Shown piece by piece: positions 1 through 64,000 of a stretch of DNA of 64,000 nt (the first letter of the stretch is position 1; every line of letters begins with the position of its first letter). The notes under the pieces were generated by a model. It ran no database searches. It was not told the origin of the DNA and saw only the letters and a program-made list of their open reading frames with translations. The DNA comes from Iphione sp. A-MEVVRFRX5 (lineage: Eukaryota): assembly GCA_976226885.1 (NCBI GenBank), contig OZ320319.1:33356001-33420000 (forward strand), in the 5' to 3' direction. A program made the position numbers and the translations under genes.

Positions 1-2089
1 AGGCCATAGTTGCTTTAGAGTACAACATCGGGACTACAACAGCTGTTATGTCTCGTTCATCGTGCCCACTTTTTATCAATCGGGTGTATTTGTATGTTTA
101 TATGGTTTCAACACTACATATCATATACATGTATCTAGCTTAGATGTGATACAGATATTTAGATGATAAATCACATCATATTCTTCAAGTCGGCATGACG
201 TTACAGTGGCTGATAAGCCTGGTAGCTTCAGTCATATATAGGTCATGTTGCCTGGGGTGGAGGTGAAAGGAAGTATGTTTCTCTCTTTGAACTATTATAA
301 TGTTCATGCCTACAATAATCAGTTGGCAATGATTTCAAAGGTAACACTGATATTATAATGATGACACGTGTAGAGCTACATCTAGATTAATTGCATACAT
401 CAAAATTATCATTTGTTTGATTTCACCAGGCTTTAGAGTTTATATTAGAATGGGCAGGTACTCACAGATTATCACTCACTCTTCACCTTTGCAGTATTTT
501 TTCTAAATAAAAACTTTCAGACAGTGATTTAAATTTATACACTAATATGATCATTTACATTAAGGTTTACCTTATACACTTTTCACAATGGAAACATATG
601 ATGCCTTTTAAATATGAAAGAAATCAACTCTAACGGCTGTTTGTTTACATGTTACTAGCTGAAAGTGCCCAGATTGCCCACTCCAAGCATACAACCAGTT
701 CAATTAAAGACCACACAATTTTCAGCCGGCCAGAAATCTGACAGATCAACGCCAATTACCTTACTTCATGTACCGTAAGTCATTTACGGGTCTCTGCCAA
801 ATCCTGACAGTTTACTGCTCTATAGGTAATATGGAATTAATGTGCTTCATTTTTTCATGAAATGAGACAGTAAAAACAGTGCCGTTTCGAATCCTGCATC
901 GTCTAAATAGTACTTCAGCAACTCAGAATAAACACCACCAAATGAACCAGGCAATTGTACCCTCATCTGTGGGTTGCACTGCTTCACAAGTTACTACAAT
1001 GTATAGTATAGAAAATATTTCATTTTGACTAGCCAAGCATGCCTTCCATTCTGTGTTGCCCCACAGGTTGAGAGTTCCACACAGGGTGAGTTTCTAATTC
1101 AGGACGTTCATAATGAACCTCGGCAAAGGACCTAAACACGTGCATTCGGTTCTTGTATTTATGCAGCCTTGCATGTGAACGCCCCCTGTAGAGCTACGGT
1201 GGAAGGTGAGCCTCGAGAGTTTCAGCGAGGGGCAGCACCTATGCCGTGACTCGGAGAAATTACGCACTTCACGTACGCTGTCCTTGCCATCTCTTTAGCG
1301 GCGTTTGTTTTCCTTTCAGTCTGGATAAATACTCAGTATTGGTAATAGACGGCTAGCAACAACACGACCTACAGGTAGCTCTGCAGCAATGAAATAGATC
1401 AACAATCTTTGCATTAGGTATCCTGCAGACGTTGTTTTTTCATTATTATTATATTTCATTTATCGAGAGTGCAGGAATAAATTAATCCTGAAAGTGAAAT
1501 ACCAATTTGGGTCGGTCGGTAAACTGCTTTTGGTGAGCAGTCCTTGATTACCTGCCCCAAACATCTCGGGTCATACAACAATATAACGCCAAATGTTACA
1601 CTCATCTTATCATCCACGTACAATTTTTCCCACTGTTCTCACTTCAATAAATATCTTGTCCGCAATACAAGCTTTTATGCCTTAAACGTCAATGCAAGAG
1701 AAACCTTAGAATCGGCAAAATGCCACAGTTTTATGCACGGACAACGGTCTGTACCCTATTACCTCAGAGCAGCCAATAAGGGCGTCCGGTCATACCATTG
1801 CACCGGTCTCTGCAGAGGCGCGGTCTTGCCTGACAGTAGGCCCAGACCTCGAGGACTATATAATTATGTGGACACGTGCAGTTTGATTACCAAAGGGTCA
1901 TGTCGTTCAAGCCTTTGTATACAACTTAAGCGGTACTTAATCACTCCTACCTGGCAATCCTCTAGCAGTAGCACCACAATCAATAAAATGATATTCTTGA
2001 AACATCCATGAAAGACAATTCACAGTACTTTCCATTCTCTTCCTATTAGTCATGTAGTTGCATGATGCCCTAAAATATTGATGGATAAA

Positions 2090-3020
2090 ATGCAAAACCT
2101 CCTATCTACAACTTTTTCACTTTTTCAGTTTTTGATTTAGGATGATTTAGTTAATATAGGGTGTATCTTTCTACTTATGTGTGTAATTTCAAATGATTTT
2201 TTAAAGATGCTGTTAGCAAAAAAGGAAACCTCTTATCTGCTTGGGCCAAAAAAATCCAGAAGTGCAAAACCTCCTATCTGTACGTGGATATTACCAGGGA
2301 CAGCAGCTGATCAGGCTGAAACCATGTTTTCTGCCTTACTGTGGAATATTTTGATTGAGTTTATAGCAAGCTAAACAAACTGCAACAAACAATCTTTTAA
2401 CTTTCTAAGCTAGGTAGCCTCTTATCACTCATCGGCCAGCAGATTTTGCAGCAAAATGGGGTAAGTTTTTTAAAGTAAGTTTATAATAACATAGAAATGG
2501 CATTGCCGGTTGTTTCAGAGTGTTATTTGCTCATAGTAAACATATATCTAATGATTATTTTAAAGAAACAAAAATAAAACCTCCTATCAGCTTGGGCCAA
2601 AGAATCCAGAAGTGCAAAACCTCCTATCTGCACTTGGATGATGACAGAGACAGCTGATGTACTTCTTAGATTGAAGTTATATTTTGTGAGATATCTCACT
2701 TATTTTTGGGTTAATTTGATGATTCAATTCATCCTTATTCTATTTTCCACCATTTTGTGACATAGTTCACTGAAAATATATGAAACGCAAAACCTCCTAA
2801 GTGCAGTATGACACAGGAAGTATAAGACAAAACCTCCTATCTGCACTTCATTATCATTTTTAGAACCATCCCAGTGATATTATTGGATTTATAGTAAGAC
2901 AGGCCTAAAAGAGTGTATTTTATGTTACATTGTCTTCAATAAATGTGTATTTTGTGAAATGAAAAAGTTTTTCTTCATTTACTCCAAATACACTCTTTTG
3001 CAGATATGAGGTTTTGCATT
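2090..3020. repeat. Cluster of AAAACCTCCTATCTG motifs with a ~90-bp direct repeat and one inverted copy
   Basis: Motif at ~2093, 2226, 2265, 2576, 2615, 2787, 2828 and inverted at ~3000-3018; blocks ~2222-2312 and ~2572-2659 are near copies. Confidence 0.75.
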
Positions 3021-4117
3021 TCAGCCATATATTAATAGATAGAAAAGAATCATACATTGGTTCTAATTAGGTCCCTATGGATAATATACCTCCAGAGCAA
3101 CTCTCATGGTCTCACATTTCTGATTAAATAGGTACTGAATTTCTTATTTTACTGCAAAGCGTATCTATAGAAAGACTGCACAGACCGTTTATCTATTATG
3201 ATTCATTCCAAACGTGTGGCTGTTAAAAATAAGGACAACGTCTTTACGAAGAACGAAATAAGTCCGTGTTGGATCAGTCTTTGTATTATTCTCGCGTGAA
3301 GTATGCTATACCGCAGTACAATAACCATAGAGAAAGAAACAAAGACTGTGGTCCTAGGTGTTACCACAGATAGAATTCCAATACCATGCCATTACTGGAA
3401 CATTTGGGGGGGGGGGGGAAACCTTATCCGAAAGACTGAGTGGCGACCAGGTTCTTTTTCATTCGTTACAAACTACACTTCTTATCTCTCTTGAAATGGC
3501 TTGGCCCTATCGACATCCATGATCTTTGCTGGTGTGCTGTTTATGACCTATTGTTCGCTCCAGAAACACTGCCTATCTATAGTGACTTCCCCTATACAAG
3601 CAGGCCTCAGTATGGAATTCTGATGCAAAATGAAAAAAGGCTTTGCCCACACGATATACAGAGTAGACGTCGGACTCTTGATGCGGCTAACTCGGAACAA
3701 CTTTTATAATTTTCCCATGAGATAATATTTTAATGGGATTTAGAGCTTTTGTTACTAGCACACTAAAAACAATGACATTTTACTTTCATTTAATGTACAC
3801 AAGGTTAGCACAGTCTTGCAATAGATATGAGTCTACCTTTCGCAAATGAGACAAATATTTATGCACAAGGTTTTGTAATTTTACCATGACGCTAGCAAAT
3901 GCGGCAAATTCGCTAAGTTGGCAATGATGTTTCTAAGGCTAACAGTGAGCCTCGGTATTTCATATATCCTAGAGCTGACATAGAATTTGCAGGCAAAATG
4001 CACTCGAAAATGTGATCATCAAATCTATGTAATTATGATACTCTACAACTATCTCGTTTATGATGCACTCGACCTTCTTCCCTATTTATTGGCGAGTATT
4101 CGACTGTCCTGGGCATT

Positions 4118-4430
4118 TCATAGACTGTAGTTATGTCCGAGCCCGGTCTTGTGGCCATTTGAAATATGTCTTTGTATTTTCATATATTTTTCTCTTTTCT
4201 CTGTTATCCGCTGTTTCCTTTTAAAAAGATTGGCTAGTGTCTTATTGCTCCAAACTGTACCATGTGCTGTGTTGTGAGTCCACCGCAATAAACCATTCAT
4301 ATACAGCCATCCTTCGCTTAGTGGCCGACCACCATCTGACAAAAACACACTTGTGGTACAATTCACGTACAGCTGAACTTTTCCTGTATATATGTACATG
4401 CATTTCACACAACATAGCCAACAATTCAAT
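4118..4430 (-). mobile_element. Possible LINE ORF2 remnant
   Basis: KRRMAVYEWFI / HGTVWSNKTLANLFKRKQR / GHNYSL resemble degenerate post-RT motifs. Confidence 0.35.
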
Positions 4431-4718
4431 TTCTGACGATGGCTTTCTTCCCGGAAGTAATAAATAATAAAATCATTTTCCTTTGTTTGAATCTATGTAC
4501 AATCACATTTTGGTTTCTCACTATTTCGTAACATTCACTCTTTGAATAATTCAATTGCTGAACGAATCGTAATTGCCGGTTGAAATACCACGTAATGATG
4601 ACAATTCGGATAACATTTCATTATGGTATGTACAAATGTATGTGGCAAATCCCCAGACATTTACGCACAACATATGGAAGGAGGCTAAGGTAAGATAGGG
4701 TGCATGCATGTATGTTTA

Positions 4719-5120
4719 TTAGAATAATGAGGTACGGAATAAGTATTTAGACTCAAATAATTTCTGTTGGCCGGGAGAACTACATATACAAGGAAAACCA
4801 GTATTCACCAGTGTTAACACAATCTTCTTTAAGACAGAGTGCGTCAATTTTCTAGGCAAACACTTCCACAGTTGCACACCAGGATAACAAATATAAAATG
4901 TATAGGGATCATAATTTAGCTTGACAGTAGCAATTTTTACAGCTAATCCTGTGCTTTGGTGTTTCATTATACAAAGACTAATCAGTGTTTTCAATAAGTA
5001 TAGCGAGAGACCCTTTCGACTGGTCTTATTGGGGGGGGTTTTCAAGAGTCCACGATCCATACCCGGAGCAGCTTTCAGCATAACAGATAGCCTCATCTGA
5101 ATATGATTTTGCTGACTCAC
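4719..5120 (-). mobile_element. LINE (L2/Crack-like) ORF2 3'-end remnant
   Basis: FYICYPGVQLWKCLPRKLTHSVLKK resembles the terminal S..Y.G.KLWN.LP motif. Confidence 0.5.
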
Positions 5121-8100
5121 ATCAAGATCATTTTTACTTTGAAAGGTAGTTCCCCATTCATTCTTTTTATAGATTCTTCGAAATACAGTTCTTGGTCACA
5201 CTAAATCCCACCATGAATGTCTGGGAGAACCTAAACAGCTCCGGGGGTGATCAACATCACACATTAGGCGATGCAAATGTTTAGAAGTACCTCTTTAAAG
5301 GACCGGTCTTAGTGGTTGCACCACACATACATGTACACACACTGTAAAGATGATATCATTTGAAATCATTTCAGCCGTCGATTATCGTATAATCGATAAC
5401 TGCTATCATTTACTATGGTCGATTGTCCGTAGGAAAGGTTTAGTGTATACGATACACATGCATTAATACATGCATGTATTTGATTTTCTTTTTTTCATGC
5501 AAACTGGCCTTGTCATCGAGCATTTTATTTATTCATAATTCAGCATTGTATTTATACATAATTCATAATGTTTCTTACTTAACTAAAGCCTTAAAATTGT
5601 ATCACAATAGATATATTTTGAATACATCCGGTGTGTAACGTCTTATCGTCATACTAGCTAGTCTCCGATAGTTTTTTTAAATAATTTACTTAGGAAAGCG
5701 CCATTTCAGTAATAGATGTAAGTATAATGTTGTGTTGTCAACAACAGTGATGCAAATATGATATGTATACATGTACATTAAAACCACTCTAAACCCTGCT
5801 GAGCAGGTTTTCATTGGTTCATTGTCTCCCAGTGCAGCATCAATTAACGTCCGTTTCATATCCAGCAATATTTGTGAATTGGTTGGTTTTTATGCATAGT
5901 CGAGTATGTTTTTTTGCAGATACCTCGCCGTGGGTAGAGAAAATATTAAATGAAGGAATGTTTAAGTAGACTACGATCTTCAAGTTTTATGTCAGTTTAT
6001 TCAATGCCATAGTGGCTCCCTTTAATAAATTTGATATGATTCAAGCAGCGACTTTTCTCCCTCCCCAGAACCACATTTTCCCGACCTCGGAAGTGTGGAT
6101 GCAACAGCGCCTTCGATCTCTTATAACTTCTAACTACTCATCACTCAGGAACCACGGAGGAGTTCTTATTAATCAAGAACTATTGCATGCTTGGCGTGTC
6201 TCAATCGCAGCCATTCACTGAATAGGACCTAATGCACTCAAGGAGGTGCCTTGATCATCAACCCAGCCATCCATAGCAATTCCGAGTCTGCAATATAAGG
6301 TGCTTGGAGACATTTGCAAAAAAAGTCAAATGGTTTCCATAGCAACTAGGCTGGTGATCCCGATATCGGTAGATACCTATTATCTTTAGGCTCGTTCGGC
6401 TCTGGAGGTCTTCGGTAAAGTGCACACATCAACACTACTGGTACTTATCTACACAGAAATTGAATAAATCTGTTGTAGCAATACTTTACATTGAATTATT
6501 GGACAGTAATTATCCAGTTTTTTAAATAATACTTTAAAATTCAATAAATGTGGGTACTTTTCGATACTGGAGTATTCATATTGTTACCTGCATGGAATAA
6601 CTGCATCTTATTTCAATGCCACTACATACATACGATGCTATAAAAACGACAAATTTATAAGAGGTGTTCTCGCTGAAGAATGCATAAAGGATATCCTGTC
6701 TTGGCCTATTCGCTATCGGAAATTGTTGCTGTTGCCTAGAGAAGTACGTTTTGTCGCTGTTCGAAACCATGCACTGTATCTAGGGAAATCATGTTGTGTT
6801 GATTCTCCTGCACTGAGAGCGGATATCCGATAGTCCCAACAGCAGCATGACTCGTGCTATTCAACTATCGGCACGAACCCAAGCACAATACACATATATG
6901 TGTTCATGTATGTATATTGAGCTTTTCTATTTTTCATTTCATTTTATTTAGATAGGGATTGCCCGTATAGAAGACTATTTTGCAGACCTCATCATAATTC
7001 ATTTTGAGAGACCTTAAACATTTGTCAACGTTGAAATAGGACTAGAACTGGAAAAGAATCATAACGCAAAATAAAGTTATGACCCATGGTTCAGTTTTGT
7101 GCGCATGCCCAAGTTGTGAGCTAAAACGTATATGTGTATTGTCATTACCTATAGTTATACCCTACAGTTCTGTAGATAACGACTCTCACACAATAATGTG
7201 ACCACTAAAACGCCCATATACACAAAGGTGTATCAAATCTAGTGCCATTCCATTTAACCACTGTACATTGTTTTGATATAAGAATTTCTGCATCGCCCAC
7301 GCATCCAAGCTTTCTTATCAATATATTGATATATGTACGTGGTCAGTGCATGTGTAGTGGATTATAAATTTCAAATTTGGAACGCGTTCGTGACATTCTT
7401 AACTATGGTCGATCATATTCTGGTTGAAAAGTAATATTTTCATTTGTATAATCTGGTTTCTGCAGAGCTAGGTCTTACGAATTGAATATAATAATTGTCA
7501 GAGCGTCCGTCGGGTTAGCAGTTACCAAGCTGGTATAATTATGCACATATTTTTGTGGCGTAATCGTGTTGTGTATATATGTATGTAAGGCACGGTTGGG
7601 AATAACCAGCCCAGCACCAAACCTTCTGTGTCTGGTAAGAAGCCTATAAACAAACCGCGCAGTAATAAGGACTTGTGCCTGGTGTATTCGTTCATTCCCC
7701 ATTCCAGGTACCACTGGATACAAAATGCACGAAAGACAGATCATATCCATTTGCCACTGCTCGATCGCGACGAGGTAAACAAGGGACCTCGCGCGCTGCT
7801 CTGGAGGCGACAGTGGCGACATCTGCCAACACTCGGAACTTACTGGCGAGGAGATGGACGCAAACAACGCGAAGACAAATCATATCCATTTCCCACTCTT
7901 CCCGATCAGCCAAACATGGGCATGACGCTCTATTTCGCGGCCACACATGTCCACCCACAGATGCCGTTCGTGCCAGGCCAGCACAAACAACCCGATCCTA
8001 TATCATGTCATTCGAACAATGGTCCCCCATCAACAGTATACGCCGTGCACATGTCTGAGCGGATGAAAGCCCAGATATAGGTCCTATATTCACTTGCTCA

Positions 8101-8371
8101 TGCCATTCGGTGAAACTGGCAGCACCAAAGATTTCCAAAGGGACCGATCGAAAGTCTCTATTGTTGAAATCGATTCCTGATTTTTTTAGTATTCTTTTGA
8201 TGTCATATCTCTCTCACATGATACTAACAAAGTATCGGTGGGGGACGCGACCCGATCTTGATGATCTGCAGCATATTCTGGATATTCTGGCGTTTATCTA
8301 CATGTAGGCGGTTGTACAAGCATGTTATAACATGGTTAACGAACACACGTTCAACTGTATGACAAGTCTTT

Positions 8372-8671
8372 CGCCCTGTGAAAAAATATCTGTTTCCAGG
8401 AATCCGACCAACCCTATTCTGGCCCTAATGGAATATTTATGTTTTTTCTTGTTTAGTAAATATCTTTAGAGTAGATAAAGATATGCAATACATCATTTTC
8501 TTTCTTGCATCATTGGCTTTCATATGATGTAATTGTCTGCCATATACGTGTATAGATTTCAGTAGCAATTATCATTGGAAAAAAAGAAAAATATAAAAAC
8601 ACCTACCTACCGACTCTTCCTTTTCTTACCATGTTAACGGAAAAGGTGATATACATAAATTTGTTTGGGTC
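8372..8671. mobile_element. MITE family copy (opposite orientation to the 42450 copy)
   Basis: AAAAAATATCTGTTTCC..ATCCGACC at left; CCTACCTACCGAC and CATGTTAACGGAAA...GGTC|TTA at right. Confidence 0.55.
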
Positions 8672-11600
8672 TTAGGCATGCATATTCACATATCGTAACA
8701 TCTTTGTGTACAAAAAGAAAATATTCACGCACATTTTGCCTTGACATGATTCTCTGCTGGTCAAAATAAGTCATCAATAGAGGTATTTGTATTTTTAAAT
8801 CGACATGAGATCGCTAGAAACATTAATATGGTAATATGTTTGTATCAAATGCGGGCTGATTTTTTTTTAATTTTTCTATTCTAACATTTCGGCCTTATTT
8901 TGGCTGTTAAAGTATACTCTTTCATTCCTTACATCTCTTTTGTGGTTGATTGCCAGCCAGCCATGCTGGTATACCTTAGTCGTGTATGCAGATCCTGGAT
9001 GTGATCTTGTCGAGTATTTTTATTTATCCGTGGATCGGGATTCTCTACTTACCAACTCGGGATTAATGGTTGACACACCCGTCTGCATACCTAACGAAGA
9101 CTAAAAGAAAGCAGTCTTTAGTAGCAGGAAAGGCACTCCCGCCTGCCTAAAATGATTGCTTGTCACGTCGGTGTCATGGACAGTAACCAACAGTAGCGGC
9201 GGGGAGAAGGGAACTATCAGTTGATGCATGGCCGAATTATTCATTGTGGTCGACCGGCAGGAGAGGGAAGGTGGAGCAGGGCTAAAAGCCTCCGAAGACC
9301 CTAAGCCCTAGAGGACGTGTAGGGACAGCATGCAACAGTGTCGTCAAAGTGTTCTCTCCCCAATTATATCTACTACTTACACTCAGGGTGGTTGCATTTC
9401 CCTTTCGTGTGGACAGCAGGAGTATTATGTCCCATTTACTGAGTTTCAAGTGCTGATTTCCACGTTGACGAAATCTTACTCGCGCTGTCATGAAACCAGC
9501 TGTATACATCTTATTTAATTTAGTTATTCTACACAGGAGAAGGGGAGTGAACCCGTCTTATTTAACCAATTATGGTGGCAAAATCGTTTGATACTGAAGT
9601 AAAAGGGATCTTGTCGTTTCACCACCATAGCTCTCTCACCCTGTCTATACATACCAGCACATTGTAATTTATGTTACACTGCACCGTGAATATATGATTA
9701 TGTGGCTAAAGCTAATGCATGAAATATATTGTAACATGAGCCTGCATGCATTTGCTAGCTTCGTGAGTGGTTCTGTTTGGGTTCTTTTGTTGTTTATGTC
9801 AGTGAATTCTTTACACCATTTGTCAATCCGTTTATCTCCGCCAAGCGTCGAGACTCCACAACCATAAATTAGATTTTTTATTAACTTGACATGATGGAGT
9901 GTGTTATAAGATAAGACATGCATATGTTAACATAATGTTCGTTGCAGTGATCATCATCATCTTCATCACAGATTCATGCTAAGGCCTAATATCCATATTG
10001 AAGTGTATTCATGTCCATGCTACCATGCTGTTGCTGTGTTTTTGTTATCTATAGATTACAACTGGAATGCTGCTAGGTACTGGTGGAAAAAGTGAGGAAC
10101 GTTAACCCAGTTGGTCATGTTTCCTTGGCAGTGTTTTGAGAAATATAGTGTATTTGTGTGGATGCACAAATATCCAAGGTCCACAACCAGTTCCAGTTTC
10201 AAGTCTGTTTAATACTCACACAGCAATTCTATATACATGTATAAGGAATCATAGTCACATGACCAAATGCAGGAGTAACTAATCAAAAACAAGCATGGAA
10301 CATTCCTGATACAATGTATCACTCTGAAGTTAAAGATAGAATGCTATTCCCCGATCAGGATAGGCCAGAATGCCATAATGTATCTCTTAAACATCGGGTG
10401 ATTTGTACATTTCCACTAGTCTCTTAGAAATCTGTTAATAAGGTAGTGCACTTCCGAATAATGGTAATGTAAGTAGTCACCAGATATGGCATAGCTGTTT
10501 GCACTGATTGTCCTCTACTGGTACATTACTGAAAGACCCCATCTAAGTGCATACTGTACTTATCTGCCACTCCCTGCTAATAAGTGGTGCACTGAGTGAA
10601 CTCTGCCCTATTCCGTGGTGCCACACAAATGCACTTAGTGACTCCTGATATACTCTCTGTCAGTAGGTAGTGTCCTCAATGAACTTTCTAACACTGGTTA
10701 CCATAGAGAATAGTAAATGGACCATCATTTATTCTACACTAGGAAGAAAACGTTTACTACACAGTGACATGTAACACATGATGACATAGTCTACGGTGCT
10801 TCATGGTGAGAAACACAGCTCTGAAAGTCTGGTTACATGGAACTTAGACCTGATGAACTGGATTTTTCTCCCTCTTTACATCGATGTTTAGTGGGTAAAT
10901 ATAATGGAGCGCCTCTTATTCGGATATCTTGTACCCAGCTATCTTATGACTGTTGGAAGGAATGTGACATACTTAGTTTAAGATAGAGTTCTGCAATTAA
11001 TATAATGGTGCAAGATATCCACAAGAAAGGTTGGGCCAGTGGGAATGCGTAGAAAATGGCAGTCATTGCAAGGAAACATCAGGATGGCACTCCAAGCTGT
11101 CATAGACAAGTAATCAAAGGTGAGCATGCATGCTATACTTAGCTTTAGCATAATTTAGCCAGTTCTTTCCAGTGTTATTTCGCACTGACTGTATGTCTCA
11201 ACTGGTGCTTCAGTAGGCATTCCATTGTAATATCATCTTGGTAAGTGCACACTCATGAATCCTAGGTAAATCAACCGGCTTGATTTAATCAGGTGAATAA
11301 CATTTGAAGCCTCCCCAGGGTTTGCCTGCTGTGCTGTTTTCTGCACACACGCTTCGAGATTGTTCTTTTCAACATTGGCGCTAGCGGAGTGCAAAGCATC
11401 TCCATCGTTTACTGCCAGTGGTGTGGGGTTTCCGAAATCCTACGTACGGCTCCAGGTCCCACTCATTACAACGGAACCATCTCTGAGCGGAAAATATATA
11501 TGGATGATGACAACATATCCACTCACTTAAAATACACGACTATACAGTCGAACGTCTATTTGCGACCACCAGTATGTTCCCAGCTCAAATTATCGGATTA

Positions 11601-14600
11601 GAGATATTGGTCGCAAATTGGTATAAGCCTATCCCCAAAAGAATAAAACAACAAGGCCTTTTGACACCTGGGGTCGCTTATCCTTTCAGCATGACTTCAA
11701 ACGGTCAAAAAATAGATTTAAAAATACAATAGAAATGAAGCTATGTGAAATGAAGAGATGTGGCAGGAGGACCATATTGGCCAGAAATCAATTTGGATGG
11801 AAATCGTTCACTTTGCATATTGATTATGTATAGAAAATATTTCTGTTCCGAGTTCAAACGGTCCTATTTCTAGTTTTGGTCGGAAATCGGTATGGTGGCT
11901 AATAGGCATTCAACTTTATTTTTATCATCGCCAATTATGCATCCGTCTTTATTGATGCTTCTAGCACTAGTTAATATGCGTTTCCGACAAGCCAAAGGGT
12001 TAGTTGACTGGTTCATACCAACATAATTATATGATAATAAGGTGCCCAATAATAAATGAAGACAAGTCTTTAATGTTTAAAGCAGCAAAGCAAAGCCCCC
12101 CTGTGCTAAAGTAAAAAAGGGGATACAAAGGCTTTGTATTTCTGCTTACCCTTGTCAGCATCTAGCAAGTCCTTGGCAGTGGAGTGGATGATGTAGACGC
12201 ACCTACGTAGCAATTACTTGATGGACATAATAGCTTTGTACCGGCTGTAGTACCTGATATTCAGCCCGGCACCATTTTAAGTGCTAGGTGGAACAGCGGT
12301 TACTTTGATGGAGGACGTTGGCTCACAAACAGGGAGCACAGCCAGCGAGATGACACAGAATGCGGCGACAGTGACGCCTTCTGTGCTCTATGCAACTACT
12401 ATGCGTGCCTACAAGATAGCGCAGAGAGTGAGAGATAGAGAGAGAGAGACATACTGATATAGGTCATGCGCGTTCGTCTGTAATACATGTGTACCATAAT
12501 ACATGTATACTTGTTATCCATTCATGCAGGTACAATTGTAGATATGCATAGACATGCCTGGGCCTCTCTGGTATTCCATCAATAGCTGGACCACTGACCC
12601 TCCTCTCACTCGCTGCTAGATAATTAATTTATCTGAACGGCTAGGTGATGCAGCACCGTTAGCTGCAACCTTGCGAGTGGCTTCTTCTCCACTGAGTCGC
12701 TCAGGAGACTCAAGGGACTATTGGCTGCCTTTCGTGAGTCTTGGCTGGTCTGGCATCTGTATGATTCACATCATCCAGGGACACGGTCGAGGTTTAAATC
12801 TTTGATTGCTGGTAGACTTGGCAGACTGATTGTGGGTGATAGTCGGTCTTTGGAGTTCTTACCCGGTTAATCACTTCAAATAAACACTCGGTATTGCTGT
12901 CACGATAAGGATAAAACCGGATTTCACAATAATCGAGGAAGAAATATAAAAGAGAACACCTGTCTTGACCTGTGTCTGATTATACTAACAGGAGTACACT
13001 AACGAATATATATCATAATACGTCTGACGTCTTGACACGGAATTCTTTACTTATTTGTACATACTGTAGGCCTACATCCCTTTGGACCAACGACTTGGCC
13101 CGTTGTAAGCAGTTGTCCTGCGGTGAAGATCATAACAGAAATTTACACAAAGATAAATCACAGTTGATATCGACGTGCGTCTCTTATGTTGGCCTTCTTG
13201 CCTGACGCCCAGCACAACACTGGTCGGTAGATGGCGTGTGGGTCGTGCTCAGCTTGTAATTGCTATAGGCCAGGCGCTCAGACGCCCCCACCATGCAGTG
13301 TTCACGCAGAAAGACTGTCGGGTGCTGGACCCGCACACTGCCGGACCGGTTTGGAGAATCAGAAAGCGGCTGCATTGGAGAAGCAGAAGTAGGACCCGAG
13401 CAGGACGTTGAACGCAGGGGAGAGGCGCGCGCCGGTGGCAGCGGTAGGCGGATGGGGTGTCGGTGTTGTTAGCGCGGCCTGTCGGGGGCTGAAAGCCGCC
13501 TACCACTATCCTCCAGCAGGGTAGGATACTCAGAAAAGGGTAAGCGTATAAACTCCAGCAAAAACATCAATCCACGAGTCGACTTCGATGCACGCAGAAG
13601 TAGCAGAATGCAGGCCGCACCTGAGTGGTGGTAGTGGTGGTAGTGGTGGTGGTAGTGTGCGCCGTAGTCTGACAGCAGGCCACTTCTGCAGCTCGCCAGC
13701 TCTAAGATGTCAGCACTCCGTTCTGCTGTCTAACCGAAGAGGAGGTGAAGTTACTGAAAGAGAGAGAAAGAGAAAACGAATAGATCAAGGTGATTTAATA
13801 CGTGAGAGCTTTAGCTGAGCCATTTGACGCCCAGGTGCTCCTATCTAAGAAACCCAGGTGAATCAATTGTACACTATGCGCCCCACTTTTCAGATTAGCT
13901 GCTTCCATTGATCCTGCACATCGATTACATCCTGTGTTTTATCGTACCTTAGACTGGAATCCAGCACTGCATACCTGTTGTTCGTCATTGAGTATTTTGC
14001 ACGAGTGGGGAATGCCACTGAAATGTGACTACAGTGACTCGCCCCGTCAGCCAAGGCGTTGTCGTCACATTTCAGTGTGATCGCCGGGAGAGACCAGACG
14101 TCCTATTTGCATCAGGCTCTCCTGTCTCCACTAGTCAACACGAAACAGGTGAACGTGGAATCGGCTCGTGCAGAGAAAAACTAAACCAAGAAGGGGCCGT
14201 ACAACATCCCTGCAAAGGGAGGCGGAGCAGCTCTATTGCAACCGGGAACACGCTCTCTGGAACTCATGGCGGCTGCAGAGGGATAATATACGTGTCTGTG
14301 CAGAAAAGCCGGCATTTAAGACTAGCACTAGACATTCGTGAGAATCCCACGCTATCAACCCACGCGTACCCAAGTGCAAGAAAAGCAACGGCGGTGTGTT
14401 TTTTCCACCAGACTATAACATGAACATCTGCGGTAACTTTACATATTTTAATGCGTAATTAGGATTGTCGTGCAATAAGAAGGTGATTCCTCTGTCGCCT
14501 ACTCCAGGTCGACATTGTCCCCCATGAATGTGCAATTCTTCTTCTGAAAGAGGTCGTCCCTCGAACAAGCTGAGACGGATCAATACGCGGTGCCTTCTAG

Positions 14601-16188
14601 CTCGATGTGGACATGGGACATTGAGAGTGTCCCTCCAGATCCCCTCTTCTTGAGAACATCTAAATCGACTGTCAAGTCGGCTCGGAATCGTCTATATATC
14701 TTCCGCTCGATGTGGCTTATCCTGAGTCTATAGCTTGGTAGTATATTGTGGCCTGTTCTATTCACTACACGGATAGGAACCTGGTGTAGTGAACGAATTA
14801 TTGACTCGTCGATTTTATCAAGATTCCATTTAAGATCGTGTGCATGTCACCCCATGTACCTGTTAGCTACGTTCTGGAACGCTGCTGCTTCTAGCCGAGA
14901 GGCTGGAGTGGAAATTGTTGCCATTGACTAGGCAGTCCAATTCCTAGTGTCTGCCATGAACAGGGAGAAGTGATTTTTAAAAGGGATAGAAATCAACAGT
15001 TTTGGCAAGTGCATCCCTTCGTTTTATAAATAGCACAGTTCCGTCATCTTTCTGGATTTACTTTCGGATGGACTTCCTATCGCACGGCTGTGCATTTAAC
15101 TACCAACACAGCAGAGGCGCGCCGTCGACCAGATACTTAATGGACATTTTTAGAACGAGTTGTTTATTATTTATGTACTCGGTCTGGACGACTGGGTGGG
15201 TTCGCCCTGATGCCGACGACGGAAGGCGCCTTCATTGATCGACTGGGACCTGTCCTGATCACGTAAGCACTTGTTGACGCACCTGGAGGACTAGCCTACC
15301 GGAAAACTTGCACAAGACATTCTCCGGACAATCGAGCCATGCATGCATATTCCCACTAAGATATGCTGATGGACCTCTTGTCGGCCCGAGCACTGGCCAT
15401 GGATGTCCCATTTTGCTATGAAAGGCACAAGGTGAACGCAGCTGTGAAAGTCTCTGAGGGGAATTGTTCGGGAGTACTTTGCATGTTGACAGCCTAATAT
15501 CAGTTATGCAAACCGGTTTTTCTCCGTCATTGTTTCAAACAGTGCTATTCGTTAGCTGTATCGAGAGACAACAGGAGTACACTAACGACCCCTCCATTAT
15601 CTACTCTCCAGCCAGTCTTTTAGGCTTTAACGGGGGGGGGATTATGCGTCTAGCATGATATTCATACGCTGTTCGTAGTAAACAGAACTGTCCCATACCA
15701 TGAACTCTTCCTCAGCGCTCCCTGCTGTATGTACAGAAGAAGTAGTCCACATGTGTACTTTTCAAGAGAAGGCAGACAGGAGCCCACGCTACAAGGTGGA
15801 TGTGTAATTCTATCCTACATTCATAATGAATACGAGCTAGAAACAGACAAACCGTGTTGTCTGTATTGCCTGAAGCAGAAGATTTCATGCGGAGTACGTG
15901 GATTGTTATACCAGCCTATGGGGTAGTTATCTTCGTCCCAAACCGAAGGCTACCTGATACTGCTACTCTCTGCTGGGGCGTCTCAGCACCATCAATAATG
16001 GTGGACCCATGAGACAGTTTAGAGAAAAATCCATTATAACAAGTTGCAGGTGGTGTCAGAAGCCAGGGACAGGTGGTGAGAAAAATTAGTAGGGCTGCAT
16101 CATGAAGTGACATAAACCTGCCAAATGTATTATGGCAAAAACAGGTAAGAGCCAGCACGATTTAACCCTCGCCTCGGACTGAAGCTAT

Positions 16189-17480
16189 GGCATCATATAG
16201 TCCCTCCTGAAAATCAAATACTTCGAGTATAGCGCGCGTAACGTAGTGAGGCCTCTCACGTGTGTACTTTACCCATTACCCGAGGAGTGTCCTCTCCAGA
16301 TTCCACACATACGTCTTGTTTTAATGCGAAACATGATCACTGGGAGGAAGGTTTTCTCTAGACGTTTCGCCGATCCATCACAGTCTTAGACAGTCAAAAG
16401 TAGTAGAGAACCAGGCGAAATCTCCGGCGGGACATAACTCAGAGGAGCTCAGTCGGCAATACCCAGCGGGATTAATGTGTTGAGCCTCTTCTGATCAAGA
16501 ACACAGCATTGTCATAATCAGAGTAGATTTCCGTCAATGTATAGTACAAAGAAAAGCGGAACTATCAATCCTCCCCATCGCTGGCACCGTGCCTATGGGA
16601 AAGGTATAGAAAGAAACTAGAGCAGGATACAAAAAAAATGGTCTTCTTTAGAAACGTTGTAGAAGCCTCCAAGACTCTTGCCAAGGCGTAAACACCCTGA
16701 ACAAGTGGCTCATCGATTGCCACTAATCGTCAGAATGGTCTGACGCGGAGGCTCAAATCTGCTGGTCCAATCTTGCGTTGACGGATGCTATACCACAGGC
16801 CCCACATCCGGCGAGTTTTTTCTTTGCCCACCGCACTTGGCATCTCCGAGAGATACTCCACAAACACAGCAGTAACTATCGTTCAGTGGAGTCTTTACGT
16901 GTATAATCTAATAGCAAAAGACAGCTGCAAACAAAGTGTTACCTCACAGTCGACCCCCTCCTCGGGCAGAGACTGTTACGAAGGTCTGTTGTGGATTTTA
17001 TATCACACTGCCAAACTAAATAATAAAGTGACTTTCGAAATCCATGGAATCTCAGCAACAGATAATAGCCGGATTTGGTGAAGAATGTTCTCCTAAAGGA
17101 GAATTTTAACAAATGCATGAGAGAATACGAAGTAAGAATGTTCTCCTAAAGGAGAATTTTAACAAATGCATGAGAGAATACGAAGAACCTACCACAAAAT
17201 TCCTCAAAGCTATTTGGTCAGTGCATCTCTGGAATAACTATCGCATGGGCACTAACAAACGGCAGAAATCTAATGTTCATTGTCGCTTACAGAAGTCAAA
17301 TCTGTATGATCAGCAGCGCAGGCAGTGAATTCACGTGTTGGAACGGACAGTTTCATATCAGACGCGAGGGAAGACGACCTGGTCTACCACCTCTCCAACC
17401 TCTATTCACTCCGGGGCTTACCTTGGCCTGACGCGCTGATTGAACGGTTTAAGACTCAGAATCAAGCAGTCCTCATCCCT
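16189..17480 (+). pseudogene. Decayed Penelope-like retrotransposon (RT + GIY-YIG remnant)
   Basis: Ordered degenerate motifs at plausible spacing: GII*SLLKIK...VVRPLT (cf. LPKIHK...RPI), FSLDVS (~16352), MGKV*KE (16595), FFRNVVEA (cf. RYVDD), LYHRP (cf. VYRKP), then LVYHL...GAYLGLTR*LNGLRLRIKQ (GIY-YIG-like). Many stops and frameshifts; motifs matched by eye. Confidence 0.55.
17081..17185 (+). repeat. Perfect 52-bp tandem duplication (period 53)
   Basis: AAGAATGTTCTCC...GAATACGAAG at 17081-17132 and 17134-17185. Confidence 0.95.
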
Positions 17481-18014
17481 TCTTGAACCGAAATACTGCA
17501 GCTACAGCCATGGGGATGGTCGTCTCGTTGGGCAGTCCTGGAGGTAAAATATTCGTGCCGATCATTTTTATTCTCCGCCGATTGCTTTTCTATTCCAACT
17601 TATTTGGAATAACAGATGTTATCCTCCCATGTATAATGCATTATAAGGCAGGTTAATTGCATCCTTTCAGGTACATCATTATTAGGAGAAGCTGCATGTA
17701 TTTTTAATTTCCCAAGAGATATTATAAAAATCTACATGATCATTAGAACGAGTTAGAGAAGCCACATAGATGTACACGTACCTATAAATTGACCTGCTCC
17801 ATCAGTCACCTCACGTATACCATCAGTCCCCTAGCAGCGTCAGTGCCCTTGTCAGTCACCGTTTCGCAAAACCATCAGAAATCAAAAACTGTCTACTAAA
17901 TGCTTTCGTGCATACTTTGCATAAATTGCTTACTTCAGTTTGCATGCTGTTAAAAGCCCCTTTGGCAAGAAAAGGACAGATATGCTTGAACTAAGCATTT
18001 GACAGTATGCATCT

Positions 18015-18221
18015 CTAGGACGTTTTAGTATTTATTGACAGGACAAAGAATATTAGAAACCTGATGCGTATTTTTTTATAAGAAAGAATAGACAAACATC
18101 TCTTCTGTGTCCTGAAAATACCATAGTAGACTGACTGGAGTAGTTCACATGTAATTTTTATAGCTAAAAACTTCGCGTATTCAAGTGGTAAATATATAGT
18201 GGTAAATATATAGCACTCCAT
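18015..18221 (-). mobile_element. LINE ORF2 remnant (post-RT region)
   Basis: LPLEYA...FRTQKRCLSILSY resembles PxLEYA...LERxQKRAxRII. Confidence 0.45.
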
Positions 18222-20747
18222 TTCATATATAAAGTCAGACCTATATATATATAAAAAACCTCCTTTTCTGTCTGTCGTAAAATTCGCTATAAATATAGAA
18301 CAGTGTAGCCTATTGAATTAACATCTATCTGATCAGATGGGCGAACACTGCATTTACGCTGGCAAGCATTGTTTTGCAACATCTGCCAAACAACATGTAT
18401 ACATATGGATATTTCCTGTTAATGTACTCGGAAAACATGAAAAAGATTGATATTTTGATAAAGATTTCCCTCTTATCCTGCCCTGTCAGCACATAGGATG
18501 CTGCTTGTTCATGAAAAATAACATCATCTCCAAGATAAGGGACAGGTTTTGCAGTAACGCAAGCACATAATTATAGAATCGATACTACATTTCACTCTCT
18601 AATCATGCGATACATTAAGCTTTTCTTTACATTGTTGGACAAAAACGTATTTACTAGAGGTTTTAACTAGCGTGTTGAGTCGATCGTGTGATATTTTACT
18701 TGACTATATGTCTAATAGCTCATGGTAACATTTGGACAAATTAGAGGCTTTGCGTGCCATGATACAATTTTGAACAACATAAATGACGAAAACGAGTTAT
18801 CATCATTCTTTGTCAAGGATGATATTACCAAGTTCAGCCTCGGCGGTGTTCAAAGGGGTAATTCATTTCTTACTTACACTGCACAAGAGATATTTTACTT
18901 TCGAGCAATTTATTTGAGACAACATTTTTAAATATATATATATAGGCTATAACTTTAACTTACATGTGTGACAATGTGTTTTTTAACGTGTTAAGATACT
19001 ACACTGCTTTAGTAGCAACGTCATCAGGAGTATTGCTTTGGTAGCATTATATTTATCAGGAGATGCATTGTTCAAAGTAGGTCGTGGTAATGGATGGTTA
19101 GCTGGCCATTAACTGGATTTATTGCTCAGCTACATTATTTCATATACGCAAAGTAGGGGGCTCAAGCCCCAGTGAATCGAATCTGATGAAAAGCACATTC
19201 ATAGCCTTTATTGCATATTCACCATAACAGCATTCGTCATCTACAGATCAATCAGGTGCAGAGCCTCACCCGTCTCGTCGGATAATGTCACTCTTGGAAT
19301 CCATCTTTGTCTCGCCCCTCGTATCGGTAGACGAAAGCTATCCAACATGAGACGGAAACAATTTGTAACAGATCGTTGCCTCCATATCCTGAAAGTACGC
19401 GGCGACTAAAATCTCAGAGCGCTATCTTATGTAGCGTTGTAGCTCTAATGCAGCTATACCAGCTGAACCTACCCACATCTGCGGCAGGGCCCTCTCTCTA
19501 TACCAGTCATGCAATATCGACATCCAGCCGGGAAGCACGGGAGATTCCTTTCACCGTTACCCTGAACCAGAATGATAGCAGCTTTATTTATAGGTAAGAC
19601 AGGGTCATTAAATCGCGACTGTTTTATCCTATGGCTTTAACATTAATGCCTTGATATAAGTCGATCCTCAACAAAACGCAGACAGCAAAATGATGAAGAT
19701 GCCTGCTCAACAGAATAATAATCCTAGGAACATTCTCCTGTTCTATATTAGACGTTATATAATCAAAATAATGCTTCCAACTGTTAACACCAGGGGAATA
19801 GAATCGATAAGTATAATTTCTAAGATAAAGCAAACAAGAACAGCTACATTTTCAGTTGCTAACAACATTCCCCCTATGTCATCTAATGAAAAGTCTTAGT
19901 ATGACTGGAAATGCCAGCGAAACCATACAGAGCGAATGTAGCTGCGTTACCTAATTGAGTTGTTTTAATGTTTCTTTACTAAATGTGAGCTAGATGTACG
20001 AAAATCGCTTAATACATAATTTATGTTTCATGTATGACTACTTCCGTAGCTAACTCGGAGCGAACTCAATTTTCCGATATTTCTTAAGGCATTTAGTACG
20101 AATCCGAGCGATGATGTAAAGATTATCCTTGCGATCGGTCAGACAAAATGTTTACTCATTCTTTTATCTGTGAAAACGTTGCATCTGCTAGATTAAGAAA
20201 CAGTTTCCTTAATCTTTAGCAATGCATTGGAAACCTGAAATCCATTATAAATGAAATTCAAACATAACCTATACAGAGCTCACCACATTCTTGTTACCTC
20301 AAACAATAAAATCTCTTAATATGACTTGGGATGGTAGCAAGCCTTATTCTTATGATATCATCCTTCTTAATTGCTCGACAAAATTAGATGCATGGAATGT
20401 CGCACAAGGGGAAAAAAGTAGGGGAATTTATGTAGTTCTACAATAGTATATCATCGATGTTTAACATAATTATAATCTTAGCGTATATAGTTATCGTTTA
20501 GCACAGAGTTTGAGTTTTAAAAACATGAATATTGTGATCAGTCAGAAAATGTGTATAACAGGTTTTTGTGGACATAAACATAGAAGTAGCACCAAGATAC
20601 TGGTCCCCACTTGAAATCTGTTTGATTGTCCAGTGCGAATTAAGACAATTCGCACCATGACCACCTCAAGTCATTACCAAGTCACACCATAGACAACTCC
20701 CGGTATCACCAATCACTCAACGTCATAAGAAAGCTGGTCTCGAGATT

Positions 20748-20907
20748 CATTACCACAACACGACAACTTCACTGTGGAGATGAACATTTATTAAGAACAC
20801 ACAAAAGGCAGACAATAGCGTAAAATAACAATGACAATTTGAGCAATAAATATCATGTAAACTAACTGTGTATAAGAGTCCATGATAGAATAAAAGGTAA
20901 AATGCCC
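20748..20907 (-). repeat. Ngaro split direct repeat B2 (160 bp, 3' terminus)
   Basis: Identical to 21061-21220. Confidence 0.95.
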
Positions 20908-20966
20908 CCATCGATGGATGTCCAGGCCCAGCGATAGTTCTGAAAGTTTGTAGGGTGGGCGGGAGG

Positions 20967-21060
20967 CAACAGGTCGGCGACTAGAAGGTGAGTGATGGGC
21001 AGGCACTCACCTGTCGCTGCGGTAATGACTGCCAATGAAAGGCGCCCTCTCATTGGCCCA
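20967..21060 (-). repeat. Ngaro split direct repeat A2 (94 bp)
   Basis: Copy of 25196-25289; abuts B1 directly (predicted circle junction ggccca|cattac on + strand). Confidence 0.95.
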
Positions 21061-21220
21061 CATTACCACAACACGACAACTTCACTGTGGAGATGAACAT
21101 TTATTAAGAACACACAAAAGGCAGACAATAGCGTAAAATAACAATGACAATTTGAGCAATAAATATCATGTAAACTAACTGTGTATAAGAGTCCATGATA
21201 GAATAAAAGGTAAAATGCCC
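21061..21220 (-). repeat. Ngaro split direct repeat B1 (160 bp)
   Basis: Identical to 20748-20907; starts 4 nt after the YR stop; carries minus-strand AATAAA at 21105-21100. Confidence 0.95.
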
Positions 21221-21224
21221 AAAC

Positions 21225-22165
21225 TTAGAGTTGTTGGAGGGCTCGCCTGATATCCCGACGTGAGACCTTTGGGAGATATGCCTGGGCAGCTTCAGATCTC
21301 CAGTCACCGCGAGCCAGGATGTCCTTTAATGGCGTCCCCGCCTTAAAGGCGGCCTGGGCGCCCCCCCTGCGAAGGCCATGCATTGTCGGGCATGGGGCGG
21401 GCGCGCCCACGTCCCTAAGGGTGGCAGCCCACATTCGTCGCGCCACGCCTAGCGGGATAGGAACCGCTTCACCGGGGAACGCGAGAAGAGGGGTGCGGGA
21501 GGCACCCGGAGCGCGGAGGGCCGGGGGAAGCAGCGCCCCGACGTCGATCCGTTCAACGCAGCGAGGGGCATGGATCCTAACAGGGCGCCCCCCCCGCTGA
21601 CGGGTCTTCGACCACCGAAGAGTAACGTACACCGACTCATCCTCCACTTCAAGGTCGCGCGTCGTGAGATGCCGTTCGGGCGAAAACGCGCTGCAGGACT
21701 TCGCGAACAGGTTGGATTGCCTCAGGAGCGTGACGAACATGAGTGCAAAGGCAAATGCCAGCACCCTGCCGATGGCGGAGGACTGGAAGATACCGATGAC
21801 TCTGCGCAGGAGAGGTGCCTCCACGACCGGGCGGGCCGGAGGAGCCGACGACGATAACCTGAGTGCCCGGAGAGCGTTCGCGGTATGTCGATGCTCCCAG
21901 GCAGAGGTGTCACGTCCCAGTGACGCATAGTGATTCTTGAGTAGGGAGACAGTATTCGCGATGGACGCTGGGCAAAGAGACTCTGCGAGCTCCTCGATGA
22001 AGGCACACACCACCTTCGGAGAGGGTCGACAGTGGTCAAGGTTGAAGCGAATGGTGAAGCGGAGAAACTTCCGGACCGCCGCCTCACGGTTCGCCCTGGT
22101 ACCCAGTCGAATCGCCTCTAGTTGTCGCTGCTCTGCTTTCCGAAGGAGACGACAAAGGGCGGGGT
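21225..22165 (-). CDS. Ngaro tyrosine recombinase (frame open from just after the pol stop; no upstream ATG)
   Basis: Catalytic set present: LLRQSN (R), WSKT (K), HGLRRGG (H-x-x-R), RGDW (W), AQAYL (Y). The frame extends 5' of the track start as DPALCRLLRKAEQRQLEAIRLGTRANREAAVRKFLRF, resembling the YR N-terminal domain. Confidence 0.92.
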
Positions 22166-22171
22166 CTGAAA

Positions 22172-24046
22172 TTATATGAACCCGCTATAGTCATGGACCC
22201 AAGGATTAACAGCGACTGGGGTAAGTTGATGTTGTTGAATCGCTAGCTCCGCACGCTGTGCGCCGATCCGCGAGGCGAACGCCCTACTGAGGGTGTCGGC
22301 GAGTTGCATTTCTGCACCAGGGACATGTACGAAGGCGATCAATGTTTCCATTTTTGCGGACGCCATCCAAATTGCCCTGGCACACGCATTCACTACGAAG
22401 TCCCATCCTCTGCCGTGGTTGAAGATGTCAACTGCTGCTCTGTTATCGCAGCACACTAGAGCGTGCTGCCCTGGGGGGTATTGACTGAGGATGATCCGCA
22501 CAGCCATCATCACGTTCATAGCTTCCAGTTGTGTAATGTGGTGTCTCTGTACAACTTGGGGGGGCCACTCGTATGCATAGCATATCCGACGGTCTGTAGC
22601 TCCCGCGCTGGTCAGAGAGGCATCTGCTTTGATGATTACAGTGAATGGCGCCATGGCATAGAACTGTTTGCAGTTACACTGGCTGGCATACGTAGCCAGC
22701 CATGTGAGGTCTGCTCGTACCGTTGAATCAATCTGGATCTGGGCTGGGTCATGTGTCTGCATTGCGTGGAGTAACTGGCACATAAAGAGCCTGGCCGGCG
22801 CGATAACTTTGGCTAAGTGATTCACCTTGCCAGCCAGGCTCTGACACTCTTTTAGTGATGCCACCTCGCGTGTCCTCATCCTCTCGAATTCCATGGTGTA
22901 TGCTCTGAGCTTGTCGTCCAGAATACTCAGTTCTCCTCGCACTGAGTCGATCATCACTCCAAGCCACCGGACACGGGTTGCTGGTTGCTGCAGCTTTTGG
23001 GTCGCCACTGAGAGACCCAGGCGAGCCAAGAGTTCAAGCGTCTGATCGACGTCATGCTGTGCTTGTCTTTCAGTCGGCGCCACTAGGATGATATCATCGA
23101 GGTACATCAATGCGACGATATTCATGCGCCGGAGAGCTCTGACAATGAACTGCGCCGCCTTCTGCATATATAAGGCGGAGCAGCGGGTGCCGAAGGGCAT
23201 CACGGTATCGAAGTAGATCCTATCACGAACGCAGATGCCCAACAGTGGCAAGTCTGACGGGCAAACCCGAAAATGACGGTAAGCCCGTGGAAGGTCAATA
23301 ACCGCCATAAATGGTGACCCGTTCATTTGACACAGGATCTCAGTGAGCTGTTGGACTGTCGGTAGATCGTGGGTGTAGGAGGTGCCTTGGACGCAATTCT
23401 TATCGGTGTAATTGTTGACATTATGTATTGGCGGATAAGAGAGGTCAACGATTACCCTCCTTGACCCGTCCGCCTTAGGGCGGGTCATAAGGGGGGCAGT
23501 GACGAACCAAGGTTGGAATGGAGAGGTGCTAAAGGGCCTGATGAGTGCCCCTTCTTGTCTCTCAGTCTCCACGTACTGCTCGATTGCATCGATGTAGGCC
23601 TCCGCGGACGAATGGTTGGTCGATGTAGGCCTGATGAGAGGGGGTCCCCCGTAGCCTAGTGGGAACCCATAGTTGATCCCGTCCAATACTAACTTGTCGT
23701 CTTGATGCCCCGTGGTGACACTGGACCATGCATCGGTGTCGAGGGTACTGTCAAGCTTCAAGCGGGCCGCCTGGTTATTATTCACACCTGTGGCCACCAT
23801 GGTATTGTAGAGGTAGGCGAGCCTTGGGTCTACGTGTTCAGTTGGCGCTGGCCACGTCAAGACACGGTTGTGTGCGAGCAATTCAGATTCTAGCTGCAGA
23901 TGAGCAACCAAATCAACTGTGCACTCACCGGCAATATCTGATGTATAGGGCTCACCTAGGCCCGGGAGCATTCCGGAGTAGTGGCCCTGTGGAGAATGTC
24001 CGCAGCCACGCTGGGTCGTACCGCTGCTTGTGATTGCAGGCGACAC
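22172..24046 (-). CDS. Ngaro reverse transcriptase / RNase H
   Basis: RRVIVDLSYP, DLPRAYRH, MPFG, YLDD, WLGVMID; RNase H ADAS, HITQLEA, CDN, LADTLSR. First in-frame ATG is at 23971 (track start is GTG). No methyltransferase domain seen. Confidence 0.93.
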   Translation of the reverse strand: MSPAITSSGTTQRGCGHSPQGHYSGMLPGLGEPYTSDIAGECTVDLVAHLQLESELLAHNRVLTWPAPTEHVDPRLAYLYNTMVATGVNNNQAARLKLDSTLDTDAWSSVTTGHQDDKLVLDGINYGFPLGYGGPPLIRPTSTNHSSAEAYIDAIEQYVETERQEGALIRPFSTSPFQPWFVTAPLMTRPKADGSRRVIVDLSYPPIHNVNNYTDKNCVQGTSYTHDLPTVQQLTEILCQMNGSPFMAVIDLPRAYRHFRVCPSDLPLLGICVRDRIYFDTVMPFGTRCSALYMQKAAQFIVRALRRMNIVALMYLDDIILVAPTERQAQHDVDQTLELLARLGLSVATQKLQQPATRVRWLGVMIDSVRGELSILDDKLRAYTMEFERMRTREVASLKECQSLAGKVNHLAKVIAPARLFMCQLLHAMQTHDPAQIQIDSTVRADLTWLATYASQCNCKQFYAMAPFTVIIKADASLTSAGATDRRICYAYEWPPQVVQRHHITQLEAMNVMMAVRIILSQYPPGQHALVCCDNRAAVDIFNHGRGWDFVVNACARAIWMASAKMETLIAFVHVPGAEMQLADTLSRAFASRIGAQRAELAIQQHQLTPVAVNPWVHDYSGFI

Positions 24047-24149
24047 AGCCGGAATAGGTGAGAATGTTACGTAAGTCCATGGGCATTCCAGGTCAATTGG
24101 GGTTGAGGCGCGGTGTTGTTGGCCGGTACTACTGTTTCAACCCGATCCA

Positions 24150-25175
24150 CTAGTTTTTTTGGTCCTTATTTTCGTTATTCTTCTCACCTTTCTTCCAGCG
24201 ATGCTCAGGCTGACGATCTGGGCGTTGTTGCTGCTGATCTTGGTCCTTGGCCCTCATCTTGGTCTTACGAGCACATGCTGCTGCGGTGTGTTGGCACTCC
24301 CTATTTTGGACGCCGTACCAACACACCGTGCAGCGGTGCCAGTACGTAATGGCGCCCTCGGAGTGACCGTCAAAGTCGTAACATGTACCGACGTTGAATT
24401 GTGGGCATGGATGGCGTTTATGCTCCTCGGGAATTGAACCTTTCGTCACCGACAGTCTGTTCCTCAGGCGTTGGATCTGATCCACGTTGTTCCAGTCCAA
24501 TTTGCCTTGCTCAACGTGGTTAACAACAGTGAGTGACCAGTTGCGTACTTCATTCCAGGATGCCTACGCAGCGTCCTCACATATATCGGCAATGTGGGAC
24601 ACAAAATGGCAGACGTCAGAGCCCACTGGGAGTTCGTCCCGCAGGCGGGCGCACAGTGCGAGGACATATTCGGGTAAGGACAAATCTTCTACTGTTGGAC
24701 GTTTTTTAACCACCTGTGCCATTTCCCTAGGGAGAGACAGGTGGGGCTTCCATCTCTTATGGGTGTGGTTCGAGACGGGGTCAATATATGGCTTACCCTC
24801 ACAAGGCCCAAATGATAGTCGCTCCAGCCGGAGGAGGTTATCCACGTGCTGGTCCGCTTGCCTGCGATGATAGTCCTCAGGCTCCCTAGGATCCTCTCTC
24901 CACGGAGATCGTGACCGGTGGCGTTTTGCATTACCACGGTAATCCGAGGAGCGTCTGTCGCGCACCGGTGACCGTGGCGAAGATGGCCGTGTCGGTACAA
25001 CGGAGCTCCTAACCTTATTCCTTCTTTTGGACCTCGGTTTCTTGGGGGTACCCGTATCCTTCTTGAGGATCTTCATCATTTTCTCCTCGAGCTGTTCCAT
25101 CCTTATAAGGACTTGAAACAGAACTTGCTCGGTCGGAACCTTTTCAGGCTCGTTAAACAACGAATCGGACGACAT
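24150..25175 (-). pseudogene. Ngaro gag-like ORF interrupted by one in-frame TAG (24564-24566)
   Basis: ATG at 25175 (MSSDSLF...). The frame continues past the TAG as ASWNEVRNWSLTVVNHVEQGKLDW into track ORF 24150-24500, which has a Cys/His knuckle CPQFNVGTC...HRCTVC...HTAAAC typical of YR-element gag. Confidence 0.85.
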
Positions 25176-25195
25176 GCTAATATCGTAACAGGTCC

Positions 25196-25289
25196 CAACA
25201 GGTCGGCGACTAGAAGGTGAGTGACGAGCAGGCACTCACCTGTCGCTGCGGTAATGACCGCCAATGAAAGGCGCCCTCTCATTGGCCCA
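25196..25289 (-). repeat. Ngaro split direct repeat A1 (94 bp, 5' terminus)
   Basis: Matches 20967-21060 at 91/94 positions. Confidence 0.95.
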
Positions 25290-27331
25290 AATGATATTTT
25301 CATATGCGCGACACTGTCGACTTGTACAGCAGACCAACAGCTAGACATGGTGTGAAATAATTTCGTACTTCCAGCTGGCAGAACAAGCATTAATTTGGCA
25401 ACGGTGTGACTTGGTGATTGCAAGAGGTGGCAATGGCTTAAGTGAGGAGTACGTACGATGTATGAGTTAGTGGTGATACAATTTGTCGTGTTTCAAACCA
25501 GAATTGTCCCAGATTATCCACTTCTTGCCCTACCTACAATTCAAAACCAGACTAAGACTATTACATGAGGTAATAGCCTGTGTTGCGTTGGGTCAAATTG
25601 TTACTGTTACCATATTAATACCTAAAATGACATATTTATTCTGTATATTTGTCCCTCATTTGTATTCTTTCTTGACTACAATTAATATACTTTTATTAAT
25701 ATATATCATGCATACCTCAGAACAATATACATACATGTACATGTACTGTCTATAATGCGCTTATGGTATCTGGCTTGAAATGACCATGCCCATAGTTTAA
25801 TAGTATGGCTATTTCTACTACAAATTCCCCATTAATTTTTGAAATACTAAGCAAAAGTCGTCGAGGAAGGACCAGGTTAATGCTGTGCAAATATTAAGCT
25901 AGAATATGATTGAGGTATTTTGCTAATTGAGAACACAAATAAGAAAGCCGACAGCACGCTCAAATGTGAATCTTCCCCAGAGAGAATGTTCGCAGAGATA
26001 AAACGTTTGAAGGCCAAAGGTCCCTCTTGTATGTAGACGTTTTGAGGTAGAAGTTCGGCTACTGTGGATGTCTCGTTACATATATATCTAACTTAACTGA
26101 TCCAAATCAGAGGACGAGCATTAAGTCTTTTCAAATTGCATTCACTTAATCATTTACGTAAATTTACCTCGACTTCTTTACGGCAGCTTCTTCGCAAGCA
26201 TTACGTTTATATTCCTAGGACAAAGGGAAGAGCATTCGCCTTATTTACACTAATAATTTTCTCGGTTTCACACAAAGCCAACAGTTCAACTGTTTAAAGG
26301 TGGATCCTTCATAGCAATCCTTTTCATAATCCCTTCCTTTGTTGCACTGAAGACGATGAAGACAGAAATCCATGCCCATGCTTCGTCTAAAATCATCTGT
26401 ACTCGGGAAAGATACAGTATTCGAACTAAATGTGTACGTTAATGGAGCAATATCTTCTACCGCCTAATGAGAAACATCACTCTTCCATATCAATACTGAT
26501 ACTACACGTATTTTAGTGAAGTGAGCCCAAACAAAAAGGGCCATCATAAAAAAATAGTGGCCTATAGCAATGGCAGCCTCCATTGCGTGACTACGAGGTG
26601 GATGGAGATAAAAACGTATGCTGGCCTGCTCTGTTCCGATGAGAAAAATGTTCACATGTTCTATAACAACGTCATACGTGCTATATATAATATACCTAAA
26701 CATGTCACGCTGGAGGCAAGAGGGGATCTACGATCAGCCGATTGACCCATTTTTATGTGTGGATTAACTCGATCTGCTTATCTAAAAACAGTATATTGAT
26801 ACAACTGTTCCCTTAGCTTTGCTGCGGGAGACAGAACAGTACCTATAAAGGATTCCTTTACGTGCCAACACAGTGATGGTGTATTTCGATGCAGCATTGT
26901 TGACACAACAGGCAGCGTTTACGTATTTAGGCAAAATATGATGGATCCAGCCCATCTGAACGACTTTTAAGGATTTCTGACAACGTATCTAGCTTTGCAC
27001 CATTCACAGAGAGAAGAATGAGATTCATCATGAAAAGAGAACGAGGCCTTTTTGAAACGTGGTCGTATAATTTTAATCTCCCTGATAGCCTTTCGCTTTC
27101 GGTTTCATGCAACCGCACAAAATTTCCACTACATTAAGCTGTGCAGTTTTTTTTAATCGCAACACTCCTAGTGACGTTCGACGTTAAATGGCAGTTGTCC
27201 TATATGTGTAGAGTGGGCCCCGCCAGACACAACCAGCCAGACACCAATGGAGCAATTTCCTGATGGTTGGCGTCCACCGAGAGAACAGATTCGTCTCCCT
27301 TATACATGGGTGTTACGATCACCCGAAGAAA

Positions 27332-27355
27332 CGTCGTCGTCGTCGTCGTCGTCGT
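27332..27355. repeat. (GTC)n trinucleotide repeat
   Basis: Direct reading. Confidence 0.9.
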
Positions 27356-30300
27356 GACAACAGACATCAGATCCCGACCGCAAACAGTCTCAGGGAAAGC
27401 AGTTGCTTCACTTGCTGCTGATACAGCATTATTGTCGAGAGCCACGCTGTCCTGCACCAGCACTGGGTGGGCACGGCCTGGGTAGACGTCCTCGTCCTAC
27501 TGCCGCCAGCTAGGTCCGAGACGATAAACCCGGCTCCAAGTGGAGAATGAATCTATTGTGTGGTATATACTTGGTCTGCAATAAGAGAGGGTAGGGATGA
27601 ACCCCTGTGACCAAACCCTGTTATTTATATGTCTTGTTCCCACATACAAGTGATTAGTTGTTGTAGTTGAATTGTCGACTCGCAGCAGACTCTGAGGCTC
27701 TCTGAACCGATTCCTTGAAAGTGGCTTCATTGATTACCTCCCTTCACGGTATCACGATGCTGGGATGATTGCACAAGTGGTATATAAGCGGCTTTGCGCA
27801 GCTTATGAGTGGCAATGTGACAGAGAAACCGGGTAATATGAATCAATGAAGAAGAAAATGATACTCTCCCTTTGTAGCATCATTACCACTGAATTTACAC
27901 TGTAACAAGTGCTAAAAGGCTCTTTTACATCGTCCCTAATTAGTTGTAAAGATTGCATAGTCATTCTAAACCGTGCGCCGTTATAGACGTAGATATATTT
28001 AAATGCGTGTATATACTACCAGAAAGCTGAGAGAATCCCTGCAACCCCACAATCTATCAACAGTTCACTGTAATTGGCATCACTCAATAATGATATATAC
28101 TGTTAATGTGTAGATAACTCTCAAGATATTGGTAAAAAATAATTGAATGAGCAGTACTTTGATTAGAAATAGATGGAATGTCCTACGTATCTATCTAAAA
28201 GATTATGCCGGTCCACTGGATCATTTGAGTTTTTCAGATCACAAAATTGGTCTGATTAATACGTACAGAGATACGCCTGTGTTCGTGGCCGTAAGGTTCG
28301 GTCAACGGATTTCCACGTCAAACACGGTTACTGGTTGTTCCTAACCGTCTGTTCACCAATGTAAATGAGTTCATGTGAGGGAAAACGCCATAATATGTTG
28401 GAATTATATTTCCTGGAAGAGAAACGTTCGCTCTAGAATTGATCAAAGCAGAGCAGCTCAGGCTCTTGCCAGAAGCCACGAAAAAAAAAGAGATAACCAT
28501 GCCTTCGCTACTTATCAATCTACTACTGGTACAAGTAACGCCATACTCTCGTGGATGGCGAGGCAATTTGACGAGCGATAATGAGGCAGTTAGAGGCTGT
28601 GACTGCAAAAGACATTATCACTCATTTTTCTTCTAGGGCTAGGTGGTTGGATTGGGTCAATTGAAGGACTGTATCATGTAGCCTTCATTCGGTGTGGGTC
28701 GCAACTCTCGAGCGTGTATCATATGTACAATCGCCAGACCATTCAATCATTACACGGGCTGTTTACAAAACTCGTTGTGCTGGATCAGCCTTCTCGGTCC
28801 TATCGGGCACGGGCGCAAAAACGTTCCGGAATCCATTAGTCTGTACCCTAGACGAGTTTTACCTGGCTAGCCTGCTCTGAGTGATCTTCACCAATTTTGC
28901 AGCGATAAGCGAAGTCGCCAGTTTACGTACCCGCGGAAAGCAACGGGAATGCAGCTGATGTTGTAAACATCATGTGGAAGATGTTTCCTTTGGCAAGAGT
29001 ACATTCTGGTTCAGTGGCAATGCTCCTTCCGATGGAATGGAAAAAAAACACAACTGTACCATTTTAATGTCATATGCACAGCATAGGGGTGCATTTTTTA
29101 CTTCACACAGTTATTGATAGTAAATTCCTTTGGAAGACAAAGAGGAAAAAAATCTGAATGTACCCTCATCTCGCAGGTAATACTATACAGATATCCCTGG
29201 ATATGCATGCATGTATTGTAAACGTTTTCAGCGCTCATCTGGATGACCATCATAGACTTAAACCTGGTTCATGTACCTCTACGAAATTACGCTTAGGCAC
29301 ACATAGTTTGAGATAGTTGCGCTAATGTTCAAATTGTCAAGAATTGATAAAATATATCGAGCAGGTGTTGAAGCCCAGAAATATGACTTACTTATGGCTG
29401 CATGTCTTACAGTGTTCTTGCTTAATTTTACAATAAACCCTCAGAACTTCGGTAAGTCAGCCCTGTGCAAAACTCCTGGCTCTAACACCAGCTCCAACCA
29501 CAAAGAATGTATATTTCAACTACAACTGTATATTTATAACTTTGATCACACTTCCGAAGCTAAGCAGCTGTGAAGTTATGCGATATTACTATAATTCATT
29601 AAGATGTAATTAATAATAATGTTTATTATAACATAATGAAGCGAGTACAGGTAACAAAATTTGAAAGGAGAATACCTGGTTGCCCACCTGACATTTCAAC
29701 GATGATGGTAGACATTACAGTGCACTGGTACGGTCCCATCAAACTTTAGGCAATAGACCTGAAATACCAAGACTACACAGCTGGACTTTTCATGCCGCCA
29801 AGGGTAACAGCCAATAGGTATACAAAGTCTACACTTTGGTTTATGCCCGTCATGTGGCTTCCATTACTGCTTCGGCAAGAAGTCTTTGTATTTAGGCTAG
29901 GAGTTAGTCCTTGATGACTATCCGTTTTTCATAATATACACAGTCATAATATTTACTAGCGAGTGCTTCCATGCTGCTTTTATTATGTTTCTGTAAAAAG
30001 AAACATACAGGTGTTTTATTGGTTCCAGCACTTAAGTGAACGGAGTCCATTCATGTGTACATATGGCGAGATAGTACTCATTTCGTGGAATGCTGGTAGA
30101 GTAGGATAGATCTTTACCGTTTAATGATATCCACCACGTGGCGCAGACACAGGCAAATACATTGGTGATGATAGATACAGTACAGCTTTGTGTTGCGAGG
30201 CATTTTTATCTATAGCCCTGGTGCTATCACGAAAGGCGTGGGTTGCAGACCAGTGGGCCCTCCGGCTAGATGGAACTAGCAACAAGCGTAGCTAGATTGA

Positions 30301-30403
30301 GATTGATGCTGGATGTAGCAGGCTTGCGAGCACATCCGAACCAGGTGGCAACTAGAACACCGGGACTCGATGTCATTGAAGTAAATATTTGCAGCACAAT
30401 GAT

Positions 30404-30547
30404 TGTTATGATAGGGTATTTTAACTTTTGTAGAGGGAGGAACACAGAGACTAGACAATGGAGCTGGAGGCCATGTTGGAAGCTTATTTATTTTCTTTTA
30501 GTTCCTAAAGTTGCCACTTGAGGGCAGCACTAGTACATGTCGTTACA
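30404..30547 (-). repeat. 3' LTR (144 bp)
   Basis: Identical to 35121-35264. Confidence 0.97.
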
Positions 30548-30565
30548 TCTTCCCTTTTTTTTTTT
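30548..30565 (-). promoter_or_regulatory. Polypurine tract
   Basis: A-run + GGGAAGA immediately before the 3' LTR on the minus strand. Confidence 0.9.
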
Positions 30566-30807
30566 GAATAAAAAATAGGTTTAGAGAAAGTCACTTAATC
30601 ATGAAAGAGATAGACTCTTTGAAATGTCCTTAAAGTCTTTAGTTCAATGAGTTCGGAAAATGTCTGTAGTGGTTCTGAATATACGTATCGACTTATCTAC
30701 TACTAGGTAAGTTCCTTGGGTATGTAAGTAGACTGCTCCATACCCATGAGTCGGTCTCTGGTGTTATTCTGACCAATAGTGAGACCAACCCAAGAGCTAA
30801 CATTTAC

Positions 30808-33800
30808 TTAGCAACTTTCGATGAGACGCTGTGGCTTTGTGACTGATCGGGAGGACCGGCGCAGTTCCGGGCTAGCAGAAACAGTCTGCTTGGTGCACGA
30901 CTCCGATGTGGTAGGGCATTCTCTGGTAGCACGAATGGGTGATTCTACGTGATCTTGGAGCGGAGTGGACACCGGACCCTCTACTTGTACGTTAGGTGGT
31001 GTGTCCTGTCTGGGAACTGGCTGAAGATGTCTTCTGTTCCTTCGAGTCAGTCCTGTTTCAGTCTGCACAATATACGATCTTGGGGTATCTGCAGCACTCT
31101 TGATGATGCCTGGCTGTTTCCAGCCTTTTTGGCCATCGGTCTTGATGGCTACCTGCTCACCAACTGGCAGTGGTGGTAGAGGATGTACACCATGATGACG
31201 ATTGTAGTGATGAGCATATGTCTCCTTACTGACTTGATCTTTTGCTAGAACCGATTCCCAAGCGGGCCATCTCGGTTCCAGTGTAGCTGGTAGAACTGGC
31301 AGGGTTGTCCTAATGTGGCGACCCATCATCAGCTGTGATGGGCTGCATCCAGTGGCAGAGATCGGAGTATCTCTGTATATCATGAGCGCGAGCCAGGGGT
31401 CCTGTTGACTCAGGATGCGCTTAGCTGTTTGGACTGCGCGCTCAGCTTCTCCGTTAGCATTTGGGAGGTACGGGCTTGTGGTCACGTGATTAAACACGTA
31501 CTTCTCACCAAACTTCTTGAATTCCGATGAAGTAAATTGGGGCCCATTGTCAGAGACGACTTCCTTTGGCACCCCAAATCTTGCGAAGCTGTCCTTCAGA
31601 CGCCCAATCACTGCATCCGCAGATGTGGTTGAGAGGAGCAAAACTTCGATCCATCTAGAATAATAATCGCAGACGACAAGGAAGTCCTTTCCCTTGAATT
31701 GACACAGGTCAATAGCAATCCTTTGCCATGGGCCTTGGGGTAATGGAGTCGGCATCAGTGGCTCCTTTCGTTGTGTTGGTCTCACAGACTGGCAGTGCTG
31801 GCAGTTTCCGACAATCTTCTTGACGTCTGCAGTGAGACCTGGCCACCACACACCAAGGCGAGCTCTCTCAAGGCATTTGGTGATGCCTTGGTGTCCGTCA
31901 TGGATCCTATCAAGGATTTCGGGTTGCATGGCGACTGGAATGACGATCCGGTTGCCAAACACCAAAAGTCCATCTGTCACGGACAGCATTGCTCTGTGAG
32001 CATACAGTTTACGTAGGCTGTCGGGAACATCCTTTTCATACTTTGGCCATCCAGTAAGGGTATACACAATGGCTGCCTGCAGTGCAGGATCATTCTGAGT
32101 GGAGTGCCTTAGATTGTCCCTCTTCTGGGGTGATGCTGGGAAGCCAGTTTCAACAGACTGGACATACAGCTCGACATCTTCAGCGGTGCTACTCATCTCC
32201 TTTGTGCTCATGGGGCTTCTAGACAGAGCATCGGACACATACATATCCTTCCCTGGCACATACTTGGCCTGGACATTATATCTCATGAGACGCATCAACA
32301 GCCTTTGGCATCTGAGGGGCACATTATCCAGATCCTTTGTGTTGATGAGAGGGACGAGTGGCTTGTGGTCAGTCAACAGCGTAACAGTCTGTAGTCCGCA
32401 GAGGAATCGATCAAACTTTTCACATGCCCAGACACCTGCCAAGCACTCCTTCTCTATCTGGGCATATCGCTGCTCAGCTCCACTTAGTGTTCGGGAGCAA
32501 AATGCCACTGGCTTCAAGACATCCCCGTGGTGTTGCAGGAGTACTCCCCCCAAGCCATAGGAACTGGCATCTGCGCTTACTGTGGTGGGCTTGCTGACAT
32601 CATAATAGGCGAGTACAGGAGTCGACGAGATGAGGGTCTTCATCTTCTTGAGTGCCTCCTGTTGTGCGGGTCCCCATGTCCAGTCGACGTCATTCTTTAA
32701 TAGGTCGTTGAGGGGACGAGTGACAACATGTAGGTCTGGCAGGTATGACCCAAGGTAGTGCACCATACCTAATATCTGTCTCAGCTGGGTGACTGAAGAT
32801 GGTGCTGGCATCTTCTGGATTGCTTCAACCTTTTCTGGGTCGGCTGAAACTCCATCCTTGGTGAACTTATGCCCGAGGAACTTCAGTTCACTTTGGCGAA
32901 AGGAACACTTGTCCTTGTTCAGCTGTAGGCCAGCTTGTCTGAGGACATTTAAGACGTTCGCCAGCCTGTCATCATGCTCCTTCTCATCTTTACCATAGAT
33001 GAGGATGTCGTCCATGTAGGTAAAAACACCTTGGACTCCACTGAGAACCTCTAGCATTTTTCGCATAAAGATCTCAGGGGTGGATGTAATGCCAAAGGGT
33101 AGGCGACGGAAGCAATACCTCCCAAATGGAGTTAGGAATGTCGTCAACTCCTGGCTGTCTTCGTCAAGAGGGATCTGATAAAATCCACTGGCAGCATCCA
33201 GACAGGAGAACACAGTAGCTCCAGACAGCTTGGATGTGAGGTCCTCCAAGGTAGGCAAGATGAAGCGCTCTCGCCTGACATTGACATTCAACTTCTTCAA
33301 GTCGACGCAAAGACGAACTTTCCCTGATTTCTTGACCACTGGCACCATGGGAGCACACCATGGAGTGGGTTTTGTGATTTCCCTTATGACCCCTGCTGTC
33401 ATAAGACGGTCGAGCTCCTCCTTAACTTTCGGCAAGATTGGGATAGGTACTCTGCGGGCAACATTGATCGCGAACGGCTGTGCGTCATCCTTCAGGACGA
33501 TTTTGACGGGGTCAGTTTTGAGGCAACCAACATCATCAGTGACAGTGCAGATCTTGGCAATGAGGCCCATTTGTGATGCTGCTCCCCTTCCGAGAAGATT
33601 CTCAACTTCATTCGCCACAACCAGTATTCGAAACTGGTACCGAGTCTCCTTCACTATGGTATTAGCGGTGAACTCACCCTTGCAGTTCAGGGGTCCACCC
33701 GGGCTGGATAGGTTGACTGCAACTTCTTTTAGTGGCGGTCTGGGTTTTAGCTTAAGGTAGTTGACGTACGACATCACGGACACGTCTGCTCCTGAGTCGA

Positions 33801-34755
33801 TCTTGAACCCAATTGGCCTACCACCTCCGATGGCCAGGTTAACCTTCCATGCTGGGCTACCATCATCACAGCCAACTGCTCCACAAAAGTATTCAGACTG
33901 ATACTCCTGGTCTGTATGACAGACTTCTTGGACCTTCTTGCGGCACACAGATGCAAAGTGGCCCTTCTTTTTGCAGTTGTTGCATACTTTCCCCAGGGCA
34001 GGGCACGAGCCGGGATCTGATGAGCGGTGGATGTAGCCACATCTACCGCACTTGGACTTGGACTGGCTAGGCTGACTGGAACCTTGATGAGGGGCAGAGG
34101 ACAGATCCTTGCTCCAATCACGAGAGGGATGTTTCTTGCCTGGCTTCCTGCGATTTCTTCCACCATCCTTCTTGACGAAGTTGACGGCCCCGGTAGACTC
34201 ATTCTGACTCTTAACAAGCTCCGAGTGCCGTGCCATCTCCACCGCTTTGTCTAGTGTCAGAGTGTCTTGTTCCAGCTGAAGCTTTTTCGACATCTCTTTG
34301 TCGAGCATGCCGCTTATTAAGCGGTCTCGTATATGCTCTTCTTCCTTATCTTCAAAGCGGCAGTATGCGGCAAGATCATGCAGATTACGGACAAAACACT
34401 CGACAGACTCAGTGGACAGTTGGCAACGCTGGTAGAATTTCGCCCTTTCATGTATGGTATTTCTCTTTGGCACGAAATACTCATCAAACTTTTTGATGAC
34501 AACATCAAAATCATTTTTCGGGTCGATCGGGTCGGGATCTGCCTCTGTTGGCGCAGGGGCAGCTTCAAAGCGGAAGGACTTGTAGATATTTTCCGCCTGC
34601 CTTCCCATGGCATAAATGAGAGAGGACACCTGGATCTCCCCTTCATCTCGGTGTAGCTTTGTGGCAATGCGAAATCGCATGAACCTCTCCTTCCATTCTG
34701 GCCACTTTGAGGGCTGCTCAAAGGGGAATGACTCTGGAGGGTTAAACTTAGGCAT
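30808..34755 (-). CDS. Gag-Pol polyprotein (1315 aa from the first ATG)
   Basis: Gag, two Cys knuckles (CGRCGYIH...C; CNNCKKKGHFASVC), protease FKIDSGAD, RT (LDAASGFYQ, LPFG, YMDD), RNase H (ADAS, TDHKPL), integrase (HDGHQG...C..C; DLC, DNG, NGEAE). No stops or frameshifts. Confidence 0.96.
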   Translation of the reverse strand: MPKFNPPESFPFEQPSKWPEWKERFMRFRIATKLHRDEGEIQVSSLIYAMGRQAENIYKSFRFEAAPAPTEADPDPIDPKNDFDVVIKKFDEYFVPKRNTIHERAKFYQRCQLSTESVECFVRNLHDLAAYCRFEDKEEEHIRDRLISGMLDKEMSKKLQLEQDTLTLDKAVEMARHSELVKSQNESTGAVNFVKKDGGRNRRKPGKKHPSRDWSKDLSSAPHQGSSQPSQSKSKCGRCGYIHRSSDPGSCPALGKVCNNCKKKGHFASVCRKKVQEVCHTDQEYQSEYFCGAVGCDDGSPAWKVNLAIGGGRPIGFKIDSGADVSVMSYVNYLKLKPRPPLKEVAVNLSSPGGPLNCKGEFTANTIVKETRYQFRILVVANEVENLLGRGAASQMGLIAKICTVTDDVGCLKTDPVKIVLKDDAQPFAINVARRVPIPILPKVKEELDRLMTAGVIREITKPTPWCAPMVPVVKKSGKVRLCVDLKKLNVNVRRERFILPTLEDLTSKLSGATVFSCLDAASGFYQIPLDEDSQELTTFLTPFGRYCFRRLPFGITSTPEIFMRKMLEVLSGVQGVFTYMDDILIYGKDEKEHDDRLANVLNVLRQAGLQLNKDKCSFRQSELKFLGHKFTKDGVSADPEKVEAIQKMPAPSSVTQLRQILGMVHYLGSYLPDLHVVTRPLNDLLKNDVDWTWGPAQQEALKKMKTLISSTPVLAYYDVSKPTTVSADASSYGLGGVLLQHHGDVLKPVAFCSRTLSGAEQRYAQIEKECLAGVWACEKFDRFLCGLQTVTLLTDHKPLVPLINTKDLDNVPLRCQRLLMRLMRYNVQAKYVPGKDMYVSDALSRSPMSTKEMSSTAEDVELYVQSVETGFPASPQKRDNLRHSTQNDPALQAAIVYTLTGWPKYEKDVPDSLRKLYAHRAMLSVTDGLLVFGNRIVIPVAMQPEILDRIHDGHQGITKCLERARLGVWWPGLTADVKKIVGNCQHCQSVRPTQRKEPLMPTPLPQGPWQRIAIDLCQFKGKDFLVVCDYYSRWIEVLLLSTTSADAVIGRLKDSFARFGVPKEVVSDNGPQFTSSEFKKFGEKYVFNHVTTSPYLPNANGEAERAVQTAKRILSQQDPWLALMIYRDTPISATGCSPSQLMMGRHIRTTLPVLPATLEPRWPAWESVLAKDQVSKETYAHHYNRHHGVHPLPPLPVGEQVAIKTDGQKGWKQPGIIKSAADTPRSYIVQTETGLTRRNRRHLQPVPRQDTPPNVQVEGPVSTPLQDHVESPIRATRECPTTSESCTKQTVSASPELRRSSRSVTKPQRLIESC

Positions 34756-35107
34756 GACTGACTTTGACAAGGCTATACGTACGTGACTGCTGGGTGTATA
34801 GGGTCAGGCCTTACTCACTATGACACAGTACTGCCTTTAGCTTGACACCAAAGGGAAGACAATTTTCCTTTTCTTCAATAAATTCTACTGTCTCTGTTGT
34901 CTACATGGCCTGATGTGGCTGATGAATAGGTAAATTCCTCTCACCTTAGTGGATGCCCTGAATGGAGGTCTCTCACCTACCCATCATGTGCTCACATCTG
35001 CTCACTTTCTTGATCCATCTCCATCCTCTTCATCTCTTGTCATCAGGATGAAATACAGGTGTCTGGAGATGCTCCTGTGCCTTGTCAGGCCCTAACACAA
35101 GCTTTAG

Positions 35108-35120
35108 ACCGCTGCCACCA
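35108..35120 (-). promoter_or_regulatory. Primer-binding site, probably tRNA-Leu
   Basis: TGGTGGCAGCGGT directly after the 5' LTR, complementary to ...ACCGCUGCCA-CCA, the 3' end I recall for eukaryotic tRNA-Leu. Confidence 0.8.
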
Positions 35121-35264
35121 TGTTATGATAGGGTATTTTAACTTTTGTAGAGGGAGGAACACAGAGACTAGACAATGGAGCTGGAGGCCATGTTGGAAGC
35201 TTATTTATTTTCTTTTAGTTCCTAAAGTTGCCACTTGAGGGCAGCACTAGTACATGTCGTTACA
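35121..35264 (-). repeat. 5' LTR (144 bp)
   Basis: Identical to 30404-30547; reads TGTAAC...ATAACA on the minus strand. Confidence 0.97.
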
Positions 35265-37157
35265 ATGATGTTCTTATAGTCAGTGACTTTCAAGGCAAAC
35301 GTGGAGTCAAATTTCAGTTATGGTAGTACATATACACCTTCCTTGGTGTCGTTCTCCATAATTCCCCTCGTTGTGGTAAACACATTAGACAATAAGACAA
35401 AATGTACTCATTGTAAGCCGCACACATAGAGATTGAGATGTCGAATGTTAAAAGATGTGGCGAGAATGTCTCAGTGAACACGGGCACAAAGCAAGCATAT
35501 ATGTACACATTTATATTTTAAATGTTCTTTCAATCACCGTTGGTAATAAGGAAACATGGTACTTATCCAAAGCAAACAATATTGCCATGTTGGTAGGATG
35601 ACCTTAGCATATGATTTACGATAGGGATGTCTGGAAAATTTCATAGTAATGAACCTACCTTTAAAAACAGTATGAATCCAATTACAAGAGCGCCGCTTAT
35701 TTTTAGACCGGATCCCGTTAGCATACAGGCGTCGCCCAGCACCCGTCTATATTGTGGCGCCACCTATCGTTAAGTCCTGTCGGCCACCTGGGCTAACAGT
35801 GCTAACGGGCTTCATTTATTTTCAGTCTCACCCTTCGACATTTTGGAGGAAAGTTAGAACGATACAAAGCCACATCTTTCTCATTTGTAATAGGAATAAA
35901 ATGCTCTGGTAGGTTACTATTAGTCAAAATATACCATCAACGAGTAGGAATTCCATCTCACCTGCAATCAGCAGGTATAAGTCCCTCACACACCTGTCTG
36001 TATATCTTCTGATTACCCATCAATGTGTACATTATTTGGACCCTATTCTAGTTTAATAGGCACTTTACATAATATGACTAGACTGTATAATGTTAACCGT
36101 ATTTATGCTAATCACTGCCTGCTTAGCGCATTACTAAGTCTCTCTGGATTAGTGTTCTCTTTTCGTCGCATAGCAGATGAGCGCATATTTGTATAGAACA
36201 ATATGTATATATATATCATTTTTATATGTGTATGCTGATCATTGCATACGTATTGTGGCTTCTGGCAACCTCGTGTTAATCAGGACTGACTGTACATTTG
36301 CAGTTACTTACATATACCTAATACAAATATAGTAATTCTGTATATTAGTAAAGATTAGGGGTAACGGAGGAGAAGAATAGTTATTGAAAACTGAGGATGA
36401 TTAACATTAGTGAGAATGGGCTAAACTTACTCTGTTGCTTTTATATGGTTGGCTGTACCCCAAATCTCCATTCCCTTTTCTTCACCGGCACAAAAGGTGT
36501 GTTTGAGTTACAAGACCAACAGGGGTAAGATTCCTGTTTCAGATGTATGGATTCAGTTTATCAACTTTTGCTCGTTGAATAACAAATACCTTTTCTTATA
36601 ACTCAACATTTATCTTAGTCCTTTCCATTTAAGTTCGCATAAAGCAAATTTGTATTCTTGATTTACAGAAAATATCTGTACTTTATATGCATTCAACACA
36701 AATCAAGGATTCTACCGGAATAATTATTACACTCCCACTTTTAAAATGACTGCTGGAAGTGGGCTGAAAATAGATCGGTCAAGCAGTTACTTCCCTTTGG
36801 TAGTAAAGTAAGTTATATATATATTTGTTCTCCACAGAGGAAACTTTCAAGAAGACTCACCCTAAAAGTCTCCCAAGATATTATTGAAATTGACCAATAA
36901 AAAAATAATTATGCAGAGCTGCACTATTTTTTCAGTTGGCATAAGAATTCTGTCCTACTTTAGTTTGACCTAGTTTTTTTTCAGTTTGGCAGGTTCACTC
37001 TGCCATGGGAAAATTCGAATAAAGGAGAGAGGGAGAGAGGGGGGGAGAGAGAGAGTAGTGGGGTATTTTCTGTCATAAATGCCTATTTCTGTGAAGACCG
37101 GTCCTGTTACGAGAGGAAGTAGTTTAACTGTAGGTGAGCAGTAATCCCTCTGGGGAG

Positions 37158-37158
37158 G

Positions 37159-37194
<36 letters not shown>

Positions 37195-37246
37195 CAGACA
37201 GACAGACAAACACACACACACATGCACACACACACATACACACACA
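37158..37246. repeat. Compound microsatellite (GA)n(GACA)n(CA)n
   Basis: Direct reading. Confidence 0.95.
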
Positions 37247-38177
37247 TCCACATCCAGTGCAAGAGTCGAAGGTGCTTGTATCCTGCAAGGTTTAACAAAC
37301 TATGGCTAAACAGGACGTCTTCAGGATTCAGTTTCACTCATAGACGGATCTTTCAAATTTGGCAATCCTGAATATGCCACCACTCCTTCCCACAAATAAA
37401 TGTAAATGGCATTTCTTGGACATGCTCATCAGGTAAACGACTTATTGGGTCTGCATAATTTGTTATATGGGGTACATGTAGTTTGGACATCATTTTGTTA
37501 CTAGTTTGAGTTTTAGATTCAAACCTGTAAAACACGATGTATAGCTCAACGTCCCAGCGTGAAGTTCCTATTCCGATTGAAGATGCCTATTGTGCTTGTC
37601 TGCTGTTGATTCTGTGATTACACTTTGAATAAGCTATGTTAATCATATTATTGAAGCTAAATATTGTTTTTGTACTGAAAACAGCTCGCCCACACAGGGT
37701 GAGGTGATCATATTGTTCAATCAGCCATACTCATGAGCATTTTGTATATTAAAGGAAAATGGCCCGTTCCAAGCAACTTTGACTGCAGTCGCCTGTTTTT
37801 GAGTTCACCGGACACTGAGGTTCCACTGTATTTCAAACTTTGCATGAAAGACCAAGACAGATATTGAAATATCAGAAATCTAGTCATGTTACCCATGACC
37901 GTTCGTATATTGCTATTCAGTCAGGGTTTCGTCCGTCTTCCAAATCGGTGCTATGCTTGCCAGCCCGGATTTAAACCTGCATAAGACTGAAATAAGTTCT
38001 AACTAGTACAAAAGATGAAGGTGAAATTATAAGTAACCATTATAAAATACTTAGGGGTGGATGGACATACGAAGGATAGGTGGATGATTTATAGACCGAC
38101 TCACAAATGAGGAGACAAAAATGGATAGACGGAAGGAAGGACTATGTAGAGAGGGAATGGTGTCAGTGACGCCAAAC

Positions 38178-38183
38178 GATAGA

Positions 38184-38215
<32 letters not shown>

Positions 38216-38224
38216 TAGATAGAT
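38178..38224. repeat. (GATA)n(GACA)n microsatellite
   Basis: Direct reading. Confidence 0.95.
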
Positions 38225-38919
38225 CGAAAAAAGAGCTGACAAAGAGACAACCAGACAGGGAAGGTGATGTGGCTGAAAGACAAACAGAAAGCCAACATTT
38301 CAGAAAATGTCGAGATCATCGATTATCTGAGCCTATTCAATTGTCCCTGAAAGCTGACGGTATGTGGCATAATAAGCTCGGAGAGTTAAATTCTCGTGAA
38401 TACGTTAAGGCAGCACCTCCGTATGGAGATACTTAGAAGGGATGCGTCAGGTGGCGCCTCTGTATTAAGTTCCTACTCGGTTCCTGCTGACTGGATTGCT
38501 TTCTTCCACAAGGCTAGCACCAGAACAGATATGTGTATATGTGTATATTATACATACTACGTATCTGTATTATGCGTAGTTTTGGTCAAGAGGTTTCTTT
38601 CTGTTTCTTTCCATCTTTATCAATACCGTCCGATGTGTCTTGGACAGTCCCTCTGGCCAATATGGTATTTTCAACATGAACATCATTACGCATAATTAAG
38701 TCGATTTATGTGACTTAAATTGTTTCCTTTCTTCTATTTCAGGTGAGTCAACATTGCTAAAGGGATATTTCCACAAGGTTTGAACGTCACCAGAGATTTA
38801 GAACAGGATACACGAATTGAATACATGCATATAATTGAATGATTTCAATAGAATATATCATAATTTGATGTGTTATTTATTGCGGATAAAATAATACATT
38901 CGGTCTATATGCATGAGTA

Positions 38920-39234
38920 GGCCTAGATAAAAAAAAATTATCCGTGTTTCCGGTAACCCGACCCAACCTGATTTTTGTCCTAATGGATTTCAAATATTTT
39001 AATTGTGTTGTAATTATTTTCCAAATGAATAAAACTAGAGAATTATAAAATACACCATTGTCTTTCTTAGGACATTAGGTTTTATGTGATACACTGTCAT
39101 TAAAATCCAAGCAGTAGAATTAGTGGTTTAGAGCCATTTTACTGAAATGTTTGTGGGTAGAGATATACATGTACCCACCTACCGGCCCTACATTTTTTCA
39201 ACCCGTTTTTTGCGGGTGGGGGTGGGGGGGGGGC
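38920..39234. mobile_element. MITE family copy
   Basis: GGCCTAGATAAAAAAAAATTATCCGTGTTTCCGGTAACCCGACC left end; CCCACCTACCG near the right end; right terminus degraded but followed by TTA. Confidence 0.55.
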
Positions 39235-40099
39235 TTATCTACCCTCGAAAAACGTAGGTTAATGTGTGTTTATGTATTTCATCGCCATATTTATTGTATT
39301 GCACTTTATCGACACAGTCATCATCATATCATCTCCTTTACGCTACGTGATGGACGATATAAATATATTATTTGTGTCTGTCACGATATCGATTGTAATA
39401 GCAATAGGCTCCCATTTGTGAGTCTAATCAATACATATCTTTTGCGGAATATTTTGCTTAAGTGTTCTTCATTCCAAACTGGTCTGGTTGCAAGCCGAGT
39501 GTCTCCTGCGAGCGTTGCTATTTACAGACTTGCTCAATTTCCATGCTGATTGCGATTTTTACAAGCTAACCACCTTTTGGCTTCGATCTTATCACTCTGT
39601 CACGGCGTTTCGTTAACAGTTTCACACAAACGCTAAAAATGTGGTAATCGCGGTTCAACATCTCCCGAGGAACCACATTTTGGTGATTTTCATATGAACC
39701 CATGTATAATAATAAGAACACAATAATAATAACAATAGTGATAATAATGTTTTGATGTCATGATGCCATCTCCAATCGAGGAGCTTTTCATGTACAGACA
39801 TTTAGAACGGACACAACTTAATTTCATTGCAAGTACGGGCAACTGTGATACATAATACAGTCTTTACAGTCAATCACGGTAATGATAATGTAGTATAATC
39901 TGACAAGCCGCGCCGAATCAGAATAGAACGGCACCGCAAGAATTTTCAGTATAAATGTATCAGTGACATCTGCTAACAGTTCAACAAATGTAATACATGT
40001 GCATTGATCCAGAACGATGTCCCCTTGAATCCGTAAGAGTGTTTTTCTTTCCACCTGTAGGCCTTGAATCTGACGATATCCTTACAATTCATCAGTACC

Positions 40100-40100
40100 T

Positions 40101-40125
<25 letters not shown>
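40100..40125. repeat. (TA)n microsatellite
   Basis: Direct reading. Confidence 0.9.
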
Positions 40126-40131
<6 letters not shown>

Positions 40132-41399
40132 CATTGTATATATACATGTATATATATTGTGTGTGTTTCCTTTCACAAAATTACATAACCATGTGGCCTA
40201 TATCTTATACAAGTGCCTTAAGGGTACTCTTAATAGACTGAACATTTTTCAAAGCTAGTAACTATGTTTTCTGGCAGCTGCTTCCCTTCCACAGCGTTTG
40301 TTTTTATTCCATAGTTTTCTATGTTCTTCTCCTCCACACTGAGAATCAGTGAGGTAAGGCTGCTCGTTGAACCCATGCCTAGGTAACACGTCATGTCTGA
40401 GTGCTGACAAAGAGATAGATTGGGGACCTTTACAGCAGAAGTGGCCTGTGCCAACCGGAAATGGGCATTTTTCTTTACGGGACACTTCAGCGCGTCTATT
40501 TCAGTCTAACTTCTTCCGATGCGGACTTTGCCACCATAATGAACCGGTCATAAAACATAATTGAGGGCGAAAATAAACAGGAAAGATAAGTTACCAGTTT
40601 GCATGATTAAATACATATACATGTACATGTCGAGCCTTTCTCTGCGTAACACTCTTTTGCTGTTCCCTAGAATCCAAAATATTGTACATGTATTGATAAG
40701 CCGACAGTATGTGAATACACACTGCAATGAAGAAAAGATCGTAAATATGATGGCCACAACATCTTCATACCATTAAGACATTAAGGCATCAGATAGCAGC
40801 GAGGAAGAAATGAGATCTTTCGGTCAGTTTAAGTCAGGTCAGCCATTTGAGTATGAATGGACTTCGACAGTGTGCTAGATTAGCCAAGAAAACAAATTTC
40901 ATATAAAAAGGTCAGGGTGGAGAAGTGGTCCTGGCTTACAAGCGATAAGCCCCGCGCTTGACAACCAATTCGTAAACGGGCGGAAGTAACACAAACCGAC
41001 CATGTAGTTTCATAAGAGGCCTCGTCAACAACGGCTCCAAGTTTTCTTGTGATATGTATGAGCAGGAAATTCTAAATTGTCTCGTCAAATATGTACAGAT
41101 ATATAGCTATTATAGGAGGTTTAACGGAAATTCTAATCGAATGCTTCTTTTTTCCGTTTAGCTTCCTTTTCCTTTTAGAATTCAGCTGTCGAGAACTAGA
41201 TGACCTCGAATTTTTTTCTTAAAAGCATTGTGTATATTAGAGCACCCATTCTCTGCCAGCATGATTCGCGACGCATCAAATCTGTCTGCTCAACTCATTA
41301 TGTCCGATGATGAGTTTGAAATCTGAGTTGAACTCAAACTGACAGCGAGAGGATAATTGTGAAAGATGAATGCATCGCGAAATGGAGCCATAAAGCGAA

Positions 41400-41600
41400 G
41401 TGAACAAAATCGTGTGATGCCACTGTTAATTAGTATCATCCATCTTTGTCTATCTTCGGCCAGAGGCCTAACAACATAGCTTGGATTATTGCATCCCGTC
41501 GGTTTAACATCCATCAAGTTCCCATACCTACGTAGGATATCACACAGCATGGAGCTACAATGCGTTCATCTCTAGGATTTATGTCCTCCTCTCCCCAAAA
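41400..41600 (-). mobile_element. Possible RTE-type LINE 3'-end remnant
   Basis: LCDILRRY...VRPLAEDRQRWMILI resembles the RTE terminal W.D.I....LAQDR..W motif. Confidence 0.4.
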
Positions 41601-42449
41601 CAAATTGGCGCGGAGTCCATTCTATTGGCAGTTGCAGGTTCCCCCCCGACGTCTCCGCTGTGAGTATAATTAGCCACGTGATACGTCCAAAAATACAGAC
41701 AGCTACATTAGCGTGCTGACGTCACACGCATCCCCACACATTGTCGTCGGCAGAGGCACAGTCACTGGGCCACACACATATTTAAAGGATGAAGATTTAC
41801 TCTTAGCGAACCATCTGTTTGGCTAGGCCAACCCTGAAGTCCAACAAGGCATACACGTTTCGGTAGAAGCAGCTGTGATCCTGACCTCTAGGGATGCCGT
41901 AAAGCCGCTGTTGCGCACGCGCGTGGAATGTCAATTGCTATTCGGTCCTACTCCTTCATCAGAAGGCCTGAAAATCCCCTTCGCCAGAAGCCAGTCAGAA
42001 CAAGACAGTGTGTTTGCAAGGAAAGCCGGACAGCAATAGAATTTTTTTTCGCAGGGAATAAGCCTGCGACGAATCTTTAGCACTACACAGTCGTATTATA
42101 CCAATGCTGTCACGCCAAGTTCGCAAGGAACCCAAATCTATTCAAAATTAACGCCTACCCTCGTATATTCAGGGGTGTTTTCCCTAAGGGCCAATAGACG
42201 TTGGACCGTATCATAAACGTCCCACCGCCATCAGTAATAACTTCGACGCCACTGCTACGTCCTAACCTGTAGAGCGCAAGTTTGTCTTGGGTGTGCTTGC
42301 ATGATAATATAAGAATCACTTGGTGGTTTTCCGGCCAGTTTGCGCGCGGTAAAGCTCTTGCTTATTTGCTAGTGTATCGGAACCTTGAAATTTGACGAGT
42401 CACAGTTGCTCGGGTTCCCAGTGCATTCATAACAATGTCTCCTTGATTA

Positions 42450-42885
42450 GGCAAAAAAAGAGACCTGTTTCCGCTAACATGGTTAGAAAAAGATAGGTCG
42501 GTAGGTAGGTGTATTTTTTACTTCTCTTTTTTAAATGGTAACTGATATTTAGAACAATAAATGTGTAGACTGATATCACTTCTACTGCACAGAATTTGAT
42601 AAAGTTGATATCGTACGAAAGCCTGTATCTTTATTTACTCACATATTCACAAAACAAGAATACAATAACATCTTCCATTTGGACTAAAAGAAGGGTCAGT
42701 CGGGTTACCGGAAACACAGATAATTTCTTACTAGCCTTATCCTTTTTATACTATTATACTTCATGTTCAAAGGGTACTAGGCTAAGTAAGTGGTTGTAAA
42801 GTACAATGCAAAAAAATTAGTATCAAAATTGGCTTTAATGTAGGGTCAGTAGGGTTACCGGAAACAGAGAACTTTTTATTAGGCC
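42450..42885. mobile_element. MITE-like non-autonomous DNA transposon (TWA-flanked, GG...CC ends; PIF/Harbinger- or Zator-like); unit 42450-42736 plus a second right end at 42885
   Basis: TTA|GGCAAAAAAAGAGACCTGTTTCCGCTAAC left end; GGGTTACCGGAAAC...AGCC|TTA (42736) and GGGTTACCGGAAAC...AGGCC|TTA (42885) right ends; internal GGTCGGTAGGTAGG motif. Confidence 0.65.
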
Positions 42886-43687
42886 TTACCAAAAAGAAAA
42901 GTGGCTATGAGCCAATACGTTTCTATTAAATAGTGTCCTATTAATTTCATGAAATTTCATTTCATGATAATATAAAGGAAGATGGGGGATTTGGACAAAA
43001 TCGCCACGAAGTGGCGGTGTACGTGCAGAAACAACTTTTTGCACACCAATGAACATAGAATCTCAGATTGTAACCACAGTACTACCTACGCTGATAAGTA
43101 AAAGGTTCCATTCTGGCTAAAATAAATTTCTTTGAACGCTTTTAGTTATCCTTTCAAAACACAAATTCGCACGATCATGCACATGCTCATTAATATTTAC
43201 TAGAATGCCAACAGTTATCTGCAAATACCAGTTTCTATGGTCAAGACATAGAATGATATAAATACTGTAGTCTGTTAGGTTTTTTAAATACTTTTATTAT
43301 ACCTGATGATAGAATGAATGTTATGAATACATATGCAGAAAAGAACTCAAGGCGAATACAGATGTGACGGTACCTTTTTAAAAAAAAAAAAATTATTTAG
43401 CCTAACATTCCAATCGTGCCACAATCCAAAACAGTACAAATAGCTTGACTTCTTATTCTATTCTATATACAGTATTAACAATATATACAGTATGCACAAT
43501 GATGCCAACATGAGAACATCTAATCAGTACAAAGCAATATGTTAGACATTGAGATTTTATGTACATTATATACATATGCATCTTTTCTACAATTATCTTA
43601 ATTGGTAGGTTATACAAGTGGCCGCTACAGTGAGAGTAAATGATTTGCTCAATTTAGGAGACTTTCCAGTTTTTTGCTGTTCAATCT

Positions 43688-44110
43688 TTCAAATAATGCT
43701 TGCTTTACTTCTTGTTTGAATTTTCCCTTATGGGATTTTATTTATTCATCCTTCAAATTGTTCCAGAATGCAGTGGTATTATACGGTGGGTTTAATTTAA
43801 AGCTGGCCCTTCTAGGGAGTGTTAGTGGCAGGTGAATTTTTCCTGAATTTACTTGTCATTTTCAATTCCCTGTACTTGGGATATAGTTTCTTGTGGAAGA
43901 CAGACAAAGAAAAATATTCACTAAGTTGCTCGAGAGGCAATATACCTACAGTTTTGCAGAGGATTCTGTAGTCATCACTGAAATTTCTTGTAGTTATTCT
44001 TATGGTCTTTCTAATTGCTTATCTAACCTCTTAAATTCGGGAGAGTCGTATCAGTGAATGGATCCTATTCCATATTCGATAACTGGCATAAAGTATGTTT
44101 TTAACATACC
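43688..44110 (-). mobile_element. LINE (CR1/L2/Crack-like) ORF2 3'-end remnant
   Basis: LKTYFMPVIEYG; LCKTVGILPLEQL; TAFWNNLKDE; FKQEVKQAL, the usual post-RT motifs in order, split by stops and frameshifts. Confidence 0.6.
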
Positions 44111-45580
44111 TTATGGTGTATCGAAGGGTGATATGACATGTAGAATCTGAGAAGGGAGATGCATTACGCATCCGTTTGATATCATGTATCCTGAAGGCTT
44201 TTCTCCAGTTAACTACTAAGGAGAAGGTATTGGTTTAGTGCTTTCCGGTTTGTACTTCATAAGCGACTGTATGATAAGTATGAGGCAGATTTAGGCGCCT
44301 CTGGGAATGATGCCCTATCGTGGCCAGGGCGGCCTGTCTATGGCTTCGAGTCAAGTCAAACTATCACCAAGCCACACCTAAGCGAAAACTAAACCGTCAC
44401 CTCCAAGTCATTCCATGACAAAATTATGCTTTGACCAAGTCGCGCCTTGACAAAGTCAGAACATCACTAAACTGCAGAATAACTAAGATACAGCATTGTG
44501 GATTGCAAACAGTCGGGGCCCCTGTGAGGGAACAGGCAGTTGATGTCGGCAATGGATGAGGAGCCGGTGTGTGTGCGTAAGTCTATTGAGTCTGTGTTAT
44601 TGAATGCAACTGGTGTGTGTAAATAAACGTAACAGGTGCGAGTTACTGAATGTAGCTGGAATGTATGCTCGAGTATACATGTATGTTAGTGTAGGTATGT
44701 ACGTACGTAGGTGTGAGTGTATGAGAGGATACATCATTTCTCCCTTATTCCTTCACATTGTCCCTGGCTCTTGCATACTCTACCGCAGTGTCCATCGCTC
44801 TATGGAAAATTTCACTGAGGCGAAATTCCTTGAGAAAGTATACGTCTTTATATTTATCTTTGCACACCAATTTTTATACTTGCTCATTTCGAAACATTAT
44901 GCCTGAGGCTTTTTAGTGTAGACATCATTTTTCCAGATTTCGACTAGCTACAGCAGTACACAGATTAGCCAGGTTGAAAGCAATATGATGTGGTATCGGC
45001 TAACAGTCGTGCACTTTCAATACTGTAGTATCACACAGAGAACGCAGAACTCTGATCAAAATGTTCCCGTACGTTAAGGTTCAGGCAGCAATATTTCAAT
45101 CAGTTCCCAAGAAAACTTTGGTGAGAGGGACCATTTTGGGCTTGCATTACATGATAATAATACGCAAGGTTTAGCAAATAACGAACTGACGCTAGTGTCA
45201 TTAATCTAGTAGCTAATACCAAGGACTATTGAACTATCGACACCTATTTATAGGAGCATAAAATCCTCTGATATCGACCCCATCGCTGCTATGCAACCTA
45301 TGTCATGGATATATACGAATCAAGGTCCCAACATAGCACAGTTTTATGGCAAATGGTCTTTTCTTTACTTAGTATAAATTGGGGTGGTCGTTGAATTAAT
45401 ACGTGTAATCAGCTGTTTCAATTGAGAATGCCTGTCAAATAGGTCTACCATGGACGTTCATATTTAAAAGTCAGATATTACAGGTATACCTCTCTTTAAG
45501 AGGTAGATGTATCCCATGAAGTCATTCCATTGAGAGAAAATTCTCTTCAGAGGTATACTACAACAACACTAATATTTATA

Positions 45581-45876
45581 GGCCAATCAAAAATACATGT
45601 TTTCCCCGTATTTCGACCGACCGTTTTGTTTTATTATTGTTTGTGAATATCTTGACACTGAATAAGGTTACATACTCATAATTTACACCATATTGCTGCT
45701 TATGTCATTAACTTTCATATGATATACATGTCATTAACATAAGTGGAGTATTAGTAGTATTACCATGCACATTTGTTCTTTCCAGGAACCATTAACAATG
45801 AAAATAAAACAGAAAAAACACCCCTACCTACCGATCTATGTTTCCAATATGTTACCGGAAACATATTTTTTAGGTC
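45581..45876. mobile_element. MITE family copy
   Basis: ATA|GGCCAATCAAAAATACATGTTTTCC left; CCTACCTACCGATC...GTTACCGGAAACATATTTTTTAGGTC|TTA right. Confidence 0.55.
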
Positions 45877-47290
45877 TTATCTAGATATTTTTTTAACTAA
45901 TTCAAAAGTGGTCCCTTCTCACAAAAAACCGCAGCGTCGTCATAAAGAAGCTTTGCCCCCAGCTTCCTTGTAAATAAAGGTATGCCTTCAAGTTACCTGT
46001 AGAATACATTTTCATATTATCCATGGTATATCAAGTTTCCACTGCAACTGCTGCTAGAAACGTGCAGACCTATTTAGATGGGTGCACTCTAATACTGGGA
46101 AAGTCGCAAAATATAGATTGGCTCATGGAATTAATCTAACGGATCATCCATGGTTTATAACAGGAGAATGAGGCTGCCCGAGGGTCACCGCATTGTACAC
46201 ATCCGGATTTCTATTAGCCATAATTCTACCAAGTCAGCAACGTATGAGAAAATAGTACTAAAAGCCCCACGTATACGCCACATTTCAGACGCTTTTGATT
46301 CGAATATTCCAGGCTCCCTTTCTTCCGTTTAAGTCTTTCGTCGGGATTGCAGCCCCTTAAAAACGCTTCATGCTCATGAAGCAGCATGCTTCATTTTCTA
46401 TGATATATCGACAGGCCGTCATATAAATCCTTGTCCTCTCCTCAGCTGCAGAATGTGGCTATTGAACTAATAGGGCAACCGCACAAATACATTATTAAAC
46501 ATGCCATTCTTTACGTCCTTTGGGTCCGTCATAAGGGTACCTGTAGCCGCTTTTGTTGGCTCAGCTTTACGTTATCGTTAGATAATACAGTAGGTACCAC
46601 ATGGGCTATTTGGTCAGACCCACCTGTCTGGTGAGTGGCCGGACCTCGTTGTCTGTCAACATCAAGCAGCCAATACAGCCGGCCCCAATGTCGGCGTCTG
46701 TAAACAAGTCCGGCGTTTAATCCCGAACATGTTCATTGCGATACTTCAAACCCTACGTTTCAACAAAGCACACGACCTCACATCAACACACAATCGGAGG
46801 CCCTGGGCGATACTGGTTTAAGGTCCGTATCGCTTAGAAATTACATGGCAAATGTGGGGAACATTTCATTTAACATGTGAACATGCATAGCGTAACCCGT
46901 CAACGCACTCCAGTGCTGATATTTCTCAGCAGTGGTCTCACACTAGCGCAGTAATCCATATATTAGTTATAAGTACATGTAGACAGACCTGTATCAGGAA
47001 TTTGATTCATGAAGCTGATCTTAAATTAAATGATGTCGTAATAAATTCGTCCACCTTCCGACGTAAATAAAAGATTAATGCCTGTTATCTTTTTCATGCG
47101 GTCCCCGTTTGATTGAGGTGTGTCTTTTCAAGTGCATGAAAGAGCAAATAGAGCATTTTTATGGTCGTTTGGGAGGTCGTTTCTCTTATGATGATTTTCT
47201 TGAAATGATTGATTTGCTCTCGGAAGAAGACAAATAATCTTCCTACGCGAACTTGCTCAACAACACCTGAATTAACTGTTCTTGTAATAA

Positions 47291-47598
47291 GGCCGAGAAA
47301 ATATCTGTGTTTCTAGTACAAGGTTGACAAAATATAGGGTCGGTTGATAGGTGTTTCTTTCTTATTTTCAGTAATACTGGAGTCTGAAAACAATAAATGT
47401 GTCTTTCCAAGCCTGTGCTACCACTTCCACTATTCAACGAAACTTATATCCCATGAAAGCTGATGCTGCAAAGAAGGAAATGGTGCATTTTACAAGTCTC
47501 TAGCAGTTTTTATTTTGAAGATATTTACAGAACAATAAAACAAAACATGGGGTCAGTCGGGTTACCACAGGCAGAGATAATCAAAGAAAATCAGGGTC
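47291..47598. mobile_element. MITE family copy (same orientation as the 42450 copy)
   Basis: TAA|GGCCGAGAAAATATCTGTGTTTC left, AGGGTCGGTTGATAGG internal, GGGTCAGTCGGGTTACC near the right end; right boundary approximate. Confidence 0.5.
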
Positions 47599-50398
47599 AG
47601 TCTAATGACTAGAAGCAAAGGTTTGTTTTTTTTTCTAAAGACTAGAAGCAAAGGTATTTTCTATTGAGAGCTACGGTGGAATAACCCTCACAAAGCGCTA
47701 CAAAGACGCTTTTTTCAATTTATTGTCCAGGCTTCTAACTATTCGTAGTAACGGTGCCTGTATACATGCCAAGGGCATTGGCGCCTCCATGACTCGGCTC
47801 TATCTATCATAGAAGATCATTAGATCAATGCTAGATCAAGTACATGTATATGGGGAGGATAGACACACTGCCATTGTACGCCGCGTGGAACGTGCAGTCG
47901 GGTCGCATGTCATGGCATCAAGCCAAGCATATGGTTATTAGGGGAGCCCGCGGATAATACGCCATACCCACGCTTCTCCGTCTCCCTATGTGTGCGCCTG
48001 CCGGATCCGCAATCCTGTGAGCAGCTTGTCCTTCGGCTTCATTCCGGCGGCCTTTTAGCCCATGCCTCTCCTCGTTTTCAAACTGCCCCTGGAGAAACGC
48101 ATGGGAAGTTTTAAGAGATGTCCCTCTGTGTCTCCTGTGTCCGGACCGTAAACCGCACAGTCATGCAATCGTGTGTGCTGGACCTGCCTGTTGGAGAGTC
48201 GTAAAGGCCAATCAGTACATATGCATCCTTTTAGGCCCCTCGTGTCTTGTCACTTTTGCCTAGGCCTTGCAACAGGGGTTGGAGAACTAAACCATATATT
48301 AGCGCTTTTAGTAACAGGGATCCACGCGTCGCCGACAAGAAACAATACTTCAATCAAACATAAAGAACGTCACAAATTAGTGTAAGCTTATGTAGCTCCT
48401 TGTGCCGGGCTTTTGCATGAAGGGGAAAATATCGACTGCATCTTTAAGCCTCACATAAGCCTTAGTTTTAGTAATCTGAAAGTAGACCTTATTGGCTATA
48501 TGAATATGACCTTGCCCCTGCATATCGATAACGCGATGCATGAGCACTACAGCTGCTGTCACGTAGATGGAAAGATGTATTCAAGCGACCGCAGACTACA
48601 GTGACGCAACAAGGTTTCCTCTCTGGACAGTGAATGACATGCAGCCCTGTACAAAGGTTAAGTAAGATTAGCATAACTATCAATCTATCCGAAGCTCCTC
48701 CTAACCGTGACGTAATAGTAATTGGCTCTAATTACTGAAGCAGGGAAGTGTAAGAGAACCAAATATGTAACAAAAGTTGACCTTTCATGGCATAGGTACG
48801 AATTCTGCCTATGATACTACTATATAGATTTTCTGCTATTTGCATATACTTGTACATGTACCTGTCATATATTGGCACCTTGGTAGTTTTGACCTGATAT
48901 CCTCCATTGAGATAGCGTGTGGTCAATAATGAAATGATACGACTTCCAATGCGAAAAGTTAGGGCACTATAGTTTTTTTTCTCAGCAGGATTTGTCAGAA
49001 AATCTTTTACTGGGAATTTAGCTTCAAAAAATAAGCGTGTATTATCACCAAATGTAACATGCTTTCTGTCACAGCTCCCGGGTTAAGCTGACAGGAATAA
49101 TAAAGCGATTTATTTAAACGGTAGGACTATACACACCCATGCTACATATTTGTATGATGCCTGCTTCCCACATTACTGGAGGCCCGACGAACAGGGACAG
49201 GTCGCCTTGGGTGTCGATACTTGTGTCGATGGTAGCAGTTGTTGACGTGATGGCGGCCTCGGTTTGGTGGCGCTACGACCACCAGCAAAACCACCAGCAG
49301 CGGCGGTGGCGGTAGCAGCGGCGGCGTAGGCAGCAGCGGCAGCAGGAGACAAAAGCGAAAAGAACACGAGCTAGCCGCGTGGCTCACAGAAGTGGCCGTT
49401 GCAGTAGTAGTGGGCCTGGTGGGCCTGGATAGAGCCTCTCTTCTCCTCCTTTGAACACCACGCACCTCTCGGGCGGTCGCTGCTGTTGTCGTTGTTGTTC
49501 CATCTTCGTCAACAGAGTTCTCCGTTCGCACCTGATTACCAGGAGATTCCCACGGAGGACTGTCAACCAACGTCTCCCCTATTCAGATTTTGATCGTCGC
49601 CGGACAACTCCGCCAGGCTGGACCGCCAAGTGGTACGGGAAAGCTCCTGTCATTATCGGTAGAAGAGCTGCTCATATGCGGCCGCCGTTCAACAACCGGA
49701 GCCTGCTAAACCCCCTTACTTGCCGAGGAGCTCTCTGCACAAAAGCTGTATGAAGGGCTCCTTAAGTATGCGGCAGAACGGTGGGCCTATGCTCATAAAA
49801 GGGTTTTAAGGTTCGCGGTGGTGTGACCGCTCCAGGTATATAAGAAATACGAAAGGTACGCCAGCTTTGCCTTTCGCCTAACCTAGGTTCAGATATACAC
49901 CAGTTGCCATGATGCCGAAGTGAAGCCGCCTCATGGGAAAGGATAGACAGAGTGGGCCGCAGTACCGTTCAGTATTTCTCATAGGAAACTGAGGAAGACA
50001 TTATACACGAATATACCATTTTGCCCATGTGAAAACTTAATTTCTGCCTCTTTGTGTGCATAGCAGAGGTGCAGAGTTATTCCGGGTCATCTTTTAAGAA
50101 GAACACGAATATCAGTAAAAGGCAGCTATCCTGACTTTCAAGTCGCATCTATCAGTCCTGGAAGAGTCTGCGTGCTAAACTAATACGTTGCAATTGGAAG
50201 GGAAACAGGCAGGCCAAATGCAGTTCAGCAGTTACATTCTTTGAGGAGGCCTGGCTTTTCTTTTGTATTGGAATCACCGGCACAGGATTGATACGATCAC
50301 AAGGGTACCTTTGGTGTGATCGACCCGCGTTTGGACTATCTAAAGGCAACACCACGATTATTACAATCAGGATATACCTACGGGTCACCAGGGACAAC

Positions 50399-50477
50399 AT
50401 GTTCGCTCTGTCCCGACGTTTCTCTCGGAAGTTCTCCAAGACGTTTAGCTCTTTCCTTCACAAACCGATCGAAGGGG
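50399..50477 (+). CDS. Candidate alternative first coding exon of the KChIP gene (MFALSRRFSRKFSKTFSSFLHKPIEG)
   Basis: CAAC-ATG start context, 26 codons + 1 nt, then G|GTGAGT donor in phase 1. Joining to 62997 gives GAC (Asp) and continues in frame. Basic amphipathic peptide. No transcript evidence. Confidence 0.5.
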
Positions 50478-53400
50478 GTGAGTAAAATATTCCAACCCGT
50501 TCTTATTCGTCCGATAAGAGTATTTGTAATGGATCCGAAGAAGTTAAGATAATAAGATTAAACGCAACAAGAGGTATTAGACTGGAAGAAGGAGGGCCAC
50601 TCCAATTAGACATAAGAGACATGTAATTTACATGAGGGACAGAAATGGAGAAAGTCATGCGCTGCACTGGGATATGTTTGCACCCATGATAGTAATATTC
50701 TTGTATATCGGAAAGAAATGGATAATGTTTGAAGAATGTCTGTGGGGGTGTTTTCACCGTAGGTGGATGTAATCCTCCTAGACTGCATGCTTTCTGTAGC
50801 ACTGGAACTTTCACGTAAGAAAGCGCATGCATTGTAAAGCAAATCATAACACTTAGCAACACATGAATCCCTGGTAGGCTTGCTCCGAACATGCTTAAAA
50901 GAGATTCTACAGTATGAACCATTATTTTGAGTAAATGGATGGAGGGAGGAGAGAAACAACAAAGGCTCCACAGAAAAATGTATTCTCACAGAGAAAAAAA
51001 CGTATTTTTTACACAATACATAGCGTCAAGTTTGGATTACAGGGGCTTCATCCGCGGCAGGTGGTCGGTAGGCTATAGGGTGGTGATAGATAACTGAAAA
51101 TGTGCCTCAGGTGTCGCCGCAGTGGCCTTCAATGCCAGAGCTCGCTTGCCTAGGGCCATACACGTAGTGCTAGTGCATCGCCTTCTTTGAGCCAGGATCA
51201 ACTAAGGCAAAGATACATCATTTTTCACTGAAAGGAGTATTCATATCAGAATTTTGAAAAGCTAGTGGTCCCATGCGCCGCGGAAGCCCACTTTAAATAC
51301 AGTTAAAGCGAAGCCGAGAGTGGCCATGGCTGATCTTCGTCAAAGATATGCCGCGGTGATCGATTCAGCCGGCTAAGGCCATGTGTAGATTGGCCGTAGA
51401 TTGCTCGTCTCTGTTGAGATATGGATAATACCACACGTACGACAGTGTCTGTTGGAATTAGGCGGAAAGGATGTGATGCACCTGCAGGAGATCCATTTTC
51501 TCGATTGATCACACGTTCTATATAGATTTGCCCTAAACGTTTTAAAATTACTGTACATTTTAAAGAATAAGACTATTACAGCAATAGTCCTGACGAAAAC
51601 GTCACAGGGAAGCGAGATTCAGCCAGACAATATACCATATGGTAGGCGGTTTCACAGCATACCTATTTAATATTTTCACATTCAAAATAAATTCTTGATG
51701 TAAGCCTTTGACCAATTGGAGCATACATACGATTCCACGCTTACTCAAATGGTTCCACGTTATTTTCTGCGTATCTTCCATTTCTGGTCTGATTCTGTGT
51801 GTGTCTCCATCCCCCAAGTGACCCCTGTACAGGTCAAGCGGGAATGCGAGCCTCTGAGACCCTGCTACCTAGTCGGCGTCAATCTACCTGCCCATGGTAC
51901 TTCACGCTGACGCAGCATATCATTTTGGCAAGATTAGACCGACTCAGAAGTGGGAGGTCATAGTGAGATGTCCCAACAGGCCGAAATCGCACACACCACA
52001 CCAAGGGACATCTGTTGGGAGTAATTTATTCTACAACCCGTCTGGAGCGTGTAGCTATTTTGGTATTTCCTATGCTTGCCGGCTCACCCAAAATAGGACT
52101 TTTTTTAAAGGTCATGTTGACAATGTTATAAGAACACGAATATTTTGGTTAGTTTGTAACGCCGACTTATTCCCGGCTCACTTAAAAAACGCGTATTTCT
52201 GTAGAGATTAGATACTGATCATACTTGGAATAGTCTTAGTGCTAAATGTACAAATAGCTATCAGTGCTCACTTCCCTGAAAACTACTTGGATCTTTAAAA
52301 AAGACACAACACTGGGATGTCTGTCCATGTTATCGCCTAAGTAGCCTTTCCTGTTTAGCTAATCGACTTGGCGAAAACTCGGGGTGCACAATTTGCTCAC
52401 ACTTAACGTAAACATTCTTAAAGCCATGTCAAACTGAGCGTGCTGGATATGTCAGTCGACACGTCATCATAGAAACTTCCACCAGCCTGGGATTTTACGT
52501 ATTTTTGTGTTGTTTTTTATGCAGCCTGTACAGAAGCTCAGCTGATTTATCCCAGTGCTTAATACATCACCACAGAGCCATTCATGCGATGGCAGAACCT
52601 GAAATTGGACTTCCAGGACGGAACCGACCCCATGGGGTTTATATGATCGAATACCTGTAGCCCCTGTTGATATACAATGTCCCATTAAATATCTCCAATT
52701 GACTTGGCAAAAACACACCTGGGCAACCCTCGACCAAATAACTTATATGCAAGAAACAAATATGTCAATAAGGAAAATTATAGATAATAGCATCAAAAGA
52801 AAGGATTGTAGTAATGATACGAAAGAAAATTACTGTTTTATTATTAATATCTATGAAAACCTTAATAATCTTAAACCGTCCGTTAATGAAACCTATGGAA
52901 ACTATTGACCAATCATGAGATTAAAATGTATTGCACGGTGTCGTGATATTTTTCTATTCTTCCCATCTACAGCTGTTGGTCAAAATGCCTCTTGAGGACT
53001 TGAGCCCCTGAGTATCTTTGATTTACCCTCCTGTCAGACAGCATACAGAAGTCAGCATTCCTAGAGAAATAGCCATTTATTCCTGACCTCCGCGCTGTGG
53101 AATTAACACCATTACAGAAGTACATCTAAGTGTCTGTAAATAGAATCGCTCATATCAACTGGCCAGTATATGAGGCACCTCACTCACCATGACGGCCCAT
53201 AAATTGTGTCCTTTTTCGTATAATAGCCGGGAAAAACAAGCAATTTATTCCCCTTCTCTGTACGGCAGAGTTCTCTTCCATAATCTACAAGTGGGTTGCT
53301 TTGCTTACGGTCTGTTCATAGCTGGACGTATCTCTGGGTCAGAATATTGCTTTTAACAACTAAGACCTCAGTTACTGGACATTCTCTCAAATTATTTAGT

Positions 53401-56400
53401 GTGAACCAGATATAACGCCTCATGATATGATAACACTGATTTTCACAAAATATACTAAACATGTCGATGGTTGTAGAATTCTGGTGACACGTATGTATAC
53501 ACGTCTGTGAATTATTTACATATGAATGACCATAAGAAAATATCGCGAAGGCCTGTGTAGTACTTTTCTCTTAAAGCTTTTACACCTTCAAATGATCCAT
53601 TTTTGAGACGTGATTGATACGTCGCCATAGACGTCATGCATATTGCTAGCCAGGCCCAGTACGTGCTGACGTCAAGGGTAGCCCATAAATCATAAATGTG
53701 TATGTTCACCACCACTGAAGTACTTAACTCGTTTTCACGCTTTAAAATTTTTCGCGCCAGAAGCACTCCAAGGGAATGCTACGGGGTTCTTGTCACTCAC
53801 GTGCAACCAACCCAAAAGCTTGTCTCTTTTCAAAATTGACATCAAGTAAATCCTCCTAAGAAGAGAGAAACAAAATTTCATCGCAGTTTGATCGAGATAG
53901 AATACTGCAACTGCAGGCAGAGACGGATGAAAGTGAAATAGACCGGGCCCATTTAAAAGCAATCGTTATTTTTGTGCACGGATCGTCAATATTACTGCAC
54001 ACATCCAGAGAGAAAAAAAGCGTGCAGTTGTGTCGCTCGGACATCAGTCTACATTTAGCGTGTGTGGCTCGGGTGGCTACAGGGCAACACAAGAGCAACC
54101 GTCACGTTACTAGCGCATGCCTTCAGAGAATGGTCGCTCGTTCTTCCAGCAGCGGGACCCCTTTAGATTTGATAGCCCGTTAAACGGCTCACCAGTCTGA
54201 ATATTCTCCACCTCTTATTCGCGTTGTTAACAGCGGTACGGAGGGGAGTCGCTGTCAATGTCGCATCGCTTATCGTGCTAAACGGCTGCTCCGCAGCAGC
54301 ACATGTGCTTAATGAAGCATTAATCAAACGTTACGAACTCACGCTGCATTGAAGATGCCCGCTCGCGTTCTGCTATCATGTCTCCCTCGAGTGCAAAATG
54401 TGCAAGAAACAATATCATTTTCCCCCTCCTTCAAGGCGTACTTTATCGTCGCCATTTACATAGATATAAAATCACTTAGGCGCGGCCTGAAGCAGTGCCC
54501 AGTGTGTTATATTGCTTTCGTCAAAGTATTAACCTTGAAGGGATTTTTTAAGTTACAAGTTTTGGTGGATCAGTGGCTCCATACGTTATGTTAACAGCTG
54601 CATAAAGCTGTGTTCTCTAGCTATCCATTCCACTAGACATCCAAGGGATTGGTCATTGATCTGAGACAGAAGCAGCGCAGGAGGCTGCGGTAGCAACTGG
54701 CGAGAATGGCGATTGTGGGAAGCTGCATTCGAGTGAAAAACGACTAAAGCTGATGGGAGATGTGTCGCTAAGGGAGAGGGGAAGGTAGGTCTACAGGGGC
54801 ACGGACAATGACCAAGAGGCGCACGAAATAAGGGTTTCCAGGGCTTTGGGGATACCAAGGTCAGGGAGGAGGAAATGGGTGGAATTGGTGAAGCGGCTAA
54901 AGGGATATACGCATTGCAGTGAATGGGCCCATCGACCTTGGGCGAACGATGTTCCAACTTCCCCATTTGCCTTGAGAAGGGCGCCCTCTAGGAACACCAA
55001 GTGAAATCTATCAGGTACCACTTCTCCTGAAGTGTGTATATACCGGTCCAGAGGAGGTGCTCGGGAAATCTAGTTTGGTAAATAGCAGATAGATGGAAAG
55101 GTATTCCCAGAAGGTTCTTTTCTTTGAAATCCAATTTGTTTTATGGAAATCATTTATTTGGAGCAGTTCGGGGCGGCAAATAGTGTTGCTGTATTCATCT
55201 TGAGTCGACAAATGGAACTTTAACATTGAAAAACAAACACGACTGGTTTGGTAGTGTGAAATGTAAGATCAGAAAAACTGCTTTAGGGCATAAGTCAGGT
55301 AAAACTATGGTTGCCTTAAGCAAATATTTAAAGCCGGTAAATTTCATTTCTATCTACCCTGTATAGTGGATAAACTGTATTTGGTTTAATGTGAAAATTA
55401 TTGAGTGCAGCGTAAAACTATAACCGTCGGTGATATAATTGAATCAGTGATAGCATAAATTTGGAACCCAAAGTAACCCTTAGGTATTCTCTGGAAACTG
55501 GACCAGCACTTGTTTTTACATTTCATTTACTTAGCTTCCTATTGCATATCTTGAGTATATTTTTTCAAATGAGAAACATCAATTCTTTACTAATAGTGTT
55601 GTCTGTTTCGATAACACAACTAACATATTATGGTCACACAAGCATTGTTATTACTATACTTAGTACATTTCCATCAGAAATAATAGAATGTGACTAAGGC
55701 ACTGGATAATGAGGAACTGGACAAACACATTTCAGCCTTATGCGCGTAAAAAGATGGCCCAATTGTACCAGGCAAGTTATCTTCGCGAGGGCCAGCAGAT
55801 AATATTCCATGTGCATACACGCTACTCCCCGAGGTCTACATCCTAGATGACCAGCCAAATGTTTGAGGTTTTTACGGCTTTTTCTTCGCGGAAGCTAAAC
55901 CTTCCGTCCGGTCATACATACCCGAAGCCAGATGGGTCGCGGTCCGTGCCGAAGCCACAGGTCACTGTCGGGGAAGCCACTTGGGAGAGCCGGCATGAAG
56001 AATAGCCTGGTGACGTCGGCCGCCTCAGCTGCCTCTCCTCCCGTGTCAGTGGCTTTTATGAGCTGGTAGCGTGTTGTGTAAATGGAATAAAGACATCTGT
56101 GCTTCTTGAAAAGAATTCTGTCTTGCTGGTGCGCTGAAAAACAAGCCATTGAAGAGGCACGTTTTCTATTCCAAAGGCACGCTTCTGTCAAATCAGCGTG
56201 ACGGGAATGGAGATTATCGAACATAACATATCGCATTTGTGTTGTACCTACACGTTTTTCATAATAAGTAGAACGTGTAAGTGTATAAATGACGAAATAT
56301 GAGAGCCTTAAATGAAAGCGAAGAGGAATAGCGGGGTTTTACCAAGGGAGTGATATAACATCATGAAAAGCAAGAAGAACCGATCTGAAACCTCCGGTAA

Positions 56401-56433
56401 AGGACAGGGATGAAAGGAATGAGCAGACAGATG

Positions 56434-56515
56434 CACCCAATCACACATAAACAAAGTCATGTGCACAATCACACATAAAACAAAGTCGTGCACACAATCA
56501 CACATAAACAAAGTC
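56434..56515. repeat. Three-copy ~27-28-bp minisatellite
   Basis: CAATCACACATAAA(A)CAAAGTC x3. Confidence 0.9.
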
Positions 56516-59500
56516 AGCGCCTGTTTTCTACGACTGGACAGTCGGGTGCCCTTGTATAATAGAACTGACCAGCACGACGCGTGGCCCCCGCTACACGGTA
56601 GCCTACCAAAGCGACAGCGTCACTTTGTCAACCATTAGTCCTTATTGATTTTGTGCGTCGTGCCACACAGCATGGACAACTGTTGCTCACGAACGATCTG
56701 CGGGGAGAGACTCTGAGCAGCAATCCCCGGACCGAGATTAGCGGCAGTAGCGTATGCAAACGGTGCGGCCATCGTGTATTGCAATCGTCGACGCCAATAT
56801 TCCCTGCATTGTTGTGCGACATTGAAGAGGCTCACACAAATTCGAACTACGCGTTTGAATGCCGTGATAAATGACTTGGGCCTGATCGTTTCTGTTACTC
56901 CTTTTATACACTTCACGTATGTTTCTCCGCTCAAAGTCCCATTTTTGTAAAAGTTCGCTTCTTTCGGGCTTCTGAGACTCCGTTCCCCACACGACCTTAG
57001 ACGTACACATTTCTCCTTTCCCTTGATTAAGTATCTGCCGTCACCTTCTAATCTTCACTCATACAGTGCGGGCTGTCGGAATAGACTCACACGAAAATGT
57101 AGGTATTGATGCCAGTAATGGAAAACCGTATGGATAAGCTTCGTGATGTCGGTCTGTTTGAAATCACTGCAAAAACCGTCATATTAGACATCTAAAATAT
57201 TGATTAGGTATGGCAGTGTGGGAACACCGTAAAATGTTCGACATTCGTACGCAGTTTTTGAAAAAGTATCGTCAAATATACTTCTCTTGATACTAATTAT
57301 ACCAAAAGCAGTTTTGATTAGTAACACTTAGAGAATATTTATTTATAAACATTTAAATGATGTAAACTATTCAGGAATCTGCACACAGTCCTTCGTCCGG
57401 GATCGGCTGGCGTGATATTTCACCAGACAACATTTGAAAAGAAAATATTGTAAAATTGTTGATATGAAGTTTCTTCGATGAGATGAGTGTTGAGTTTCTC
57501 TCGTCTCTGTAAATCTGTTTTTACTACAGTCTGTTCCGAGGATAGCGGATGCTGTGAGGGCCTCCGTTATTTTAATACCAAAACGACATCTATGAGCTGT
57601 CAATCGCACAAGGTCAACTAAGATTACAATCTTGATCAGAAAAGTCCAAGTTCGAAACTTTGACATTGTCCTTATTGTTGGGGACTGCTGGAATTCAGTT
57701 TTTTTTTGCGTTACACATAAAGTAACAGAGTGGGAATTAGTGTCAAAACTTCTCCCTAGTCCTAATGGCTACAACAGCGATTGCAGTAACAGAGAGCAGT
57801 ATAGAGGTGTCTAGGTAATTAAATAGACTCAAAGCATTGCCACATTGTTGTGCCACAGCATTGCCTCTATTTGTTTTTTAATCTGATTTGTCATCTAACT
57901 TAACTATGTTACTTTTTGGCAATATACATAGTATACGAATAGTCTCATAAAGTCATTCCCCATAATTTCATAACCATACTGAAAGATTATCCCAGAGTAA
58001 TGTCTAACCAAACTGGAATTCTACACTATGTCATGGAAATATGTGAAAATGGTACCCGAAGGAACTTGGATCGCATACAATTCATTGCCAACTTCCTTGT
58101 TCCATGAACCCTGTTGTGAACATCAGTATACGCCATGGCATAGACAGGTTTCTAATACAAAGACAGCAATTTCCTCTTGTATATTGTATCCTTTTATATT
58201 CCAGCCTCCGCCGAAGTCCTATATTGTCCCGATGTGATAAATGACCATCGATGAACCTTTGTCTCTTTTATGAATAATTTCCATCCTGTCTCATTACAGT
58301 TACCATCCATTGTTAGCACCTGTTACATGAATAACTTATCATAATCGACGCTATTCAGTTATCAACTTGGCCTAATTGACCCTGCTGTCAACATCCTATC
58401 TTTACTTGAAAAAAGGAGAAAACGTGTGAATCGCTCTTTTCACGTATTTCTAGTCTTAAAAGGAGTCGACTCTTATTTAGCAATAACGAATATGTCACTA
58501 AAGCATGACAATACCTTCCATTGTGCATTTGGTCAAAATAGCTTATTGACGCCCAAAAGCACATGGAAAATATTACATGGAAGTATGACTTGGTGCATAC
58601 CGTGATAAGTACCCTCGACACGGCAATGCAGATTGTTTTCACTTTTACGATTATTACAGAAAGATACTAATCATTAGAATAAATTGTCCAGGAATTTACC
58701 AGCCAGCAATACACCAGCCAAAACACGGTCAACATTCATTACTACGACACGAGCATTATATGGCTGGATCAAATTAAAAAGGCTTTACCGAGACAGAAAC
58801 GCATTGAGGGCATAGCTAATACACGTCAATACATATATGTAGGCAGTGACTCTAATGAAGACTGTTTCTTTGCCATGATAACAGACGATGTGACAAGGCA
58901 ATCTAAGCACGCAACATATTTGACTACATTCCTTGCTTCATATACATATCAATAAAGCTAATTAGTAAGATAATTTTCCTTTTACCGTAGGTGATTATTA
59001 TACACAAAAGCTCTGTGTTATGGGCCCTGCACTGTGTTCCCTACTGAGCCCATGACGGAGGTTTCTTGGTTTGATTGCGTGTATACAGTCGGGCATCGTT
59101 ACAATGACCCCATCATAACGATTCATTCATTGAAAGAGCACAACTGATTTAACAAGTTACATTATTTGTGTTGAATTCTGTCTCAGTGAGATATTCAATA
59201 TAATAAAACATTTTTCTGATAACTACTGGCAAGAGGCATAAATGTCTTAAGTAACATTTTCCTGGATGGCACTAGATATGATGACATGAACCACACCTCT
59301 CCTGACACACTCGCCCTAATGGTACGATATTTCATTACATTAGAGGTCGGCTGGCCAAGTTTCTTGCTAGCGTTGAGAAGGAGCTTTCAAAGTTTGTGAA
59401 AATGAGGATACGACTGTTCACATCTTAAAGTGCCCTTCGCCAAACGTCAGGGTGACGGGAGCCCTGATGCTCGTTGATACTAACATTGAATAAAAACGCA

Positions 59501-62500
59501 GGGAAGGCAACCAACGTTTAGCGATGGTCCAGCAAATTGCGCCATTTGACTTTTCTCATCTCAAACAAGGGCCCAGCAGCTCCTATTTGGTGCTGAGTAG
59601 GTGCCACCAAATAGCTTAAAGTGTCCAACTCAATATCCACCCAAATTAACCCGAGCTGACCTTTCTATAGCAAGGTGCTCAACTCATTAATATTTCATGC
59701 CGTAATTAGTGAACCACTCGCTTGCTCCCGAGGGTGTCCCGCTGATCGCCAGGAATCAATTGTCTCCGAGCAGAGCGCCTAATCAGGGTCTGTCACCTTG
59801 ACATAGCTATCGACCCCAACATATTTGTCAAGACGCCACCAATTGATCGCGCTTTTCAAACGCCGCTACGCTGCAGGATACTTCATCTTGCTTTAAAGGT
59901 GCGCCAGCATCAATGTTCAACTGATCCTTGTATGCAACAGGCCAACACCAAAGATCCTGTTCTACCAGATTGATTAGAACAGCGAAGTAAGTGTACGTAA
60001 TGAAAATATGGCTTTTTTTATGGATGTTCCTTCCACCACAACAAAATTATTCATATAGTACATATGTATGTCGTGACATGACAAGGTGGCTCGTATTTAG
60101 AACCGTAAACATATTAATAGGAACATCACAGTTTGTCCCATAAGAAGGTATACTGTGATGTTTTTTATTTTTGATTAAAAAAATTGGCTGTCAGTCGTCA
60201 GAGCCTACAAAACAATATTGACAACTGATGAGATTATCTGCAGACAATGTACAATGTACGGTATTGAAAGTGTTCTGCAGCCGAAGAACTCGGTGGTCTT
60301 GTCTTCTGTGCCGGTCAGTACAACAAATATACTATTCTAGCAGGCAAACACTTATTCAAAATTCATGTCCTGAACCGTTTGTTTACACTCAACCCTAAAA
60401 TATGAAGCGCTAGAGAAAGCAAATAAAAAATGTTGCACCACGATATTATGCGAATGCTTTGGCGATTTTGTGAGCAGATACCTGATGTCGGTATCTATCA
60501 TTCGAAAGAAATATCGTACACATCAGATAGAAAATGCTCAAAGGCTATAACGTTAGCGCCATCCACTGTGCCTACGGATACTTCAAATACACGTACGTTT
60601 TTTTTGTCATTATCCAAGTAAACTTGGGCTAGTTTCGCGTAGGTAGGTACACTGTATACCCTTTCGACAGAACTGTTTCGGTTCAGTCATATTGGTGTGG
60701 CATTGAACATTCTTATTCCCTCCGTGGCTTATGCCCTACCACAGCTTTTATATTCAGCCCCTTTCATCGCTCTACCACGTTCGATTTCACCACGGGAGAG
60801 AGCAATCCCAGTGGGAATCGATTCTTTTTTTCCTCTCCTCCCGCAGGCACCATCTGCACTGATCCGTGGTACTCTTCATGCCTTCCAGATCTGCAGAGGT
60901 CCACATACATTGTGTTCATAATGTGAACTGCTTCTGATCAAGTACACCTAGAGGTACCGTAAAGATATGCATGATGATTCCCGGAAGCGATAATTGTTTT
61001 GCTTCTGACAACTGTCAAAAATAGCTCTTTTTTTAGAGATGCAATATCCCATGCATGCAACCCAGTGAAATGATTTATGTTTATCGCTGATTGACCTATT
61101 CATACCGACTGAGGGGAAACACTTAAACCATCATGATAATCCTATCCAAAAACAAAATCCTTTACAGACACTTCTTATTCGTTTGCGTTCGTGTAGGCCA
61201 TGTTTGATGATAGAAAAAAAATTCCCGGAGCTAGGCACGGGACTTTTTTTCTGTGACCCTGAATGGCGACGGAGCCTTGACTCGTGCCTTCCTACTCGCC
61301 CAGTCTTTTCACCCTCCTCCGACCCCGACGTACGGCCCCACCCCCGATGACATCAAGACCGTCCTCTTTAATTTGAACGCTGCGGAGCTCAGGTATACAA
61401 TTTTAGACCACTAGCCAATGAGACATGTCTGATCTTCAGACGACAGTCCTGCTTCAGAGGAGGAGCGACTGAGAGACACGGGCGGGTACATACCCTTGAG
61501 GGAGGATCGTCATTGCAGCAGAGACGCTCTTGTATATATGCGTCCTCGGAAAGTCATGGCATCTTCAAAGACCGTTTGTCCTCAGTGGCGGTCAGCTCAT
61601 CTTCAGACCTCCGACAGATGGCATCGGCAGTAATTTAGGTAATGATGAGTGGTCCATCGGCCAATGGTCAGCCAATCAAGAGGCTTCAAAGTCGGCGAGG
61701 GTAAGCCTTCATTTAAGCGTGTCGTGCTGATCCCTCAAAGGAGTTCAACCGAACTACACCGTGTCTATACTAACGCGGTCTATGAACGCTGAATAATTCA
61801 AATGGCACACGTATACTGCACAGCTTGCATTTGAGCAATTACGATGGAGGTATAAATGAGCATGAGGAAGGTTAGCGTCGTATGTTTGTCATATGAACAC
61901 TCGTTAACGTGAATGTAAATGTTTTACGCAAGGCTCTACACGGCACATATACCTGTCATAACATTCGTGATATATTTTTGTTACATTGTCTCGATTAACA
62001 TGACCACCTATTGCCCGGTTGTAAATCTATAGCAACAAGTCATATATACATAGTCCGTTTGTTTACGGCGCCATTTGTTGCTATGGAAATGCCCTTAGCT
62101 CTTGGAACTTGCATCGCCTTGGAGAGCTAGACCTGTAAGCCTTCCAGCTGAGCCCGGCCAGGAGAGAAAATCTCATCCTCCATAAGTGCCTCTTGTCAGT
62201 TGCGCTGATATTAATCTGTCTTATCAAGTACTGGGCACAGGGTAACAAGACCGCATCGTGCCTGCAACGAGACGGTTCGGCCTCATCTTTGCAATAATCA
62301 CCATCCTTTCAAATTGCGCGTTTTTGTCTCACAAAATGGATGCGAAACGTCCGCACCTACATCAAATGCATTAAGGTTCCATTTACCTTTAGGGATTCGA
62401 AGCTAAAGGTAAGAATTGAGGAGTATGCCTAGATTTACGAGAGGGTGTTCGTGCGTGTTAGTAGTATGAGAAAAGAGGCAATAGATTCAGGTGAAGTAAA

Positions 62501-62996
62501 TGTATGTACCATTGCGTGCTATTACAATCAAACTAAAGCGACTTTTTTCATGCATTTTACCTTCGCATCGCTTCATTCCGATTTGACCAAGCATAAGATC
62601 ATAGCCAGGGAAGAGCTACGATGATGATTGGGAAATGTATTTCTAACGTAGACCAAGACCAAGTTTACACTCCTTTTAGCCCCAGATATATGGTTCTAAA
62701 TATAGACGGTCTGAAAGACACGGTGAAATAGTTCCTTAACAAAGACTGGCGGAATAAATTGCTTCTTTGACAAACACGCCGGTATTCTTCCTCGACTGCA
62801 TAAACTATGGCCTTTTGGCTGTTGCATTATGCCAGTATCCGCCACTGCAGACATTTCTGAATACTCTGTCTTGCTGTCAAATAAATACATATACACGTAC
62901 ACTTTGGAAGATTGCCGTTTCTCGTTAGGTCATTTATACGCGTTTCCGAGGAGAGTGCAAATGCATGTACTCATATTTATATTTTCTTATTTTCAG

Positions 62997-63121
62997 ACCA
63001 TGACTTGGACGATCTGGAGATGCAGGTGGTGCGTTACAAGCCGGAAGGCTTGGACGCCCTCTGCAGAAACACCAAATTCTCAAGAAAGGAACTCCAGATT
63101 ATGTACAGAGGATTCAAGCAG
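62997..63121 (+). CDS. KCNIP: Internal coding exon of a KChIP/calsenilin-family Kv channel-interacting protein
   Basis: Pyrimidine tract + TTTCAG acceptor ending 62996; 125 nt reading (x)AC-HDLDDLEMQVVRYKPEGLDALCRNTKFSRKELQIMYRGFKQ; CAG|GTGAGC donor at 63121/63122. Resembles vertebrate KChIP core (EDELEM..V.HRPEGLEQL...TNFTKRELQVLYRGFKN) with the same phase-1 start and phase-0 end as I recall for vertebrates. The next exon (ECPSG...) is not in the window. Confidence 0.93.
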
Positions 63122-64000
63122 GTGAGCTTATTTTGATATTCATAATTTCGTTAGTTATAAAATGGTTCAGGCATGTTATTCAAGATGTATTTACACTATC
63201 ACTTCTGAAATACCTGTTTGCATGTTAATTTACGTCTGATACATGTAGTTCTTTTTTGTGGTTACATTTATTTACTAACCACCAGATAAAACTGTGAAAG
63301 TAGTCCAGCGCCTCTTGAGGGTATAATTAAGGTTTCTTCGATAAAATGGCGTTATTACATCATATTACTTAACAGATTTTGCCTTTGATAAGAACGTCGA
63401 TACACTAATTAGTCCCTTACGGATTAGTTCGTGACAAAATTGAGTAACAATCTTAATTAGACCACGTTAACATAGCATTAAGACTGCGTTAGGACTCTCG
63501 GTACATTATCATACACAAAAAAATTAATGCATAGGATGGTTACGAAAACATAACTAGCATGTAGGATGTCAATAGTTTTGTTGCCTTCCGCTCCGACGGT
63601 TGAGAACGAGCAGTAACTGCCAGTCTGTTTTTGATCGATATTTCACCTGCTTGAGCACTTTTTCGTATAACATCCACTCCGTGGGATTCACGCCAACTTC
63701 TCTCAACTATTGGCGAAGCGATAAATGTTGCAACGATAAGCCATGTGTGAAGGCGATAAGACCGCAAAGGAGATTTTGGGGGATAGGGAAGTGCTGGTCG
63801 AGTCATGTTCACTCAGGTTAGGAACCATCGAAATGCTATGATACGCTTACTTGATACAGTTTCGACCACACACTATGCTGATTTGTTTTCATTTTCTGTA
63901 CCCTAATGCCTGATACATGGATACCCGATTTAGATATGTATGAATGCGAATACCCGGGGAAGGGTTTGGCTGACATGTTTTGAGATAGCTGCCTTTCTGC

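Follow-up and report, generated by a model that had tools for sequence, protein, structure and literature searches.

How does a retrotransposon make its recombinase when the recombinase frame lacks a usable start codon? The window analysed here (the whole 64,000-nucleotide stretch, from Iphione sp.) carries one complete Ngaro-type tyrosine-recombinase (YR) retrotransposon on the minus strand, in which gag, reverse transcriptase (RT)/RNase H and YR follow one another on one strand within split direct repeats of the order A1 ... B1 A2 B2. B1 and B2 are 100% identical, and A1 and A2 about 96%. The repeats are as follows (a slash within a motif marks a cut or joint):

25196..25289, minus strand: A1 terminal repeat, promoter-like, with two inverted repeats
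21061..21220, minus strand: B1 repeat, with AATAAA at 21105-21100 and a GT-rich end
20967..21060, minus strand: A2 repeat; the B1/A2 joint TAATG/TGGG is the presumed circle junction
20748..20907, minus strand: B2 repeat, the right end of the element

For comparison we used 103 diverged elements of the same genome, a set of low redundancy (94 elements fall into 92 clusters at 80% DNA identity); A pairs are present in 77 of these sister elements and B pairs in 75. Right ends finish in TAATG or TAATT and left flanks are imperfectly similar (TCATT at the window element), which amounts to a short junction homology; no target-site duplication was seen at the element ends. The terminal repeats are direct and not inverted, so that the element lacks the DIRS1-like layout, in which the terminal repeats are inverted and accompanied by an internal complementary region; Rfam gave no match over 20000-26000.

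By its repeat layout, ORF order, YR and lack of a methyltransferase, the element fits the Ngaro group of the order DIRS; these features and the short pol/YR overlap agree with the passages that define the group in PMC4157794, PMC6681497, PMC3783388 and PMC9210276. The variable frame of YR relative to pol, reported for fungal Ngaros in a passage of PMC3783388, recurs in these elements, whereas the SGNH hydrolase ORF of amphibian Ngaros has no counterpart in the window element. PAT-like elements share with it the split-direct-repeat layout and a Cys/His motif in Gag but have a methyltransferase after RNase H. In the window element no such domain follows RNase H: RVT_1 is the sole Pfam match in pol, which stops about 36 residues past the last RNase H motif and leaves no room for one. 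According to a passage in PMC4157794, one PAT lineage has lost its methyltransferase.

The frame of YR is open from 22184 on, behind a TAG at 22187-22185 within the end of pol, and its first Met lies six codons ahead of the Arg in LLRQSN. The original prediction had noted both points and had proposed that YR is translated from a subgenomic spliced mRNA, with the acceptor TTTCAG/AC at 22166/22165 (six nt past the pol TAA) joined to a mini-exon in A1. The features at this end of the element are:

22172..24136, minus strand: pol open frame of 654 aa, with RT (PF00078) and an RNase H-like end, the latter assigned by its acidic motifs as judged by eye
22165..22174, minus strand: pol stop TAA followed by the 3' splice site TTTCAG/A, conserved in sister elements
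21225..22165, minus strand: predicted exon 2, a full Cre-like YR with a helical N-domain and an R-K-H-R-W-Y catalytic domain

Alignment of the sister copies, which had been suggested as a check, upholds the acceptor far beyond chance. In 100 of the 102 elements that carry YR, an AG falls precisely on the projected start of YR, preceded at position -3 by C (95) or T (5) and followed at +1 by A (93) or G (7); one of the two misses (L034) is a projection offset and has TTTCAG/ATC, and the other (L098) has TTTTCAG one base off. Between -14 and -3 the DNA is 71% pyrimidine and the density of AG is 0.0009 per nt, as against about 0.06 in flanking coding DNA. Pol stops right before the acceptor AG are TAA (40) or TGA (35) and never TAG, a codon that ends gag in 43 of 80 cases. 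An upstream in-frame ATG is missing at 81 of 100 YR starts. A branch-point scan revealed enrichment of A at -26 and -23, within the pol His-Asp/Asn-Tyr codons, with no clear consensus. Intron-less retrocopies were sought with a pattern search (related patterns recovered between about one half and three quarters of the YR starts already known), and none was found, a point against splicing: 127 YR starts have the YAG and one lacks it. That one (L161) was rejected as a retrocopy, being a decayed copy with pol upstream.

The protein encoded downstream of the acceptor has the catalytic residues R148, K186, H262, R265, W288 and Y296, an R-H-R-Y set and not a DDE integrase, and its predicted fold matches Cre and lambda Int. 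In the structure model of exon 2 a helix spanning residues 2-17 (pLDDT 92) starts right at the acceptor, and the match to Cre runs along the length of the model; translation from the first Met would therefore lose the N-domain.

According to a quotation in PMC13003380 (2026), a review by Poulter and Butler (2015) proposed a different route to YR, -1 ribosomal frameshifting. Here it would act in the short pol/YR overlap and yield a Gag-Pol-YR polyprotein. The idea gains some force from the gag/pol boundary, where these elements do appear to frameshift:

24150..25175, minus strand: gag ORF, with a variable N-part, a conserved core and a Cys/His-rich end
24153..24159, minus strand: A AAA AAC, a slippery heptamer at the end of gag; sister elements probably shift -1 into pol here, and the pol of the window element is in another frame

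The heptamer is in the gag frame in 84 of 96 elements, and in 81 of 96 an open pol follows in the corresponding -1 frame, so that Pol is probably made by a -1 frameshift at this site; support for a stimulating structure 3' of it is weak (median z -0.8; 20 of 92 below -2). A second acceptor for pol was also considered and was dropped because the slippery site accounts for pol. At the pol/YR boundary, the YR frame of the window copy is -1 relative to pol and overlaps its end by 13 nt; YR is in this frame in 53 of 100 sisters. In the other 47, however, YR is in the +1 frame (30) or in the frame of pol (17), while in every case it begins at AG+2, and an XXXYYYZ heptamer occurs within -60 to +40 of the junction in just 12 of 100 elements. 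Frameshifting into YR would also leave unexplained the invariant YAG, the exclusion of AG, the lack of TAG stops and an invariant GGTA[AG]G in gag (see below), and two shifts in succession would be expected to leave YR very scarce. We regard this route as very unlikely.

If YR is instead expressed by splicing, an upstream exon is needed. The original prediction placed it in A1, where we reproduced ATG 25282 followed by MRGRLSLAVITAAT and G and then ACAG/GTGAGT at 25240/25239, a textbook donor. Joined in phase to the acceptor at 22165, this 14-codon mini-exon removes a 3074-nt intron and yields 327 aa, as claimed; the single A1/A2 difference within it (GCG/GCA) and the AATAAA supplied by B1 at 21105 are also present. 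The relevant parts of A1 are:

25260..25286, minus strand: first inverted repeat (GCCAATGA...TCATTGGC), which holds ATG 25282; its arms co-vary across families and the ATG is often lost
25215..25241, minus strand: second inverted repeat (AGGTGAGTG...CACTCACCT), which holds the donor at 25239
25219..25224, minus strand: initiator-like TCACTC, with a transcription start presumably near 25222

The donor is kept in place only among the closest relatives, as GT in L001, L003 and L031 and as GC in L033, L034 and L032. L003 has both the ATG and the donor, whereas in L031 a stop interrupts the frame of the mini-exon, and an ATG followed in phase by something like a donor occurs at all in just 12 of 77 A repeats, mostly at unrelated positions. 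Both the ATG and the donor lie in inverted repeats: in L033 the GT-to-GC change in the donor is offset by a compensatory substitution in the opposite arm of its hairpin, and the ATG-bearing repeat becomes CCAGTG/CACTGG or CCGGTG/CACCGG (here the two arms) in L042, L085 and L091. Furthermore, a motif TCA[CGT]T[CT], which resembles an initiator (Inr), is found at a fixed place in 63 of 76 A repeats, compared with 9.4% of shuffles, and lies downstream of both the ATG and the donor. The first ATG past this motif is that of gag, in frame to a donor inside gag in 57 of 63 elements. The A1 mini-exon is thus very probably wrong as the upstream exon, and that it provides the main route to YR is highly improbable, the donor in gag being far better conserved.

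This gag donor, which had not been mentioned before, would be cut at 24797/24796, where the variable N-part of Gag gives way to its conserved core:

24797..25175, minus strand: predicted coding exon 1, made up of the codons for Gag residues 1-126 and one further base, with a coiled-coil-like stretch, a basic patch and an S/R/P-rich linker
24791..24797, minus strand: conserved 5' splice site G/GTAAGC, in the Gly-Lys codons GGT AAG, phase 1
22166..24796, minus strand: predicted 2631-nt intron, spanning the Gag core, the frameshift site and the whole of pol

In a profile search that covered the site in all but 7 of the 103 elements, GGTAAG (84) or GGTAGG (12) was present in 96 of 96. When the donor Gly codon was located by protein motif it was GGT in 79 of 79 elements, against a background in which GGT makes up 18.6% of Gly codons, and in every other conserved column of pol, YR or gag the share of any single codon is at most 0.78. 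A point against it is its weakness at positions -2 and +6. Together the two sites have the form of a U2-type intron (5' G/GTRAG; 3' pyrimidine tract and YAG; matched phases), with sister introns mostly of 2.5-2.8 kb and Asp as the junction residue in 89 of 94 elements. Because the conserved donor is in gag, the predicted product is a fusion of Gag 1-126 to YR, of 439 aa in the window element, and not a YR with little more than a leader of 14 residues in front of it. In the window copy itself gag is interrupted by an in-frame TAG (24566-24564) and pol is out of the usual register, so this copy may not be expressed; the original prediction had mentioned neither of these, nor the slippery heptamer. 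Gag was called by position and Cys/His motifs; Pfam gave no match for Gag or for the amphioxus fusions described below, and a search of ESM Atlas with Gag 1-126 gave no usable match.

Proteins of the predicted kind are present among public gene models. In amphioxus, XP_078682739.1, XP_078682969.1, XP_019631222.1, XP_078616156.1, XP_035665974.1, XP_066287688.1 and XP_078660129.1 run from a Gag N-part straight into YR, with neither Gag core nor RT between. XP_078682739.1 (503 aa) equals the Gag protein XP_019623496.1 over residues 1-173, and XP_078682969.1 equals KAI8515333.1 over 1-211, before each RefSeq model continues as YR; in both pairs the full Gag goes on with Gly-Lys exactly at the fusion point. 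Besides these two, at least four Branchiostoma fusion models (P0121, P0166, P0167, P0168) have Gag-N-like starts. The fusions came from the best 150 of 424 matches (E up to 1e-30) of a full profile search; word-based searches that used the YR protein yielded 4 and 10 matches with no clear fusion among them. The amphioxus fusions are computed, "uncharacterized" models of distant elements whose Gag core is of a different type from that of the window element, and gene finders favour GT-AG joints. Among metagenome loci, three (L162, L164, L167) have a stop and YAG in the same phase and two (L169, L165) are too decayed for a clean phased acceptor; a Gly-Lys donor could be placed in none of the five, and L167 and L169 have in common a phase-1 CAG/GTGAGTC. 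As a separate observation, suggestive only and not counted as support, a residue pair [SPTA][DEG] occurs at the YR start of 28 of 64 database proteins.

The acceptor might conceivably serve another donor or several, or YR might come from an internal promoter or a non-AUG start, with GGTAAG kept for some other role in RNA or DNA, such as packaging or U1-mediated control of polyadenylation; full-length RNA does have to pass the poly(A) signal in B1. Against this, the gag donor is phase-matched to the acceptor, no other conserved phase-1 site was found across the 23 elements compared, and the amphioxus models join exactly these two points. We consider such readings highly improbable.

We therefore favour, with a probability of roughly 0.87 judged from sequence comparison, a scheme in which one transcript gives three products. 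The conservation of the signals, the compatibility of phases, the open frames and the matching public gene models are direct observations. A single Pol II transcript would begin within A1, probably at the initiator-like motif, and its unspliced form would be translated into Gag and, by the -1 shift at A AAA AAC, into Gag-Pol. In the spliced form the donor G/GTAAG after gag codon 126 would be joined to TTTCAG/A just past the pol stop, turning the gag Gly into Asp at the joint. YR would thereby take the Gag start codon together with a coiled-coil/basic N-part that could carry it into the particle or the nucleus. Of the subgenomic spliced mRNA first envisaged, then, the acceptor is most likely used and the A1 exon very probably falls away.

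Spliced subgenomic mRNAs are made for retroviral env, foamy-virus pol and copia/BARE gag. As in retroviruses and LTR retrotransposons, one weak donor would set the balance of unspliced genomic and spliced RNA, and pol would be reached by a -1 shift at a site of the A AAA AAC type. In those elements, however, the integrase lies within Pol, whereas here the integrating enzyme alone would be joined to a Gag fragment, and the intron would take out the core of Gag together with the whole of pol. Full-text literature searches, with the primary Ngaro papers and Repbase reports outside their scope, turned up no account of YR being expressed by splicing in Ngaro or DIRS elements.

Splicing would explain how the start-codon-less YR gene of the widespread Ngaro elements is expressed, and it offers a precise and cheaply testable alternative to frameshifting, with one junction and one protein size. 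It would also account for a group of RefSeq proteins annotated as "uncharacterized", and one retroelement would pair frameshifting with splicing to make three proteins with a common Gag N-terminus. We lean towards the view that animal Ngaros generally (in this genome, amphioxus, probably a hemichordate and others) splice YR onto the Gag N-terminus in place of frameshifting, and that the integrase active in them is a chimera of Gag and YR, with the Gag portion responsible for packaging, import into the nucleus or the choice of target. If so, the real Ngaro integrase is a Gag fusion, which would bear on any biochemical work, and the chimera would provide a mechanism for the effect of ORF1 on Ngaro integration preference reported in a passage of PMC8547959.

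The window holds two retroelements, which, with the predicted gag donor, are laid out as follows.

Features of the window
25289-20748, minus strand: complete tyrosine recombinase (YR) retrotransposon with split direct repeats (A1 ... B1 A2 B2)
24797/24796, minus strand: predicted gag donor (intron 2631 nt; product 439 aa)
30808-34803, minus strand: 1331-codon open frame with RT, RNase H, H2C2 and rve integrase domains in Gypsy-like order

The last of these is a separate LTR-type retrotransposon. The YR element has frames for gag, for RT/RNase H (pol; 654 aa) and for YR (319 codons), and fits the structural definition of Ngaro given in PMC4157794, PMC6681497, PMC9210276 and PMC3783388, its class being assigned by structure. 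Gag is interrupted by an in-frame TAG (24566-24564), and pol lies in a frame other than that of sister elements; both defects, neither mentioned in the original prediction, fall within the proposed gag-YR intron. This copy may be silent. Its left flank is at 25294-25290 and its right end at 20752-20748. Right ends of elements and the B1/A2 joint terminate in TAATG (some in TAATT), and left flanks carry imperfect versions (TAATT, TCATT, CAATG), which suggests from sequence a short, mismatch-tolerant crossover site without duplication. Host DNA on either side contains a 42-nt inverted match of 76% (20655-20696 and 25395-25436).

The genome contains no second close copy of this element and many diverged families instead, with at least 52 matches by DNA and at least 127 by YR. 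The 103 loci that we analysed comprise 23 found by DNA similarity and 80 taken from the YR list, namely the 60 that ranked next in score (with a few passed over) and 20 sampled across the most distant matches; about 25 YR matches stayed outside the sample. In pol these loci share 38-84% identity with the window copy, the 94 testable elements form 92 clusters at 80% DNA identity, and third codon positions are saturated, the top codon making up at most 0.78 of its residue at conserved pol, YR and gag columns. Ngaro families number at least about 100, almost all of them seen as one copy whose repeats are 95-100% identical: family diversity is very high, copy number very low. At two loci (L031 and L032) the element adjoins another copy or remnant of itself, in tandem and with extra YR fragments.

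Protein alignments were used to project the YR start in 102 YR-bearing elements, and in 100 of them an AG abuts it to the base (C95/T5 at position -3, A93/G7 at +1); of the two misses, L034 is offset by a nearby indel and carries TTTCAG/ATC, and L098 is a decayed copy. Between -14 and -3, AG density is 0.0009 per nt versus about 0.06, and pyrimidines reach 71%. Pol stops directly 5' of the AG are TAA (40) or TGA (35) and never TAG, the stop that ends gag in 43 of 80 cases. In every case the YR frame opens two bases past the AG, whereas relative to pol it is at -1 in 53 elements, at +1 in 30 and unshifted in 17; an upstream in-frame ATG is missing in 81 of 100. An AlphaFold model of the YR exon opens with a helix at residue 2 (pLDDT 92) and can be matched to Cre from end to end, so translation beginning with the first Met (residue 141) would lose the N-terminal domain. 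No branch point was evident. Judged from sequence, the acceptor at the YR start is real, and we are highly confident that splicing to it occurs.

The candidate donor lies in gag, where an initial scan of 23 elements found a phase-1 G/GTAAG at a Gly-Lys dipeptide. Located by protein motif alone, the Gly codon was GGT in 79 of 79 elements, followed by AAG (73) or AGG (6); a profile built from these 79 gave GGTAAG in 84 and GGTAGG in 12 of 96 elements, five loci lacking the region and two not covering the column (background GGT, 18.6%). The site is invariant at -1 G, +1 G, +2 T, +3 A and +5 G and free at -2 and +6, and we read it as a fixed yet sub-optimal 5' splice site, as would be expected where unspliced RNA must survive. 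It marks the boundary between the conserved Gag core and a variable N-terminal part containing a coiled-coil-like stretch, a basic patch and a low-complexity linker. Joining the two exons would place Asp at the seam in 89 of 94 elements; in 61 neither exon is interrupted, and the predicted products of almost all of these measure 430-572 aa. A search for intron-less genomic copies turned up none: YAG is present at 127 YR starts and missing only from one decayed copy. The lack of such copies fits a spliced RNA without packaging signals, yet lends no support. We put the probability that the gag donor is used for YR splicing at roughly 0.87. In one locus (L142, G000:C11:66729397-66730290) pol and YR form a single 934-codon open frame with no stop before the AG, and acceptor and gag donor are both kept.

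The original prediction had instead joined this acceptor to a mini-exon in A1 (ATG at 25282, donor 25240/25239), and all its coordinates were reproduced, as were its 327-aa product and its intron of 3074 nt. That donor is not conserved: of the 77 elements that have an A repeat, just 12 combine any ATG there with a donor-like site in phase, and the pair recurs at the exact position only in L001, L003, L033 and L034, with GC in the last two. Structure is evident in the A repeats (median z -2.3): in 62 of 76, against 66 of 760 shuffles, the first 36 nt include a perfect inverted-repeat arm at least 6 bases long. The proposed ATG sits in the first inverted repeat of A1, whose arms co-change, often with loss of the ATG (L042, L085, L091), and the proposed GTGAGT pairs with ACTCAC, both arms having changed together in L033. 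The motif TCA[CGT]T[CT], which we take to be an initiator, keeps a constant position in 63 of the 76 A repeats, against 9.4% of shuffles, and the first ATG 3' of it is that of gag, in frame to the gag donor in 57 of 63. Read thus, it would place the transcript start near 25222, downstream of the proposed ATG and donor. The mini-exon is a most improbable route to YR. By clade (e.g. L106, L109, L134, L141), the core of the first inverted repeat is CCAAT/ATTGG, CACGTG or GCGCATGCGC, presumably NF-Y, E-box and NRF1 sites; the repeat could be a promoter, a recombinase binding site or a single-strand hairpin substrate.

Pol appears to be reached differently from YR. A AAA AAC, a standard -1 frameshift signal, occurs in the gag frame at the end of gag in 84 of 96 elements, with pol open in its -1 frame in 81 of 96 and slight hints of a stimulatory structure; near pol/YR, any slippery heptamer is found in only 12 of 100. 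Both copies of B carry a poly(A) signal some 40 nt ahead of their end (AATAAA in 63 of 75, ATTAAA in 7; in the window at 21105-21100 and 20792-20787), so full-length RNA must read through B1. In the window element's clade, A2 has GGTGAGT just 3' of the B1 signal.

A profile search over 1.84 billion representatives returned, among the best 150 matches, five proteins with YR after a low-complexity N-terminal part and no RT, all RefSeq models (four Branchiostoma, one Glandiceps). XP_078682739.1 equals the Gag XP_019623496.1 over 173 residues before entering YR, and XP_078682969.1 likewise matches KAI8515333.1 over 211; at both break points the full Gag continues with Gly-Lys. Three other loci and an older B. 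belcheri model show the former junction again, and additional fusions have Gag-N-like starts. These models are automated, independent predictions, not proof. Among five metagenome loci inspected, L162 has TAA TTTCAG/AA at the exact projected place and AAAAAAC before pol, L164 and L167 have a stop and YAG in phase, and L165 and L169 are decayed; a Gly-Lys donor could be placed in none of the five. The distant elements L167 (position 1043) and L169 (113) share a phase-1 CAG/GTGAGTC in gag, about 20 codons upstream of the KSG/KSD core start, possibly the donor of another clade.

We found no report of spliced YR in the literature, leaving aside closed-access reviews, Repbase notes and supplements, and no mention in the accessible parts of PMC7192593, PMC5633606, PMC2632668, PMC9341512, PMC12477816 and PMC3266345. 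The element is of a known kind; its predicted spliced YR expression, not found described, contradicts the published guess, that of Poulter and Butler 2015 as quoted in PMC13003380, that YR is probably translated through programmed frameshifting in the pol overlap. Fungal YR frames, according to PMC3783388, can be in frame with pol or shifted, for which splicing is the better fit. Loss of ORF1 is reported to accompany changed integration preference in Cafeteria Ngaros (PMC8547959), an effect that a Gag-YR fusion could explain.
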